Below, in pieces: positions 1 to 8,910 of a stretch of 8,910 nucleotides of DNA. Within the stretch, counting starts at the first letter, position 1, and every line of letters starts with the position of its first letter. The DNA comes from Escherichia coli (GTDB lineage: Bacteria; Pseudomonadota; Gammaproteobacteria; Enterobacterales; Enterobacteriaceae). Under the pieces are notes generated by a model. It ran no database searches. It saw nothing but the letters and a program-made list of their open reading frames with translations, and was not told the origin of the DNA. Location of the stretch: the NCBI RefSeq assembly GCF_044324785.1, contig NZ_CP172131.1; one strand, given 5' to 3'. Both the position numbers and the translations under genes were made by a program.

Positions 1-69
1 TATTACCTTTCGAAGAAATTTTTGACATCCTCTACGCCCTGAAGGACCGGGTTTTACGGCGTACCAGAT

Positions 70-95
70 AAAAAAACCCCTCTACTGAAGAGGGG
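70..95 (-). terminator. Intrinsic terminator-like hairpin (minus-strand orientation)
   Basis: 7-bp GC-rich stem cccctct/agagggg (77-83/89-95) with 5-nt loop; the A-run at 70-76 on + gives a T-run after the hairpin on the - strand. Confidence 0.5.
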
Positions 96-218
96 TAGTG
101 TAAGGAACTTGCTGATTTTCTTGATATTATTAACCATCAATAACTGAGCATACAAAAAATAACAAAACTCTGACACAGATACAACCATCCCTCTTTGTAT
201 AAGACCGATGTGCATCTC

Positions 219-302
219 AAAAAAGAAGCGTGTTTCTGGAACACAGAACAACAATGCACATTGTAGCCAACAAATTCACACCAGAAACACGCTCTGTTTT
301 TT
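219..302. repeat. Long inverted-repeat element A: 13-bp perfect arms flanking a 41-nt loop, with A-run and T-run on the outside
   Basis: agcgtgtttctgg (227-239) is the exact reverse complement of ccagaaacacgct (281-293); aaaaaa at 219-224 and tgtttttt at 295-302 make the unit symmetric and terminator-like in both orientations. Confidence 0.6.
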
Positions 303-372
303 AATTTACACAAGAATATATGTCTGGAAAATCAGGAAGAAGAAATTAATGGGCATTCTGTATACGAAGGGA

Positions 373-434
373 GAGCGCGTTTCCGGTGCCCCATATTAGA
401 TATTATCCCTGCAACAAACACCAGAGACGCGCTC
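373..434. repeat. Inverted-repeat element B, related to element A
   Basis: Arms gagcgcgtttccggtg (373-388) and caccagagacgcgctc (419-434) pair over 16 positions with one mismatch and one G-U wobble, around a 30-nt loop; arm sequence is a variant of the element A arm. Confidence 0.55.
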
Positions 435-469
435 ATAATTCTTCTAGCGTAAATGATCCTTTCAGGCAA

Positions 470-497
470 GAAAAAAGCCGTGATTCTGTATCACGGC
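470..497 (-). terminator. Intrinsic terminator-like hairpin, strongest in minus orientation
   Basis: 8-bp stem gccgtgat/atcacggc (477-484/490-497), loop tctgt; aaaaaa at 471-476 gives a T-run on the - strand; a weaker T-rich tail (cttaatttta) follows on +. Confidence 0.45.
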
Positions 498-896
498 CTT
501 AATTTTATCGAAAACACGGATTTTAGTATGCACATGACTGTACTCCTGTGGAGTACAAGGAAATCATAATCAGCGACCAAACCATTTATCAACAGAAAAC
601 CAACATATTGATGTTATTTTTGTGACAAATGTTACAAATTCGAAACCACTGTATTTTTACTGCAACAAAATCTGGTTGATCTACAAGTTACACTGGGGTA
701 AAAAGTTGTCCGGAATGTTTCTGCGTAGTAAAGCCTCTAGCCGGATTGCCTTTGCAAAAACGCAGGAACGTTCCCCCCTTCATCAGTACTCCTGACGCTG
801 TAAGGAGCTGACTGATGCAGACAGGGCTGATGATATCTAATAAAAGCTATCTCATTTTTGCGCGTACATAAAATAAATCAGGCACTTCCCTACACT

Positions 897-925
897 CCCC
901 CTCCGGAATTGAGGGGGTTTTCTTT
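897..925 (+). terminator. Rho-independent terminator
   Basis: Stem ccccctc/gaggggg (897-903/911-917), 7-nt loop, followed by ttttcttt (918-925). Confidence 0.6.
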
Positions 926-1041
926 ACAATGTAAATAAATTGCTTGCGTAAAGTTCAAAAAAACTGCAAATTTTTACTGTAGTGTCGAGCTTCATGTAGC
1001 TCACCAGGGCATGGACTAAAAAGAAGTAAACCCATCTTTTA

Positions 1042-1067
1042 CCCCCCCTTATACGGGGGGTTCTTTA
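1042..1067 (+). terminator. Rho-independent terminator-like hairpin
   Basis: C-run (1042-1048) pairing with G-run (1055-1060) across loop ttatac, followed by ttcttta. Confidence 0.5.
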
Positions 1068-1361
1068 TAGCACAAAGAACACTTATAATTTATCATCTCA
1101 CAGCTATAAATATAAAAGAATAATATTCTAAACTACAGTTATTTATGCAGAACATAACATCAAACTCACAATAAATATAAAACAATTATTTTATAACTGT
1201 TCACTTATTATATTCAGACATATCAGAAACACGACTCAATTCTTTTTTATTTAACAAAATCCATAAAAAACTTATGGTTGAAATCACATTTAAACTGTGA
1301 AGGATATCATCCGGAGAAATTTTTCAATCCGACACTCCATAGAATGGACCTTTAAGACTTT

Positions 1362-1389
1362 ATCCTCATCATGTATGAGGATTTTTTTT
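1362..1389 (+). terminator. Rho-independent terminator
   Basis: Perfect 8-bp stem atcctcat/atgaggat (1362-1369/1375-1382), 5-nt loop, then a run of seven T (1383-1389). Confidence 0.7.
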
Positions 1390-1520
1390 CTGGCAAACAG
1401 TATCTTTCAGTAATCCTTGCTCAGTTCCGATTCTGACGTATCCCCGTGTGGATCTGAAAAGGAGATAATTACGCTCTGTGGCCAACAGGAATAACTCAAG
1501 CAGCTCCTCTCTGATACCAT

Positions 1521-1750
1521 CAGAAGAAGCATTAAACGCATTCTGGCGTCGATTACAGAAGAAGCGGAACGCGTTCCAGGCTCCTGTTGCTATACACACT
1601 ACCCACACTAACCCCATGGTTTTTGAGCGCCAGAAACGCGTCCGTATGCGTTTTAACGCGTTCCTGTGTTTTCAGCAAGGCCTGACTGAAGCTAGTTCCT
1701 AGTGCCCTGAACCAACCATTATCCAAAAAAATGCACCGGAAACGCGCTGA
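1521..1750. repeat. Array of at least five AACGCGTT-type palindromic motifs (iteron-like), same motif family as the arms of elements A and B
   Basis: Copies at about 1535-1546 (aaacgcattctgg), 1567-1578 (gaacgcgttcca, centred on the perfect palindrome GAACGCGTTC), 1633-1644 (gaaacgcgtccg), 1655-1665 (taacgcgttcc) and 1741-1749 (aaacgcgct). The 15-mer caccggaaacgcgct at 1735-1749 equals the reverse complement of 374-388. Two direct repeats beginning cagaagaagc sit at 1521 and 1556. Confidence 0.55.
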
Positions 1751-1772
1751 CAACACTTTAGCCTGTCTTTGG

Positions 1773-3326
1773 TTACCATCCCAGCGACGGGCCATCCAGT
1801 GTCCGTTCCTGTATTTCCAGATGGCGCTCACGCTCTAGGAATAGCTCATGTTCACGTTCCTGTATCAGTAGTTCGTCCCTTATCTCCTGCTCTCGCTGTA
1901 TAACTGGCTCAAGTGTTCTGTCTGCTCGCTCAAGTGCTGCACCTGCTGACTCAACTGCATGACCCGCTCGTTCAGCATCGCGTTGTCCCGTTGCGTAAGC
2001 GAAAACATCTTCTGCAATTCCACGAAGGCGCTCTCCCATTCGTTCAGCCGCTGCATATAGTCCTGTTGCAGCTGCTCTAAGGCGTTCAGCAAATGTGTTT
2101 CCAGCTCTGTCACTCTGTGTCACTCCTTCAGATGTACCCACTCTTTCCCCTGAAAGGGAATCACCTCTGCTGATTTCCCGTACGGAAGGACCAGAAATTT
2201 CCTGTTCCCGTCCTGCACGAACTCCACGCCCCATGTCTTCGCGTTCAGTTTCTGCAATGTCTCTTCCTGCTTCCTGATATCTTCCAGGTTCGCCTGTATC
2301 CTCCCGCCAAGATACCAGAGCGTCCCGCCACTCGCGGTAAACAGGAGAAAGACTATCCCCAGTAACATCATGCCCGTATTCCCTGCCAGCTTTAACACGT
2401 CCTTCCTGTGCTGCCTCATCGCCTCTTTCACCCCTTCCCGGTGTTTCTCCAGCGATTCCTCTGTCGAGGCTGTGAACAGGGCTATAGCGTCTCTGATTTT
2501 CGTCTCGTTTGATGTCACAGCCTCGCTTACAGATTCGCCGAGCCTCCTGAACTCGTTGTTCAGCACTTTCTCTGTAGATTCGGCTCTCTCTTTCAGCTTT
2601 TTCTCGAACTCCGCGCCCGTCTGTAAAAGATTGCTCATAAAACGCTCCTTTCAGCCTGATATTCTTCCCGCCGTTCGGGTCTGCAATGCTGATGCTGCTT
2701 CGCGTCACCCTGACCACTTCAAGCCCCGCCTCTGTGAGCGCCTGAATCACATCCTGACGGCCTTTTATCTCCCCTACATGATAAAGAGCGTCTATCCCGC
2801 GTGTGACGCTCTCAGCAAGCGCCTGTTTCGTTTCCGGCAGGTTATCAGAGAGAGTCAGTATCCGGCGGTTCTCCGGGGCGTTGGGGTCATGCAGCCCGTA
2901 ATGGTGATTCACCAGCGTCTGCCAGGCATCAATTCTCGGCCTGTCTGCCCGGTCGTAGTACGGCTGGAGACGTTTTCCGGTCTGTAGCTCCATGTTCGGA
3001 ATGACAAAATTCAGCTCAAGCCGTCCCTTGTCCTGGTGCTCCACCCACAGGATGCTGTACTGATTCTTTTCGAGACCTGGCATCAGTACGCGCTCAAAGC
3101 TCGCCATCACTTTTTCACGTCCTCCCGGCGGCAGCTCCTTCTCCGCGAACGACAGAACGCCTGACGTGTATTTCTTCGCAAATGGCGTGGCATCGATGAG
3201 TTCCCGGACTTCTTCCGGATTACCCTGAAGCACCGTTGCGCCTTCGCGGTTACGCTCCCTCCCCAGCAGGTAATCAACCGGACCACTGCCACCACCTTTT
3301 CCCCTGGCATGAAATTTAACTATCAT
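1773..3326 (-). CDS. mbeA: MbeA mobilisation relaxase (MOBP/HEN family), 517 aa
   Basis: ORF 1773..3374 trimmed to the internal Met giving MIVKFHARGKGGGSGPVDYLLG (ATG at 3326..3324). Carries the catalytic Tyr context PVDYLL and a HEN-type motif (WVEHQDKGRLELNFVIPN). The 517-aa length matches my recollection of ColE1 MbeA, and the start overlaps the mbeC stop as in ColE1. Confidence 0.9.
   Translation of the reverse strand: MIVKFHARGKGGGSGPVDYLLGRERNREGATVLQGNPEEVRELIDATPFAKKYTSGVLSFAEKELPPGGREKVMASFERVLMPGLEKNQYSILWVEHQDKGRLELNFVIPNMELQTGKRLQPYYDRADRPRIDAWQTLVNHHYGLHDPNAPENRRILTLSDNLPETKQALAESVTRGIDALYHVGEIKGRQDVIQALTEAGLEVVRVTRSSISIADPNGGKNIRLKGAFYEQSFTDGRGVREKAERESRIYRESAEQRVQEARRICKRGCDIKRDENQRRYSPVHSLDRGIAGETPGRGERGDEAAQEGRVKAGREYGHDVTGDSLSPVYREWRDALVSWREDTGEPGRYQEAGRDIAETEREDMGRGVRAGREQEISGPSVREISRGDSLSGERVGTSEGVTQSDRAGNTFAERLRAAATGLYAAAERMGERLRGIAEDVFAYATGQRDAERAGHAVESAGAALERADRTLEPVIQREQEIRDELLIQEREHELFLERERHLEIQERTLDGPSLGW
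1880..2113 (-). CDS. mbeD: MbeD-like small mobilisation protein nested out of frame within mbeA
   Basis: 77-aa ORF lying wholly inside mbeA in another frame, the arrangement described for ColE1 mbeD. Start is GTG (2113..2111) with AAGGAG 9 nt upstream; coiled-coil-like sequence. The start-codon choice is uncertain. Confidence 0.6.
   Translation of the reverse strand: MTELETHLLNALEQLQQDYMQRLNEWESAFVELQKMFSLTQRDNAMLNERVMQLSQQVQHLSEQTEHLSQLYSESRR
2120..2638 (-). CDS. mbeB: MbeB mobilisation protein nested out of frame within mbeA, 172 aa
   Basis: ORF inside mbeA in an alternative frame with a perfect SD (gaaAGGAGcgtttt then ATG at 2638..2636); a hydrophobic segment (MMLLGIVFLLFTASGG) suggests membrane anchoring; size matches ColE1 MbeB as recalled. 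Confidence 0.8.
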   Translation of the reverse strand: MSNLLQTGAEFEKKLKERAESTEKVLNNEFRRLGESVSEAVTSNETKIRDAIALFTASTEESLEKHREGVKEAMRQHRKDVLKLAGNTGMMLLGIVFLLFTASGGTLWYLGGRIQANLEDIRKQEETLQKLNAKTWGVEFVQDGNRKFLVLPYGKSAEVIPFQGKEWVHLKE

Positions 3327-3672
3327 CCCGCGCCCCCTGTTCCCTGACGGCCAGACGCAGCCGGCGCAGCTCATCCCCGATGGCCATCAGTGCGGCCACC
3401 ACCTGAACCCGATCACCGGAAGACCACTGCCCGCTGTTCACCTTCCTCGCGGTCTGATTCAGGTTATTCCCGATGGCGGCCAGCTGACGCAGTAACGGCG
3501 GTGCCAGTGTCGGCAGCTTCCCGGAACGGGCAACCGGCTCCCCCAGGCAGACCCGCCGCATCCATACCGCCAGTTGTTTACCCTCACAGCGTTCCAGTAA
3601 CCGGGCATGTTCATCATCAGTAACCCGTATCGTGAGCATCCTCTCGCGTTTCATCGGTATCATTACCCCCAT
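3316..3672 (-). CDS. mbeC: MbeC relaxase accessory protein (ribbon-helix-helix type)
   Basis: ORF with the N-terminal motif MKRERMLTIRVTDDEHARLLERC typical of MobC/MbeC accessory proteins; sits immediately upstream of mbeA and overlaps it by 11 nt. The true start is ambiguous among three in-frame ATGs (3672, 3663, 3654); the longest is given. Confidence 0.8.
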   Translation of the reverse strand: MGVMIPMKRERMLTIRVTDDEHARLLERCEGKQLAVWMRRVCLGEPVARSGKLPTLAPPLLRQLAAIGNNLNQTARKVNSGQWSSGDRVQVVAALMAIGDELRRLRLAVREQGARDDS

Positions 3673-3703
3673 GAACAGAAATCCCCCTTACACGGAGGCA
3701 TCA

Positions 3704-3895
3704 GTGACTAAACAGGAAAAAACCGCCCTTAACATGGCCCGCTTCATCAGAGGCCAGACATTAACGCTGCTGGAGAAACTCAACGAACTGGACGCGGATG
3801 AACAGGCAGATATCTGTGAATCGCTTCACGACCACGCCGATGAGCTTTACCGCAGCTGCCTCGCACGTTTCGGGGATGACGGTGAAAACCTCTGA
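3704..3895 (+). CDS. rop: Rop/Rom, RNA I-RNA II pairing modulator, 63 aa
   Basis: GTG start at 3704 preceded by GGAGG (3694-3698). The translation VTKQEKTALNMARFIRGQTLTLLEKLNELDADEQADICESLHDHADELYRSCLARFGDDGENL matches Rop as I recall it from pBR322 except for one residue (G for S at position 17). Confidence 0.95.
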   Translation: MTKQEKTALNMARFIRGQTLTLLEKLNELDADEQADICESLHDHADELYRSCLARFGDDGENL

Positions 3896-3979
3896 CACAT
3901 GCAGCTCCCGGAGACGGTCACAGCTTGTCTGTGAGCGGATGCCGGGAGCCGACAAGCCCGTCAGGGCGCGTCAGCAGGT

Positions 3980-4050
3980 TTTAGCGGGTGTCGGGGCGCA
4001 GCCCTGACCCAGTCACGTAGCGATAGCGGAGTGTATACTGGCTTAGTCAT
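3980..4050 (+). other. bom/oriT region with predicted MbeA nic site (CTGG|CTTA, nick between 4041 and 4042)
   Basis: Sequence ggggcgcagccctgacccagtcacgtagcgatagcggagtgtatactggctta lies between rop and the origin exactly where pBR322/ColE1 carry bom; tactggctta at 4036-4045 contains the nic motif I recall for ColE1. Boundaries are approximate. Confidence 0.65.
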
Positions 4051-4217
4051 GCGGCATCGGTGCGGATTGTATGAAAAGTGCACCATGTACGGTGTGAAAT
4101 GCCGCACAGATGCGTAAGGAGAACATGCAGATGCCGATGCTCTTCCGCTTCCTCGCTCACTGACTCGCTGCGCTCGGTCGTTCGGCTGTGGCGAGCGGTG
4201 TCTGCTCACTCAAAAGC

Positions 4218-4226
4218 GGTGATACT
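4218..4226 (+). promoter_or_regulatory. DnaA box (ttatccaca) in the ColE1-type origin region
   Basis: Exact 9-mer match to the DnaA box consensus at the position where pBR322 has its DnaA box downstream of the RNA-DNA switch. Confidence 0.6.
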
Positions 4227-4719
4227 GTTATCCACACAATCAGGGGATAACGCCGGAAAGAACATGTGAGCAAAAAACGAAGACCCCAGAAAAGGCCGCG
4301 CCGGAGGCGCTTTTTCCATAGGCTCCGCCCCCCTGACGAGCATCACAAAAATCGACGCTCAAGTCAGAGGTGGCGAAACCCGACAGGACTTAAAGATACC
4401 AGGCGTTTCCCCCCGGAAGCTCCCTCGTGCGCTCTCCTGTTCCGACCCTGCCGCTTACCGGATACCTCTCCGCCTTTCTCCCTTCGGGAAGCGTGGCGCT
4501 TTCTCATAGCTCACGCTGTTGGTATCTCAGTTCGGTGTAGGTCGTTCGCTCCAAGCTGGGCTGTGTGCACGAACCCCCCGTTCAGCCCGACCGCTGCGCC
4601 TTATCCGGTAACTATCGTCTTGAGTCCAACCCGGTAAGACACGACAAAGCGCCACTGGCAGCAGCCGTTGGTAACTTGGTTAGCAGAGCGATGATGGCGC
4701 AAATGGTGCAACAGAGTTC

Positions 4720-4749
4720 TTGAAGTAGTGGCCCGACTACGGCTACACT
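4720..4749 (+). promoter_or_regulatory. RNA I promoter (-35 ttgaag 4720-4725, 18-bp spacer, -10 tacact 4744-4749)
   Basis: Conserved with the pMB1 RNA I promoter context (gttcttgaagt...ggctacact) directly upstream of the RNA I 5' end acagtatttgg. Confidence 0.7.
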
Positions 4750-4755
4750 GGAAGG

Positions 4756-4863
4756 ACAGTATTTGGTATCTGCGCTCTGCTGAAGCCAGTTACCTCGGTT
4801 AAGCAGTTCCCCAACTGACTTAACCTTCGATCAAACCGCCTCCCCAGGCGGTTTTTTCGTTTA
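4756..4863 (+). ncRNA. RNAI: RNA I antisense copy-number control RNA (about 108 nt)
   Basis: 5' region acagtatttggtatctgcgctctgctgaagccagttacct is identical to ColE1/pMB1 RNA I as recalled. Three stem-loops are retained, including ggttaag...cttaacc and the terminal hairpin aaaccgcctccccaggcggtttttt acting as terminator. Confidence 0.8.
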
Positions 4864-4871
4864 CAGGCAGC

Positions 4872-4900
4872 AGATTACGCGCAGAAAAAAAGGATCTCAA
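4872..4900 (-). promoter_or_regulatory. RNA II promoter (-35 TTGAGA as complement of 4895-4900; -10 TAATCT as complement of 4872-4877)
   Basis: The reverse complement reads ttgagatcctttttttctgcgcgtaatctg, matching the pMB1 RNA II promoter as I recall it. Confidence 0.7.
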
Positions 4901-4909
4901 GAAGATCCT
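4884..4909 (-). terminator. Intrinsic terminator downstream of kil, overlapping the RNA II promoter
   Basis: Stem aggatct/agatcct (4891-4897/4903-4909), loop caaga, with the A-run at 4884-4890 on + giving a T-run on the - strand just after the kil stop at 4920. Confidence 0.55.
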
Positions 4910-4919
4910 TTGATCTTTT

Positions 4920-5057
4920 CTACTGAACAGAGATCCCCGTCAGTTTAGAAGAAGATGATGGAGCCACAGTCCCTCCCTGAACATCACGTATATAGTTAGC
5001 CTGACATCCAACAAGGAGGTTTATAGCTAATATTCCCACAAAAAATCTTTTCCTCAT
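4920..5057 (-). CDS. kil: Colicin E1 lysis/release lipoprotein (Kil), 45 aa
   Basis: My own translation of the - strand (below the 60-aa ORF-track cut-off): [45 protein letters not shown], with lipobox LVGC and SD aagga 8 nt upstream of the ATG at 5057..5055. This is a typical colicin lysis protein placed downstream of cea and imm. Confidence 0.85.
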
Positions 5058-5104
5058 AACTCGATCCTTATAAAATGAAAAGAATATATAACGAGGTTTA
5101 ATTT

Positions 5105-5446
5105 ATGAGTTTAAGATACTACATAAAAAACATTTTGTTTGGCCTATATTGCACACTTATATATATATACCTTATAACAAAAAACAACGAAGGGTATTAT
5201 TTCCTAGCGTCAGATAAGATGCTATACGCAATCGTGATAAGCACTATTCTATGCCCATATTCAAAATATGCTATTGAACACATATTTTTTAAGTTCATAA
5301 AGAAAGATTTTTTCAGAAAAAGAAAAAATCTAAATAATGCCCCCGTGGCAAAATTAAACCTATTTATGCTATACAATCTACTTTGTTTGGTCCTAGCAAT
5401 CCCATTTGGATTGCTAGGACTGTTTATATCAATAAAGAATAATTAA
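5105..5446 (+). CDS. imm: Colicin E1 immunity protein (Imm), 113 aa integral membrane protein
   Basis: Translation [44 protein letters not shown]... matches the colicin E1 immunity protein as recalled; SD gagg 8 nt upstream; convergent with cea, with the two stop codons overlapping by 4 bp. Confidence 0.95.
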
Positions 5447-7008
5447 ATACCCAACACATCATTTATAGTATTAAGTTTATTCTTGTCAATAAAGGCACAT
5501 AGAATGCCTGTAACAATAGCAATCCCCCAGATACCTAATGTAGTTCCAGCAAGCACACTAAAAAGTAAAACAACAATATAACTAACTCCAGCATCTACAG
5601 TTTTCTTCTCTAATGTAAGAAATAGTGGCTTCCAGTCACCTGTATCCTTAATTTTTAGGATATCAGATACCACATCATATCCAAAAGAAACATGTCCCGT
5701 AATCTTCAAGTACTTAGCAAACTGATCTAAATGCTTAGCCCAGTCTTCATACTTAACCGATTCCAGTGCATTGAAAATCGCATCACGGTCTGCTTTGCTG
5801 AATTTCTTATTTAAAACATCCTTGTATTTTTCAAAAGCAGCTAGAGCTTCATTCACATTGCTGATTTTCTTACCTTTAGACTTATCAGCAAGTTCCTGTG
5901 CCATTTTTGAATATTTTTCACCATATTTTTCAGATAGCGTTTGATAAAAGCTAACTGTTGCATCCACAGCATCCTTAATCTGCGAGTTCAGGAGATTAGT
6001 CTGCGCTGTTTTCAAATTTTCTTCAGATTCATGAACACGTAAAACAGCTGTATTACGATTATTATTAGCCTGAGACATAGCCCCCTGAATTCCATTTATC
6101 TCAGCATTAAGTTGGTTAATACGCGTTTCTGATGCTGTTACCTGTTTTTGTTTTTCCTCCATAATCTTACCGGCTCCCGTCCGTCGACTGGTGGCATAGA
6201 AAAAAGGACGACTCTGAAGCGGATCATTAGCTCTTGGTGACAATTTTTTGACCAGTTCATCAAGTTCCTTATATTTAGCAGATGCCTGAGCCAGCTCATT
6301 TCGTTTTCCGGACAGCGTATTCATTTCTGCATCACGGGCATGAATACTGGAGCTTAAACGGGTATTGAGAGTCTTAATCTCTTCATCCACTTTCGCCAGC
6401 TCAGATTGTGCAGCAGCAAGATTTTTTTGTGCCACCTCCACTGCCCGGGCCTCTTCATTCAATGCTGCCAGCCGTTTCTCTTCAGCTTCAGCCAGTTTCA
6501 ACTGGCGTTCTGTTTCAGCCTGCTCCTTCTCTATCTCTTTACGTCGTTGTTCTGCCTCCTGAAAAGCCTTTTCCGCAGCTTCCGCTTCTTTACGGGCTTT
6601 TTCTTCTGCTTTTGCAAGGCGCAACCGCTCTGCTTCTGCCTGCATCGCTGCATTATTGGCATGAGCCAGGTCAATAACCTCCGGATGAGTGGAATTATGA
6701 CGAAGCGCCTCATTCACAATATCCTTCAGATGTTGAGTCAGCGCATCCCGGTTTGCTTTTGCTTTAGCCTGTGCTTCTGCGGCAGCTTTTGCCCGGGCAG
6801 CCTGTTCTGCCTGCGTTTTCTTCAATTGAGCAGTAGACCATTTAGCTGTGGCATGAATGGCTGCAGAACTTTCACTTTTGCTACCTCCAGTTCCACCACC
6901 GCCGCCAGAGCCACTCCCGTCTGGATTACCATTCAAAAGAGTAATGATTACCTGCCCCTTATCATCATAAGGAACACCATCTTTATAGTACGCTACAGCT
7001 GTTTCCAT
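5443..7008 (-). CDS. cea: Colicin E1 (pore-forming colicin), 521 aa
   Basis: N-terminus [39 protein letters not shown] (Gly-rich translocation domain), a long Ala/Glu/Lys-rich coiled-coil central region, and a C-terminal channel domain with the hydrophobic hairpin [33 protein letters not shown]; SD gagg 8 nt upstream. Confidence 0.95.
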
Positions 7009-7055
7009 TATAAAATCCTCTTTGACATTAAAAACAAATAGTTAAAAGCAATATA

Positions 7056-7086
7056 CTGTATATATAACCACTGGTTTTATATACAG
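7056..7086. promoter_or_regulatory. Two overlapping LexA (SOS) boxes between the cea promoter and start codon
   Basis: On the - strand the sequence reads CTGTATATAAAACCAG followed by TGGTTATATATACAG: the first is a perfect CTG-N10-CAG box and the second overlaps it by one base, the standard colicin dual-box layout. Confidence 0.85.
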
Positions 7087-7090
7087 CTTA

Positions 7091-7119
7091 AAATTACGCC
7101 GCTGCATTTTCCCTGTCAA
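7091..7119 (-). promoter_or_regulatory. cea (colicin) promoter: -35 TTGACA (complement of 7114-7119), 17-bp spacer, -10 TAATTT (complement of 7091-7096)
   Basis: Consensus -35 with a 17-bp spacer, immediately upstream of the LexA boxes and about 85 bp upstream of the cea ATG. Confidence 0.75.
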
Positions 7120-7138
7120 CCCTGTGGATTTTCATTTT

Positions 7139-7154
7139 TGTGAAAACGATCAAA
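7139..7154. promoter_or_regulatory. Putative cAMP-CRP site (tgtga-aaacga-tcaaa) in class I position upstream of the cea promoter
   Basis: 9 of 10 match to TGTGA-N6-TCACA; centred about 62 bp upstream of the inferred transcription start; consistent with the known catabolite sensitivity of colicin E1 synthesis. Confidence 0.5.
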
Positions 7155-7267
7155 AAAACAGCCACCCACACCACGTGCTATTCCCACCCGATGCCACAAA
7201 AACCAGCACAAACATTACCGTTCTCCGGCCCCAGTATGTTTTACTGAAACCATGATATGAGACATTA

Positions 7268-7705
7268 ATGGGACACTGTCACTTCATGGCATGGCACACA
7301 CTCCAGAACGCACTGAAAATGACAGGCAGATCGCGTTCACAGTTTTACCGTGATATGCGCGCAGGCCTTGTCAGTTATCGTACAGGCCAGGACGGACGGC
7401 GGGAGTTTGAAACCAGTGAACTGATCCGGGCATACGGCGAATTAAAGCAGGATGAGACACCAGAAAGGCACAGTGCGGGACAGGCAGAAAATCCACATGA
7501 TCAGCAGACAGAACGCATTCTCCGGGAGCTGAATGAGCTGAGACAATGCCTGACACTGATGCTTGAGGACAAACAGGCACAGGCTACGGAACGCCGGCGC
7601 CAGGAAGCCGAACGGGAACAGCTACATAAAGAGATAGAGCAGCTCAGGCAGGCACTGGAGCAGGAAAAAAAACGGGGATTCTGGGCCAGACTGTTCAGCC
7701 GGTGA
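7268..7705 (+). CDS. Hypothetical protein: N-terminal helix-turn-helix-like segment plus charged coiled-coil C-terminus (145 aa from the first ATG)
   Basis: ORF with an AlpA/MerR-like HTH-looking segment (MTGRSRSQFYRDMRAGLVSY) and an E/R/Q-rich heptad-like C-terminal half. None of the three candidate starts (7268, 7286, 7319) has a good SD, so start and expression are uncertain. Confidence 0.5.
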   Translation: MGHCHFMAWHTLQNALKMTGRSRSQFYRDMRAGLVSYRTGQDGRREFETSELIRAYGELKQDETPERHSAGQAENPHDQQTERILRELNELRQCLTLMLEDKQAQATERRRQEAEREQLHKEIEQLRQALEQEKKRGFWARLFSR

Positions 7706-7788
7706 GCACCGACTGCAAGTGATGATAAGATAGTCAGCGGTTAAATATAAGTCACTGAGTACAAAGATTTAAAGGTAAGGAGACACTC

Positions 7789-8208
7789 ATGAGACGTTCC
7801 GGCGGCACACTGTATCTTATCGCCCTGCTGACAGCGGCAACGGTCCTGACAGCCTGCACGCCAAAGGGCAGTGTGGAACAACATACCCGGCATTACGTTT
7901 ATGCATCAGACGATGGTTTTGATCCTAACTTTTCCACCCAGAAGGCCGACACAACACGAATGATGGTGCCTTTTTTCCGGCAGTTCTGGGATATGGGAGC
8001 AAAGGATAAAGCGACAGGAAAATCACGGAGTGATGTGCAGCAACGCATTCAGCAGTTTCACAGCCAGGAATTTTTAAACTCACTCCGGGGCACAACTCAA
8101 TTTGCGGGTACTGATTACCGCAGCAAAGACCTTACCCCGAAAAAATCCAGGCTGCTGGCTGAGACGATTTCTGCGGTTTATCTCGATGGCTACGAGGGAA
8201 GACAGTAA
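7789..8208 (+). CDS. Predicted lipoprotein, 139 aa, function unknown (candidate entry-exclusion-type protein)
   Basis: Strong SD (taaggag, 6-nt spacing) and a signal peptide with lipobox (MRRSGGTLYLIALLTAATVLTAC, Thr at +2). The stop lies 5 bp before the cer core. Confidence 0.7.
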   Translation: MRRSGGTLYLIALLTAATVLTACTPKGSVEQHTRHYVYASDDGFDPNFSTQKADTTRMMVPFFRQFWDMGAKDKATGKSRSDVQQRIQQFHSQEFLNSLRGTTQFAGTDYRSKDLTPKKSRLLAETISAVYLDGYEGRQ

Positions 8209-8212
8209 GTGG

Positions 8213-8242
8213 ATTTACCATAATCCCTTAATTGTACGCACC
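8213..8242 (-). other. cer-type XerC/XerD core recombination site for plasmid multimer resolution
   Basis: atttaccataatcccttaattgtacgcacc is the exact reverse complement of the ColE1 cer core as I recall it: GGTGCGTACAA (XerC arm), TTAAGGGA (8-bp spacer), TTATGGTAAAT (XerD arm). Confidence 0.85.
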
Positions 8243-8420
8243 GCTGAAATGCATTCAGCGCAATCACGGCAGCAGACAGGTAAAAATCGCAACAACCCCC
8301 CCGAAAAACTACCGCGATCGCGCCTGATAAATTTTAACCTTATGCATACCTATGCATCCAGGTGAATCACAAGCGAATTTCCTTACTGAGACGACTGAAA
8401 CGGTTTTTTTTCACAATTTT
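8243..8420 (-). other. Inferred cer accessory region (ArgR/PepA-binding sequences; expected location of the Pcer promoter for Rcd)
   Basis: In cer the roughly 180-bp accessory sequences flank the XerC arm, which here faces higher coordinates. A near-palindrome gctgaa-atgca-ttcagc (8243-8259) abuts the XerC arm. The extent is inferred, not seen; Rcd would run on the - strand through the core. Confidence 0.45.
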
Positions 8421-8679
8421 CAGCTGTTTTCGATTCCACAAAATAGAAGTTACAGGATAGGGATTAATCCCCTTCGCCGCCAAGGGGAGCAGGATGAGTC
8501 AGGGGAATGTCTATTCACCTGCGCTGTACAGGCTGCCAGGTAAAAGTATTCGCTGCGGCACGATACTCTTTTGCCCTCATAGCCTTTGCGCTTCTTACTT
8601 TTCGTTCTTCCAGAATCATTCTTAAGACATTTTCCCGCACTTTTCTCTAACTTCCCGTGGCAATTTATCTCTGCCGGAC

Positions 8680-8910
8680 TGAACCGCCCCGGAAATCCTG
8701 GAGACTAAACTTCCTGAGAAAGATGTAAACAGGATGACTAAAAATACTCGTTTTTCCCCCGAAGTCCGTCAACGGGCAGTTCGTATGGTTCTGGAAAGCC
8801 AGGGCGAATATGACTCACAATGGGCGGCAATTTGTTCCATTGCTCCAAAGATTGGCTGTACGCCAGAGACCCTGCGTGTCTGGGTTCGCCAGCATGAGCG
8901 GGATACCGGG
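8680..8910 (+). mobile_element. Left end of an IS3-family insertion sequence resembling IS629 (partial; continues past the window)
   Basis: Terminal sequence tgaaccgccccggaaatcctggagactaaacttcctgagaaag starting at 8680 with the 5'-TG typical of IS3-family ends, followed 54 bp later by the orfA start. Confidence 0.8.
8734..8910 (+). CDS. IS3-family transposase OrfA (HTH N-terminal part), truncated by the window end
   Basis: Translation [59 protein letters not shown] is open to the last base; it matches IS629-group OrfA N-termini as recalled. Confidence 0.8.

What the first reader, a model, noticed from the sequence alone, without database searches (positions are those of the whole stretch)
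1..1400. ORF-poor, AT-rich 1.4-kb block with five intrinsic-terminator hairpins in both orientations
No ORF of plausible coding character crosses this block, yet it holds three plus-strand terminator-like hairpins (897-925, 1042-1067, 1362-1389) and two minus-strand ones (70-95, 470-497). That is a high density for DNA with no protein genes and suggests several short transcription units, such as small RNAs or type I toxin-antitoxin-like pairs. A 13-bp direct repeat ataaatataaaa(g/c) occurs at about 1105 and 1172. Possible sRNA units are roughly 980-1067 and 1310-1389.
Basis: partly seen in the sequence, partly recalled or inferred. Interest (0 to 1): 0.55.

Follow-up and report, generated by a model that had tools for sequence, protein, structure and literature searches.

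The report
ORF-free hairpin-rich plasmid cargo block
The finding is most of a 1.6-kb protein-free accessory segment of a small E. coli colicin plasmid, packed with conserved terminator hairpins and palindromes that probably mark several unnamed small-RNA genes; related copies sit on two other plasmid types, and nothing has been shown experimentally.

Summary
The window is a complete 8910-bp ColE1-type colicin plasmid of E. coli. Bases 1-1400 are unannotated in every RefSeq copy. All five terminator hairpins are at the stated coordinates (10 hits against 1.5 expected). No ORF shows coding character, and the 12-nt repeat is present twice.

The real unit is larger, about 71-1643. It lies between the cer/"gene X" side and the 3' end of mbeA. 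An 81%-identical copy sits in IncK/B/O/Z plasmids between IS elements. A distant collinear relative (62-83%) sits in Col8282 Rep_3 plasmids.

Conservation is very patchy: six identical runs of 30 nt or more against 0.3 expected. The conserved islands abut the terminators, stems change by compensatory substitutions, and indels are mostly not multiples of three. Terminators face outward from the centre, which fits internal divergent transcription units.

The block also holds three members of a plasmid-specific long-loop palindrome family with an invariant GTTTCNG/CNGAAAC core. Bases 18-70 are an inserted copy of a dispersed repeat.

Small-RNA genes are the best reading, at moderate confidence. 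A type I toxin-antitoxin is not supported. Function is unknown, and the block tolerates IS insertions.

The parts
1..17 (.). Remnant of the region upstream of 'gene X' (an 81-aa basic protein gene on the minus strand). It is joined to a truncated IS629-like element at the circular junction 8910|1.
   Evidence: The IS-free relative L021 and the IncK copy L010 continue leftward into the gene X start. The junction lies in a GGGATAYCGGG microhomology.
18..70 (+). Solo copy of a roughly 50-nt dispersed repeat (TTGACATCC...ACGGCGYACC.GAT). It is an insertion relative to lineage B.
   Evidence: It is absent from the same spot in L010. Thousands of copies occur in E. coli chromosomes, plasmids and Stx phages, usually beside a terminator hairpin. 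Two inverted copies flank 211 bp in L029.
70..96 (-). T1 intrinsic terminator (ACCCCTCTTCAGTAGAGGGGT followed by seven T).
   Evidence: Found. The stem differs by compensatory changes in the Col8282 copy.
97..186 (-). Body of the T1 unit. It holds the conserved motif AAAUCAG-N5-UUCCYUACACU just 5' of the terminator. A weak promoter-like TTGTAT-17-TATTTT lies at 184->156, found by eye.
   Evidence: It is 93-96% identical in lineage B and 83% in the Col8282 plasmids, where it occurs without the rest of the block's left half.
219..301 (.). Palindrome A (GCGTGTTTCTGG ... CCAGAAACACGC, 41-nt loop), flanked by an A6 run and a T6 run.
   Evidence: z = -4.6 on either strand.
305..332 (+). Promoter-like site TTTACA-16-GAAAAT, pointing into palindrome B.
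   Evidence: Found. The same site is found in lineage B.
373..434 (.). Palindrome B (GAGCGCGTTTCCGGTG ... CACCAGAGACGCGCTC, 30-nt loop).
   Evidence: z = -4.7. It differs at only two bases (97%), both in the loop, in lineage B. It is a paralogue of a hairpin just downstream of mbeA in ordinary ColE1-like plasmids (71-72% over 65 nt).
470..592 (-). T2 unit. It has a promoter-like site at 592->563, a 5' stem-loop at about 556->540, a conserved single-stranded core and a terminator at 500->474.
   Evidence: z = -3.9; z = -5.0 in B. There is a 51-nt identical run at 497-547. The core CCTTAAWWTTATCGAAAACACGRATTT is kept in all three lineages.
647..681 (.). 35-nt island identical in lineages A and B, of unknown role, in the central zone from which the units diverge.
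712..775 (.). Palindrome C (GGAATGTTTCTGCG ... CGCAGGAACGTTCC) with the conserved loop GTAAAGCCTCTAGCCGGATTGCC.
   Evidence: The stem is kept with 3 double and 5 single compensatory changes across A, B and Q, and the loop sequence is conserved.
868..925 (+). T3 unit end. It is an inverted paralogue of the T1 motif plus terminator (hairpin 897-917 and its T-tail).
   Evidence: A 54-nt inverted repeat joins 72-125 and 868-921 at 74%. See also the alignment and terminator scans.
965..1067 (+). T4 unit: a conserved island at 965-1040 followed by a terminator at 1041-1067.
   Evidence: The stem is kept with a G-U change in lineage B. No convincing promoter was found.
1070..1275 (.). AT-rich, poorly conserved spacer (GC about 0.28). 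It holds the 12-nt direct repeat at 1106 and 1171 and a palindrome half-site, CAGAAACACG, at 1224-1233.
   Evidence: It is weakly collinear with L029 4873-4995, where the palindrome is intact.
1283..1389 (+). T5 unit. It has a promoter-like site at 1283-1310, a conserved body at 1318-1381 that begins at the predicted start, and a terminator at 1362-1389 with eight T.
1400..1643 (.). Right-hand part of the block, outside the finding. It holds the perfect palindrome GGAACGCGTTCC (1567-1578). It ends in the motif CCAGAAACGCG (1630-1640), where homology switches from the block to the common ColE1 backbone.

Best explanation
Bases 71-1643 are a dispensable, protein-free accessory segment of a ColE1-type colicin plasmid. 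Recombination and IS activity have moved it between plasmid backbones. Its main content is probably a set of small RNA genes arranged divergently.

Two units would be transcribed leftward: T2, about 556->470, and T1, about 150->68. Three would be transcribed rightward, ending at 925 (T3), 1067 (T4) and 1389 (T5). Each would end at an intrinsic terminator and give RNAs of about 70-100 nt. T1 and T3 are siblings that share the single-stranded motif AAAUCAG-N5-UUCCYUACACU.

Between these units lie three long-loop palindromes of a plasmid-specific family with an invariant GTTTCNG/CNGAAAC core. These most likely act when folded, as RNA or as single-stranded DNA, because the distance between their arms varies from 28 to 50 nt.

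Shown here: the anatomy, the distribution, the patchy conservation, the stem covariation and the lack of coding signal. Inferred: that the units are transcribed, that the RNAs act in trans, and any target.
For: - The window is a whole plasmid, and the region is unannotated in all copies.
- Terminators are enriched about 7-fold, and the hairpins recur in lineages B and Q.
- The A and B copies are 79-81% identical overall. They show six identical runs of 30 nt or more against 0.31 expected, and the chance of a longest run of 51 or more is 0.002. These runs lie next to the terminators or in the palindromes.
- Only 3 of the 20 indels between A and B are multiples of three.
- No ORF is conserved with a coding-like substitution pattern.
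- tblastn against lineage Q hits the same DNA in several frames.
- No protein family matches.
- Compensatory changes occur in T1, T2 and palindrome C.
- The T2 unit folds well, with z = -3.9 and -5.0.
- The T1 module also occurs on Col8282 plasmids without most of the block's left half.
- In the palindrome family, 86% of cells are paired, 9 of 16 pairs have double changes, and 0 of 500 shuffles reach this.
- Terminators face outward from the centre.
Against: - There are no expression data, and no Rfam family matches even at E up to 5.
- Promoter-like sites are no more frequent than in shuffles: 7 against 4.2 +/- 2.1. They are weak or absent for T1, T3 and T4.
- In lineage Q the T2 terminator is reduced to a 4-bp stem while the core sequence is kept. 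That suits a DNA site as well as an RNA.
- Only two effective lineages plus one distant one exist, so covariation statistics for the individual units are thin.
- Copies interrupted by IS2-like, IS1 and IS21 elements persist, so the block is not needed for plasmid survival.
- The block is rare: 40 PLSDB records, all E. coli.
Confidence: 0.42

Rival explanations
1. It is inert mosaic DNA. The block would be a patchwork left by repeated recombination and IS events between co-resident plasmids. It would carry 3' ends and terminators of long-lost genes and have no present function. On this view the patchy conservation reflects recombination tracts, not selection.
For: - The block is flanked or interrupted by IS elements in almost every copy.
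- Its left edge is demonstrably debris: an IS629 stump, a microhomology deletion and an inserted repeat.
- The neighbouring gene X is frameshifted or truncated in lineage A.
- The A-to-Q relationship is mosaic, 83% in one module and 62% in another.
- The block is rare and dispensable.
Against: - Identical runs of 35-54 nt embedded in 55-80% identical DNA are too short and too many for recombination tracts.
- Stems change by compensatory substitutions.
- No trace of any protein gene is found in six frames.
- Small plasmids of 5.3-8.9 kb keep 1.6 kb of it in three backbones.
Confidence: 0.22
2. It is a cis-acting DNA element. The palindromes and conserved islands would work as DNA. One option is single-strand initiation (priming) hairpins on the transferred or lagging strand. 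Another is a par/cer-like accessory site that binds host proteins. On this view the terminators only insulate it.
For: - Palindrome arms are invariant in their core, but their spacing varies from 28 to 50 nt. That argues for recognition of a folded single strand.
- Family members lie just downstream of relaxase genes: mbeA in ColE1 backbones, and the Q block directly after mobQ.
- Other members lie 12-15 nt from the Xer core of Klebsiella ColRNAI plasmids.
- The T2 core is conserved in Q although its terminator is not.
Against: - The block has no Xer core, no iterons and no oriT-like similarity.
- The block has opposite orientations relative to the relaxase gene in A and Q.
- The Q block stays with rep when mobQ is replaced.
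- Palindromes do not explain the five well-formed terminators and the conserved stretches upstream of them.
Confidence: 0.2
3. It is a non-autonomous transposable element. The 54-nt inverted repeat (72-125 and 868-921) would form the ends of an 850-bp MITE-like element carrying the palindromes and T2.
For: There is a long inverted repeat at 74%. A true MITE-like element with 51-nt ends sits next to the T1 module in L029.
Against: - There is no target-site duplication at 60-71 and 922-933 (read).
- The repeat consists of a terminator plus an RNA-like motif.
- In Col8282 plasmids only one copy is present.
- No copies exist outside the same 40 plasmids.
- Homology between lineages A and B runs on for another 700 nt to the right.
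Confidence: 0.06
4. It is a type I toxin-antitoxin locus or loci: a small hydrophobic toxin mRNA with an overlapping antisense RNA.
For: Convergent and divergent short units with terminators resemble such loci. A 14-aa ORF with an AGGAG Shine-Dalgarno sequence, hidden in a 5' stem-loop, lies in T2 and is kept in lineage B.
Against: - No ORF of 18-60 aa with a transmembrane-length hydrophobic stretch is conserved.
- The 14-aa ORF is too short, and a 1-nt indel destroys it in lineage Q while the nucleotides stay conserved.
- The 18-aa ORF at 815-871 loses its Shine-Dalgarno sequence and its stop codon in lineage B.
Confidence: 0.04

Closest known systems
Plasmid-encoded small regulatory RNAs ending in intrinsic terminators (e.g. 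ColE1 RNAI, R1 CopA, F FinP, ColE1 Rcd)
   Same: The size is similar, about 70-100 nt. The layout is similar too: a 5' stem-loop, a conserved single-stranded stretch, then a GC-rich hairpin with a U-tail. They are plasmid-borne, and there is no protein product.
   Different: None of the units is antisense to a recognisable replication, transfer or killer gene. Rfam finds only the plasmid's own RNAI, at 4758-4860, far from the block. Five units are clustered in a gene-free block instead of being embedded in a replicon or operon.
Sibling (multicopy) Hfq-type sRNAs such as OmrA/OmrB
   Same: T1 and T3 share a conserved stretch directly 5' of different terminators and have diverged elsewhere. T1, T2 and T5 have U-tails of 6-8.
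   Different: Similarity to OmrA-B in Rfam is only terminator-level: 18 bits against a threshold of 40. T1 and T3 are inverted relative to each other. Hfq binding is untested.
cer-type multimer resolution sites and their internal stem-loop (Rcd region)
   Same: The palindrome family has a member 12-15 nt from the XerC/XerD core of Klebsiella ColRNAI plasmids. Palindrome B shares ..GCAACAAAC.ACC.. with the cer accessory region.
   Different: There is no Xer core anywhere in the block, and the block is not paralogous to this plasmid's own cer. I could not compare with the published Rcd sequence.
Integron attC sites (structured recombination sites bounding cassettes)
   Same: These are imperfect palindromes of 60-85 nt. 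Their ends are conserved, while their centres vary in sequence and length. One motif copy sits exactly at a homology breakpoint (1630-1643).
   Different: The ends are GTTTCNG/CNGAAAC, not RYYYAAC/GTTRRRY. No integrase is present. The other boundaries of shared segments do not coincide with palindromes.
MITEs and REP-like dispersed repeats of enterobacteria
   Same: Bases 18-70 behave like such an element. There are many copies, a solo insertion relative to a sister sequence, a position beside terminator hairpins, and one MITE-like pair of 51-nt inverted ends.
   Different: I could not name the element. In K-12 the repeat abuts the IS609 tnpA end, but IS200/IS605 elements do not have inverted ends. 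The rest of the block is not repetitive.

Membership tests
Intrinsic (Rho-independent) terminators | GC-rich stem of at least 5 bp, a short loop, and a following T/U run | tested here: met
   All five stated sites pass. There are 10 hits against 1.5 +/- 1.1 in shuffles.
Intrinsic (Rho-independent) terminators | Hairpin maintained in relatives despite sequence change | tested here: met
   T2 has a C:G to T:A double change and an inverted loop. T1 has two double changes in the Col8282 copy. T3-T5 are found again in lineage B. T1 in B and T2 in Q are weakened.
Trans-acting small RNA genes | Own promoter at a suitable distance | tested here: inconclusive
   T2 scores 10/12, and 9/12 in B. T5 scores 9/12 in A, with a different hexamer pair in B. 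T1 is seen only by eye at 3/6 + 4/6. T3 and T4 have none. The overall count is not above shuffles.
Trans-acting small RNA genes | Conserved unpaired stretch 5' of the terminator | tested here: met
   T1 and T3 carry the motif AAAUCAG-N5-UUCCYUACACU in five copies. The T2 core is kept in A, B and Q. The T5 body, 1318-1357, is identical in A and B.
Trans-acting small RNA genes | A detectable transcript of defined ends | not testable with these tools
   No expression data were available.
Any Rfam family | Score at or above the family's gathering threshold | tested here: not met
   Only RNAI at 4758-4860 passes. In 1-1900 the best match is 21.6 bits against thresholds of 40-144. None is found in the Q plasmid.
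Type I toxin-antitoxin | Conserved ORF of about 18-60 aa with a membrane-spanning hydrophobic stretch and a ribosome-binding site | tested here: not met
   Candidate ORFs are too short, not hydrophobic enough, or broken in relatives.
Type III toxin-antitoxin | Tandem RNA repeats followed by a terminator and an endoribonuclease gene | tested here: not met
   The block has no tandem array. The adjacent gene X is an 81-aa basic protein with no family match.
Decayed protein-coding gene | Residual similarity to a protein family in some frame, or frame-consistent conservation | tested here: not met
   NCBIfam on six frames finds nothing. tblastn hits fall in several frames for the same DNA. Only 3 of 20 indels are multiples of three. 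There is no third-position bias.
cer/Xer recombination site | XerC arm, a 6-8-bp spacer, and XerD arm | tested here: not met
   The only site in the window is the true cer at 8242->8213. None is found in the block or in lineages B and Q, at up to 6 mismatches with the XerD arm at 2 or fewer.
Integron attC | Terminal core sites RYYYAAC / GTTRRRY and an integron integrase nearby | tested here: not met
   The arms read GTTTCNG / CNGAAAC. No recombinase is annotated on the plasmid.
MITE / non-autonomous transposon (for 72-921) | Terminal inverted repeats, a target-site duplication, and multiple dispersed copies | tested here: not met
   An inverted repeat is present. There is no duplication at the flanks and no copies outside the same plasmids.
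Iteron or RNA-primed replication origin | Iterons with a Rep gene, or an RNAII/RNAI pair | tested here: not met
   The block has no direct-repeat array. In the Col8282 relative the iterons lie elsewhere, at 550-690. RNAI is found only at 4758-4860.

The most novel reading that the evidence does not exclude
The block and its relatives may be a previously unrecognised kind of plasmid cargo. It would be an ORF-free 'RNA/hairpin island' that spreads among co-resident small and large plasmids. Its GTTTCNG/CNGAAAC long-loop palindromes would be recognition sites for an unknown protein acting on folded single strands. That protein could be a recombinase that assembles the island piecewise, or a factor used during conjugative single-strand transfer.
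Probability: 0.12. Interest if true: 0.7.

Novelty: new member of a known kind. Interest (0 to 1): 0.4.

Why it matters
Small plasmids are compact, so 1.6 kb of conserved protein-free DNA kept on three different backbones suggests a function that annotation pipelines cannot see. If the units are small RNAs, they would add plasmid-borne regulators that could act on the host or on co-resident plasmids.

The palindrome family is also present in several hundred ordinary ColE1-like plasmids and next to the Xer site of common Klebsiella plasmids. It may therefore point to an unrecognised step in Col-plasmid biology.

If the block is only debris, it is still a useful example. It shows that terminator-rich, gene-free DNA on plasmids can arise from IS and recombination traffic.

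Tried and rejected
**Searches that found nothing useful**
- Rfam at gathering and at permissive thresholds gave nothing in the block.
- Six-frame translations against NCBIfam gave nothing but an IS3 stump.
- Gene X was searched against NCBIfam, Pfam and PHROGs with no result.
- Phage records matched only the 50-nt repeat.
- A genome-contig scan for a 21-mer from the most conserved island found 0 hits.
- A genome-contig scan for the palindrome-B pattern found 2 tiny contigs in Rhizobium and Bradyrhizobium assemblies. One was checked (L028) and carries the ColE1-backbone hairpin; the other was not examined further.
- A metagenome scan returned 8 contigs, all of lineage A or B, so it added no new diversity.
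- Literature searches found nothing on this region. I searched for pSMS35_8, Col8282, the repeat sequence and Rcd. The Rcd review holds no sequence to compare.

**Ideas rejected**
- A decayed bacteriocin operon next to gene X: there is no similarity to the Klebsiella cloacin plasmids beyond gene X itself.
- A second or relic replication origin: there are no iterons and no RNAI.
- A duplicated cer: there is no Xer core and no paralogy.
- Target prediction: a full RNA duplex scan timed out. An exact-complement scan found a 14-nt match of T1 to the colicin mRNA. The matching bases vary between lineages, so I treat it as probably chance.
Full report
**Context**

The 8910-base window is an entire circular plasmid. 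It is 100% identical to several 8.9-kb E. coli plasmids, mostly from poultry. RefSeq annotation of NZ_CP135675.1, offset by 112 bases, gives the map below in window coordinates.

| Feature | Window coordinates |
|---|---|
| mbeA | 1773-3326 (-) |
| mobC-family gene | 3316-3639 (-) |
| rop | 3704-3895 (+) |
| RNAI | 4758-4860 (+) (Rfam 87 bits) |
| colicin-E1-type immunity | 5105-5446 (+) |
| pore-forming colicin | 5443-7008 (-) |
| hypothetical gene | 7268-7705 |
| exc2 | 7789-8208 |
| perfect XerC/XerD cer core | 8242->8213 |
| left end and first 59 codons of an IS629-like element | 8680-8910 |

The IS629-like element stops exactly at the circular junction with base 1. Nothing is annotated in 1-1772 in any copy.

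**The observation**

On the + strand they are at 897-917, 1041-1061 and 1362-1382. On the - strand they are at 96->76 and 500->474. The scan gives 10 overlapping hits in 1-1800 against 1.5 +/- 1.1 in shuffles.

GC is 0.28-0.42 here, against 0.50-0.63 in the mob genes. The longest ORF inside 1-1400 is 66 aa. The 12-mer ATAAATATAAAA occurs at 1106 and 1171.

**True extent and the left edge**

Similarity searches split the region into parts.

Bases 1630-1800 are the ordinary ColE1 backbone downstream of mbeA. They are present at about 91% identity in roughly 250 plasmids.

Bases 97-1643 (71-1643 in the best copy) have an 81%-identical relative, "lineage B". It occurs only in large IncK/B/O/Z plasmids, always inside an IS-rich stretch between nikB-pemIK and trbC.

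Bases 18-70 are a copy of a roughly 50-nt repeat. It occurs thousands of times in E. coli chromosomes, in Stx1 phages upstream of stx1, after parR of IncK plasmids and after pacB of P1-like plasmids. It is usually followed by a terminator hairpin. In K-12 it abuts the tnpA end of IS609. Lineage B lacks it at the homologous spot (cgaagaattttat|aaaaaacc), so here it is an insertion.

A metagenomic relative without IS629 (L021), together with lineage B, shows what originally lay to the left. It is an 81-aa basic protein gene, "gene X" (WP_045148228.1), on the minus strand. Its start codon lies about 80 nt before window base 1.

Gene X is intact in lineage B and frameshifted in L021. In the window it lost its 5' part in a deletion whose end lies in the microhomology GGGATAYCGGG. 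It matches no Pfam, NCBIfam or PHROG family. It has 53-55% identical homologues next to the cer-like site of about 400 Klebsiella ColRNAI bacteriocin plasmids.

**A third, distant relative**

Six 5.3-5.6-kb Col8282-type plasmids ("lineage Q") have a Rep_3 initiator with iterons at 550-690, plus MobQ or a LysE gene. Each carries a 1.67-kb ORF-free insertion next to the 3' end of rep. The common 4.07-kb Col8282 plasmids lack it. Parts of this insertion are collinear with the window block.

| L029 (lineage Q) | Window | Identity |
|---|---|---|
| 3727-4042 | 462-791 | 62%, E = 4e-15 |
| 4572-4690 | 67-186 | 83% |
| 4563-4629, inverted | 869-934 | 78% |
| 4873-4939 | 1115-1181 | 71% |

The four Q plasmids whose strain I verified (TUM1886, TUM9803, LH10-b-1, LH50-c) sit in a strain that also carries an A or B plasmid. 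The other two (AP026461.1 and NZ_CP127319.1) are paired with one by neighbouring accession number only. The block therefore belongs to a small family of protein-free accessory segments on three unrelated backbones. It was not found in one genome per species of GTDB. In metagenomes it appeared only as lineages A and B.

**Coding or not**

Several independent tests say the block is non-coding.
- Six-frame translations hit no NCBIfam family except the IS3 stump.
- The 20 indels between A and B have lengths 1, 3, 5, 5, 5, 7, 4, 1, 1, 2 and 2, 1, 1, 14, 5, 1, 3, 1, 12, 8. Only three are multiples of three.
- No ORF of 20 aa or more combines frame conservation with third-position bias.
- tblastn of every stop-to-stop segment against lineage Q hits the same DNA in several frames. 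That is the signature of nucleotide-level conservation.
- Small ORFs with a Shine-Dalgarno sequence exist, of 14 aa in T2 and 18 aa at 815-871. Both are broken in a relative while the DNA stays similar.

The block is therefore non-coding in all lineages, and I found no trace of a former gene.

**Evidence for constraint**

Identity between A and B is 79% over 1573 positions, but it is very uneven. It is 94-96% around 121-170, 371-470, 521-570, 971-1020 and 1321-1370, and 54-66% in 1071-1270. Six runs of 30 or more identical bases are seen (54, 51, 40, 37, 35, 34) against 0.31 expected. The chance of a longest run of 51 or more is 0.002.

The islands lie immediately upstream of the terminators on the terminated strand, or inside palindromes. 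Terminator stems change in a compensatory way.
- T2 changes from GCCGTGAT/ATCACGGC to GTCGTGAT/ATCACGAC, and its loop is inverted.
- T1 changes from CCCCTCT/AGAGGGG to CCCTCA/TGAGGG in lineage Q.
- T4 keeps its stem through a G-U pair.

T1 and T3 are inverted paralogues (54 nt, 74% complementary). They share AAAUCAG-N5-UUCCYUACACU directly before their different hairpins in all five copies examined.

The T2 unit has a promoter-like site (10/12; 9/12 in B), a perfect 5' stem-loop, a 30-nt core conserved in all three lineages, and a strong terminator. It folds with z = -3.9 in A and -5.0 in B. The conserved body of T5 begins at 1318, the start predicted from the 1283-1310 promoter-like site.

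The two minus-strand terminators lie in the left half and the three plus-strand ones in the right half. That orientation stops transcripts that start inside the block. It does not stop read-through from mbeA or from the left flank.

The motif CCRGAAACRCG occurs five times in the window against 0.02 expected, all between 229 and 1746. It forms the arms of long-loop palindromes at 219-301 and 373-434. A variant forms the palindrome at 712-775. Each folds with z about -4.6 on either strand.

Relatives occur in several other places.
- One lies just downstream of mbeA in ordinary ColE1-like plasmids. It is 71-72% identical to palindrome B. The left arm of that copy has decayed in this window.
- Three lie in the Q block.
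- One lies 12-15 nt from the Xer core of Klebsiella ColRNAI plasmids.

In an alignment of ten members, 86% of cells pair and 9 of 16 pairs show changes on both sides. No shuffle of 500 reaches this, and slid registers give 33-51%. The core G-T-T-(T)-C-N-G / C-N-G-(A)-A-A-C is invariant. Loops differ in sequence and in length (28-50 nt). Palindrome C is an exception: its loop is conserved between A, B and Q while its stem covaries.

Variable arm spacing with an invariant core argues for recognition in a folded single strand, RNA or ssDNA, and against a double-stranded operator. One motif copy (1630-1640) is exactly where homology switches from the block to the ColE1 backbone. The other segment boundaries do not coincide with palindromes. 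A scan of species-representative genomes found this palindrome only on two tiny contigs, so it appears to be confined to plasmids.

**Interpretation**

The best-supported reading is that 71-1643 is a dispensable accessory segment whose conserved content is a set of small, terminator-ended transcription units. These are candidate small RNAs of about 70-100 nt, with T1 and T3 as siblings. They are interspersed with structured palindromes of a Col-plasmid-specific family. The anatomy, distribution, constraint and absence of coding are shown. Transcription, trans action and targets are inferred.

The evidence has weak points.
- There are no expression data and no Rfam match.
- Promoter signals are not above background (7 against 4.2 +/- 2.1).
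- T2's terminator is degenerate in Q while its core is kept.
- Only two close lineages and one distant lineage exist.
- Copies interrupted by IS2-like, IS1 and IS21 elements persist.

Three rivals remain open: inert recombination debris, cis-acting DNA (priming hairpins or a par/cer-like accessory site), and a MITE-like element bounded by the T1/T3 repeat. Type I and type III toxin-antitoxin, a decayed gene, a second origin and a second cer were tested and not supported.

**Verdict**

The leftmost 70 bases are debris, and the block is larger than stated.

Each component is of a known kind, so I file the block as a new member of a known kind. The combination is still noteworthy: a conserved protein-free island shared by three backbones, plus a plasmid-specific palindrome family also found in hundreds of ordinary Col plasmids. 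It deserves a transcript map. Interest is moderate.

Noticed in passing
window 8680-8910 and junction 8910|1: An IS629-like left end with the first 59 codons of orfA stops at the circular junction, inside GGGATACCGGG. The IS-free relative has GGGATATCGGG there. So a microhomology deletion removed the rest of the IS plus about 155 nt of plasmid, including the start of gene X.
   Followed up: yes
window ~8515-8679 (-); intact in L010 9812-10057: Gene X is an 81-aa lysine/arginine-rich protein with no family match. It is a pseudogene in the ColE1-like lineage and intact on IncK/B/O/Z plasmids. About 400 Klebsiella ColRNAI bacteriocin plasmids carry 53-55% identical homologues beside their cer-like site.
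   Followed up: partly
window 18-70; L029 4250-4300 and 4512-4562; K-12 next to IS609 (L012 1201-1240): A roughly 50-nt dispersed repeat, which I could not name, is usually inserted beside terminator hairpins. It occurs as solo copies, and once as 51-nt inverted ends of a 313-bp MITE-like element that carries one GTTTCTG/CAGAAAC palindrome.
   Followed up: partly
L014 526-590, L015, L016 (ordinary ColE1-like plasmids); window 1690-1750: About 250 ColE1-like plasmids carry the backbone stretch just downstream of mbeA. In the three copies read here it holds a 62-nt palindrome of the same family, unannotated. In this window its left arm has decayed.
   Followed up: partly
L025 4429-4495 and L026 3302-3368: In Klebsiella ColRNAI plasmids a member of the palindrome family lies 12-15 nt from the XerC/XerD core. 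Its loop resembles the ColE1 cer accessory sequence (GGCAACAAACCACCCGAAAA). It might correspond to the Rcd-coding stem-loop, but I could not check this against a published Rcd sequence.
   Followed up: partly
window 103-116 versus 5884-5897 and 6261-6271: The T1 core AUCAGCAAGUUCCU is perfectly complementary over 14 nt to the colicin mRNA (codons QELAD), and over 11 nt to a second site. The naive chance of one such match is about 0.003-0.005. The central bases vary in lineages B and Q, and some carrier plasmids encode colicin R or no colicin.
   Followed up: partly
plasmids NZ_CP128977.1, NZ_CP135677.1, NZ_CP100537.1, NZ_CP100506.1, NZ_CP127319.1, AP026461.1: The six Col8282-type plasmids with the related block appear to co-reside with a ColE1-like or IncK/Z plasmid that carries the main block. 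I checked strain names for four of them; the other two are inferred from neighbouring accession numbers. This may reflect exchange between co-resident plasmids, or only a shared poultry niche.
   Followed up: partly
window 4565-4723: RefSeq annotates a 52-aa 'hypothetical' or 'replication initiation protein' ORF in the RNAII region, ending just before RNAI (4758-4860). It is probably spurious.
   Followed up: no
window 491-535 (-): A 14-aa ORF (MCILKSVFSIKLRP) lies inside the T2 unit. Its AGGAG Shine-Dalgarno sequence is buried in the T2 5' stem-loop. The ORF is kept in lineage B and destroyed in lineage Q by a 1-nt indel.
   Followed up: yes
window 1567-1578: A perfect 12-bp palindrome, GGAACGCGTTCC, lies inside a 25-nt island identical in lineages A and B. 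Two similar AACGCRTTC copies lie at 1535 and 1655.
   Followed up: no

What the first reader, a model, noticed from the sequence alone, without database searches (positions are those of the whole stretch)
1478..1702. 74-aa ORF with an SD whose repeated NAF tripeptides are generated by the DNA repeat array
The ORF (GTG start at 1478, AAGGAG at 1459-1464) translates to a protein containing NAF three times, each from an AACGCGTTC-type repeat copy. Either a real small protein is built over a repeat array, or, more likely, the open frame is a by-product of functional DNA repeats. The ORF is convergent with the end of mbeA and overlaps two minus-strand ORFs (1369-1617 and 1553-1831), which argues against all of them being genes.
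Basis: inference. Interest (0 to 1): 0.35.

Follow-up and report, generated by a model that had tools for sequence, protein, structure and literature searches.

The report
Accidental ORF over plasmid hairpin repeats
The 74-codon open frame is not a gene: it is a chance reading frame across the seam between two plasmid modules, and its repeated Asn-Ala-Phe codons come from the arms of conserved hairpin-forming DNA repeats whose function is still unknown.

Summary
The GTG ORF lies at 1478-1702, AAGGAG lies 13 nt upstream, and NAF occurs three times, each from an AACGC(G/A)TTC copy. The motif is about 7-fold enriched over shuffles.

The frame is not a gene. It spans a recombination seam at 1630-1643. 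To the left is a ~2.1-kb AT-rich non-coding island, 79-81% identical to a stretch in IncK2/Z conjugative plasmids. To the right is ordinary ColE1-type backbone. In the IncK2/Z homologue the start codon and SD are gone, four indels (+1, +1, -8, +2) break the frame, and a TGA follows the first NAF site. Close variants carry three non-synonymous changes plus loss of the stop, and no synonymous change. No protein family exists.

The "array" is not tandem. The motif forms the arms of imperfect palindromes: inverted pairs 33-49 nt apart. Family members sit right after the mbeA stop in hundreds of ColE1-type plasmids, next to cer, in the island, and in a cryptic 5.3-kb plasmid. Arms vary less than loops, and paralogues differ by compensatory double changes.

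ColE1 itself lacks these elements, so they are dispensable. My best guess is that they are RNA stem-loops at the mob transcript end. This is inferred, not shown. The finding is of low interest.

The parts
1478..1702 (+). The 74-codon open frame of the finding; judged spurious (not a gene).
   Evidence: Listed. The frame, start codon and SD are not conserved in the IncK2/Z homologue. It has no homologues except chimeric ORFs and no Pfam or NCBIfam hit. PGAP does not annotate it.
1459..1464 (+). SD-like AAGGAG, 13 nt upstream of the GTG.
   Evidence: Read. It lies in the least conserved stretch of the island (47-62% identity) and is replaced by GAAGAGG-type sequence in IncK2/Z.
1535..1548 (.). 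Unpaired left-arm-type copy (AACGCATTCTGGCG); source of the first NAF.
   Evidence: It is altered to AGCACATTCTGA in IncK2/Z, which puts a TGA in the ORF's frame.
1564..1643 (.). Hairpin element C. The left arm is GCGGAACGCGTTCCAGG (contains the 12-bp palindrome GGAACGCGTTCC; second NAF), followed by a 49-nt loop and the right arm CCAGAAACGCGTCC.
   Evidence: pair 1570/1630. The arms are conserved and the loop is variable against IncK2/Z.
1630..1643 (.). Seam between the island and the ColE1-type backbone. It lies inside the shared CCAGAA(A/T)CGCG(C/T)CC core.
   Evidence: IncK2/Z homology ends at 1643 and backbone homology starts at 1630.
1630..1677 (+). Short hairpin made by the right arm with the next left-arm-type copy (AACGCGTTCCTG at 1655-1666, third NAF) or with ATGCGTTTT, followed by the U-rich tail UGUGUUUU. 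It is terminator-like on the plus strand and sits inside the ORF.
   Evidence: (site 1646-1661), and (z -2.2).
1688..1750 (.). Hairpin element D, a decayed copy of backbone element D'. The right arm GCACCGGAAACGCGCT is intact. The left arm is changed from GCGCGTTCCCGGTGC to GCTAGTTCCTAGTGC, which creates the ORF's TAG stop.
   Evidence: dG -9 in the window against -26 kcal/mol in ordinary backbones.
219..301 (.). Hairpin element A of the same family. It has 21-nt arms, with an A-run before it and a T-run after it.
   Evidence: (I5), and (z -6.1 and -4.4).
373..434 (.). Hairpin element B. It is homologous over its whole length (arms plus the loop motif ATTATCCC) to backbone element D'.
   Evidence: (I14). 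It is 95-97% conserved against IncK2/Z. Fold z is about -5.3 to -5.7.
1..1629 (.). Main part of the AT-rich non-coding island, inserted relative to ordinary ColE1-type backbones. It has no conserved ORF, many terminator-like hairpins and islands of 93-100% conservation.
8511..8910 (.). Left part of the island (the window is a circle). It holds the 3' remnant of a small basic ORF (8515-8679, minus) truncated by a 231-bp IS3-family left-end fragment (8680-8910).
1362..1382 (+). Strong terminator-like hairpin with T8, about 95 nt upstream of the ORF. No promoter-like site lies between it and the GTG.
   Evidence: The stretch is 95% conserved.
1773..3374 (-). mbeA relaxase gene (its stop codon is at 1773-1775). 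Hairpins D and C lie directly downstream on its strand.
   Evidence: The region is 94% identical to the ColE1 mob region, where MbeB, MbeD and MobC are annotated.
8212..8413 (-). cer dimer-resolution site (core GGTGCGTACAATTAAGGGATTATGGTAAAT at 8212-8241 on the minus strand). It marks the left edge of the variable non-coding region.
   Evidence: Sequence read, with homology to backbones and to ColE1. The identity of the core sequence is from my own knowledge of cer.

Best explanation
The 74-codon frame is an accidental open frame in non-coding plasmid DNA.

Shown:
- The frame straddles a recombination seam at 1630-1643. To the left is the end of a ~2.1-kb AT-rich non-coding island shared with IncK2/Z plasmids. 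To the right is ordinary ColE1-type backbone lying just downstream of mbeA.
- The NAF codons are the reading of AACGCGTTC, which is part of the arms (consensus about CACCAGAAACGCGCTC and its complement) of a small family of imperfect palindromes 60-100 nt long.
- Three left-arm-type copies happen to fall in the same frame.
- The ORF's stop codon was created by decay of one arm.
- The shared arm core is also the point where the two modules were joined.

Inferred (about 0.3 for this specific step): the palindromes act as RNA stem-loops. On the minus strand, elements D and C are the first structures after the mbeA stop, so they would mark or protect the 3' end of the mob transcript. The short plus-strand hairpin with a U-tail would stop transcription coming the other way. 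Together they would insulate mob, cer and the island's small transcription units from one another.
For: Non-coding status:
- The IncK2/Z homologue has lost the start codon and SD, has indels of +1, +1, -8 and +2, and has an in-frame TGA.
- Close variants carry 3 non-synonymous changes plus a stop-loss and 0 synonymous changes.
- A search of 5.8 billion proteins finds only the same ORF and two backbone ORFs. These share only the C-terminal RMRFNAFLCFQQGLTEA and have N-termini encoded in cer.
- There is no Pfam or NCBIfam hit and no PGAP gene.
- A strong terminator lies 95 nt upstream, no promoter lies in between, and a terminator-like hairpin sits inside the ORF.
- The ORF's 5' end is in the least conserved stretch of the island.

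Seam.

Palindrome family:
- The motif is enriched 13 hits against 1.95 expected.
- The core copies pair as inverted (-,+) pairs in the window, in IncK2/Z, in ColE1-type backbones and in a 5.3-kb plasmid.
- Paralogues differ by compensatory double changes at columns 4, 7, 9 and 13 of an 18-pair stem, and also at its outer columns.
- Folds are stable for A, B, D', X1 and X2, with z from -3 to -6.
- Across 27 backbone variants, 2 of 39 arm columns vary against 46 of 192 other columns (Fisher p = 0.008).

Minus-strand RNA hint: there are 22 A.C mismatches (which become G.U on the minus strand) against 7 G.T, and the minus strand folds 5-9 kcal/mol more stably in 10 of 12 elements. D' begins 24 nt after the mbeA stop.
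Against: - No transcript data are available.
- The 256-nt region as a whole folds no better than shuffles (z -0.8 and -1.1).
- Elements C and D have loops of 33-49 nt and no U-run on the minus strand, so they are not canonical intrinsic terminators.
- After correction for composition the strand preference nearly disappears; z-scores are similar on both strands.
- The mismatch counts are not independent, because copies share ancestry.
- ColE1 itself goes from the mbeA stop straight into cer with no such element, so whatever they do is dispensable.
- Element D is decayed in this very plasmid.
- Invariant arms fit a sequence-specific binding protein, or concerted evolution, just as well as they fit RNA structure.
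Confidence: 0.75

Rival explanations
1. The repeats are relics or selfish palindromes with no present function. They would be copies produced by duplication or inverted duplication in junk-tolerant plasmid DNA, kept alike by gene conversion, and useful to recombination only as short homologies.
For: - ColE1 lacks them all.
- Element D is decaying in this plasmid, and intermediates exist.
- The island tolerates IS3 and IS1 insertions at several different points.
- Only two sequence contexts were found among 60 metagenome hits.
- The seam sits in a shared arm.
Against: - Arms are significantly less variable than flanks and loops across 27 backbone variants (p = 0.008).
- Element B is 95-97% conserved between lineages that are only 79% identical overall.
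- Compensatory double changes occur among paralogues.
Confidence: 0.25
2. The arms are binding sites for a sequence-specific DNA-binding protein, either host-encoded or from a co-resident plasmid. Examples would be an operator set, a centromere-like site, or a nucleoid or gyrase site as in BIMEs.
For: - Arms are nearly invariant among orthologues while loops vary.
- The 12-bp perfect palindrome GGAACGCGTTCC is conserved in both lineages.
- Copies cluster within about 1.7 kb.
Against: - Half-sites are 33-49 bp apart with variable spacing, unlike dimer operators.
- Paralogues change both arms together, which a fixed recognition sequence would not tolerate.
- No protein co-occurs with the elements across the four plasmid types: ColE1-type, IncK2/Z, the 5.3-kb plasmid and this one.
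- From memory, I found no match to any E. coli regulator consensus I considered.
Confidence: 0.15
3. The hairpins work as single-stranded DNA during conjugative transfer or replication. Possible roles are priming sites (PriA-type primosome assembly sites or ssi signals) or something akin to what has been suggested for the neighbouring STAXI motif.
For: - In IncK2/Z the island ends 85 nt upstream of a STAXI motif.
- In the 5.3-kb plasmid the related region adjoins STAXI and EFASI.
- A 40-nt unit including the right arm is shared upstream of STAXI and after the mbeA stop.
- Rfam's description of STAXI raises an ssDNA role (quoted in PMC12370729).
- GAAGCGG, the hexamer-containing word I recall from n' sites, precedes arm C at 1561-1567, and the canonical ori-proximal site has it at 4145-4151.
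Against: - The island has opposite orientation relative to nikB/oriT in different IncK2/Z plasmids, so no fixed relation to the transferred strand exists there.
- In the ColE1-type plasmid the region would enter the recipient late (inference from gene order).
- The GAAGCGG match is a single 7-mer.
- No Rfam family hits the window except RNAI.
Confidence: 0.15
4. The 74-aa ORF encodes a real small protein built over the repeats.
For: The frame is open and has an AAGGAG upstream. One database entry calls a 66-aa partial of it.
Against: - The frame, start and SD are not conserved.
- The variation seen is all non-synonymous or stop-loss.
- It is chimeric across a module seam.
- It has no family.
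- SD spacing is 13 nt.
- A terminator lies upstream and another lies inside the frame.
Confidence: 0.03

Closest known systems
REP/BIME elements and REPINs (paired inverted palindromic units forming long hairpins in enterobacterial and Pseudomonas intergenic DNA)
   Same: Short conserved units occur as inverted pairs separated by a variable spacer and are predicted to form long imperfect hairpins. They lie in non-coding DNA, often just past the 3' end of an operon, where REPs are known to stabilise upstream mRNA and attenuate transcription (from my own knowledge).
   Different: - There are only a handful of copies, all on plasmids.
- No chromosomal copies were found in 5,426 E. coli genomes.
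- No RAYT-type transposase is associated.
- The arm sequence is unrelated to the E. coli REP consensus.
- Individual arms are not themselves palindromic, except GGAACGCGTTCC.
Intrinsic terminators and 3'-UTR stem-loops of plasmid operons
   Same: A G+C-rich stem lies immediately after a stop codon (D' starts 24 nt after the mbeA stop). Element A is flanked by A- and T-runs like a bidirectional terminator. The short 1646-1661 hairpin has a U-rich tail.
   Different: Elements C, D and B have loops of 30-49 nt and lack a U-tract, so they fail the canonical terminator pattern.
STAXI and EFASI motifs (Rfam RF01728, RF02957): plasmid-borne enterobacterial structured non-coding motifs of unknown function
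   Same: They share the genomic neighbourhood. STAXI follows the island in IncK2/Z, and STAXI and EFASI adjoin the related region in the 5.3-kb plasmid. Like the hairpins, they are conserved structured non-coding DNA or RNA with no assigned function.
   Different: The window has no STAXI or EFASI match. The hairpin elements are simple stems, not the repeated pseudoknotted units of STAXI.
ColE1/pBR322 primosome assembly (n') sites
   Same: They are hairpin-forming sequences on ColE1-type plasmids. The word GAAGCGG is present next to arm C.
   Different: The canonical site lies near ori at about 4140-4200. Apart from the 7-mer there is no alignment between it and the hairpins. Function was not tested.

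Membership tests
Protein-coding gene (small protein) | The reading frame, start codon and ribosome-binding site are conserved in homologous DNA. | tested here: not met
   In IncK2/Z the GTG is ATA, the SD is lost, there are indels of +1, +1, -8 and +2, and there is an in-frame TGA.
Protein-coding gene (small protein) | Excess of synonymous over non-synonymous change. | tested here: not met
   Close variants show 3 non-synonymous changes, 1 stop-loss and 0 synonymous changes. The sample is small.
Protein-coding gene (small protein) | Homologous proteins or a family exist elsewhere. | tested here: not met
   There are no Pfam or NCBIfam hits. The 5.8-billion-protein search returns only the same ORF and two chimeric backbone ORFs.
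Protein-coding gene (small protein) | The frame is translated. | not testable with these tools
   This needs ribosome profiling or proteomics.
Tandem repeat array / iterons | Direct, head-to-tail or regularly spaced copies in one orientation. | tested here: not met
   Copies alternate in orientation as (-,+) pairs with 33-49 nt between the arms.
Imperfect palindrome / stem-loop element | The two arms are complementary, and complementarity is kept when the sequence changes. | tested here: met
   11-16 of 18 positions pair in each of 11 elements. Compensatory double changes occur at columns 4, 7, 9 and 13 and at outer columns. Folds give z from -3 to -6 for five element types.
Intrinsic (rho-independent) terminator | G+C-rich stem, short loop, then a U-run. 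| tested here: inconclusive
   The feature is met weakly by the 1646-1661 hairpin on the plus strand and by element A's flanking T-run. It is not met by C, D or B, which have large loops and no U-run.
REP/BIME/REPIN | Many dispersed chromosomal copies, with an associated RAYT transposase. | tested here: not met
   There are no chromosomal copies of the island or hairpins in 5,426 E. coli genomes. Pattern scans of 100,044 species genomes and of JGI metagenomes found only the two plasmid contexts.
Curated RNA families (Rfam 15) | A covariance-model match. | tested here: not met
   Only RNAI at 4758-4860 matches at E <= 1 in the whole window.
oriT / relaxase nick region (ColE1 MbeA or IncI NikB type) | Similarity to the nick region and its adjacent inverted repeat. 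| tested here: not met
   The window's own oriT region and the IncK2/Z oriT show no copy of the motif.
PriA-type primosome assembly site | Supports complementary-strand priming on ssDNA. | not testable with these tools
   Only a GAAGCGG word at 1561-1567 is present. A functional ssi assay is needed.

The most novel reading that the evidence does not exclude
The hairpin family and the conserved islands around it would form a plasmid-borne non-coding RNA module that travels with STAXI in IncK2/Z plasmids. Its B-hairpin transcript (plus strand, about 340-505) would be antisense-like to the D' hairpin in the 3' end of the mob mRNA of ColE1-type plasmids. The arms are complementary at 15 of 16 positions, and the loops share ATTATCCC/GGGATAAT. 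A conjugative plasmid, or this island, could then tune mobilisation of small plasmids in trans by loop-loop pairing.
Probability: 0.05. Interest if true: 0.6.

Novelty: new member of a known kind. Interest (0 to 1): 0.18.

Why it matters
Mostly as a clean-up. It removes a plausible-looking small ORF with an SD, which some annotation pipelines do call (partially, or on the opposite strand), and it shows how palindromic repeats can produce repeated peptide motifs on both strands.

Secondarily, it documents three things:
- an unannotated, partly well-conserved 2.1-kb non-coding island shared by small ColE1-type and large IncK2/Z plasmids from poultry-associated E. coli;
- a small hairpin family that marks the variable region between cer and mob;
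- a module junction that lies inside one of those hairpin arms.

If the hairpins or the island's candidate small RNAs proved functional, they would add to the poorly understood non-coding repertoire of plasmids (STAXI, EFASI).

Tried and rejected
- **Known RNA families.** Rfam finds only RNAI in the window.
- **Protein families.** Pfam and NCBIfam give nothing for the 74-aa ORF, both overlapping minus-strand ORFs and other island ORFs.
- **Phage origin.** There is no match in 50,697 phage records.
- **Second ColE1-type replicon in the island.** There is no second RNAI and no similarity to the ori.
- **hok/sok-type or other type I toxin-antitoxin locus.** There is no Rfam hit and no Hok-like ORF.
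- **Integron attC sites, XerCD sites, shufflon sfx repeats, LacI/IclR-type operators, DnaA and IHF boxes, marbox.** I compared these by eye with consensus sequences recalled from memory, and none fits.
- **IncI or ColE1 oriT mimic.** Rejected.
- **General insertion hot spot at the hairpin.** Seven other ColE1-type backbones all share the same left flank, so the seam is a single event.
- **Dispersed mobile element.** The genome and metagenome pattern scans found only the known contexts.
- **Literature search for the motif sequence.** Nothing relevant was found.
- **Relaxase remnant next to the IncK2/Z island.** tblastn with MbeA found none.
- **Whole-region RNA folding.** Not better than shuffles.

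Full report
**What the window is.** The 8,910-base window is a complete small ColE1-type colicin plasmid.
- It carries colicin E1-like cea (5443-7008, minus), imm, a lysis gene, RNAI (Rfam, 4758-4860), rom, mbeC/mbeA/mbeB/mbeD (mbeA at 1773-3374, minus), an Exc2 lipoprotein and cer (core at 8212-8241).
- It is 89-94% identical to ColE1 over everything except 8362-8910 plus 1-1769.
- Identical or near-identical 8.9-kb plasmids are common in E. coli from chickens and humans.
- The junction 8910->1 is contiguous in metagenome contigs.

**Checking the observation.**
- The ORF (GTG at 1478, stop at 1700-1702, 74 aa) and the AAGGAG at 1459-1464 are there.
- The spacing of 13 nt is long for an SD.
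- NAF occurs three times, from AACGCATTC (1535), AACGCGTTC (1568) and AACGCGTTC (1655).
- AACGCGTTC with up to 1 mismatch occurs 14 times against 1.96 expected. The longer core CCAGAAACGCG with up to 2 mismatches occurs 13 times against 1.95 expected. No shuffle reached either count.
- The two overlapping minus-strand ORFs exist. Because GAACGCGTTC is its own reverse complement, the minus-strand ORF 1369-1617 also reads NAF twice.

**The ORF straddles a seam between two modules.**
- About 200 ordinary ColE1-type plasmids match the window only from position 1630 rightwards.
- To the left, positions 71/97-1643 are 79-81% identical to an unannotated stretch of IncK2/Z conjugative plasmids.
- The two homologies overlap only in CCAGAA(A/T)CGCG(C/T)CC (1630-1643).
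- Seven other backbones all share a different left flank, which runs from cer into the same core.
- So the N-terminal two-thirds of the ORF comes from one module and the C-terminal third from another.
- In ordinary backbones, gene callers have produced 83-93-aa ORFs that share only RMRFNAFLCFQQGLTEA with this ORF and that begin inside cer.

**Coding tests.** In the IncK2/Z homologue:
- the GTG is ATA and the SD is lost;
- indels of +1, +1, -8 and +2 nt interrupt the frame;
- the first NAF site has become AGC ACA TTC TGA.

Other evidence points the same way:
- The ORF's 5' end lies in the least conserved part of the island (47-62% identity in 40-nt windows).
- Among near-identical plasmids, the changes inside the ORF are S->C, R->L, S->R and TAG->TGG. 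None is synonymous.
- No Pfam or NCBIfam family matches this ORF or the overlapping ones.
- A search of 5.8 billion proteins finds no true homologue.
- PGAP annotates nothing in 1-1800.
- A strong terminator-like hairpin with T8 (1362-1382) lies 95 nt upstream with no promoter-like site after it, and another terminator-like hairpin (1646-1661) lies inside the ORF.

I conclude that the frame is not a gene.

**What the repeats are.** The core copies are not tandem. They occur as inverted (-,+) pairs:
- A: 229/281;
- B: 376/421;
- C: 1570/1630;
- D: right arm at 1736. The core search pairs it with the copy at 1657, 68 nt away, but its true left arm is the decayed one at 1692, 33 nt away.

The same architecture is found elsewhere:
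- in the IncK2/Z homologue;
- in ordinary backbones, as D' starting 24 nt after the mbeA stop and E next to cer;
- twice in a 5.3-kb cryptic plasmid, L014.

B and D' are homologous over their whole 62-66 nt, including the loop motif ATTATCCC. In the window the left arm of D has decayed (GCGCG->GCTAG, CCCGG->CCTAG). This change is what creates the ORF's TAG stop. Sister plasmids show intermediate states.

**Evidence of constraint on the palindromes.**
- I aligned the arms of 11 elements as an 18-pair stem. In each element 11-16 positions pair, and paralogues differ by double changes that keep pairing: G-C/A-T at column 4, C-G/T-A at column 7, T-A/A-T at column 9, T-A/C-G at column 13, and more at the outer end.
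- Most elements fold far better than shuffles, with z from -3 to -6 for A, B, D', X1 and X2.
- Across 27 distinct backbone variants, 2 of 39 columns in arms that were not used to select the sequences vary, against 46 of 192 other columns (Fisher p = 0.008).
- B sits in a block that is 95-97% conserved between lineages only 79% identical overall.

**Evidence against importance.**
- ColE1 itself passes from the mbeA stop directly into cer with none of these elements.
- D is decaying here.
- The island has taken IS3 and IS1 insertions at several different points in different plasmids.

**How they most likely work (inference).**
- Variable spacing and compensatory change argue for pairing between the arms rather than a dimeric DNA-binding protein.
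- Mismatches are mostly A.C on the plus strand, which become G.U on the minus strand (22 against 7; the counts are not independent).
- The minus strand folds 5-9 kcal/mol more stably in 10 of 12 elements, although composition-corrected z-scores are similar on both strands.
- The minus strand is the mob operon's sense strand, and D' and C are the first structures after the mbeA stop.
- I therefore favour RNA stem-loops that define or protect the 3' end of the mob transcript. The short U-tailed plus-strand hairpin would block transcription from the other side.
- I give this specific step about 0.3. The 256-nt region as a whole is not unusually structured, and C, D and B are not canonical terminators.
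- The rivals are neutral or selfish palindromes (0.25), protein-binding sites (0.15) and ssDNA priming or a STAXI-like role (0.15).
- The ssDNA idea draws on context. In IncK2/Z the island ends 85 nt upstream of a STAXI motif. L014 has STAXI and EFASI beside its related region. A 40-nt unit (right arm plus TTTTAGCCTGTCTC) is shared upstream of STAXI and after the mbeA stop. Rfam's text on STAXI raises an ssDNA role (quoted in PMC12370729).
- However, the island has opposite orientation relative to nikB in different IncK2/Z plasmids.

**Origin of the island.**
- Its left end (8515-8679) is the 3' remnant of an 81-aa basic ORF. That ORF normally sits next to rop in ~3.9-kb ColE1-like plasmids.
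- Here it is truncated by a 231-bp IS3-family left end that is 100% identical to full copies flanking the IncK2/Z island.
- The island thus looks like a piece of another small ColE1-like plasmid. It has been shuffled, with IS help, into IncK2/Z plasmids and into this colicin plasmid.
- The right-hand crossover fell in the conserved hairpin arm.

**Comparison with known things.**
- The closest analogues are REP/BIME/REPIN-type paired palindromes and 3'-UTR stem-loops.
- Membership in REP/REPIN fails on copy number, chromosomal distribution and RAYT association.
- Membership in canonical terminators is only partly met.
- No Rfam family matches.
- I file it as a new, small, plasmid-restricted member of the general class of intergenic palindromic stem-loop elements.

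**Verdict.** The finding is ordinary and of low interest.

Noticed in passing
window 468-592, minus strand: Candidate small RNA of about 90 nt. It has a promoter-like TTGATA-18-TATGAT (592-563), a 5' hairpin, a 38-nt open A/U-rich stretch containing CCGUGUUUUCGA (similar to the hairpin-arm motif), and a terminator hairpin with U6. Fold z is -4.4. It is 93-100% conserved against IncK2/Z while its neighbours are 50-80% conserved. The terminator stem carries a compensatory change in IncK2/Z, and L014 has a different hairpin at that position (seen in the sequence). It has no Rfam match.
   Followed up: partly
window 340-505, 955-1068 and 1312-1392, plus strand: Three more terminator-ended units in conserved islands, with terminator-like hairpins at 477-497, 1041-1061 and 1362-1382; a fourth terminator-like hairpin lies at 897-917. 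Terminator-like sites number 11 in 1-1900 against 1.5 expected. The first unit would carry hairpin B as its central stem-loop. Transcription was not tested.
   Followed up: partly
window 18-72: A ~55-bp unit (TTGACATCCTCTACGCCCTGAAGGACCGGGTTTTACGGCGTACC) is absent from the IncK2/Z homologue. It is present in about 590 plasmids, where it lies upstream of hok/gef in IncI2 and is also found in IncHI2 plasmids. It also occurs in Stx prophages between the Q antiterminator gene and stxA. In L014 two inverted copies bracket a 217-bp piece holding one hairpin pair. I could not identify it.
   Followed up: partly
window 8680-8910 and 8515-8679: A 231-bp left-end fragment of an IS3-family element, 100% identical to full copies in IncK2/Z plasmids, truncates a small basic ORF (WP_045148228 family, 81 aa, no Pfam hit). 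That ORF is otherwise found next to rop in ~3.9-kb ColE1-like plasmids.
   Followed up: yes
L004 8396-8553; L005 7543-7700; L014 2859-3018 and 2259-2381: STAXI (and, in L014, EFASI) Rfam motifs lie beside the island or its relative. A 40-nt unit, CC(A/G)GAAACGCGC..TTTTAGCCTGTCTC, is shared upstream of STAXI and directly after the mbeA stop of ColE1-type backbones.
   Followed up: partly
window 1692-1702: Both changes that decay the left arm of hairpin D (GCGCG->GCTAG and CCCGG->CCTAG) create CTAG, which from my own knowledge is a tetranucleotide normally rare in E. coli. Sister plasmids carry intermediate states. This is unexplained.
   Followed up: no
L001, L002, L004, L005 (IncK2/Z plasmids): The island has IS3-family insertions at positions equivalent to window 71, 97 and 173 and an IS1 at 1189-1251 in different plasmids. 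It lies in opposite orientation relative to nikB in L001 and L002, which suggests inversion between flanking IS3 copies.
   Followed up: partly
window 2937-3374 region (mbeA): PGAP annotates mbeA in an identical plasmid only as a partial pseudogene, although the window has an intact 533-codon frame that is 94% identical at the DNA level to ColE1 mbeA. This is probably an annotation artefact.
   Followed up: no

Follow-up and report, generated by a model that had tools for sequence, protein, structure and literature searches.

The 8,910-bp stretch of DNA analyzed here (hereafter the window) is a complete colicin E1 plasmid. It almost certainly carries a ColE1-type mobilisation operon, which runs leftward on the minus strand through mbeC and mbeA, with two further genes, mbeB and mbeD, embedded in the latter. 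Over the embedded region, each frame is open beyond what is expected from the protein and the codon usage of the other. The layout itself is already known, the nested ColE1 genes having been recognized since the 1980s. The features discussed below are as follows.

1773-3326, minus strand: mbeA, predicted relaxase gene and host gene of mbeB and mbeD; ATG start, 517 aa
2120-2638, minus strand: mbeB, inside mbeA, frame +1; ATG start, 172 aa
1880-2113, minus strand: mbeD, inside mbeA, frame +1; GTG start, 77 aa
3316-3639, minus strand: mbeC, predicted ribbon-helix-helix-type relaxosome accessory protein; 107 aa as annotated by RefSeq
2645-2650, minus strand: Shine-Dalgarno sequence AAGGAG of mbeB, 6 nt 5′ of its ATG, as read from the sequence
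2120-2128, minus strand: mbeB-mbeD junction, with AAGGAG at 2123-2128 and TGA at 2120-2122, then 6 nt and the GTG
3316-3326, minus strand: overlap of the mbeC stop and the mbeA start, 11 nt, ATGATAGTTAA, as read from the sequence
2127-2547, minus strand: hypervariable mosaic cassette within the overlap (MbeB residues ~31-172, MbeA residues ~260-400)
4033-4045, plus strand: putative oriT core motif GTATACTGGCTTA, presumed substrate of MbeA, beyond rop and outside the mbe operon

Layout of the operon

The first-pass annotation had placed mbeB and mbeD wholly within mbeA and in a different reading frame, and the minus-strand coordinates confirm it. That both are out of the mbeA frame stands; the refinement is that they share a single frame, +1 relative to mbeA, and are separated by the mbeB stop codon TGA and 6 nt. 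The 11-nt overlap proposed between mbeC and mbeA is also exact, running from the mbeC stop (3316) to the mbeA ATG (3326). The right edge of mbeC had to be corrected: position 3672 is simply the first ATG of the longest ORF, and RefSeq gives 3316-3639. Its ORF would also allow a start at 3672 or at 3654, which leaves the true one uncertain; in ColE1, a 1-nt indel puts the 3672 ATG in another frame. The mbeA ORF likewise remains open upstream, to 3374; RefSeq gives the same mbeA coordinates as ours in an identical plasmid.

Other frames of the region were also surveyed. A plus-strand ORF of 205 aa (2370-2987), antisense to mbeA, has no family match, and antisense runs break variably in relatives. 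It was rejected as a gene. A minus-strand ORF of 92 aa (1553-1831), overlapping the mbeA 3′ end, also lacks a family match, shows only patchy similarity in the relative L008 and no conservation in ColE1, and was rejected as a member of the operon. In neither the window nor its close relatives does the +2 frame of mbeA hold an open run of at least 50 codons.

The four predicted proteins

MbeA matches the NCBIfam model relax_MbeA_E1 (NF047848) at 870 bits (cut-off 500) over model positions 1-496 of 497, which is to say as a full-length MbeA, and Pfam Relaxase (PF03432) above its curated cut-off. Residues Y19, H97, E104, and N106 are invariant among 14 relatives; we take them to be the catalytic tyrosine and the His-Glu-Asn signature that replaces the three-histidine motif, an assignment of the MbeA (HEN) relaxase motif said to originate with Varsaki et al. 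in 2003. MbeA has been described as lacking two motif III histidines (PMC3447787). Together these features point to an MbeA-family relaxase of the ColE1 (MbeA/HEN) type. Farther along the protein, residues 406-470 hold the conserved columns D406, R415, R417, and G462, and are modelled as long helices.

The putative target of this enzyme lies outside the operon. The window holds one exact copy of the 13-mer GTATACTGGCTTA (0 expected), which is also present in ColE1 and 11 other relatives. It is presumably the nick region of the ColE1/pBR322 bom site, and we regard it as a putative nick region of the cognate oriT (bom). MOB-suite types identical plasmids as mobilizable, MOBP.

MbeC matches both Pfam MobC (PF05713) and the NikA-like family PF21983 above curated cut-offs, and is 100% identical to its ColE1 counterpart. 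Its gene is thus a predicted MobC/MbeC accessory gene lying upstream of the relaxase gene and overlapping its start. The junction between the two, ATGAT(A/C/T)GTTAA, is kept in 16 of 18 aligned sequences, the other two having a GTG start.

The gene mbeB, nested out of frame in the relaxase gene, is annotated in identical plasmids as “MbeB family mobilization protein.” Its product matches Pfam MbeB_N (PF04837) at 78 bits (cut-off 22), and the family counts 548 representative clusters. The AlphaFold2 model of MbeB (mean pLDDT 92.9) shows one long helix with a hydrophobic segment in it and, after the helix, a small beta domain at the C-terminus. The hydrophobic segment is conserved, as are the motifs LWYQG and KTWGV. 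A Foldseek search of this model against the PDB gave no match at E<1, hence no functional clue from the fold.

MbeD, whose gene follows directly after mbeB in the same +1 frame within the relaxase gene, matches Pfam MbeD_MobD (PF04899) at 118 bits (cut-off 21.6) and NCBIfam NF033829 at 119 bits (cut-off 60). A heptad-like pattern in its sequence hints at a coiled coil. An exclusion activity of MbeD is cited in a passage of PMC2831885.

Conservation of the nested arrangement

The mbe region is 100% identical to that of several 8.9-kb E. coli plasmids. Alignment with ColE1 (NC_001371), one of the checks called for at the outset, shows a collinear operon with the same gene order, sizes (324, 1554, 519, and 234 nt), and frames, the same 11-nt mbeC/mbeA overlap, the same 6-nt mbeB-mbeD gap, and the same GTG start for mbeD. 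Differences within the mbe genes are limited to point changes, with protein identities of 95.6% for MbeA, 97.7% for MbeB, and ~94% for MbeD; the 35-codon tail of MbeA is only 84% identical in nucleotides, against 95-98% for the rest of the gene. The backbones differ in size, 8.9 kb for the window and 6.6 kb for ColE1. Together with the family matches and the published layout, this collinearity bears out the view that the arrangement is real but not new.

More distant comparisons were made with 20 relatives that have an intact relaxase: 17 aligned sequences, whose MbeA is 42-96% identical to that of the window, plus pColKP3, an Aeromonas plasmid, and a high-GC chromosomal element. Both nested frames are open in +1 in 20 out of 20. 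This includes pColKP3, although they are unannotated there, the Aeromonas plasmid, and the chromosomal element, where the relaxase is just 31% identical. Relatives with stops or frameshifts in the nested frames of an intact mbeA had been named beforehand as the pattern that would speak against functional nesting, and none was found. Where disruptions do occur they hit the host frame alone, as an insertion in L020 and a transposon in L024. At the level of sequence comparison, the overlap is conserved as it would be for dual-coding genes.

The ColA/ColK-like plasmids, pCS36-4CPA, pColKP3, and the Aeromonas and Aliivibrio plasmids all have mobB and mobD in +1 inside the relaxase gene. They differ from the window in the mbeB/linker cassette (26-53% protein identity, 145-186 aa in length) and in the mbeB-mbeD gap (0-60 nt). 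Small accessory genes lying wholly in a larger gene of the same strand, in another frame and with both products functional, are familiar from mobB inside mobA/repB of RSF1010 (IncQ) and from Rz1 inside Rz of phage lambda. Those pairs belong to protein families unrelated to the mbe ones, so that the likeness can be read as an architectural analogy only. Within the ColE1 plasmid family, the nested mob layout has been described (PMC5935869, PMC6118388), in words for pCS36-4CPA (PMC5935869). No un-nested homologue of MbeB or MbeD, which would tell the ancestral frame from the overprinted one, was found among the loci examined.

Selection on both reading frames

How surprising is it that two frames stay open together? 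In 1000 synonymous-codon shuffles of mbeA, the criterion being nested spans free of +1 stops, the window gave P=0.001; across nine diverged relatives P was 0.000-0.11, with values of about 0.1 in L013, L015, and L018. The reverse shuffle, which preserves MbeB and MbeD and asks whether the mbeA frame remains open, gave P≤0.04 in 10 out of 10 sequences: given the two nested proteins, 2.5-8 mbeA-frame stops are expected over the overlap, and none is seen in any of the ten. A cruder shuffle based on the longest ORF length gave only P~0.02; it is a weak statistic, and was therefore replaced by the span-specific tests.

The codon-position conservation analysis that the first-pass annotation had recommended was run on eight independent pairs, as differences per site at mbeA positions 1/2/3. 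The non-overlapped N-terminus of mbeA gives 0.034/0.026/0.184, the mbeB overlap 0.126/0.105/0.102, the mbeD overlap 0.082/0.050/0.081, and the non-overlapped 35-codon tail 0.21/0.20/0.37, the region being a mosaic whose segment rates are not comparable as if they had one history. Within the overlap mbeA thus loses its third-position excess, to regain it in the tail, while the wobble position of the nested frame is the one that varies most. Such a loss points to constraint on both frames.

This constraint is probably unequal. In close pairs, substitutions silent in the nested frame and non-synonymous in mbeA reach 1.7-1.9 times the neutral expectation, and the reverse class (silent in mbeA, non-synonymous in the nested frame) 0.9-1.1 times. 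The over-representation of changes silent in the nested frames marks mbeB and mbeD as the apparently more constrained frames across the overlap; the asymmetry is significant for mbeB (binomial P 0.01) but not for mbeD (0.18).

Start signals and a possible mode of expression

The Shine-Dalgarno sequence that had been called perfect is indeed AAGGAG, 6 nt from the mbeB ATG, and falls in Lys-Gly-Ala codons of the mbeA frame. Its core (GGAG, GGGAG, GGGGG, or AGGA) is kept at the same position, together with the ATG, in all 18 aligned relatives, and mbeB itself is unbroken, with its start at mbeA nt 689, in 18 of 18 aligned sequences. The GTG start suggested for mbeD is upheld by alignment, the homologous position being ATG in 15 of 17 other sequences. 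An AAGGAG lies 9 nt upstream of this start, within the last mbeB codons, and most relatives have GGAG followed by a stop codon before mbeD; this layout of the junction fits translational coupling. Of the 18 aligned sequences, 14 have an mbeB-mbeD gap of 6 nt, two a gap of 3 nt, and two a gap of 60 nt.

One may picture the operon as a single polycistronic mRNA translated in three frames. Ribosomes ending mbeC would meet the mbeA ATG in the final 11 nt of mbeC, so that translation of the two genes would be coupled. The internal AAGGAG-N6-ATG that opens mbeB, one base off the mbeA register, would be entered independently by other ribosomes, and after the mbeB stop these could re-initiate 6 nt on at the mbeD GTG, by way of the AAGGAG in the last mbeB codons. 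The products would be MbeA, a HEN-type relaxase cutting oriT; MbeC, a ribbon-helix-helix protein that assists it; MbeB, a protein built on a long helix, with a hydrophobic segment resembling a membrane span; and MbeD, a short coiled-coil protein to which reports ascribe entry exclusion. That the nested frames are translated is suggested by their conservation, by the family HMMs, and by the work of Boyd, Archer and Sherratt, who in 1989 reportedly detected both overlapping-frame products in cells.

The hypervariable cassette and the MbeA linker

In a sliding comparison of the window with L008, identity is at least 90% on both flanks of the cassette and 42-73% inside it, where an island of similarity coincides with the MbeB motif KLNAKTWGV. 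In MbeA, every column between residues 281 and 405 varies. Over residues 284-410, encoded by DNA that also encodes MbeB, the MbeA model has a pLDDT of 25-31, in a structure that is poor overall (mean pLDDT 53.7, 14 sequences). Most of mbeB overlies a hypervariable linker of MbeA that is, on this model, probably disordered.

Weighing the alternatives

Could the nested ORFs be mere non-coding “shadow” frames of mbeA? The C-terminal half of MbeA is rich in Glu, Arg, Gly, and Ala and rarely makes +1 stops, a composition with which long +1 runs become fairly likely; the longest-run probability of about 0.02 and the span-test values near 0.1 in three relatives agree with this. Composition must, however, be set against nested frames that are open in all 20 intact-relaxase relatives, even at ~50% DNA identity, with a conserved ATG and Shine-Dalgarno sequence and matches to curated families. 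Their wobble positions are the most variable and changes silent in them are enriched, and MbeB folds with high model confidence and retains its hydrophobic segment and both motifs. We find it scarcely credible that these frames are non-coding. The converse idea treats the long mbeA ORF as an artefact, the relaxase ending near residue 230-280 and mbeB and mbeD being ordinary downstream genes. The segment over mbeB is, after all, hypervariable and predicted disordered, it shows almost no amino-acid constraint (the double non-synonymous rate is about equal to the mbeA-only-silent rate), and older PGAP annotations make mbeA a truncated pseudogene. Against this, the expected stops are absent from all ten diverged sequences, the conserved columns and modelled helices of residues 406-470 lie beyond the variable segment, the 35-codon tail regains the third-position excess of a translated frame, the NCBIfam model is matched along its whole length, and such pseudogene calls have been judged errors (PMC11229322). 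A short relaxase is thus very unlikely.

A third possibility leaves both frames coding and changes how the nested ones are reached: MbeB and MbeD might arise by +1 ribosomal frameshifting, as MbeA-N::MbeB fusions, or from a promoter inside mbeA, rather than by independent initiation. The T-rich context of the mbeB ATG in the window (GCGTTTTATGAG) would suit frameshifting, but this T-run is not conserved, L010-L012 having GCGCTGTATGAGC, whereas the Shine-Dalgarno sequence and ATG are kept in every relative. As for a promoter, the scan for promoters and terminators over 1500-4100 returned one promoter-like site, a sigma-70-like match at 2807-2778 on the minus strand, 140 nt upstream of mbeB; since 1.1 such matches are expected by chance, it tells nothing for or against an internal promoter, which would in any case change the transcript and not the conclusion of two translated frames. 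Taken together, these routes strike us as very improbable, and independent initiation at mbeB, followed by mbeD, is the reading we prefer.

Consequences for annotation and for the family

The overlap has been handled inconsistently in public records. Older PGAP annotations of identical plasmids list mbeB and mbeD, with mbeA as a truncated pseudogene; the current RefSeq versions, in the records examined, list mbeA and have dropped mbeB and mbeD. In one case the conflicting old and current annotations stand under the same accession. A published analysis removed 487 false relaxase pseudogenes of this sort (PMC11229322). It follows from the conflicting treatments that, for thousands of small ColE1-like plasmids, the number of genes, the statistics on pseudogenes, and the mobility typing all hinge on how the overlap is handled. 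As the architecture is the published ColE1 arrangement, the scientific weight of the present case is small, while its weight for annotation is real. With more than 3,000 plasmid records that have a match, the mbe locus also offers models of selection on overlapping genes a clean natural test case, rich in data.

A broader reading of the locus is tempting, although it still falls a little short of convincing us. The nested frames may carry the primary coding information over the overlap, so that the MbeA segment over mbeB would be a disordered tether, dictated by mbeB and required only to stay open. In that case the stretch 2127-2547 would be a recombining, hypervariable cassette with sharp edges, perhaps one that sets helper or exclusion specificity, and the nesting would go back to the origin of the MbeA-type relaxase clade, extending as far as high-GC chromosomal mobilisable elements. 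If nesting is truly that ancient, mbeA and its embedded genes would be among the oldest stable gene-within-gene pairs in bacteria.

Organization of the mobilisation genes

The 8,910 bases form a complete small plasmid, which several other 8.9-kb E. coli plasmids (e.g. CP070397.1 and NZ_CP135675.1) match at 100% over the 2 kb queried. Its relevant features are the following:

1773-3326, minus strand: mbeA, relaxase gene, ATG start, 517 aa
2120-2638, minus strand: mbeB, ATG start, 172 aa
1880-2113, minus strand: mbeD, GTG start, 77 aa
3316-3639, minus strand: mbeC, ATG start, 107 aa (RefSeq annotation)
2645-2650, minus strand: AAGGAG, Shine-Dalgarno (SD) of mbeB, 6 nt upstream of its ATG
2123-2128, minus strand: second AAGGAG copy, within the last mbeB codons, 9 nt upstream of the mbeD GTG
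on the plasmid, outside the mob region: rop
on the plasmid: ColE1-type origin
on the plasmid: colicin E1-like pore-former, immunity and lysis genes
on the plasmid: exc-like genes

ORF mapping agrees, on the minus strand, with the positions proposed in the first-pass annotation for mbeB and mbeD inside mbeA, and the SD announced for mbeB is present. Both nested genes are read in +1 relative to mbeA and therefore share one frame, with only a TGA and 6 nt between them. The third frame is that of mbeC, whose final 11 nt overlap the mbeA start (3316-3326), as had been claimed. All four products belong to recognized families: MbeA matches Pfam Relaxase and NCBIfam relax_MbeA_E1 (870 bits against a cut-off of 500), MbeB matches MbeB_N (78 against 22), MbeD matches both MbeD_MobD (118 against 21.6) and plas_excl_MbeD (119 against 60), and MbeC has MobC and NikA-like matches in Pfam.

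The mbeC start codon itself is ambiguous (3639-3672, minus strand), RefSeq having chosen 3639. The right edge of the first-pass region, 3672, is no more than the ATG that opens the longest possible mbeC ORF, and a 1-nt indel puts it out of frame in ColE1 (NC_001371). Every group retains a basic K-R-x-(R/K) stretch just 5' of the annotated start, and in L016, a relative without the annotated ATG, mbeC has to begin 7 codons farther upstream. The genuine mbeC start may thus be the ATG at 3654 (MKRERMLT..., 112 aa).

Both frames are kept open and constrained

ORF length alone is weak evidence for the nested genes (P~0.02 in a longest-run shuffle test), because a protein composed like MbeA is fairly prone to leave long +1 runs open. 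A span-specific test is far stronger: in 1000 synonymous-codon shuffles of mbeA scored for +1 stops in the two nested spans, freedom from stops has P=0.001 in the window, and P ranges from 0.000 to 0.11 in nine diverged relatives. When mbeB and mbeD are shuffled synonymously instead, 2.5-8 stops are predicted in the mbeA frame, and none is observed in any of 10 sequences (P<=0.04 each). Each frame is thus kept open independently of the other, and this two-way test shows that both are under selection.

Differences per site were then counted by mbeA codon position in eight phylogenetically independent pairs.

Differences per site at mbeA codon positions 1/2/3
Non-overlapped N-terminus: 0.034/0.026/0.184
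mbeB overlap: 0.126/0.105/0.102
mbeD overlap: 0.082/0.050/0.081
Non-overlapped tail: 0.21/0.20/0.37

The wobble excess of mbeA thus disappears exactly at the nested genes and returns after them, as anticipated for dual-frame constraint. Each difference was also classed against a neutral expectation by single-site classification. Changes that alter MbeA and are silent in the nested frame are, in close pairs, 1.7-1.9 times as frequent as expected; the corresponding factor is 0.9-1.1 for those silent in mbeA and altering the nested protein, and 0.7-0.8 for those altering both proteins. The asymmetry reaches significance in mbeB (binomial P=0.01) but not in mbeD (P=0.18). Crude omega values, from small counts and the same single-site classification, are ~0.45 for MbeB and ~0.85 for the overlying MbeA segment, and ~0.36 for MbeD and ~0.64 for MbeA in the mbeD overlap. 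The nested frames thus appear to be the more constrained ones.

Anatomy of the overlap

Invariant columns in MbeA are dense up to residue 280, absent from 281 to 405 and sparse from 406 to 470. The AlphaFold2 model of MbeA (shallow alignment, mean pLDDT 53.7) has a folded N-terminal half with a helix at 238-280, then a stretch (284-410) at pLDDT 25-31 with almost no secondary structure apart from one short helix (329-337), and finally long helices at 407-510. MbeB is the +1 reading of the DNA encoding this 284-410 stretch, and its own model (70-sequence alignment, pLDDT 92.9) consists of one long helix (2-134), containing the hydrophobic stretch MMLLGIVFLLFTASGGTLWYLGG, and a four-stranded beta domain. 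The first ~50 MbeB codons would thus lie over a conserved MbeA helix, the remainder of mbeB over a poorly constrained linker, and mbeD over the conserved C-terminal helices predicted for MbeA.

L008, the mob locus of K. pneumoniae p02, matches the window at 90% identity or more as far as mbeA nt ~750 and from nt ~1200 onward; in between, identity drops to 42-73%, so that a sharply bounded mosaic cassette is delimited inside the overlap (2127-2547, minus strand). Its sole island of similarity coincides with the MbeB motif KLNAKTWGV. The cassette points to a recombinational exchange of most of mbeB plus the MbeA linker, which is hypervariable, mosaic and predicted to be disordered.

Nesting among relatives

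Genes were mapped in 19 ColE1-family mob regions, ColE1 and 18 others across the identity range. Of the aligned relatives, 17 have an intact mbeA (Escherichia, Salmonella, Klebsiella, Citrobacter, Leclercia, Kosakonia, Erwinia and Yersinia; MbeA identity 42-96%); in every one of them mbeB begins precisely at nt 689 of mbeA and both nested ORFs are intact in +1. Most relatives have a 6-nt gap between mbeB and mbeD, two have 3 nt and two others 60 nt. Nested frames broken under an intact mbeA were looked for among the relatives examined and never seen. Only the opposite case occurs: in E. asburiae p4MO13m20, mbeA is broken by a ~250-nt insertion with stops after codon ~172, and mbeB and mbeD are intact.

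The nesting reaches distant relaxases. In pColKP3 (MbeA identity 43%), tblastn gave no hit for MbeB or MbeD; despite this, unannotated +1 ORFs with the hallmarks of both lie within the annotated relaxase, the MbeD-like ATG directly following the MbeB-like stop. These ORFs occupy 1004-1441 (MbeB-like) and 1442-1714 (MbeD-like) in the oriented locus of pColKP3_DHQP1300920, an OXA-232 plasmid. An Aeromonas plasmid nests the two genes in the same way. In Aliivibrio salmonicida pVSAL320 the relaxase N-terminus is lost next to a Tn3-family transposase, and the remaining mbeA frame still encloses intact mbeB and mbeD. A profile search yielded 548 MbeB family representatives, including a distant member on a visibly G+C-rich, 1.5-Mb chromosomal contig from a metagenome (ENA ERZ25072670). 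There, at 1385-3357, a relaxase 31% identical to MbeA comes after a NikA/MobC gene and contains MbeB-like and MbeD-like ORFs in +1. This locus, which adjoins an AlpA-type regulator, appears to be a mobilisable element that has integrated and that shares the gene-within-gene layout.

A model for translation

Translation, transcript structure and protein functions are here inferred, and the best-supported model has a single operon whose translation uses three frames. Coupling of mbeC and mbeA would come from their 11-nt overlap, mbeB would have an internal initiation site of its own with a conserved SD and ATG, and translation of mbeD would be coupled to the termination of mbeB. The mbeD SD falls, in most relatives, within the final mbeB codons, with the stop directly after. 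The GTG start suggested for mbeD is supported because 15 of the 17 remaining aligned sequences have ATG at the homologous position. No conserved slippery sequence suggesting frameshifting was found in the aligned relatives, and a search for an internal promoter gave a single promoter-like match, at chance level. In published accounts MbeA is a relaxase, MbeC its accessory protein, MbeB a presumed relaxosome component and MbeD a source of mild entry exclusion (PMC5935869, PMC2831885, PMC11493245, PMC3447787).

Other sequence features

Copies of the 11-mer CCAGAAACGCG cluster at 219-434 and 1534-1749 (also 1223-1233); they occur in either orientation, and several form closely spaced inverted pairs. 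The clusters lie on either side of an AT-rich stretch that is located downstream of mbeA. At two mismatches or fewer, the window holds 13 matches (1.95 expected), 9 of them in the clusters. No family matches the 205-aa ORF antisense to mbeA (2370-2987, plus strand), which belongs to an antisense run of 277 open codons that is interrupted at different places in the relatives; most likely this is a shadow ORF. Another ORF (8734-8910, plus strand), whose start we take to resemble that of an IS3-family orfA, is probably a truncated IS remnant, because it runs to the window end and stays without continuation when the circular plasmid is read on from position 1.

Annotation of the overlapping genes

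In NZ_CP135675.1, NZ_CP156709.1 and NZ_CP080168.1 (among loci L001-L004), identical to window 1700-3720, the annotation differs by version. In older PGAP output MbeB and MbeD are present and mbeA appears as a truncated pseudogene or a 'hypothetical protein', whereas current RefSeq annotates mbeA, by way of an NCBIfam 'exception' model, and leaves out both nested genes. An intact mbeA together with both was found in none of the database records examined. Owing to the same artefact, 487 such false pseudogenes had to be removed elsewhere (PMC11229322).

The arrangement of ColE1

Alignment with ColE1 gives the same gene sizes, order and spacing, in keeping with the first-pass view that the layout is not new; protein identities are 100% for MbeC, 95.6% for MbeA, 97.7% for MbeB and ~94% for MbeD. 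The 13-mer GTATACTGGCTTA, which we take to be the ColE1/pBR322 nick region, is present in a single copy in the window (4033-4045) and is common to ColE1 and 11 relatives. The arrangement was reportedly first described by Boyd, Archer and Sherratt in 1989. For this plasmid family, two ORFs have been described as lying entirely, and one partly, inside mobA (PMC5935869; also PMC6118388). The finding is thus confirmed and already known, because the nested layout is ColE1's own and is in print for the plasmid family; with its architecture already published, the feature is of low interest.

Follow-up and report, generated by a model that had tools for sequence, protein, structure and literature searches.

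The copy-control region of this plasmid raises the question of whether a replicon that resembles ColE1 in both of its promoters and in the 5′ part of its antisense RNA, yet differs in the part specifying stem-loops (SL) II and III, retains the incompatibility specificity of ColE1, and how the differing part arose. The window, i.e. the whole stretch of DNA that was analysed (8910 bp), represents a complete small colicin plasmid of the ColE1 family, of about 8.9 kb, and encodes a variant of colicin E1 (464/522 residues identical to the ColE1 colicin).

The origin region at 4200-4950 (751 nt) is 100% identical to that of pSMS35_8 of E. coli SMS-3-5 (NC_010485.1, 8909 bp), and the same holds for a dozen further 8.9-kb E. 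coli plasmids, derived mostly from poultry. Plasmid pLH10-b-1-E (NZ_CP100535.1, 8910 bp) differs from the window by six mismatches in 7348 compared positions, and the 8.9-kb plasmids PK8261 and PK8275 are likewise the same plasmid as that in the window. Judging by these comparisons, the window plasmid is essentially pSMS35_8/pLH10-b-1-E. Another record, p135-5 (22,976 bp), consists of ~2.5 tandem copies of the window plasmid and has the appearance of an assembly artefact or a multimer; its three matching places within one record are tandem copies and hence uninformative on compatibility. No gene for a Rep-family initiator could be identified among the open reading frames or annotations of the window, and a 52 amino acid ORF annotated as 'replication initiation protein' sits within RNA II. 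Replication of the ColE1 type proceeds without a plasmid-encoded Rep protein, making use of the host RNA polymerase, RNase H and DNA polymerase I. The PLSDB/MOB-suite classification assigns 'rep_cluster_2350' to both the window plasmid and ColE1. By every criterion testable here the region belongs to the family of ColE1-type replicons, and it is an ordinary case in that it joins known modules of a well-understood system in a new way.

The Rfam model RF00106 matches positions 4758-4860 on the plus strand (87.4 bits; E-value: 1.3e-15; gathering score: 47), and the elements of the locus are summarized in Table 1. RNA I folds into three hairpins with a minimum free energy (MFE) of -41.8 kcal/mol (z = -7.54), with 0/200 shuffled sequences folding as well, and compensatory changes are observed in 10/31 consensus pairs when nine diverse relatives are compared. 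The terminator called by the scan comprises nine pairs, a 4-nt loop and the tail TTTCGTTTAC. A strict consensus scan over 4200-5000 called no sigma-70 sites, and the assignment of the promoters P1 and P2 therefore rests on identity with ColE1, in the alignment to which the hexamers of both are unchanged. The RNA I promoter of ColE1 is a characterised promoter. The hairpin that terminates the colicin/lysis operon (4911-4889) extends into P2. Transcript ends, promoters and mechanism, as given here for the window replicon, are predictions transferred from ColE1 by homology.

Table 1. Predicted elements of the copy-control region and the rop gene in the 8910-bp window.
Feature	Position	Strand	Basis
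RNA I, antisense copy-number repressor, 107 nt	4756-4862	+	Alignment to the ColE1 transcript
RNA I 5′ tail, 9 nt, ColE1-type	4756-4764	+	40/40 together with SL-I versus ColE1
SL-I, ColE1-type	4765-4794	+	Fold and alignment
SL-II (GGTTAAG...CTTAACC), loop UUCCCCAA at 4807-4814	4797-4825	+	Fold
SL-III (AAACCGCC...GGCGGTTT), loop CUCCCCAG	4828-4859	+	Fold
RNA I intrinsic terminator, inner SL-III stem 4833-4854 and T-run	4833-4862	+	Terminator scan
RNA I promoter P1: -35 TTGAAG (4720-4725), 18-nt spacer, -10 TACACT (4744-4749)	4720-4749	+	ColE1 homology
RNA II promoter P2: -35 TTGAGA (4900-4895), 17-nt spacer, -10 TAATCT (4877-4872)	4872-4900	-	Homology
CloDF13-type cassette: SL-II, SL-III, RNA I 3′ end, RNA II +1	4796-4866		Alignment
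RNA II primer precursor, +1 at about 4864 to oriV at about 4310 (GCGC|TTTTTCC context)	4310-4864	-	Ends by homology
RNA II alpha, nt 71-92, GGUAACUGGCUUCAGCAGAGCG, ColE1-type; 5′ half of the third hairpin	4773-4794	-	Folding
RNA II beta, nt 175-195, CGCUCUGCUAACCAAGUUACC; partner of alpha in structure IV	4670-4690	-	Folding
rop/rom, 63 aa, S17G	3704-3895	+	Translation versus ColE1 and pSMS35_8; PDB 1ROP, E-value: 8e-38

An earlier note on this DNA had stated that the first ~40 nt of RNA I and both promoters match ColE1/pMB1, and that the segment at ~4795-4860 differs while still forming two hairpins. Both statements are borne out. RNA I nt 1-40 are identical to ColE1 (NC_001371; 40/40), as compared to 33/40 for CloDF13 (NC_002119.1), the hairpins quoted in the note are exactly SL-II and SL-III, and loops II and III are unlike those of ColE1. 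When compared in stretches of 40 columns, identity to ColE1 is 0.93-1.00 at 4315-4793 and from 4851 on, and 0.42-0.47 across 4794-4850; across 4796-4860 it is about 0.4. Loops II and III both read UUGGUAG in ColE1, while both read UCCCCA in the window, and ColE1-sized plasmids of 6647 bp match positions 1-40 only of the 108-nt region. The RNA I of the pMB1/pUC type is represented by a contaminant locus (L105) from a contig scan with the 15-mer GATCTCAAGAAGATC over 298 Gb, where RNA I was present in just 4/120 loci. As L105 differs from ColE1 RNA I by a single base, located in SL-III, the contrast between the window and ColE1 also holds for the pMB1/pUC type, as does the agreement over the first 40 nt. 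p15A presumably has the base of SL-II and the stem of SL-III in common, its loops being different.

The four-way alignment indicates where the differing segment belongs. Across 4783-4842 the identity of the window to CloDF13 is 0.97-1.00, while that to ColE1 is 0.37-0.57 in 4783-4854; across 4678-4737 it is ColE1 that is closer (0.87-0.97, versus 0.43-0.53 for CloDF13). At 4796-4866 there are two differences to CloDF13 in 71 nt, and these form the two sides of one SL-III pair (CCGCC/GGCGG in the window and CCACC/GGTGG in CloDF13, i.e. G-C versus A-U), while loops II and III are letter-for-letter identical in the CloDF13 RNA I recovered by an Rfam run on reference plasmids. The breakpoints lie at 4795/4796 on the left and between 4866 and about 4870 on the right. 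Since the cassette is CloDF13-like, while its flanks are ColE1-like and far from CloDF13, the replicon reads as a mosaic of a ColE1 backbone and a CloDF13-type cassette of ~70 nt. The earlier note had described the segment as diverged; with only 2/71 differences to CloDF13, 'exchanged' is the fitting word. As regards donor and recipient lineages, ColE1 itself might be a recombinant with an acquired pMB1-type cassette; the RNA I of the window fits the Rfam family consensus with 87 bits, versus 74 bits for that of ColE1. An inversion of the hairpins, whose G-rich side lies in RNA I in ColE1 and in RNA II in the window, was considered and dropped, as the identity to CloDF13 explains the sequence.

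The borders of the cassette coincide with a boundary in the predicted folding of RNA II. The RNA II region (555 nt) is colinear with that of ColE1, with an identity of 0.93-1.00 over 4315-4630, and the beta element differs from that of ColE1 by few bases (ACTTGGTT versus ACCGGATT), the pairing being retained in a shifted register. MFE folds were calculated for the first 110, 150, 200 and 250 nt of RNA II from the window, ColE1 and CloDF13. For all three a switch is predicted, in which alpha, at 200 and 250 nt, quits the third hairpin and pairs with beta. This is matched by the alpha-beta/structure IV switch that Masukata and Tomizawa are said to have described in 1986. The first two RNA II hairpins (nt 1-68), which represent exactly the cassette, are predicted to fold independently at every length in all three plasmids. 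Because they remain independent throughout, the cassette is predicted to cover that portion of RNA II which is uncoupled from primer folding, with the retained ColE1 part beginning where the coupling begins. Both borders consist of sequence conserved family-wide, one of them being GCCAGTTACC and the other the T-run together with the RNA II promoter, and these conserved borders would act as recombination substrates.

Neither the mosaic RNA I nor its cassette is rare. The window RNA I (108 nt, ≥99% identity) is present in 279 PLSDB records, and complete E. coli genomes contain a 111-nt version at ≥99% identity in 58 records. The hosts and sources of the latter include chickens, pigs, humans, kites and wastewater, and it is also found in metagenome contigs. 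The cassette alone (roughly ≥90% identity) occurs in 441 records, covering 419 of 5426 E. coli genomes, as compared to 293 records and 288 E. coli genomes for the ColE1/pMB1-type cassette. Across six sampled identity classes the same SL-II (30-31/31 nt) is found with other SL-I sequences, the sampled carriers including CloDF13 and a cloacin plasmid, a ColK plasmid, pE2348-2, p4_4.4 and p010_D. In all, the SL-II/III of the window is also found behind five other SL-I sequences, its loop pair being combined with five or more different ones, and the colicin R plasmid pLH10-b-1-D carries the ColE1 SL-II/III behind a different SL-I.

The same pattern extends to metagenomic relatives. A scan anchored on the SL-I/SL-II junction returned 120 contigs, which yielded 88 distinct genuine RNA I variants. 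Among these variants, 6/12 SL-I clusters are combined with more than one type of cassette, four SL-I clusters include members with the UCCCCA/UCCCCA type, and thirteen four-gamete quartets (two SL-I by two cassette types, in all combinations) can be formed. As SL-I clusters carry several cassettes and so many quartets are complete, reassortment of SL-I and SL-II/III is routine in the family, with the window as an ordinary outcome of it. Some of the metagenome contigs contain two RNA I loci and resemble dimers, or else cointegrates or chimeric assemblies; these were left out of account. Loop II is identical to loop III in 64 of the 88 variants, and six independent matched-loop types can be recognized, namely UCCCCA, CUUGCCGG, CUGCCAGG, UUGCUG, CGCCAA and UUGGUAG. 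We tentatively propose, as a conjecture that we hold to be less probable than its converse, a two-part code (SL-I by SL-II/III cassette) which is reshuffled at GTTACC/CGGTT and in which matched loops II and III are selected. Under such a code a single exchange may create a new compatibility group, of which the window would be one product, and the selection for matched loops might act through, e.g., a twofold number of productive kissing contacts or a better fit to Rop. No description of a ColE1/CloDF13 mosaic, of module reassortment or of matched loops was found in the searchable literature, outside of which much classical ColE1 work lies, and pSMS35_8 is named there in one paper only, on kil. 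The reassortment and matched-loop patterns may already be known.

As to what the exchange means for incompatibility, ColE1 and CloDF13 represent separate compatibility groups (PMC9458437; PMC12307069), and differing loops are not enough to predict compatibility (PMC9458437). The best duplex of the window RNA I is that with its cognate RNA II (-220 kcal/mol), followed by those with CloDF13 RNA II (-184 kcal/mol) and ColE1 RNA II (-115 kcal/mol). The heterologous duplexes amount to -184 and -188 kcal/mol for window/CloDF13, -115 to -125 kcal/mol for window/ColE1 and -97 to -103 kcal/mol for ColE1/CloDF13. If the ColE1/pMB1 group is delimited by complementarity in all three loops, loop I of the window is identical, while loops II and III are unrelated and without complementarity to the loops of ColE1 RNA II, which places the window outside the group by sequence. 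If the CloDF13 group is delimited by complementarity in the three loops and the tail, loops II and III are identical, while loop I and the tail differ, and the window again falls outside.

Individual cases of co-residence in genome assemblies bear on the same point. In E. coli SCU-101, the RNA I of pSCU-101-2 is identical to that of ColE1 (110/110), and pSCU-101-1 carries the chimera, with the same tail and SL-I and the UCCCCA cassette, 2 nt off the window in the SL-II stem. Strain LH10-b-1 harbors a near-identical 8910-bp plasmid beside a plasmid with ColE1-type SL-II/III, while in SMS-3-5, pSMS35_8 is accompanied by the ColE1-like pSMS35_3, all three loops of which differ. In CAU16175, an RNA I 100% identical to that of the window resides beside a ColK plasmid whose loop III is the same, whose loop II lacks one U and whose SL-I is different. 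The SCU-101 plasmid records are flagged as linear. A further candidate for a co-resident ColE1-like plasmid, pSMS35_4, was discarded, as it is a Rep-protein plasmid with no RNA I match.

From these cases, coexistence of the chimera appears possible both with replicons that share SL-I only and with those that share almost only the cassette, and because both types of co-residence occur, specificity would depend on the combination of modules. Co-residence could also reflect colicin/immunity selection holding interfering plasmids together. On the basis of duplex energies, loops and co-residence, the specificity of the window replicon is probably different from that of ColE1/pMB1, and an overlap with the CloDF13 group is possible. 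The earlier note had proposed such a difference from ColE1 and pMB1, and in this it is indirectly supported by the loops, the duplex energies and SCU-101; the specificity is not, however, new to the family and may overlap with that of CloDF13. Its premise of a specificity governed by loops II and III only is too simple, given the five or more SL-I partners of the cassette and the co-residence with ColK in CAU16175.

The strongest of the competing explanations takes this overlap further and holds that the plasmid, rather than acquiring a specificity of its own, has changed over to the incompatibility group of CloDF13, with mutual inhibition between it and replicons with CloDF13-type RNA I. We regard this as possible, albeit with the odds against it. 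Loops II and III are identical and the stems are one base pair apart, and the duplexes with CloDF13 reach about 84% of the cognate value. Single-base changes in the loops reportedly altered ColE1 specificity, in work from 1981 attributed to Tomizawa and Itoh and to Lacatena and Cesareni, and in view of such effects the identical loops suggest cross-reaction. Against this, SL-I and the tail of CloDF13 differ from those of the window at 7/40 positions, including two bases of loop I and three in the SL-I stem, with a 1-nt deletion in the tail where pairing nucleates. The cassette furthermore coexists with its ColK counterpart in CAU16175, and the occurrence of UCCCCA/UCCCCA on at least four SL-I clusters is hard to fit to one incompatibility group. 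The co-residence comparison with CloDF13 has low power, since few E. coli genomes contain a plasmid that is truly of the CloDF13 type.

A less probable alternative, which we consider unlikely, is that the exchange has brought no functional change, the tail, SL-I and alpha sufficing for the RNA I of ColE1/pMB1 to inhibit the RNA II of the window, which would still belong to the ColE1 incompatibility group. The 40 nt of perfect complementarity over the tail, loop I and alpha speak for it, as does the window/ColE1 duplex, which is slightly better than that of the separately grouped ColE1 and CloDF13. However, a plasmid with 100% ColE1 RNA I resides beside the chimera in SCU-101, two of the three loops cannot pair, with the C-rich loops of the window RNA I facing the C-rich loops of ColE1 RNA II, and in classical binding kinetics a mismatch in a single loop already lowers the binding rate strongly. 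The complementarity to ColE1 RNA II, inclusive of alpha, could still result in partial cross-inhibition.

With regard to origin, one may also suppose that the SL-II/III segment arose within the ColE1 lineage itself, by a build-up of point mutations which diversifying selection for a new incompatibility type had favoured; to this course of events we attach very little probability. The sharp confinement of the difference to the specificity-determining hairpins would suit it, as would the preservation of these hairpins by fully compensated changes relative to ColE1. Such a process would nevertheless have had to converge on CloDF13 at all but 2/71 positions, inclusive of stems for whose identity there is no selective rationale, while the adjoining 60 nt remained ColE1-like (≥97% identity) and ~50% different from CloDF13, and the same cassette is found on many unrelated backbones; the four-way alignment effectively refutes it. 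That the chimeric junction is an artefact of sequencing, assembly or cloning, as the tandem copies of p135-5 might prompt one to think, has practically no probability and is refuted, the independent records being too numerous for it; they comprise the 58 from complete genomes of varied hosts, the 279 in PLSDB and the metagenome contigs.

We therefore consider it probable that the region represents an antisense copy-control and incompatibility determinant in which a ColE1 backbone carries a CloDF13-type cassette. The ColE1 mechanism is established, and the control of incompatibility by the loops of RNA I has been textbook knowledge since 1981. By analogy, RNA II would be transcribed leftward from about 4864 and prime DNA synthesis at about 4310. 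RNA I, its perfect antisense, would meet the three 5′ hairpins of the nascent RNA II loop-to-loop, Rop would stabilise the kissing complex, and the duplex would then zip from the RNA I 5′ tail. Alpha would thereby be kept off beta, and no primer would form. The ColE1 backbone comprises the tail, SL-I, both promoters, alpha/beta and the origin, while the SL-II/III cassette, whose type also occurs in CloDF13, in ColK and on numerous other plasmids, would be exchangeable by homologous recombination between co-resident relatives. As the hairpins of the cassette are independent and its borders conserved, such an exchange would leave primer folding undisturbed. With one of three loops matching ColE1/pMB1, coexistence with these replicons is predicted, and with two of three matching CloDF13-type replicons, some cross-inhibition with the latter is possible.

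The kissing complex would involve a Rop protein which, as the earlier note had stated, differs from the known protein by one residue. Comparison with Rop of ColE1, pSMS35_8 and PDB 1ROP confirms this single difference, S17G (...ARFIRGQTL... in the window versus ...ARFIRSQTL...). Residue 17 is situated in helix 1 and adjoins Phe14 and Gln18, which we take to be RNA-contacting residues. Gly17 is shared by pLH10-b-1-E, while pSMS35_8 has Ser17. Since the latter combines an identical RNA I with wild-type Rop, the substitution does not track the RNA I type and is a polymorphism inside the 8.9-kb plasmid lineage, rather than an adaptation to the loops.

For the plasmid itself these results are of little import, its sequence having been public since pSMS35_8 and its behaviour following textbook antisense control. 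Replicon typing groups the window plasmid with ColE1, yet from its RNA I one would expect it to coexist with plasmids and vectors of the ColE1/pMB1 type, and possibly to interfere with vectors carrying the CloDF13 origin (pCDF). Mosaic antisense RNAs would represent a common way for ColE1-type plasmids to change the relatives with which they coexist. The window plasmid, ColE1 and CloDF13 furthermore constitute a natural, near-isogenic set for weighing the share of each stem-loop in incompatibility and, if not yet described, reassortment and matched loops may be of interest to plasmid biologists and designers of orthogonal origins.

Among the known systems, ColE1 (NC_001371.1/J01566) is the closest in overall structure, its whole genome being colinear with positions 1775-8361 of the window at 92% identity over 6.6 kb. 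The two have the mbe genes, rop, the origin, exc1/exc2 and the layout of the cea-imm-kil operon in common, while the window contains ~2.3 kb of additional DNA (8362-8910 and 1-1774). CloDF13 shares a nearly identical RNA II promoter and a matching RNA I terminator with the window, but is distinguished by a 41-nt insertion close to the origin, the lack of an annotated rop, a cloacin and a different mobilisation system. Plasmids of the ColK and pE2348-2 types carry the same SL-II/III module with other SL-I sequences (29-34/40) and on other backbones, while p010_D combines the UCCCCA/UCCCCA module, as in the window, with an SL-I that is also of the ColE1 type (39/40). Randomised RNA I loops on the ColE1 origin rendered plasmids compatible with wild-type ColE1 (Chaillou et al. 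2022; PMC9458437). In these synthetic origins only the loops are altered, whereas the window represents a natural swap of whole hairpins, inclusive of their stems, in which loop I has been kept.

In most cases, the core of loop II is repeated in loop III of the same RNA I (window 4807-4814 and 4840-4847; loci L003, L006, L036, L055 and L141-L260). The core UCCCCA occurs in both loops of the window and of CloDF13, UUGGUAG in both loops of ColE1/pMB1 and CUUGCCGG in both loops of pSMS35_3, while further matched types have CUGCCAGG, UUGCUG or CGCCAA in each of the two loops. Among the 88 distinct metagenomic RNA I variants, recovered by a scan anchored on the SL-I/SL-II junction, the loop II core is identical to the loop III core in 64, a count that was reached in 7 of 10,000 trials of a shuffle control. 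The main exception is a p15A-like type, in which UUGGUAG is paired with CUGCAA. Matched loops II and III have been remarked on for single plasmids in the pCS36-4CPA paper. The G-rich strand of the loops is found in RNA I in ColE1, as opposed to RNA II in the window.

Two further patches of reduced identity to ColE1 (0.65-0.88) are located at window positions 4640-4690, comprising the beta segment of RNA II and its surroundings, and 4115-4310, just past the origin in the lagging-strand/primosome-site region. These may represent additional mosaic segments. The stretch at 4620-4664 shares 0.93 identity with pSMS35_3, compared to 0.83 with ColE1.

Features in and around the RNA II region and the colicin operon of the window.
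Feature	Coordinates	Strand	Remarks
52-aa ORF	4565-4723	+	Wholly within RNA II primer region
Hairpin and T-run	4889-4911	-	Directly after kil stop codon (4920)
Lysis protein (kil)	4920-5057	-	42/45 identical to ColE1
Immunity protein	5105-5446	+	106/113 identical to ColE1
Colicin, E1 variant	5443-7008	-	464/522 identical to ColE1 Cea

In the window, the RefSeq annotation of the 52-aa ORF reads 'hypothetical protein'; for ColE1 and many relatives it reads 'replication initiation protein'. ColE1-type replicons do not require a plasmid initiator, and as such this ORF is probably a spurious gene prediction that has been propagated.

The colicin departs most from ColE1 Cea near residues 300-350 and over its final ~20 residues, and the differences from ColE1 in the immunity protein and the pore domain might reflect a shifted immunity specificity. 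Read-through of the colicin operon under SOS induction would proceed in the same direction as RNA II. The arrangement at 4889-4911 is kept in the alignment with ColE1 and CloDF13.

In the database record of plasmid p135-5 (L007; NZ_CP080265.1; 22,976 bp), the 8.9-kb plasmid is repeated ~2.5 times in tandem, and several genes are frameshifted or truncated. The record is probably an artefact of long-read assembly or else a multimer that was not resolved. A 5602-bp metagenome contig (L167) harbors two RNA I loci (~386 and ~3060; - strand), which have identical SL-III, a one-base difference in SL-II and different SL-I sequences. Either two replicons with a common UCCCCA cassette have formed a natural cointegrate here, or the contig was assembled chimerically through the sequence that they share.

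A region of ~2.3 kb (window 8362-8910 and 1-1774, across the circular junction) is without counterpart in ColE1. It contains no ORF longer than 92 aa, and in the near-identical plasmid pLH10-b-1-E the one feature that RefSeq annotates there is a fragment of a transposase pseudogene, equivalent to window ~8734-8910. Coverage of at least 80% of positions 1-1774 is reached by only 25 PLSDB records. Larger E. coli plasmids (130-154 kb) contain stretches with ~80% similarity, and positions 1630-1774 are common to many small ColE1-like plasmids.

Follow-up and report, generated by a model that had tools for sequence, protein, structure and literature searches.

The colicin genes cea, imm and kil of the plasmid analysed here, together with the replication promoter next to them, very probably constitute a canonical ColE1 colicin module that adjoins a ColE1 replication control region. 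In this arrangement a hairpin after cea (T1) would act as a partial stop for colicin transcription, a hairpin after kil (T2) would insulate the promoter of the replication primer RNA II, and firing of the operon would interfere with expression of imm. The face-to-face overlapping genes and the hairpin on the replication promoter are the long-described ColE1 layout and as such already known: work on ColE1 in the 1980s described the order cea-imm-kil, both terminators and a primer promoter containing GATC sites, all of which the present plasmid retains without change. What needs correction is the emphasis, as the dyad at the RNA II -35 element is a replicon feature common to many ColE1-like plasmids that lack kil. 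Experiments that ask how colicin induction affects replication should therefore distinguish between the roles of promoter, Dam sites and terminator.

According to the proposed mechanism, LexA would repress the cea promoter until DNA damage leads to LexA cleavage and thereby frees it. Leftward transcription of cea would then meet the T1 hairpin, where part of the transcripts would be ended or processed, while the remaining ones would run antisense through all of imm and then through kil, to stop at the T2 hairpin and its U-run inside the primer promoter. With this shape T2 would serve as an insulator that shields RNA II initiation from upstream transcription. The immunity gene would have a weak promoter of its own that points towards the operon, and its expression would suffer interference from convergent transcription upon induction of the operon.

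Plasmid identity and organization of the colicin operon

The window, i.e. the whole 8,910-bp stretch of DNA that was analysed, is a complete circular ColE1-type plasmid, which by megablast is 100% identical to the E. coli plasmid pMTY9803_untypable2 (NZ_CP135675.1; coordinates of that record correspond to window + 112). About 12 near-identical 8.9-kb plasmids, chiefly from chicken and human E. coli, were retrieved by megablast, and PLSDB typing gives a mobilizable MOBP plasmid within a replicon cluster shared with ColE1. Positions 1770-8361 align by blastn to nearly all of ColE1 (NC_001371) with 89-94% identity. Hereby, RNA II and its primer promoter are homologous to NC_001371, rop is annotated downstream, and the Rfam match to RNA I overlaps the beginning of the primer RNA, which is the antisense arrangement of a ColE1-type replicon. 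The positions of all features are collected in Table 1.

Table 1. Positions in the window of the colicin genes, their promoters, the two hairpins and the replication control elements
Feature	Position	Strand	Basis or remark
cea, colicin E1 allele, 521 aa	5443-7008	-	ORF; stop = complement of 5443-5445
imm, colicin E1 immunity protein, 113 aa	5105-5446	+	ORF; stop TAA at 5444-5446
kil, colicin release lysis lipoprotein, 45 aa	4920-5057	-	ORF
imm/cea overlap, 4 bp TTAA, both TAA stops inside	5443-5446	both	sequence
cea promoter region	7056-7119	-	-35 TTGACA 7119..7114; -10 TAATTT 7096..7091
LexA box 1, CTGTATATAAAACCAG	7086..7071	-	pattern search, 1 mismatch to CTGT-N8-ACAG
LexA box 2, GTGGTTATATATACAG, overlapping box 1	7071..7056	-	read by analogy with ColE1
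Weak candidate imm promoter, TTTTCC-17 bp-TAAAAT, overlapping the kil start codon	5048-5076	+	8/12, inference only
T1-position hairpin, perfect 13-bp stem and 5-nt loop	5421..5389	-	terminator scan
T2 hairpin, AAAGGATCT-TCTTG-AGATCCTTT	4911..4889	-	terminator scan; arms 4911..4903 and 4897..4889, loop 4902..4898
GATC (Dam) sites	4893, 4904, 4912	both	two flank the -35 element; a fourth at 4932 in kil
RNA II promoter	4872-4900	-	-35 TTGAGA 4900..4895; 17-bp spacer; -10 TAATCT 4877..4872
RNA I, antisense copy-number regulator	4758-4860	+	Rfam RF00106, 87.4 bits vs gathering score 47, E 1e-15
RNA I own terminator stem	4833-4854		terminator scan

The pore-forming domain PF01024 occupies the C-terminal residues 343-517 of Cea (E 5.5e-34), Imm belongs to the E1 immunity family PF03526 (E 3e-35), and Kil matches the lysis protein family PF02402 (E 7e-32) and carries a lipobox LVGC at residues 15-18; a search of the three proteins against NCBIfam gave no match. 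As expected for the operon of a group A pore-forming colicin, imm lies between cea and kil on the opposite strand, the pore domain is C-terminal, the lysis lipoprotein gene comes last, and the predicted LexA (SOS) boxes overlap the colicin promoter. A first-pass annotation of this DNA had stated that imm (+) and cea (-) share 4 bp at their stops, that kil lies beyond imm on the cea strand and that the arrangement was inherited from ColE1. All three statements are borne out: the shared bases are the TTAA at 5443-5446, kil reads on the - strand from the far side of imm, and gene order, strands, 4-bp overlap, hairpins and promoter are the same in NC_001371.

Compared to the ColE1 proteins, Cea is 89.1%, Imm 93.8% (full length) and Kil 91% identical, while the DNA between the cea stop and the RNA I promoter is about 95% identical. 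The stem and loop of T1 are identical in both plasmids, the T2 hairpin, the -35 element, the T-run in the spacer and the -10 element agree base for base, and the SOS boxes are of the same type. ColE1 has GATT where the window has its third GATC at 4912, and the window differs further by a 2.3-kb insertion elsewhere, near cer. Judged from this alignment, the stretch from imm to the RNA II promoter is without a variant-specific feature, as there is no difference from ColE1 at the relevant bases.

RNA I/RNA II stem-loops 2-3 (window 4758-4864) differ between ColE1 and the window, whose allele matches that of the colicin Y plasmid pB771_9494 and resembles those of Pantoea and Erwinia replicons (L012, L013). 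Because of this difference from ColE1, the incompatibility specificity of the plasmid is likely to be different as well. A 52-aa ORF inside the RNA II/origin region (4565-4723, + strand) is annotated as 'hypothetical protein' in this plasmid, whereas the ColE1 record calls it 'replication initiation protein'; it is most likely an artefact of annotation.

In RefSeq only the last 75 codons of imm are annotated, with a start at 5219 that leaves out 5105-5218. The 113-aa ORF has a GAGG Shine-Dalgarno sequence 8 nt before its start at 5105 and gives a full-length alignment with ColE1 Imm, and the deposited start is probably wrong. With Imm as tblastn query the matches fell into just two groups of close alleles, one with at least 99% and the other with 90-95% identity, and no distant homologues were retrieved. 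The leader of kil (5058-5075, - strand) contains in its ribosome-binding region, AUAAGGAUCGAGUUAUG, an A(N)GGA motif and a GATC site; speculatively, this A(N)GGA is of the kind that CsrA binds on the ColE7 and ColE2 lysis genes.

Promoters of cea, kil and imm

The hexamers of the cea promoter and LexA box 2 are assigned by comparison of the sequence with ColE1. A CRP-like site TTTGA-N6-TCACA precedes the cea -35 element at 7139-7154 (- strand) and would fit the cAMP dependence reported for colicin E1. A consensus promoter scan at standard stringency leaves the known RNA II and cea promoters undetected, and a relaxed hexamer scan gives for imm only matches at chance level, not significant in AT-rich DNA. 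The promoter positions thus rest on homology. In the same relaxed scan no convincing kil-specific internal promoter appeared, the best matches reaching at most 8/12 in DNA of 29% GC. In line with this, kil expression is described as dependent on the cea promoter (Waleh & Johnson 1985, as cited in PMC6234761).

The immunity genes of pore-forming colicins are encoded opposite to the colicin gene and have a promoter of their own (PMC9517006). The ColA operon caa-cai-cal resembles the window in that a pore-forming colicin gene and a lysis gene enclose an immunity gene on the opposite strand, whereas its colicin and immunity families are different ones. It is only for ColA that an interference of the SOS promoter with the convergent immunity gene, relieved by LexA repression, is documented (Lloubes, Baty & Lazdunski 1986, cited in PMC5001618). 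By this precedent, induction of the operon should interfere with imm expression in the present plasmid too, to which the window itself contributes the convergent geometry.

A hairpin at the position of T1

The first of the two hairpins starts 21 nt past the cea stop and thus lies within the 3' end of imm (codons V96-L106), at the place where the ColE1 literature puts terminator T1. Its fold on the - strand is highly stable (-23.3 kcal/mol, z -5.1, matched by 0 of 200 shuffled sequences) and is similar on the + strand (-26.1 kcal/mol). On the - strand the stem is followed by AAACAAAGUAG / AAACAAAG without a U-run, so that the hairpin falls outside the definition of an intrinsic terminator as a stem-loop plus U-run. 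Its d-score there is -48, on a crude d'Aubenton-Carafa-type scale that was calculated with modern energy parameters, gives about -6 for the bona fide RNA I terminator and is used for ranking only. Termination at T1, if it occurs at all, would thus have to follow a non-intrinsic route. T1 of ColE1 was reportedly described as rho-dependent by Ebina and Nakazawa in 1983, with the site after cea; the primary accounts of T1 and T2 are said to be theirs together with those of Waleh and Johnson and of Chan et al., both from 1985.

Transcripts that end at T1 are antisense to the last ~55 nt of imm only, and it would be only the fraction that reads through T1 that crosses imm. Some read-through has to occur, given the dependence of kil on the cea promoter and the lack of a credible internal promoter in the sequence. 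The earlier suggestion that the cea-kil transcript is antisense across the whole of imm hence applies to this read-through fraction, but is too general as a blanket claim, given the 13-bp hairpin that intervenes.

The T1 hairpin could also serve the imm transcript, or mRNA stability, instead of attenuating cea-kil transcription, and would then be a bidirectional 3'-end element shared by both genes. That it folds equally well on both strands agrees with this possibility, as does the tail on the + strand, which is more U-rich and ranks higher (-15 vs -48 on the same ranking scale); furthermore, an 11-bp hairpin is likewise found where the genes of the non-homologous colicin Y/Cui pair meet. Against these points stands the position of the hairpin, which on the + strand ends 22 nt before the imm stop. 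Termination there would yield a stop-less imm mRNA, and a role as imm terminator is therefore unlikely. The rho-dependent site that is said to follow cea in ColE1 likewise counts against it. On balance we regard a function of T1 for imm or mRNA stability as unlikely, although it is the best-placed of the alternatives considered here, and retain the reading of T1 as a partial stop for cea-kil transcription.

A terminator-shaped hairpin on the RNA II promoter

T2 begins 9 nt past the kil stop. Its stem is followed by TTTT(CTG), the T-run extending to 4885, so that the whole element spans 4911..4885 on the - strand. The RNA fold has an energy of -18.2 kcal/mol (z -3.65, matched by 1 of 200 shuffled sequences), and with a stem of 9-10 pairs, 3-4 of them G-C, followed by a T7 run, T2 has the shape of an intrinsic terminator on this strand. 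Its rough d-score of +11.5, to be read as a rank and obtained with a short stem, is at least as good as the score of the RNA I terminator on this plasmid. In the predicted fold, pairing of the U-run with A's upstream of T2 is possible and may make termination weaker. No other terminator is present between kil and the RNA II promoter; since cea-kil transcripts must end before RNA II, this counts for a terminator role of T2. On the + strand, T2 was considered as a terminator for RNA I read-through and rejected (z -1.18, poor tail).

The RNA II promoter was located from its position relative to RNA I and from its base-for-base identity to ColE1 and pMB1; its -35 and -10 hexamers are assigned as in the published ColE1/pBR322 promoter, and the RNA II start (+1) is placed at ~4864 on the - strand via the Rfam position of RNA I. 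Only 19 nt separate the kil stop codon from the -35 element, one half of which falls in the T2 loop and the other half in the 3' arm, whereas the T-run of T2 forms the promoter spacer. The hairpin is thus indeed interleaved with the -35 element, as the first-pass annotation had noticed, with T2 (4911..4885) enclosing TTGAGA at 4900..4895. The extent given there, 4891-4909, covers the inner part of the stem, the stem proper being 4911..4889. Judged by its terminator-like form, T2 is more likely to insulate the RNA II promoter than to interfere with it.

The palindromic core of T2, GATCTTCTTGAGATC, is 15 nt long and reads GATC-TTCTTGA-GATC, so that two Dam sites bracket the -35 element. Four of the 18 GATC sites of the 8,910-bp plasmid are found within 43 bp in this region. 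These GATC sites of the ColE1 primer promoter were the subject of a study by Patnaik et al. 1990 (cited in PMC7736820).

The dyad core in other ColE1-like replicons

ColE1-like origins were collected from one genome per species with a pattern placed ~150 nt inside RNA II, whereby the promoter itself was not selected on; the following counts exclude pUC, pBR322 and p15A vector contaminants as well as ColE1 itself. An exact GATC-N7-GATC core around TTGAGA or TTGTGA is present at about 20 natural loci, from Pantoea, Erwinia, Dickeya, Yersinia, Mixta, Cedecea, Kluyvera, Enterobacter and other hosts, while about 7 natural loci have the core minus one GATC and about 18 have a different promoter. Matches to Kil in a tblastn search across the fetched origins are confined to ColE1-type loci. 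The RNA II promoters of pMB1/pBR322, p15A and other ColE1-like replicons likewise have TTGAGA as -35 element within the GATCTTCTTGAGATC dyad. Between the kil stop codon and the -10 element, pMB1 does not differ from the window (L006, L007, L024 and others). These replicons have no kil upstream, and in pBR322-type vectors Tn3 abuts the dyad.

In ColE1, pMB1 and the loci L008, L014 and L018, A/T tracts extend the core to a stem of 9-12 bp that is followed by 7-9 T's. Stem extension and T-run are missing from many natural ColE1-like replicons, where only the 5-6-bp core without a T-run remains (e.g. L005, L013, L019, L022, L029, L034, L042). At L008, L014 and L018 the long A/T-extended dyad lies behind unrelated co-directional open reading frames. 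This suggests that the long terminator form goes together with a co-directional gene upstream, but the association has exceptions: at L029 an ORF ends 6 nt upstream, yet only the short core is present.

In some pBR322/pUC-derived loci (L006, L007, L010, L046, L047, L055) the RNA II promoter hairpin, AAAGGATCTTCTTGAGATCCTTTTTTT, is preceded at a distance of about 90 bp by the terminator of Tn3 bla, AAAGGATCTAGGTGAAGATCCTTTTT, and the two are closely similar. Many non-enterobacterial 'genomes' in the species-representative set contain such pBR322/pUC vector origins and hence represent contamination.

The colicin Y plasmid pB771_9494 (L065, NZ_CP120560.1) provides a natural exchange of the colicin module. 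Its backbone, RNA I/II allele and T2/promoter region are as in the window, whereas its convergent colicin and immunity genes are unrelated to those of the window and do not overlap, being separated by a gap of 27 bp; an 11-bp hairpin with a U-rich tail is located at the cya/cui junction. The lysis gene of this plasmid (4634-4774, vs 4920-5057 in the window) is a chimera with an unrelated 5' half and a 3' half that is ColE1-like from GATGTTCAGGGAGGGAC onward. Therefore, a recombination junction of the colicin module is situated within this gene. From its 3' half through the hairpin to the RNA II promoter the sequence is nearly that of the window, so that the T2 dyad remains part of the replicon upon exchange of the colicin module.

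Since the dyad core is kept at RNA II promoters that lack kil and stays with the replicon in the colicin Y plasmid, it is mainly a promoter element of the replicon that carries two Dam sites, and in ColE1 it is lengthened by A/T tracts into what would be a terminator-like insulator. To call it the kil terminator, as the first-pass annotation did, describes its terminator-like form 3' of kil correctly, but remains incomplete in view of the kil-less promoters that keep the core.

From these comparisons one could go further and regard the element as promoter and methylation target only. The Dam GATCs around the -35 element would then tie the primer promoter to post-replication methylation, and the hairpin would be a by-product that contributes no useful termination of cea-kil transcripts. 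The retention of GATCTTCTTGAGATC in many replicons from which stem extension and T-run are absent, the local GATC enrichment and the work of Patnaik et al. 1990 (cited in PMC7736820) are all compatible with such a role. The A/T extension in ColE1, pMB1, L008, L014 and L018, however, goes beyond what Dam sites need and fits the terminator consensus, and a by-product would leave cea-kil transcripts, which must end before RNA II, with no terminator at all in this interval. We therefore consider a purely methylation-linked element rather improbable, somewhat more so than a role of T1 for imm, and keep to the view of T2 as a replicon element with an added insulator function.

The overlap of T2 and the RNA II promoter might conversely be a regulatory device in itself, by which SOS-induced polymerases alter primer synthesis and copy number, either through occlusion of the -35/-10 region or through a 5'-extended RNA II that escapes RNA I. 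The geometry could hardly be tighter, with the kil stop so close to the -35 element and the U-run in the spacer, and some read-through is plausible for a terminator that is only moderately strong with its 3-4 G-C pairs. Vector work of Stueber and Bujard from 1982 is said to have found that read-through into ColE1 origins disturbs replication, which would support a coupling of this kind. Nevertheless, the occurrence of the same dyad core at RNA II promoters without an inducible operon upstream implies that the overlap needs no coupling function, and the hairpin/U-run form matches what is expected of an insulator. In the literature searched, work on SOS- or colicin-linked copy number or on ColE1 RNA-seq was limited to ColE2/CsrA studies and vector papers, and no report tied a change in copy number to cea-kil read-through. 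Coupling of operon induction to primer synthesis is thus decidedly improbable, and its strongest form, in which the T2/-35 overlap acts as an SOS-to-replication coupler that changes copy number and colicin gene dosage in cells committed to lysis, we consider more doubtful still. If true, a coupling of SOS-induced colicin transcription to copy number would be of interest to plasmid biologists and to modellers of colicin producer populations.

An AT-rich insertion near cer

The insertion relative to ColE1 noted above is a 2,318-bp AT-rich stretch (32-41% GC) at 8362-8910 and 1-1769, which replaces 52 bp of ColE1. It contains no ORF of at least 70 aa apart from overlapping junk at 1369-1831, carries no annotation and gives no Rfam match. 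About 1.5 kb of it recurs, likewise unannotated and at ~79-83% identity, in large conjugative plasmids (e.g. IncK2/Z) of chicken E. coli, and tblastx of this recurring part favours no reading frame. The stretch could represent a non-coding element or a long-dead gene.

At 8213-8242 (- strand) the window matches the XerC/XerD core of ColE1 cer exactly. The insertion starts ~120 bp from this core, with 8243-8361 in between, and, given the extent of cer, probably lies inside the accessory arm of this site. Dimer resolution or Rcd expression might thus be altered by the insertion.

Follow-up and report, generated by a model that had tools for sequence, protein, structure and literature searches.

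Gene organisation of the plasmid

The DNA analysed here (the window, 8,910 bases) is a complete small, mobilizable plasmid of the ColE1 type, on which an RNAI gene (4758-4860) is accompanied by rop, mob and exc genes as annotated in the matching RefSeq record. Over 501 bases around the colicin promoter it showed 100% identity to pSMS35_8 of E. coli SMS-3-5 (NC_010485.1), and several 8.9-kb plasmids from chicken and human E. coli matched these 501 bases at 100% as well. This pSMS35_8-like plasmid type is already in public databases, in whose records the colicin promoter region has been left unannotated.

The first gene under the promoter (5443-7008, minus strand) encodes a colicin E1-type structural protein of 521 aa that matched the Pfam colicin pore-forming domain (E = 5.5e-34). 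With 88.9% identity to Cea, the colicin E1 of ColE1, it is considered a divergent E1 allele. The colicin release (lysis/kil) gene lies 3' of the colicin gene on the same strand (4920-5057, minus strand; Pfam Lysis_col, E = 7.2e-32) and is expected to be co-transcribed with it, cea and kil having been described as an operon (PMC6234761). Between the two, on the opposite strand, is an immunity gene of the colicin E1 family (5105-5446, plus strand), which matched the Pfam colicin E1 immunity protein (E = 3.2e-35) and carries the same annotation in NZ_CP080168.1.

Divergent from the colicin gene are an exc1-like gene (plus strand, 7268-7705 as the longest ORF or 7286-7705 with the RefSeq start, 18 nt downstream) and exc2 (7789-8208, plus strand). 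The exc1-like gene is a 'hypothetical protein' in the matching RefSeq record, and a Pfam search with it returned no match. The divergent intergenic region between cea and exc1 measures 259 bp, and a promoter scan of this shared region found no convincing exc1 promoter. At 8.9 kb the plasmid is some 2.3 kb bigger than ColE1 (6.6 kb). Approximately 1.7 kb (window 1-1700) is without an annotated gene in the matching RefSeq record and holds several strong terminator-like hairpins (76-96, 474-500, 897-917 and 1041-1061).

The core promoter, start site and leader

The original prediction, made from the letters of the sequence, had placed a -35 hexamer, a -10 hexamer, two LexA boxes and a CRP-like site together on the minus strand upstream of the colicin gene, and all of these elements were recovered there at the positions given below. 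It had also described the promoter as a consensus one, which is true of the -35 hexamer TTGACA (7119-7114) but not of the -10 hexamer TAATTT (7096-7091), which agrees with TATAAT at 3/6 positions. The three matching positions are T1, A2 and T6, the key ones, and the hexamers are separated by a 17-nt spacer, GGGAAAATGCAGCGGCG (7113-7097), which is identical to that of ColE1. Taking the usual 7-nt distance after a -10 that ends at 7091, transcription is predicted to start at about G7084 (range 7082-7085, minus strand), within LexA box 1.

The promoter elements end 48 nt upstream of the colicin ATG at 7008. A 47-nt 5' leader (7009-7055, minus strand) contains a conserved T-rich block and a ribosome-binding site, AAAGAGG (7023-7017), 8 nt before the ATG. 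Conservation was assessed over 17 promoters, namely those of the window and of ColE1 and fifteen further representatives, and across this set it reached 0.98 for the ribosome-binding region and 0.76 for the leader; the T-rich block, TTTTAAC..TTTGTTTTTAATGTCAAAGAGG, was conserved in all 17.

A generic promoter scan, which required at least 4/6 matches per hexamer, missed the colicin promoter because TAATTT has only 3/6 matches to TATAAT. The same scan reported a plus-strand candidate, TTAAAA-18-TATACT (7028-7057), which was regarded as an AT-rich chance match within the leader and LexA box 2. Two alternative -10 hexamers were also set aside by inspection, AATTTT with an 18-nt spacer being no improvement over TAATTT, and TATAAA, inside LexA box 1, being without a -35 partner.

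The overlapping LexA boxes

Four bases, TAAG, separate the -10 hexamer from a double SOS box, CTGTATATAAAACCAGTGGTTATATATACAG (7086-7056, minus strand). Box 1, CTGTATATAAAACCAG (7086-7071), is an exact match to CTGT-N9-CAG, while box 2, GTGGTTATATATACAG (7071-7056), reads GTG-N10-CAG and shares G7071 with box 1. The 4-nt gap and the single shared base bear out the earlier description of two overlapping LexA boxes immediately past the -10. Measured against the form of a LexA operator, CTG-N10-CAG with an AT-rich centre, box 1 is exact and box 2 has GTG in place of CTG.

The presence of GTG in box 2 had been noticed before and read as a deviation from consensus that might tune cooperativity. The GTG is indeed there, but it is no peculiarity of this sequence: the AGTG junction is invariant in all 17 promoters, and box 2 cannot start with CTG because the shared base must be G to complete the CAG of box 1. 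The 'deviant' GTG is thus an architectural constant of overlapping SOS boxes, built into the arrangement itself. Nor does it point to a weak box: overall, box 2 comes closer to consensus than box 1, with 16/20 matches to the 20-bp LexA consensus against 14/20, and is the top-scoring 20-mer in the whole window by that measure. The LexA boxes were conserved at 0.95-0.96 across the 17 promoters, with 10 of the 16 columns of box 1 invariant, and the double LexA box pattern occurs in the window only at this site (0.12 occurrences expected).

Elsewhere in the window, a (TA)n run within the immunity gene, ACTTATATATATATACCTTA (5155-5174), matched the LexA 20-mer at 14/20 positions without the CTG and CAG ends, and in all likelihood simply reflects an AT-rich stretch of coding sequence.

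The CRP box and the linker to the -35

Upstream of the core promoter lies a CRP-like box, TTTGATCGTTTTCACA (7154-7139, minus strand, centre 7146.5), with 9/10 matches to the core TGTGA-N6-TCACA. The original prediction put this site about 62 bp before the start, and the arithmetic holds: with the start taken as 7084 the centre of the box falls at about -62.5, and with 7085 at -61.5, figures that could be 1-2 bp off given a predicted start, class I activation being dependent on helical phase. The label 'class I' likewise follows from where the start is placed, since CRP sites of this class are centred near -61.5, -71.5, -82.5 or -92.5, on the helix face that polymerase occupies. The box is the only site with at least 8/10 matches to the CRP core in the intergenic region; the best other match there is one of 7/10 in the leader (7021-7036). 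The work of Ebina from 1981 and 1983, of Shirabe from 1985 and of Salles and Weinstock from 1989 reportedly also describes promoters further upstream that compete with this one, or an additional CRP site of lower strength.

An A-rich linker of 19 nt, AAAATGAAAATCCACAGGG (7138-7120, minus strand), connects the CRP box to the -35 and, by analogy with the class I model, is a probable docking surface for the C-terminal domain of the RNA polymerase alpha subunit. Its AAAA run and two further A positions were invariant over the 17 promoters. The half-sites of the CRP box were conserved at 0.91 and 0.93, as against 0.73 for the N6 spacer between them and 0.61 for the DNA upstream. The distance from the CRP box to the -35 is 19 nt in 16/17 promoters and 18 nt in the remaining one, a fixed register that supports phase dependence.

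The individual motifs differ in how far they exceed chance. A TTGACA-N16-18-TANNNT pattern was found once in the window against 0.20 expected, and at least one occurred in 40/200 shuffled sequences, so that this match by itself is not significant. CRP cores with at most one mismatch number four in the plasmid against 0.33 expected, a count reached in 0/200 shuffles, which makes the CRP box one of several such matches in the plasmid. The other three cores lie at window positions 621-636, 3815-3830 and 4093-4108, and two of them recur in ColE1 (one within rop, the other between rop and the origin). The case consequently rests on the arrangement of the elements, their conservation in 17 promoters and the homology to ColE1, and not on any single motif match.

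A promoter family shared by many bacteriocins

A megablast-level search with the promoter region matched 323 plasmid records, and a more sensitive search with the 259-bp intergenic region recovered 1,071 plasmids from Escherichia, Klebsiella, Salmonella, Yersinia, Shigella and other genera. Apart from colicin E1, the toxins that were found behind this cassette are colicins B, R, K, S4 and 10, a tRNase bacteriocin of Klebsiella aerogenes, an S-pyocin-domain toxin, the pesticin of Yersinia pestis and a ColZ-like protein of Shigella sonnei. The -35 TTGACA and the 17-nt spacing between the -35 and -10 were found in 17/17 promoters, as was a double SOS box with a one-base overlap just past the -10. 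TAATTT is the commonest form of the -10 (10/17 promoters) and follows an invariant GTA, while the CRP core scored 8-9/10 in all 17. In pRHB12-C04_3 and pRHB22-C17_3 a near-identical E1-type promoter stands before an unrelated 252-aa 'hypothetical protein'.

Between the subfamilies (E1/B/R, K/S4/10, pesticin/ColZ-like and Salmonella), similarity extends as far as the CRP box and is lost at its upstream edge, which suggests that the box bounds the cassette functionally. That colicin E1 is under both SOS and catabolite control has been established since the 1980s and carries little weight as a discovery here; the one mildly novel angle is this role of the CRP box as the conserved upstream boundary of a promoter cassette used by many bacteriocins. 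We put forward, tentatively and as a possibility that we ourselves rate below even, that the cassette (CRP box, 19 nt, -35, 17 nt, -10, double SOS box and conserved leader) is mobile, with the CRP box as its fixed upstream limit, and has been recombined in front of at least 10 toxins on more than 1,000 plasmids. If this were true, the promoter family as a whole would be gated by carbon starvation through CRP, and the variants found in subfamilies would tune the strength of the CRP gate or replace CRP by another input. The candidates for such variants would be the FNR-like left half of the E1 type, the degraded right half of the K type and the symmetric box of pesticin. Judged from the aligned sequences, catabolite control may be common to the family in general; in the colicin K type the right half-site is degraded (TTGCA), so that CRP control may not apply to every member.

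A chromosomal relic of the colicin E1 locus was also encountered, at 127 chromosomal places in an E. coli collection, with 89.4% identity among the matches listed. Its hosts include ATCC 25922 (chromosome 4154543-4154919; 3485-3880 in the fetched stretch), the engineered probiotic SYNB1934 and an O6:K2:H1 isolate. In the relic the CRP box, -35, -10 and LexA box 1 are intact and box 2 is mutated, and the promoter is found together with a 5' cea fragment (METAVA...) and an exc2 pseudogene, flanked by IS elements.

Published regulation and a proposed mechanism

LexA inhibits the cea promoter, and mitomycin C induces it (PMC9208019). According to a passage of PMC2994835, which cites Salles 1987 and Salles & Weinstock 1989, the colicin E1 gene is stimulated by CRP-cAMP that binds on the upstream side of its SOS operator (see also PMC5999292), and the same passage places a similar site at the same location in colicin N. 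At the colicin K and E8 promoters, LexA bound to tandem or overlapping targets just past the -10 excludes polymerase, and a second lock is provided by IscR or AsnC (PMC4482635). Expression of pesticin falls sharply in a crp mutant (PMC4209828; PMC2738681).

Taken together, the region is very probably the promoter-operator that serves the colicin and lysis genes of a colicin E1-type operon, carried by a plasmid of the ColE1 family, repressed by LexA and activated by CRP, a type of promoter-operator with SOS and catabolite control that is already known. The likeness to the dual control of colicin E1 proposed at the outset stands, given the 93% identity to the cea region and the published control of that promoter by LexA and CRP. 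For this particular allele, LexA repression and CRP stimulation are carried over from the ColE1 literature and would apply by analogy, whereas we infer where transcription starts, that CRP makes a class I contact, and whatever effect the three small differences from ColE1 may have.

In the mechanism that we propose, sigma-70 polymerase would use the perfect -35, the 17-nt spacer and the weak -10. In undamaged cells two LexA dimers would occupy the overlapping boxes and cover the start site, thereby blocking the binding of polymerase or initiation and keeping the lethal operon off. Upon DNA damage, active RecA would lead to the self-cleavage of LexA and the promoter would open. Full output would also need cAMP-CRP because of the weak -10, for which CRP, sitting some 62 bp before the start and facing the same side of the helix as at lac, would compensate. 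Recruitment of the alpha C-terminal domain is the expected mechanism at class I promoters, where activation depends on that domain and on the AR1 surface of CRP, and here CRP would most likely recruit that domain onto the A-rich 19-nt linker. With the two requirements combined, the lethal toxin would be made only in cells that are both damaged and carbon-starved.

Further regulators that have been reported for pore-former colicins, IscR in particular, are outside the proposed model. A type-2 IscR motif matched at 7/9 positions over the -35 (7131-7107). As 21 such matches were present in the window against 24.8 expected, this site is at chance level and was dropped as evidence, and no IscR motif above chance was found in the window.

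Alternative explanations

CRP could bind the box without making a class I contact, and act instead by diverting polymerase from competing upstream or divergent sites, or by bending the DNA and so altering its occupancy by polymerase or LexA. A run of seven T and a run of five A flank the CRP box and would favour bending, the box lies within the 259-bp divergent intergenic region shared with exc1, and Shirabe and colleagues are said to have found, in 1985, upstream transcripts that were inhibited by cAMP-CRP in vitro. Against this, the 19-nt spacing to the -35 is kept in 16/17 promoters despite unrelated upstream DNA, as would fit a phase-dependent contact with polymerase at this promoter better than competition with upstream sequences, which vary from one subfamily to another, and at the threshold of the scan no sigma-70-like promoter was detected upstream of the CRP box in 7155-7267. 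We consider this explanation improbable, although it carries some weight beside recruitment of polymerase by CRP.

A second explanation is that another protein of the CRP/FNR family reads the box, mainly or additionally, so that a CRP/FNR hybrid site would link colicin E1 synthesis to anaerobiosis. The left half of the E1-type box, TTGAT, agrees fully with an FNR half-site, 8/10 positions of TTGATCGTTTTCAC fit the FNR core TTGAT-N4-ATCAA, and Eraso and Weinstock reportedly saw, in 1992, colicin E1 expression go up anaerobically. An 8/10 match is at chance level, however, with 8 found in the window against 5.6 expected; the right half, TCACA, is of the CRP type; and the homologous boxes of pesticin and the ColZ-like locus are symmetric and of the CRP type, GTGAT-N4-ATCAC. 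It is CRP, moreover, that is named in the published evidence (PMC5999292 and the passage of PMC2994835 mentioned above), and we therefore give a reading by FNR little credence.

The position of the box between cea and the divergent exc1 ORF (start at 7268 or 7286) could also be taken to mean that it serves the exc1/exc2 entry-exclusion genes and not the colicin gene. However, every plausible exc1 start lies roughly 100 bp or further from the box, and the K/S4/10, pesticin, O111 and pRSE01 loci have a gene other than exc upstream, yet the register to the -35 is kept; it is also kept at the colicin B locus, where no upstream gene is annotated within the fetched stretch. A role in exc expression at the expense of the colicin gene is thus very hard to credit. 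Finally, a reading of all the motifs as chance matches in AT-rich intergenic DNA, which could draw on the promoter pattern seen in 40 of the 200 shuffles and the four CRP-like cores of the plasmid, is effectively refuted by conservation and the literature: the double LexA box pattern was expected only 0.12 times, the elements show little or no variation in 17 promoters drawn from some ten toxin types, and the homologous promoter of ColE1 has been characterised by experiment.

Comparison with known systems

The lac P1 promoter, with CRP at -61.5, is the paradigm of a class I CRP-dependent promoter. The colicin promoter resembles it in having a single CRP site about 61-62 bp before the start, a position which in the window depends on the predicted start, and an imperfect -10. 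The two differ in that the -35 is perfect in the window and in that LacI is the repressor at lac P1, while LexA at a double operator would have this role in the window.

The closest relative among characterised systems is the cea promoter of ColE1 itself (NC_001371, cea upstream region approximately 4994-5093). The alignment with this promoter, suggested as a check on the original prediction, was run and gave a mean column identity of 93% over the intergenic region (about 280 bp). The CRP box (4994-5009 in ColE1), the 19-nt register, the -35, the 17-nt spacer and LexA box 1 were identical in the two, and the ribosome-binding site, the first codons (METAVAY) and the operon layout of colicin gene, opposite-strand immunity gene and lysis gene were also the same. 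Three small differences were seen: the -10 is TAGCTT in ColE1 and TAATTT in the window; the stretch between the -10 and box 1 is TTATG in ColE1 and TAAG, one base fewer, in the window; and a G in box 2 of ColE1 is replaced by A in the window, one step nearer to the LexA consensus. These comparisons, made at the level of sequence, show the region to be the homologue of the ColE1 cea promoter-operator, here on a natural variant plasmid.

The promoters of colicins K, S4 and 10 carry the same cassette from the position of the CRP box downstream, with an identical -35, spacings of 17 and 19 nt and a double SOS box with the same AGTG junction; the boxes of colicin K are identical to those of the window. 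The left half of their CRP box is a perfect TGTGA, in contrast to the right half, TTGCA, and the upstream DNA is unrelated to that of the window. The published co-regulator of colicin K is IscR (PMC4482635).

The pesticin gene, pst, of Yersinia pestis pPCP1 has the CRP box AGTGATTCAGATCACA in the same register, together with the same -35, the same -10 (TAATTT) and a double SOS box. Its CRP box is symmetric and nearer to consensus than that of the window, its upstream DNA is again unrelated, and the promoter drives a muramidase bacteriocin in another genus. With the CRP box as the edge of a cassette that precedes so many bacteriocins, a family-wide test of catabolite control would be straightforward.

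Follow-up and report, generated by a model that had tools for sequence, protein, structure and literature searches.

The open reading frame (ORF) at the right-hand side of the window, i.e., the whole 8,910-nucleotide stretch of Escherichia coli DNA that was analysed, is exc1 of ColE1-type plasmids, a gene that is already in the databases. "Entry exclusion" is a legacy name for exc1 and is unsupported by later work. The Exc1 protein appears to be assignable to the DNA-membrane tethers of the RocS/Par kind, and this assignment, together with its unification with OrfX of Acinetobacter plasmids, appears to be new. No link of exc1 or orfX to RocS or Par was found in the literature search. On balance, the findings slightly favour a role of Exc1 as a bitopic DNA-to-membrane tether for plasmid maintenance and not as an entry-exclusion factor. 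The analysis established the identity and conservation of the gene, the fold class, the similarity of the tail, the natural exchange of the tail for a transmembrane helix, the remote profile similarity to Par, and the synteny, and from these we infer the DNA binding, oligomerisation, membrane binding, and maintenance phenotype of Exc1.

Identity of exc1, its start codon and its name

The window was a circular permutation of the 8.9-kb ColE1-type colicin plasmid pSMS35_8 (E. coli SMS-3-5). Positions 7000–8300 were 100% identical to pSMS35_8 and to a number of 8.9-kb plasmids of chicken and human origin, and this 1.3-kb query, which spans exc1, matched 1061 plasmids of PLSDB. The features of the locus are summarized in Table 1. 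The gene order cea-exc1-exc2-cer was identical in CP122621. The PGAP label of the gene is "hypothetical protein" in the pSMS35_8 lineage and "entry exclusion protein 1" in other records, and Exc1 of this plasmid was 81–93% identical to proteins bearing the latter name. The identity to Exc1 of ColE1 itself (UniRef Q51625, 139 aa; Chan et al., 1985) was 88% over 139 aa, and ColE1 shares the order cea-exc1-exc2-cer. The tail allele was A134/S138 in this plasmid, whereas that of ColE1 Exc1 was S/G, and nothing else of substance differed. The sequence-only reading had described an uncharacterised 145-aa ORF divergent from cea that could be a ColE1 exc gene. Both the orientation and the exc identity were confirmed, the latter by the annotation of the same gene elsewhere and by the Exc2-family lipoprotein gene that follows it. 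"Uncharacterised" still applies to the function, but not to the gene, which has long been known as exc1.

Table 1. Positions of exc1, its protein segments and the neighbouring features in the window.
Feature	Position	Strand	Details	Basis
ORF as listed	7268..7705	+	ATG 7268, TGA 7703-7705, 145 codons	ORF list
exc1 coding sequence from conserved, most likely start	7286..7705	+	139 aa plus stop	MAWHT invariance, homologue starts, dN/dS
N-terminal MerR/excisionase-type winged HTH, presumed DNA-binding domain	7286..7453	+	residues 1-56	
Linker, poorly conserved, low-confidence	7454..7492	+	residues 57-69	pLDDT <50 at 57-68, weakest constraint
Long helix, presumed coiled-coil oligomerisation region	7493..7663	+	residues 70-126	AF2 helix 70-138, pLDDT ~93
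LMLEDK motif inside coil	7556..7573	+	residues 91-96	
C-terminal tail EKKRGFWARLFSR, candidate MinD/RocS-type membrane-targeting kink-helix	7664..7702	+	residues 127-139	
Colicin gene cea	5443..7008	-	divergent from exc1	
exc2, Exc2-family lipoprotein gene	7789..8208	+	83 bp 3' of exc1	NF033828, E 8e-52
cer XerC/XerD core	8213..8244	-	5 bp past exc2	fuzzy match to GGTGCGTACAA-N8-TTATGGTAAAT
GNGACA cluster, three hexamers (two direct, one inverted)	7259..7282	no strand	weak candidate operator/binding site or part of ribosome-binding region, just 5' of start codon	

The true start of exc1 is most likely the second in-frame ATG at 7286, which would give a protein of 139 aa and not 145 aa, because MAWHT is conserved, the codons upstream of it are variable, and most distant homologues begin at the same position. 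In an alignment of 15 homologues, M7-A-W-H-T was invariant, whereas the six codons before M7 were not conserved and occurred in some of the sequences only. ColA had no ATG at the upstream position (7268), and the PGAP start was that of MAWHT in ColA, p6148, and one E. asburiae plasmid. When 1.84 billion cluster representatives were searched with a profile, 1225 clusters proved homologous at E ≤ 1e-3, and the majority of the full-length distant homologues among them started exactly at the M of MAWHT in the profile.

The expression signals of the gene were less distinct. The Shine-Dalgarno sequence was weak in this plasmid, in agreement with the sequence-only reading, which had seen no convincing one; AGGAG was present in relatives, but it was located 14 nt 5' of the ATG. 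The consensus promoter scan found no promoter directly 5' of exc1, and the number of sites was equal to the shuffled expectation. A CRP-like TGTGA-N6-TCA was located by eye at ~7139–7154, ~115–130 bp 5' of the ORF. The GNGACA hexamers formed conserved columns in an intergenic alignment that was otherwise 61% identical, and GNGACA was not enriched plasmid-wide (17 found versus 13.6 expected). The cluster may be related to the Shine-Dalgarno sequence, since GGAGACACT also occurs 5' of the exc2 ATG; as an operator, it is a weak candidate. No convincing element came out of the other repeat searches in the vicinity of exc1. No terminator was predicted between exc1 and exc2, and exc2 is probably co-transcribed with exc1. 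Nevertheless, exc2 is dispensable for the conservation of exc1, since exc1 was found without exc2 in ColA, p6148, and plasmids of E. asburiae and K. pneumoniae.

The selection on exc1 is purifying. The pairwise dN/dS values among six ColE1-type plasmids were 0.08–0.25, even with synonymous sites near saturation. In the same comparison, the constraint was highest in the winged helix-turn-helix (wHTH) domain and the last 14 residues, and weakest in the linker. Full-length homologues of 120–190 aa were found in many plasmid types, and the domain architecture was conserved from Enterobacteria to Acinetobacter. The purifying selection and the full-length homologues show that exc1 did not arise as a chance ORF and is not part of a larger gene, and both possibilities, which had been raised from the sequence alone, were contradicted. 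A chance or decaying reading frame would be compatible with the weak Shine-Dalgarno sequence, with the lack of a consensus promoter directly 5' of the gene in this plasmid, and with the frameshifted or truncated copies that exist (e.g., P0116 and remnants in large plasmids). Such a frame is scarcely credible against the low dN/dS at saturated synonymous sites, the 1225 homologous clusters, and the conserved architecture.

The name of the gene dates from 1985. In a later plasmid survey, exc1 and exc2 are described as predicted exclusion genes of ColE1 (Chan et al., 1985), which later studies (Yamada et al., 1995) ruled out of ColE1 exclusion (PMC3832669). Homologues of exc1 are still annotated as exclusion proteins despite that work, and "orphan" exc1-like genes are located 3' of rep in Paracoccus plasmids (PMC3832669). 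At the protein level, matches were obtained in 2185 of the 72,556 PLSDB plasmids (~3%), and 637 of these 2185 (29%) were non-mobilizable; hence, the restriction to conjugative or mobilizable elements that is expected of exclusion determinants was not observed. The non-mobilizable carriers included Pseudomonas p76, a Serratia 3.7-kb plasmid, pKP-1PI_ColE2 (Klebsiella), and p2ABAYE (Acinetobacter). In the 1995 study by Yamada et al., the exclusion function was reportedly assigned to mbeD. The persistence of the legacy annotation, the envelope lipoprotein encoded by exc2, and the mobilizable nature of most carrier plasmids would suit the 1985 view that Exc1 and Exc2 together bring about entry exclusion. 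However, exc1 occurs without exc2, and its homologues occur on non-mobilizable plasmids, so that an exclusion role is unlikely. A cytoplasmic DNA-binding fold is also unlike that of exclusion proteins. Taken with the exclusion of exc1 and exc2 by the later studies, these points make the 1985 assignment, which the sequence-only reading had also considered, very improbable.

Domain architecture and the C-terminal tail

The structure of Exc1 was evaluated via an AlphaFold2 model, which was built from a 13-sequence alignment and had a mean pLDDT of 83. A beta-alpha-alpha-beta-alpha domain was predicted at residues 1–50, followed by a disordered or low-confidence stretch at residues 57–68 and a single ~70-residue helix at residues 70–138. 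The HTH-like segment and the long charged coiled coil proposed in the sequence-only reading were thus recovered as the wHTH and the long helix, and this reading of the architecture is considered probable with good confidence. The wHTH was assigned to the MerR/excisionase type, and its matches included the DNA-binding domain of RacA. The canonical features of MerR regulators were absent from the model, in which only three helices, and not the four of a MerR-type wHTH with two wings, were followed by a disordered linker of ~12 residues; it had no effector domain, and it lacked both the second wing and the antiparallel dimerisation helix that follows immediately on the domain in MerR proteins. 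Exc1 itself had no match to Pfam MerR. With Exc1 as the query, Pfam, NCBIfam, and PADLOC yielded nothing above threshold, with only a sub-threshold match to NF038291 and a weak mad1 HTH match. The PDB sequence searches with the close-family and broad-family profiles returned coiled-coil noise only; hence, no solved relative was detectable by sequence. In the long helix, the heptads read by eye had in-register hydrophobic a/d positions at I78–L93 and L113–L124. The LMLEDK motif was invariant in one homologue alignment and had the variants LLLEDK, LLEHK, and LLENHQ in relatives. A loose regular expression for this motif matched 40 of 91 family representatives, and the motif was also found in complete plasmids.

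The conserved membrane-targeting-like tail was the most informative feature of Exc1, and it was absent from the sequence-only reading. The core of the tail is KKRGFWARLFSR, and the full C-terminus is EKKRGFWARLFSR. The last residues of E. coli MinD, as translated from the MG1655 sequence, are EEKKGFLKRLFGG, with the core KKGFLKRLFGG, and the membrane-targeting peptide of RocS, ...TKKGFFARLFGK, has the core KKGFFARLFGK (PMC13042908). On membranes, the RocS peptide forms a Gly-kink and an amphipathic helix, and RocS function depends critically on this Gly (PMC13042908). The Par homologue of pN315 (staphylococcal, DUF536) ends in EPKKGFWSRLFGS, with the core KKGFWSRLFGS, and this tail was invariant in six diverse staphylococcal Par homologues. 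The tails of Exc1 and Par were identical at 9 of 13 positions (BLASTP), and their alignment had a probability of 86% (hhalign). Moreover, pN in the tail was 0.12–0.14 versus a pS of 0.61–0.74 in the three most divergent comparisons. The C-termini of distant homologues included KKGFWAKLFKS, KKKGFFSRLFGNK, RRGFFSRLFGG, KPGFLRRLFGGK, and KKGFFKRLFS.

A census of the tails was carried out on 91 full-length representatives, each of which came from a separate 50%-identity cluster. A MinD-like tail was found in 25 of the 91 and a Trp-rich basic tail (e.g., RRWWPWGKR and PWWKFWKKS) in nine, and ~17 had an acidic F(A/S)D(L/I)(L/I) tail, which is unlike a membrane-binding sequence. W and F made up 12.5% of the last 12 residues versus 1.2% of the linker and coil. 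At least two W/F together with a net positive charge occurred in 35/91 tails versus 0.4% of internal 12-mers, a comparison whose significance is generous in that the homologues are not independent. A C-terminal transmembrane (TM) helix replaced the tail in P0224 and probably in P0257, and P0250, a close relative of P0224, ended in KSKSFIHRLFGK. P0236 was TM-like by score, but it may be a read-through because GFFGRLFG is located upstream of its TM-like segment. In RocS, the replacement of the amphipathic helix by a TM domain kept the localisation and a near-normal function, whereas deletion of the helix abolished the function, and one helix was insufficient for membrane binding (PMC11500499). 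The natural exchange of the tail and a TM helix in the Exc1 family mirrors this swap experiment (PMC11500499).

The Eisenberg hydrophobic moment was 0.28 for the Exc1 tail and 0.27 for the genuine MinD tail, and 51% of the shuffles reached the value of Exc1. This test was uninformative, since the genuine MinD tail scored the same as that of Exc1; the helix of RocS is also reported to have a low hydrophobic moment (PMC13042908). A beta-clamp-binding motif was considered as another reading of the tail and was rejected, because there is no conserved Gln and because TM helices or Trp-rich basic peptides substitute for the tail in homologues.

The architecture and the tail also bear on whether Exc1 is mainly a transcription factor. 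In that case, it would control its own gene or neighbouring genes such as exc2, cea, mob, or rop, the coil would only dimerise, and the tail would at most provide regulated sequestration at the membrane, as in TubY, a MerR-like regulator that binds membranes. The wHTH is of the MerR/excisionase class, the conserved GNGACA repeats overlap the translation start region of exc1, exc1 adjoins the regulated cea promoter, and TubY combines regulation with membrane binding (PMC7762940), all of which agree with regulation. However, homologues persist on plasmids without colicin, exc2, and mob genes, indicating that there is no fixed target gene except exc1 itself. In addition, the second wing, antiparallel dimerisation helix, and effector domain of canonical MerR proteins are absent, and the strongly conserved tail would be unexplained by pure regulation. 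A mainly regulatory role is hence judged unlikely. The reading that Exc1 does nothing but regulate cea or exc2 was rejected because exc1 persists without either gene.

Relationship to known DNA-anchoring proteins

RocS, pSK1 Par, RicO, RacA, and TubY are described as DNA-anchoring proteins with a MerR-type wHTH and a coiled coil. RocS, RicO, and TubY are anchored to the membrane by a C-terminal amphipathic helix, RacA is anchored via DivIVA, and for Par the amphipathic helix has so far been predicted from the sequence only. A large-database search with a Par homologue returned near-identical S. aureus proteins only, and the six-member Par alignment was accordingly built from PLSDB. The broad Exc1 profile (89 sequences) aligned to these six staphylococcal Par/DUF536 proteins with a probability of 95.4% and an E value of 1.8e-8 over 110 columns (hhalign), and a single Par sequence gave a probability of 86.8%; coiled-coil composition can inflate both values. 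The alignment spanned the wHTH and the coil, and LMLEDKQ of Exc1 was placed on LLENQQ of Par, where the invariant DUF536 core starts. The Pfam family DUF536 (PF04394), which has three conserved glutamines, was not detected in Exc1 and ten relatives by HMMER at E ≤ 10, and it was not among the families matched by 89 members of the Exc1 family at E ≤ 0.01, whereas the pN315 Par homologue matched DUF536 at 7e-11. Exc1 was not filed as a member of DUF536 because HMMER did not find this family even at E ≤ 10. Exc1 is probably a remote homologue of RocS and Par, and by analogy it may work as they do while standing outside the DUF536 family.

Like Exc1, pSK1 Par and the staphylococcal DUF536 proteins are plasmid-encoded and have an N-terminal MerR-type wHTH, a coiled coil, which is presumed in Exc1, and an LLE(N/D)(Q/K)Q motif. 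The Par-type C-terminus PKKGFWSRLFGS is almost identical to KKRGFWARLFSR of Exc1. In contrast to Par (~245 aa), Exc1 has 139 aa and lacks the long acidic disordered region; it occurs in Proteobacteria on multicopy ColE1-type replicons, and no centromere-like repeat array was identified for it. RocS, which acts in chromosome segregation in Streptococcus pneumoniae, likewise combines a wHTH with a coiled coil and with an amphipathic helix of the MinD kind, the latter two being predicted features in Exc1, and it has GFFARLF where Exc1 has GFWARLF; KK and the kink glycine precede both. However, RocS is a chromosomal DUF536 protein that is under the control of StkP phosphorylation and has ParB as a partner, and such features are neither known nor likely for Exc1.

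RicO (S. aureus) and RacA (B. subtilis) are chromosome anchors of Firmicutes, and RacA is anchored through DivIVA and not through lipid; they have specific DNA motifs (ram and ricS), whereas no DNA target was identified for Exc1. TubY, a modulator of type III partition, is similar to Exc1 in its plasmid-encoded MerR-like HTH and coiled coil, and its basic amphipathic tail binds membranes only when it is oligomeric. Nevertheless, TubY acts with TubZ, TubR, and tubC, and no such NTPase system was found on the plasmids that carry Exc1; the tail of TubY is a lysine cluster, whereas that of Exc1 is a KKGFxxRLF motif. MinD shares only the tail, i.e., KKGF(L/W)x(R)LF at the extreme C-terminus, and unlike Exc1 it is a ParA-type ATPase with ATP-driven dimerisation.

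The match of Exc1 to NF038291 (rep_pAB02_ORF2) had 38.2 bits and an E value of 1.8e-9, which is below the curated cut-off of 85 bits, and relatives reached 60 bits. OrfX of Acinetobacter, which NF038291 names "plasmid replication DNA-binding protein", is a homologue with the same architecture as Exc1 and the tail HKKRGLFGRVLNAVF. It differs from Exc1 in its translational coupling to repM, its location on Rep_3 iteron plasmids, and its long Q/T-rich spacer. In the literature, OrfX has no assigned function, and it is reported to be unnecessary for replication, for which rep and the iterons suffice (PMC9927589).

Plasmid context and the proposed role in maintenance

The neighbours of the family genes are all plasmid-maintenance functions. 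The family genes were located 3' of rep in Pseudomonas p76 and in the pair repM-orfX in Acinetobacter, and they overlapped or adjoined rop in three types of ColRNAI plasmid from Klebsiella. The layout of the Acinetobacter plasmids is iteron-rep-orfX-XerC/D site (PMC9927589). In all four metagenomic small-plasmid contigs that carried a recombinase gene, the family gene had a gene for a serine resolvase or small tyrosine recombinase as its immediate neighbour. The cer core was 5–526 bp 3' of exc1 or exc2 in six ColE1-type plasmids and 18–526 bp 3' of exc1 in the five of this type other than the present one; the family gene was 0.7–1.9 kb from a cer-like core in other ColRNAI plasmids. This recurrent link to multimer resolution may arise because stability genes tend to cluster or because the family proteins take a direct part in it.

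With a direct role, Exc1 could be an accessory excisionase-like architectural factor for multimer resolution at cer or res, which is regarded as distinctly unlikely. Excisionases and recombination directionality factors (HTH_17, TIGR01764) are stand-alone wHTH proteins of ~50–80 aa that act with an integrase or recombinase. Known directionality factors have 60–80 aa and are not known to have a coiled coil or a membrane tail. Furthermore, cer recombination is known to need only the host proteins XerCD, ArgR, and PepA. The distance of 0.7–1.9 kb to the cer-like core in the other ColRNAI plasmids also speaks against such a factor, and chance adjacency is not rare on plasmids of 4–8 kb.

In the membrane-tether mechanism, the wHTH domains of Exc1 would bind plasmid DNA, and the long central helix would drive its oligomerisation. 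The Lys-Lys-(Arg)-Gly-Phe-Trp-Ala-Arg-Leu-Phe tails would bind the inner membrane with enough avidity only in the oligomer, as for MinD and RocS. The plasmid may thus be held at the membrane or cell periphery via multivalent KKxGFWxRLF tails, and this would aid its maintenance, in other words, its positioning and segregation, possibly in coordination with dimer resolution at the adjacent cer. Exc1 would then correspond, in Gram-negative bacteria, to pSK1 Par and RocS, which are systems of a single protein. Against this reading stand the classical description of ColE1 as a multicopy plasmid without a partition function, the acidic tails of ~17 of the 91 relatives, the missing DUF536 match, the possible inflation of the hhalign values, the weakness of the GNGACA cluster, and the negative promoter scan.

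A broader, tentative reading, which we hold to be possible but doubtful, is that the Exc1-like proteins, including OrfX and the products of the rop-adjacent HTH genes of Klebsiella, constitute a widespread and so far unrecognised stability system, in which a single protein tethers small multicopy plasmids of Proteobacteria to the membrane. Such a system would be homologous to Par and RocS of Gram-positive bacteria and functionally coupled to the adjacent multimer-resolution site (cer, pdif, or res).

Since 1985, exc1 has been marked on the map of ColE1 with a name that was not borne out by later studies, and orfX of Acinetobacter has likewise been filed under an unsupported name, "repA" or "replication DNA-binding protein". 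The family has matches on about 3% of PLSDB plasmids, and many of these are small plasmids for resistance or colicins from Klebsiella, E. coli, and Acinetobacter. The link to RocS and Par provides a concrete and cheaply testable hypothesis for both orphan genes. It would also extend a class described in Firmicutes to plasmids of Proteobacteria; according to a 2026 preprint, the distribution of this class outside Firmicutes is an open question. Should the tether reading be wrong, the corrected start codon and the warning on the "entry exclusion" annotation would still be gained. The link challenges the textbook view that ColE1-type plasmids are stably inherited by copy number and cer only, and if the reading of a widespread tether is true, these supposedly partition-less plasmids would own a positioning and segregation device.

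Recombination genes and sites beside the exc1 family

The association between Exc1-family genes and multimer-resolution functions was recurrent. In the window, the stop codon of the lipoprotein gene exc2 was separated from the cer core by 5 bp, and in the ColE1-type plasmids without exc2 (L001-L005) the core was located 18-526 bp 3' of exc1. Among metagenomic small plasmids (L013-15, L022, L024-25, L027), the gene directly adjoining the Exc1-family gene encoded a serine resolvase in three plasmid types and a small tyrosine recombinase in one. In Acinetobacter (L020, p2ABAYE), XerC/D sites were also located downstream of the Exc1-family genes. The coordinates of the features are listed in the table.

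Features in the window and in the Klebsiella plasmids
Feature	Location	Strand	Remark
Exc1-like gene/rop region	L016 5149-5774		Klebsiella ColRNAI plasmid
Exc1-like gene/rop region	L017 2101-2693		Klebsiella ColRNAI plasmid
Exc1-like gene/rop region	L018 4306-4939		Klebsiella ColRNAI plasmid
GC-rich hairpins (three)	window ~66-100, ~895-925, ~1040-1068		each followed by a T run
rop	window 3705-3895	+	reading frame intact
RNAI of ColE1 replicon	window 4758-4860	+	Rfam RF00106, 87 bits
Promoter-like site TTAAAA-18-TATACT	window 7028-7057	+	directed at exc1
cer XerC/XerD core	window 8213-8244	-	GGTGCGTACAA-TTAAGGGA-TTATGGTAAAT
cer accessory region	reaching to window ~8430
IS3-family orfA start	window 8734-8910		ends abruptly at window end

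Replicon, rop and displaced or truncated copies

The ColE1 replicon type of the window was confirmed by the RNAI match together with the intact frame of rop, which encodes the copy-number modulator. Three types of ColRNAI plasmid from Klebsiella had an Exc1-like gene that was adjacent to, overlapping or co-directional with rop. The 9.3-kb Klebsiella cloacin plasmids (L016, pCAV1417-9294; matches H45-H50 and H97-H99) retained the colicin-promoter-proximal DNA and exc2; exc1 was missing from its position near that promoter, and a second exc1-like gene, which was 47% identical and had a Trp-rich tail, was adjoined by rop and a RelE toxin-antitoxin module. Moreover, unannotated stretches of 120-320 bp matching window 7100-7419, that is, the colicin regulatory region and the first ~45 codons of exc1, were present in large, mostly conjugative plasmids (63-169 kb) of E. 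coli, E. albertii and Klebsiella (H51-H55, H63-H67), and these stretches look like remnants.

The orfA, which we take to be IS629/IS1203-like in appearance, did not continue at window position 1 and, given its abrupt stop, was thus a truncated IS remnant. Window 1-1400 (~1.4 kb) was AT-rich and had no long ORF; it could carry small RNAs or represent cargo debris beside the IS remnant.

Tails and upstream DNA of the family

In about one-fifth of the Exc1 family, the basic aromatic tail was replaced by a C-terminal acidic (S)F(A/S)D(L/I)(L/I)xx(L/F) motif; such members included P0135, P0137, P0140, P0142, P0160, P0202, P0240 and the protein of Pseudomonas p76 (L030 5407-5799). This acidic tail does not resemble a membrane-binding sequence; it may be a peptide that binds a partner.

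Dense short repeats were located 5' of some distant family genes, with 14 copies of TGTAAAG/CTTTACA within 270 bp upstream of P0224 (L007 4863-5132) and three copies of ATACGACA upstream of P0188 (L009 5950-6000). These repeats resembled the centromere-like repeats upstream of par in the staphylococcal plasmid pSK1; the window showed no comparable array 5' of exc1.

The promoter-like site towards exc1 overlapped the part of the cea promoter around the LexA box, and such sites were as numerous as expected by chance. If this promoter is real, exc1 transcription could be linked to the SOS response.

Follow-up and report, generated by a model that had tools for sequence, protein, structure and literature searches.

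On a plasmid of Escherichia coli, the lipoprotein gene exc2 and the Xer site cer lie almost end to end, and the cer promoter Pcer, from which the RNA Rcd is transcribed, lies on the far side of the cer core. The question raised by this locus is whether Rcd extends across the core and lies antisense to the 3' end of exc2, as the earlier note had supposed, or whether it ends ahead of the core.

Plasmid and setting

The window, by which is meant the whole stretch of DNA that was analysed (8910 bp), is a complete plasmid of the ColE1 family (colicin-E1-type). Its region 7200-8500 is 100% identical to about ten complete 8.9-kb E. coli plasmids, such as NZ_CP080168.1 and NC_010485.1, and the annotation of an identical plasmid includes MbeB/MbeD/MobC, Rop, a colicin-E1-type immunity protein, a pore-forming colicin, a hypothetical protein and an 'Exc2 family lipoprotein'. 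Since this 1.3-kb region is shared at full identity by about ten plasmids and ColE1 can be aligned throughout, the match at the exc2-cer junction reflects homology and not chance. RNAI was located at 4758-4860 on the + strand using Rfam, as the sole match past the gathering threshold, which places the primer RNAII on the - strand. The genes on the side of the cer core away from Pcer are as follows.

7268-7705, + strand: exc1, homologue of entry exclusion protein 1, the upstream member of the exc1-exc2 pair (list of open reading frames)
7777-7782, + strand: Shine-Dalgarno sequence AAGGAG of exc2, 6 nt ahead of the ATG at 7789 (sequence)
7789-8208, + strand: exc2, 139-aa Exc2-family lipoprotein, stop codon TAA at 8206-8208 (list of open reading frames, NF033828)

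The counterparts of exc1 in identical and related plasmids are annotated as 'entry exclusion protein 1' or as hypothetical. A sub-threshold NCBIfam match of Exc1 to 'plasmid replication DNA-binding protein' (38 bits, cut-off 85) was observed, and the C-terminus after it resembles a coiled coil. All ColE1-like plasmids sequenced in PMC2831885 have an excI homologue, whose role is given there as unknown. 'Entry exclusion' was first credited to the exc genes and later reassigned to mbeD, with the role of Exc left unknown (PMC2831885).

At the other end of the window, the remnant of the left end of an IS3-family element, labelled 'transposase' in RefSeq, occupies 8680-8910 and continues across the circular junction to position 1. 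In it, TGAACCGCCCCGG at about 8680 resembles a terminal repeat, and orfA begins at 8734, its frame breaking at the junction of the window's end and start so that about 59 codons are left. We take this remnant to be IS629-like.

The exc2 gene and its lipoprotein

The reading frame, the AAGGAG and the canonical lipobox that had been described from the DNA alone all lie where they had been placed, and they belong to a real and conserved gene of the Exc2 family. The signal peptide covers amino acids 1-22, the N-terminus reading MRRSGGTLYLIALLTAATVLTAC and then T, and the lipobox LTAC consists of L20-T21-A22-C23 (codons 7846-7857), followed by T24. Exc2 is probably an outer membrane lipoprotein, sorted by the Lol pathway and conserved, as predicted from its sequence; outer membrane sorting is suggested by the +2 rule, the lipidated Cys being followed by Thr rather than Asp.

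Homology searches placed the product in the Exc2 family, with 93% identity to Exc2 of ColE1. Exc2 matches NCBIfam NF033828 'Exc2 family lipoprotein' with 175.2 bits (cut-off 35; E = 8e-52) over profile positions 3-131 of 131, and tblastn detected the family in 923 PLSDB records, the identity falling to about 25-35% in large plasmids. C23 and a C-terminal Y-x-D-G-Y-x-G motif are invariant in the alignment of 22 Exc2 homologues, and even an IncF homologue of 33% identity, with no cer nearby, still has the C-terminal motif. A Pfam search with Exc2 gave no family. The AlphaFold2 model of Exc2 is mostly helical (pLDDT 78.7), and its comparison with solved structures gave no informative match.

An Enterobacter IncF plasmid (L021:760-2290) encodes a 230-aa Exc2-family lipoprotein between genes of the TonB and cloacin-immunity families, with no cer nearby. 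Because of these neighbours, and because exc2 lies beside the colicin operons in both ColE1 and ColA, there are hints that Exc2 is tied to bacteriocin biology rather than to conjugal exclusion. In the old ColA record NC_001373 (L018:451-798), an unannotated exc2 homologue contains an in-frame stop (...SLQ*TNT...), which is either a pseudogene or a sequencing error.

The junction between exc2 and the cer core

Two features follow the stop codon of exc2.

8209-8212, no strand assigned: spacer GTGG between the exc2 stop codon and the XerD arm, 4 nt (sequence)
8213-8242, - strand: cer core, consisting of XerC arm GGTGCGTACAA (8242-8232), central region TTAAGGGA (8231-8224) and XerD arm TTATGGTAAAT (8223-8213) (30/30 against ColE1)

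Read on the + strand, the core is ATTTACCATAA (8213-8223), TCCCTTAA (8224-8231) and TTGTACGCACC (8232-8242). This layout of an 11-bp XerC arm, an 8-bp central region and an 11-bp XerD arm matches the ColE1 cer at 30 of 30 positions, and the accessory region aligns to that of ColE1 (about 180 bp on the XerC side, with the ARG box expected of cer). A full-text literature search for this core gave no match. The ARG-box-like palindrome TGCATAGGTATGCAT is conserved across 17 cer-like sites and is predicted to bind ArgR; the sites aligned come from E. coli, Shigella, Salmonella, Klebsiella, Citrobacter and the Yersinia pestis plasmid pPCP.

The adjacency of gene and core reported by the earlier note stands; the distance of 5 bp given for it is the difference between coordinates 8208 and 8213, with four bases in between. 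The same 4-nt spacer occurs in ColE1, L003, L005, L019 and L020, and it measures 3 nt in L004 and 17 nt in ColA. The spacer of L005 (the Klebsiella 9.3-kb lineage) is still 4 nt, yet its cer is only 79% identical and has another central region; in L019 and L020, likewise, the length is kept with Exc2 being about 70% identical. At least 640 PLSDB records hold cer contiguous with the 3' end of exc2, as counted with a query coverage of at least 80%, cer making up 75% of the query so that contiguity with exc2 was required.

The gene is nevertheless not a fixed companion of the site. One refutation named in advance was an absent or disrupted lipoprotein gene in functional relatives, and this is largely what was found, exc2 being missing from most plasmids with cer-like sites and 5'-truncated in a 13.8-kb Klebsiella plasmid group. 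BLAST matches of the plasmids without exc2 end exactly at 8213, and 12 of the 17 cer-like sites have unrelated DNA past the XerD arm. The tight junction may be explained by the XerD arm being the outer boundary of cer, at which Xer-mediated exchange would swap the flanking cargo; were the arm the point of cargo exchange, a gene on that side would tend to adjoin it. The XerD arm forms a sharp boundary between modules, which is useful for annotation.

Several other arrangements were observed at the XerD arm. Other convergent reading frames end at the arm in plasmids lacking exc2 (L006:327-337, L007:328-338, L010, L015, L008, L013); for two annotated coding sequences the stop codon is the TTA of the arm itself (TAA on the opposite strand), and the others stop 10-23 nt off. 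In the Klebsiella plasmid pRGF99-1-6k (L020:880-960), exc2, the XerD arm and the central region are kept and the XerC arm is degenerate (TTGAACGAACC), the entire accessory and Rcd region having been swapped for unrelated DNA with a YdgH/BhsA-like gene; this junction looks like a recombination scar at the core. The - strand of CloDF13 (L022) carries a second exact XerD arm TTATGGTAAAT about 390 nt off the parB-type cer-like site, on the XerD flank of that site, and nothing upstream of this second arm is recognisable as an accessory region.

Pcer and the direction of Rcd

The standard promoter scan permits spacers of 16-18 bp and thus missed Pcer, of which a 15-bp spacer is a published hallmark (PMC5935869). 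A custom promoter scan permitting a 15-bp spacer recovered the ColE1 equivalent as TTGCAT-15-TAAAAT, and the alignment of the 17 sites gave the promoter of the window.

8331-8357, - strand: Pcer, with -35 ATGCAT (8357-8352), 15-bp spacer and -10 TAAAAT (8336-8331) (alignment of 17 sites)

The -10 reads TAAAAT(TTA) in 16 of the 17 cer-like sites and TGAAAT in L015, and the 15-bp spacing is conserved; 15 bp upstream of the -10 lies (T/C/A)TGCAT, within the ARG-box palindrome. The first position of the -35 varies (ATGCAT here, TTGCAT in ColE1, CTGCAT in most other sites) and the -10 is nearly invariant. In the window the -35 and the spacer overlap the ARG-box-like palindrome ATGCATAGGTATGCAT, and across the 17 sites the sole conserved promoter with a 15-bp spacer is the one overlying the ARG box. 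We infer that Rcd starts at about 8325/8324. The exact hexamers of Pcer and the +1 and 3' end of Rcd are to be read as a reconstruction from secondary literature and comparative analysis.

The rcd gene and RNAII invariably point in the same direction, polymerase encountering the ArgR side ahead of XerCD (PMC2831885). As RNAII lies on the - strand, Rcd is placed on the - strand as well, heading toward the core and exc2, so that the strand of RNAI together with PMC2831885 bears out the direction assigned in the earlier note. The cer site reads from the ArgR side to XerD on the - strand, in the fixed orientation to the origin expected from the co-directionality of rcd and RNAII. Pcer (8357-8331) would fire toward the core, the predicted order on the - strand being ArgR box and Pcer, Rcd, XerC arm, central region and XerD arm.

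The Rcd stem-loop and its extent

Two structural elements were identified between Pcer and the core.

8257-8324, - strand: main stem-loop of Rcd, a 17-bp helix pairing 8324-8308 with 8273-8257, with a conserved apex (RNAalifold, pair counts)
8243-8259, - strand: near-palindrome gctgaaatgcattcagc, forming a 6-bp hairpin GCUGAA-UGCAU-UUCAGC (minimum free energy folds)

The 68-nt main hairpin begins 7 nt past the -10 of Pcer. Across the 17 sites its helix is 96% paired, with compensatory double changes at 9 of the 17 pairs; none of 500 column shuffles matched these values, and shifting the 3' partners lowered the pairing to 31-66%. The helix is strand-specific: about 50 alignment cells are G.U pairs, which turn into A.C mismatches on the + strand, so that the pairing of 96% (- strand) drops to 80% there. 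As a single sequence, the 83 nt of 8325-8243 fold at -37 kcal/mol (z = -4.6).

The near-palindrome was found as originally described and adjoins the XerC arm; it sits between the arm and the main Rcd helix, adjoining each. Its hairpin has 80% of cells paired across the 17 sites and three pairs with compensatory changes, which is moderate support, and it is likely the 3'-terminal element of Rcd, judging from these alignments.

Two further pairings were considered and rejected. An outer helix proposed by RNAalifold, which joins UUAUCA just past the -10 to UGGUAA in the XerD arm, was discarded because the former bases precede the inferred start and the two motifs are each invariant as a promoter or protein site. 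A 4-bp 'terminator' hairpin of ColE1 (CGCG-CUGAA-CGCG-UUUU) shows only 82% pairing with no strand specificity, and its formation competes with that of the main helix.

The Rcd family is absent from Rfam; sub-threshold Rfam models of miRNA precursors land exactly on the hairpin coordinates and merely mark a hairpin there. A conserved 15-mer of Rcd has been published for which ColA is 93.3% and CloDF13 86.7% identical to ColE1 (PMC5935869). When all 15-nt windows of ColE1 from the promoter to 70 nt past the XerD arm were scanned, the 15-mer AGGGTGGTTTGTTGC in the hairpin apex gave both published identities (ColA 14/15, CloDF13 13/15). Besides it, only four windows over the -10 and start site did so, and no window in the core or in exc2 gave the published identities, which leaves the apical 15-mer as the sole candidate within a possible transcript.

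In the literature Rcd is described as an RNA of about 70 nt forming a single stem-loop and encoded within cer (reviewed in PMC4393325; about 70 nt with the 15-bp spacer in PMC5935869). The published sizes vary, with 90 nt given elsewhere against 70 nt, and one passage is ambiguous as to where Rcd ends. Patient and Summers (1993) reportedly put Rcd at about 95 nt.

From a start at 8324/8325, an RNA of 70 nt ends at about 8255 and one of 90-95 nt at 8234-8229, within the core, and about 117 nt are needed to reach the exc2 stop at 8208; even an Rcd of 90-95 nt would fall at least 21 nt short of the stop codon. Since the literature size, the ARG-box promoter, the covarying hairpin and the apical 15-mer agree with one another, Rcd most likely ends upstream of the XerC arm, running from about 8324 to 8243-8257, with no overlap of exc2. 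We thus consider it highly probable that the locus is a standard exc2-cer junction in which the functional Rcd is a stem-loop of about 70-80 nt stopping before the XerC arm. Rcd and exc2 would then be convergent neighbours, separated by the 30-bp core and without overlap. The covariation allows Rcd to be delimited as 8324-8257 plus a 3' hairpin up to 8243, which is useful for annotation of an RNA that has no Rfam family.

Possible transcription across the core

The overlap supposed by the earlier note was also considered in the form that Rcd, or a primary transcript from Pcer, crosses the core into the 3' end of exc2, so that a dimer-induced Pcer lowers or alters exc2 expression by antisense pairing or transcriptional interference. 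Pcer does face the core and exc2, and the older sizes of 90-95 nt extend into the core. A scan of both strands over 7000-8700 for intrinsic terminators yielded no canonical one, so that none was seen from the Rcd hairpin to exc2. Because of this, part of the transcription from Pcer could continue past the core and yield exc2 antisense RNA, which would then be shortened to the stable hairpin. However, the required length of about 117 nt exceeds the published 70-95 nt, Rcd is described as encoded within cer, and covariation and conservation end at the core, the structured and conserved RNA ending at or above 8243 and exc2 at 8208. In most cer-like sites, moreover, the DNA past the XerD arm is unrelated, which implies that the action of Rcd at those sites is independent of any exc2 sequence. 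The 3' end of exc2 points the same way: its last 24 codons differ from the Klebsiella copy by 9 synonymous and 1 nonsynonymous changes, with 3 of the synonymous ones in the last 8 codons. Judged from this comparison, its synonymous sites are free to vary, which is the signature of protein-coding constraint alone. Extension of Rcd into exc2 is thus very improbable, and once the overlap fails the proposed coupling of multimer state to lipoprotein expression is left without support.

An exc2 antisense RNA might instead arise at the core itself, from a second promoter CTGAAT-16-TACAAT (8258-8231) that has its -10 in the XerC arm and would be repressed by XerCD. The custom scan recovered it with matches at 8 of 12 positions in both the window and ColE1, and there is a precedent in pMB1-type plasmids, where EcoRI PR is reported to use the central TTAAGG of cer as its -35 and to direct transcription out of cer past the XerD arm (PMC7315355). 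A match of 8/12 is weak, however, since even a stricter 9/12 scan already yields about two matches in shuffled sequence, and the hexamers are unconserved across cer-like sites, whose XerC arms vary (e.g. GCGCGTAA and GCGGGCAA). Nor can this promoter be Pcer, because the published 15-mer of Rcd sits upstream of the core. Such a core promoter is exceedingly improbable.

Coupling in the reverse direction was also weighed, in which the exc1-exc2 mRNA enters cer from the XerD side with a 3' UTR complementary to Rcd; this could lead to titration of Rcd, collision with transcription from Pcer or displacement of XerCD. With only 4 nt between the stop codon and the core, exc mRNA probably continues into cer, where it would be antisense to Rcd; the + strand downstream has no terminator-like site and can still form a weaker version of the hairpin, and convergent reading frames at or near the XerD arm recur in plasmids without exc2. 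Those frames fit awkwardly with the case made in PMC2831885 against transcription entering cer from the XerD side, which is held there to be harmful and thus also counts against the coupling. The pairing of 80% on the + strand against 96% on the - strand indicates selection on the Rcd strand only, and exc2 is dispensable to cer-bearing plasmids. A regulatory effect of exc transcription on Rcd is therefore unlikely; if shown, it would modestly extend what is known of a well-studied plasmid-stability checkpoint. The broader proposal, that cargo transcripts entering past the XerD arm pair with Rcd as natural antisense RNAs or interfere with the XerCD repression of Pcer and that, reciprocally, read-through from Pcer in dimers damps exc2, is quite unlikely; if true, cargo expression would tune the Rcd dimer checkpoint.

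Comparison with known systems

The exc2-cer arrangement is already known, being the standard layout of ColE1 itself (Chan et al. 1985, cited in PMC2831885); as a textbook ColE1 arrangement, the junction as such matters little. The base-for-base alignment with ColE1 (NC_001371) spans the accessory region, the core and the identical 4-nt spacer and extends into exc2, and with respect to RNAI/RNAII, mob and the colicin operon the two junctions face the same way. The differences lie in point changes of the accessory region, including -35 TTGCAT in ColE1 versus ATGCAT here and four changes around the 3' hairpin, and in the IS3-family remnant and extra DNA that the present plasmid adds beyond the accessory region, away from exc2. 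For Rcd and Pcer, the 15-bp spacer, the stem-loop of about 70 nt within cer, the RNAII direction and the apical 15-mer are all shared with ColE1, whereas one pair of the helix is U.G here and C.G in ColE1, and one of the 3' hairpin is G-C here and G.U in ColE1.

The example of EcoRI PR in the cer core of pMB1/NTP14 (PMC7315355) shows that transcription can connect a cer core with the DNA on its XerD side. In that case the cargo gene points in the same direction as Rcd and is transcribed outward from the core, whereas exc2 faces Rcd and a credible core promoter is lacking here.

Both Ares-Arroyo et al. (2018) and Moran and Hall (2017) are said to describe cargo beside cer-like sites in ColE1-like plasmids and to put forward the idea of 'gene capture'. 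The plasmids with such cargo share the break of homology exactly at the XerD arm and varied genes on that flank, and by this comparison exc2 is the cargo of ColE1, ColA and the Klebsiella 9.3-kb lineage.

Follow-up and report, generated by a model that had tools for sequence, protein, structure and literature searches.

The DNA analysed here, referred to as the window, is a stretch of 8,910 nt from Escherichia coli that carries the genes of a ColE1-type colicin plasmid, a block of largely non-coding accessory DNA, the left end of an insertion sequence (IS), and a 46-nt transposon derivative. Comparison by megablast with PLSDB and with complete E. coli genomes identifies it as a complete, autonomous circular plasmid of 8,910 bp that belongs to the pSMS35_8 family. 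The record NZ_CP135675.1 is identical to the window, rotated by 112 bp (window base 1 is record base 113). Base 8910 continues into base 1, and the flanking sequence is therefore already inside the window. Complete circular plasmids of 8,899-8,910 bp, at least 14 in number, align with it end to end at 99.2-100% identity, always in two megablast pieces, and the family is also found in metagenome contigs. The hosts of the pSMS35_8-like plasmids are mostly E. coli from poultry. pSMS35_8 (NC_010485.1), which has 99.2% identity to the window, has been described as an 8.9-kb, kil-carrying plasmid of strain SMS-3-5 (PMC6234761). The plasmid is already in public databases, with its transposase fragment annotated, and all of its parts are of known kinds.

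Annotation of the identical records (RefSeq, PLSDB) provides a ColE1-type set of mbeA/B/D, MobC, rop, lysis, immunity, exc1, and exc2, along with a colicin E1-like pore-former. The window thus combines RNAI/RNAII control and rop, the mbe genes, a colicin/immunity/lysis operon, exc1/exc2, and cer on an autonomous circular replicon, the features of a ColE1-type mobilisable colicin plasmid. RNAI is the sole Rfam match in the whole window at E ≤ 1. For cer, the sequence GGTGCGTACAATTAAGGGATTATGGTAAAT is the XerC/XerD core of ColE1; measured from this core, the IS lies about 440 bp away, as a preliminary description of the letters had placed it. The 3' end of mbeA given there agrees with the annotation. 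No useful literature came from a search with the IS629 repeat and the core sequence of cer. The coordinates of the features are collected in Table 1.

Table 1. Features of the 8,910-bp plasmid, in order of position.
Feature	Position	Strand	Basis or detail
Native cargo resuming past the deletion	1-21		Collinear with pLH10-b-1-D and IncK2/Z copies
Mini-derivative of a TnpB-type IS200/IS605 element, 46 nt	22-67	minus	
AT-rich non-coding DNA, about 1.55 kb	72-1629		28-42% GC; hairpin- and terminator-rich
Hairpins in the non-coding block	76-96, 222-302, 366-445, 474-500, 897-917, 1041-1061, 1362-1382		
Candidate small RNA	about 556-468	minus	Promoter-like site 592-563, 5' hairpin, terminator 500-474
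Right recombination junction	1629-1643		Shared motif GCCAGAAACGCG(T/C)CC
ColE1-type backbone downstream of the mbeA stop codon, not cargo	1630-1772		93% identity to pDEC5A-3 from 1630
mbeA	1773-3326		3' end at 1773; RefSeq annotation
RNAI (RF00106)	4758-4860		Rfam, 87.4 bits
cer crossover core (XerC arm, 8-bp spacer, XerD arm)	8213-8242	minus	GGTGCGTACAATTAAGGGATTATGGTAAAT
cer accessory sequences	on to about 8419		Backbone homology to 6,888-bp relatives
Leftmost 95 bp of accessory DNA	8420-8514		Matches only in the same small-plasmid family
Perfect palindrome GGGATTAATCCC	8460-8471		Within tAGGGATTAATCCCCtt
Hairpin CCCCTT-CGCCGCC-AAGGGG	8469-8487		6-bp stem
3' part of the gene for a small basic 81-aa protein	8515-8679	minus	IncK2/Z plasmids have it intact (WP_045148228.1)
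IS629-type (IS3 family) left-end stub, IS bases 1-231	8680-8910	plus	Gapless alignment
orfA codons 1-59	8734-8910	plus	
Deletion junction	8899-8910		12-nt microhomology: CGGGATACCGGG in the IS, CGGGATATCGGG in native DNA

The extent of the accessory DNA is given by alignment to natural 6,888-bp ColE1-like plasmids, such as pDEC5A-3 (NZ_CP038396.1). In these the backbone at 1630-8419 is 91-94% identical with the same gene order, whereas the rest of the window, a segment of 2,120 bp (8420-8910 together with 1-1629), is replaced by 99 unrelated bp. The segment occupies the interval from the outer edge of cer to the 3' flank of mbeA, and such cargo-less relatives are common. The proposal that the DNA beyond cer, the IS piece, and the block at the window start are accessory to a ColE1-type backbone is borne out by this comparison, and the homology break-points that were to be sought fall at 8419 and 1630, with 8420-8680 outside the ColE1 backbone. 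Cargo had been suggested for 1-1770; a foreign block is indeed located there, but it stops at 1629 and the remainder up to mbeA is backbone. An argument from size, in which a ColE1-like module of 6.9 kb was too long against 6.6 kb for ColE1, loses its force with natural cargo-less relatives of 6,888 bp.

The same segment, with the same two junctions and 98-99% identity, is found in pLH10-b-1-D (NZ_CP100534.1) and p14408_3, which are ColE1-type colicin R plasmids. They differ from the window in their colicin operon and in the IS629 stub, in place of which they keep 154 bp of native DNA. On the left, homology to pDEC5A-3 stops at 8419 and homology to IncK2/Z plasmids begins at 8515. On the right, the IncK2/Z-type homology stops at 1643 and the ColE1-backbone homology starts at 1630. 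The two homologies overlap in GCCAGAAACGCG(T/C)CC, which they share and which is one occurrence of CC[AG]GAAAC[AG]CG, a motif repeated in the cargo as well as in the backbone; this overlap points to short-homology recombination. The cargo was probably gained in this way, with the right crossover inside the short shared motif CCAGAAACGCG. It brought no second replicon, with one RNAI (by Rfam) and one rop (by annotation) in the whole window. About 1.9 kb of the pSMS35_8-like plasmids is annotated by no pipeline.

Beyond the small plasmids, homologues of the cargo are located in IncK2/Z plasmids, which are conjugative and mostly from poultry, where the module sits between the relaxase gene nikB and trbC. 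Among 5,426 complete E. coli genomes the cargo is found in 36, in every case on a plasmid and never in the chromosome, and in several strains a small plasmid and a module-bearing IncK2/Z plasmid coexist. The nikB-trbC region is crowded with IS2-like, IS1, IS629-like, IS256, IS66, and IS21 elements. The level of sequence identity, only ~79-86%, counts against the IncK2/Z copy as the direct donor; the source may instead have been the plasmid pool that also gave rise to this IS-ridden accessory region. Module fragments also resemble, in a patchy manner, the non-coding DNA that lies downstream of mobQ on a Col8282-type plasmid of 5.6 kb.

The small ORFs at 8420-8680, which the preliminary description found unconvincing, are not genes, and the real feature of this interval is a decayed gene on the opposite strand (8515-8679). 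In the small plasmids this 81-aa gene is frameshifted by a 1-nt deletion, common to the window and pLH10-b-1-D in alignment, and in the window its first ~106 nt have also been lost to the IS event. Homologues of the protein form a narrow family of hypothetical proteins, which has no Pfam or NCBIfam match and no known domain. A palindrome quoted for this interval as agggattaatccct is not literally there: the sequence reads tAGGGATTAATCCCCtt, and the perfect palindrome within it is GGGATTAATCCC. The hairpin reported beside it was found as written. By arithmetic, 8.9 kb should contain about 2 perfect palindromes of 12 nt and about 13 hairpins whose stem has 6 bp, and both features are at chance level. 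They are also present in pLH10-b-1-D, and have no other support.

The mini-element at 22-67 is a precise insertion relative to the empty site in the IncK2/Z plasmids (…AATTT/TTGACATCCTCTACGCCCTGAAGGACCGGGTTTTACGGCGTACCAG/ATAAAAAA…). Read on the minus strand, it immediately follows TTAT (the ATAA of plus-strand positions 68-71), ends in …GATGTCAA, and has no target duplication; ATAA follows every copy examined. The end found downstream of tnpB is fused to the end found upstream of tnpB via a shared hairpin half, GCCCTGAAGG, such that the 46-50-nt form consists of the first ~20 nt of one end and the last ~30 nt of the other. Both termini are also found on either side of tnpB in the phage-plasmid pE148-2 and around a gene-less form of ~365 bp in a Klebsiella plasmid, and the core abuts tnpA/tnpB in Xylella and in viral contigs. 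Since its termini are those that flank tnpB, the mini-element is what an extreme internal deletion has left of a TnpB-type IS200/IS605 element. A consensus 50-mer occurs in 2,023 plasmid records, mainly from Klebsiella, Escherichia, and Salmonella, with others from Xylella and Allochromatium, and the copies are almost always unannotated.

Several other identities were considered for the 50-nt motif: the C-terminus of a gene, a sigma-70 promoter (TTGACA…), a structured RNA (z about 0), an oriT nick-like site, and, by eye, a Xer/hix/sfx-like recombination site. All were dropped, as the same sequences are the ends of TnpB elements. Searching the literature for the motif yielded nothing beyond an indel string, without annotation, in one Shigella paper. 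In the window copy the stem is eroded (CTACG vs CCGGG) and the fold is no better than that of shuffled sequence; with its single hairpin in this state, the mini-element is probably immobile. Its ends are identical to those of a TnpA/TnpB-encoding element and it is inserted 3' of a fixed short motif without duplication, while of the two subterminal hairpins for TnpA-catalysed excision it has only one position. It should be filed as a remnant or derivative, and not as a mobile member of the group. Read in frame, it gives a protein tail …DILYALKDRVLRRTR followed by a stop, which explains a spurious 82-aa ORF in pLH10-b-1-D and the match to phrog_1925, the only match that NCBIfam and PHROGs gave for the small ORFs. 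A very common scar of 46-50 nt derived from IS200/IS605 elements contributes spurious ORF tails (…DILHALKDGVLRRTG and a stop, matching phrog_1925) to the annotations of many plasmids and phages.

The rest of the cargo, at 72-1629, has no credible conserved ORF: local near-identity accounts for every case in which start, frame, and stop agree. The indels that separate its two lineages, that of the small plasmids and that of the IncK2/Z plasmids, are of 1, 3, 5, 8, 12, and 14 nt, and are not multiples of three overall. A 26-aa ORF on the minus strand at 1035-955 was set aside, being conserved only by virtue of lying inside a 97%-identical block. Conservation between the lineages is patchy, with blocks of 95-100% identity beside blocks of 45-65%. 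The candidate small RNA has a single-stranded stretch that is 100% conserved between them, and its fold has a z-score of -4.2 in the window and -5.3 in the IncK2/Z copy. The stem of its terminator (474-500) differs between the two lineages by a compensatory change from C:G to T:A. Further lineages of the cargo were sought by a scan of genome contigs (0 matches), a scan of metagenomes (the same two lineages only), and a sensitive plasmid search with 455-600 (34 records, from the same lineages).

These properties raise the alternative that the 1.55-kb block is a selected functional module, which provides regulatory sRNAs, an 'insulator' of bidirectional terminators that separates cer from the mob operon, or both. 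It has 10 terminator-like sites where 1.5 are expected, several of its folds reach z-scores of -4 to -5, and blocks of 95-100% identity persist in lineages that are ~79% identical overall. The compensatory change in the 474-500 stem and the patchy similarity to the region downstream of mobQ point in the same direction, as does location: the module adjoins a relaxase gene in two small-plasmid backbones and lies between nikB and trbC in IncK2/Z. Against this, the block has no Rfam match, in its Col8282 version the candidate RNA has no folding advantage over shuffled sequence, and the IncK2/Z copy shows an eroded 222-302 hairpin. Many IS insertions are also tolerated by the module, and cargo-less 6,888-bp relatives are common. 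Repeated independent insertions (IS2-like, IS1, IS21, IS629-like, and one other IS3-family element) support a dispensable module. There are only two real lineages, too few for covariation statistics. A selected module appears doubtful on this balance. A broader form of the idea would make the 2-kb segment a portable non-coding module that is exchanged among ColE1-type and IncK2/Z plasmids, leaves fragments in Col8282-type plasmids, and encodes at least one new candidate sRNA (minus strand, about 556-468) along with hairpins that regulate or insulate plasmid functions; this we regard as unlikely. The patchy conservation and the compensatory stem change could mean that parts of the block are under selection. 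The block is most likely neutral passenger DNA, a reading that is rated above a functional RNA module, and is possibly a terminator block or a carrier of an sRNA.

The IS fragment begins exactly at 8680, where an IS3-family left end had been recognized, and runs without gaps to 8910. Bases 8680-8709 match exactly the first 30 bases of the annotated IS629 in phage 2851, which form its left inverted repeat. Over 8680-8910, identity is 94.8% to the 1,310-bp IS629 of this phage (FM180578.1) and 97.4% to a 1,309-bp variant in the Stx2a phage LC727840.1, far beyond chance. Copies ~96% identical to the LC727840.1 variant are labelled IS629 or IS1203v by their depositors, and the identities and labels together make 'IS629-like, IS3 family' a correct name. 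What had been described as an IS629-like insertion is, in extent, a stub of 231 bp, and the whole circle holds no other part of IS629: a BLAST search of the full 1,309-bp element against the doubled circle returned only bases 1-231, without orfB and without the right end, and in the same search a 25-nt match of the right repeat proved to be the left repeat itself. The right end that the preliminary description proposed to look for is absent from the replicon, an outcome that by its own account speaks against its reading.

RefSeq annotates 8734-8910 as 'transposase, incomplete, missing C-terminus', and NCBIfam finds a weak IS3 match in the stub ORF. The open frame crosses the origin and adds 13 unrelated codons (window 1-39) to give an ORF of 72 aa. 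Compared with a functional member of the IS3/IS629 group, the stub retains the left terminal inverted repeat, which starts with TG, but has neither the matching right terminal inverted repeat nor the pair of orfA and orfB with a programmed -1 frameshift and a DDE transposase. The absence of the right end and of a transposase would leave it unable to transpose. It is probably without function, and at most could be the source of a predicted 72-aa peptide derived from OrfA.

The history of the stub can be read from a base-by-base comparison of the deletion junction with IS-free pLH10-b-1-D and with the full IS. pLH10-b-1-D matches the window continuously over 8200-8679 and over 8899-1900, with 154 bp of native DNA between. 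The left IS junction is sharp (…CTGCCGGAC/TGAACCGCC). At the other side, CGGGATACCGGG (IS bases 220-231) and CGGGATATCGGG share 11 of 12 bases, with the consensus CGGGATA(C/T)CGGG, and since base 8906 is the IS-type C the crossover lies within 8907-8910. The simplest history that fits these observations has two steps. A full IS629-type element would have inserted between 8679 and 8680, interrupting the beginning of a small, previously frameshifted gene. A subsequent illegitimate deletion, with end points at IS base 231 and in the 12-nt native look-alike, probably took out ~142 bp of native DNA and ~1,078 bp of the IS, namely its right end, all of orfB, and the remainder of orfA. A full IS629 at this site would give a right-end junction reading CCGGGGCGGTTCA, 2-4 nt, and AACTTTAACTGTGC. 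As no record fits, by its size, an intermediate with full-length IS629 between 8679 and 8680, insertion followed by deletion is inferred from the end product.

The IS-free copies also fix the order of acquisition. In pLH10-b-1-D, p14408_3, and a metagenome contig, the backbone junctions at 8419/8420 and 1629/1630 are identical to those of the window, and these relatives with the same cargo and junctions show that the cargo is older than the IS and was not brought by it. They equally overturn the earlier view of the IS as the agent that interrupted the backbone. An alternative in which IS629 delivered the cargo in a single acquisition, through one-ended or composite transposition or through resolution of an IS-mediated cointegrate, could draw on the IncK2/Z module, which is flanked by IS3-family elements with an IS629-like end abutting its right side. 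Apart from the IS-free copies, it is contradicted by the place of the stub, 260 bp inside the left edge of the cargo and not at a junction of cargo and backbone, and by IS positions that differ between the two lineages, and we consider it very improbable. Hardly credible is the reading that a complete IS629 interrupts the ColE1 backbone, with the window part of a cointegrate or integrated plasmid and the other IS end outside it: the IS left end does lie at the window edge, and a 22,976-bp record (NZ_CP080265.1) contains the whole window plus further copies of window parts, but the window closes into a circle of 8,910 bp that complete plasmid records match exactly, the sequence past 8910 is window base 1 and native cargo instead of IS, no right IS end or second replicon is found anywhere, the single IS end is inside the cargo, which also does not fit a composite transposon, and the homologues of the cargo have no chromosomal sites. 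That reading mistook an artefact of the circular origin for a truncated view of a full IS.

Taken together, the window is an autonomous ColE1-type colicin plasmid that very probably acquired its cargo by recombination, was later hit by IS629 and trimmed by a microhomology deletion, and carries what is most likely neutral passenger DNA. It illustrates an ordinary route by which small plasmids gain and erode accessory DNA, from short-homology acquisition through an IS hit and a microhomology deletion to a dead IS stub. It also provides a clean worked example of how a circular-origin artefact can be misread as a full IS that has been cut off.

Comparison with known systems sets each part of the plasmid in context. 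The sister plasmids pSMS35_8, NZ_CP135675.1, and CP070397.1 are 99.2-100% identical over all 8,910 bp, cargo and IS stub included, and show no difference of substance. With IS629/IS1203 of Stx phages the stub shares the first 231 bp at 94.8-97.4% identity, including the left inverted repeat and orfA codons 1-59. It differs from IS629 in lacking bases 232-1310, and with them the leucine-zipper part of OrfA, the frameshift site, orfB, and the right inverted repeat; no target duplication can be recovered, the right junction having been lost to the deletion. For the mini-element, the transposon-adjacent motif and the gene-less PATE forms of IS200/IS605 elements provide a published framework (PMC10055086). 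Like PATEs, the element at 22-67 has TnpB-type terminal sequences, is inserted 3' of a fixed TTAT, and is without target duplication and terminal inverted repeats; compared with the ~365-bp gene-less form in Klebsiella, it has only 46 nt and a single, partly eroded hairpin. The accessory region between nikB and trbC of IncK2/Z plasmids (pEGY2, pCh101, and pTB-nb2) is homologous to 8515-8679, 1-21, and 72-1643 at ~79-86% identity, and also has a counterpart of the native bases lost from the window. It differs from the window in that its 81-aa gene is intact, the 46-nt mini-element is absent, and other IS (IS2-like, IS1, IS629-like, and IS256 remnants) are located at other positions.

Different plasmids carry independent insertions in the accessory segment of about 2 kb (the cargo), and the elements involved include IS2-like, IS629-like, IS1, IS21 (ISEc12), and another IS3-family element. 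Because it has been struck independently by several types of IS, this module is a region tolerant of insertions and is probably dispensable. Within the same E. coli strains, mostly from poultry (LH10-b-1, PKF11, GF60, EF5-18-41, and Ch1), small ColE1-type plasmids that bear the module are found together with conjugative IncK2/Z plasmids carrying a copy that is ∼80% identical. This co-residence fits a pairing of helper and mobilized plasmids that are able to exchange DNA. The relaxase gene mbeA is intact in the window, where the RefSeq annotation covers 1773-3326; it is marked as partial or split by RefSeq in some near-identical or related plasmids. In a separate observation, a 22 976-bp record described as complete, NZ_CP080265.1, contains the entire window in one piece along with additional partial copies; a multimer or a cointegrate could account for this, as could an assembly artefact.

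The sequence CC[AG]GAAAC[AG]CG is repeated in the cargo as well as in the backbone. It makes up the arms of two long hairpins, one at 222-302 and the other at 366-445, which are very stable (z about -5). The right junction between cargo and backbone coincides with one of its copies. The cargo also includes a candidate small RNA, in which a 5′ hairpin is followed by a linker that is 100% conserved and by an intrinsic terminator, with a compensatory change in the terminator stem of the IncK2/Z copy. Its fold z is -4.2 in the window and -5.3 in the IncK2/Z copy, and a search of Rfam gave no match for it.

Features of the window and of the sequence records compared with it.
Feature	Record	Position	Strand	Remarks
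IS-bearing sites in module	L006	6353-7690; about 9306 onward
IS-bearing site in module	L013	about 7090-7860
IS-bearing site in module	L008 (p14408_3)	8845-11417
IS-bearing site in module	L018	5022-5670
CC[AG]GAAAC[AG]CG	window	239, 281, 386, 421, 1223, 1630, 1736	both
Candidate small RNA	window	468-556	minus	∼90 nt; promoter-like site at 592-563
TnpB-type IS200/IS605 scar	window	22-67	minus	46 nt; ATAA at 68-71
TnpB-type IS200/IS605 element	L060	about 2195-2560
TnpB-type IS200/IS605 element	L061	about 1225-2565
TnpB-type IS200/IS605 scar or related form	L027	1502-1541
mbeA ORF, compared region	window	1773-3374
mbeA, compared region	L004	3126-3824
mbeA, compared region	L007 (pLH10-b-1-D)	4833-6398
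Stretch with no annotated gene	L031	3665-5391		downstream of mobQ

The scar, 46-50 nt long, consists of the two ends of a TnpB-type IS200/IS605 element, fused via a common hairpin half. Its consensus 50-mer has matches in 2,023 plasmid records, many of them longer forms, and the site is nearly always without annotation. When read in frame, the scar adds spurious tails to ORFs (…DILHALKDGVLRRTG*), and these tails match phrog_1925 as well.

A 5.6-kb MOBQ plasmid of Col8282 type, NZ_CP128977.1 (L031), has ∼1.7 kb without an annotated gene 3′ of mobQ. The mini-element occurs there as two inverted copies and a third, degenerate one, together with scattered fragments that resemble the cargo of the window.
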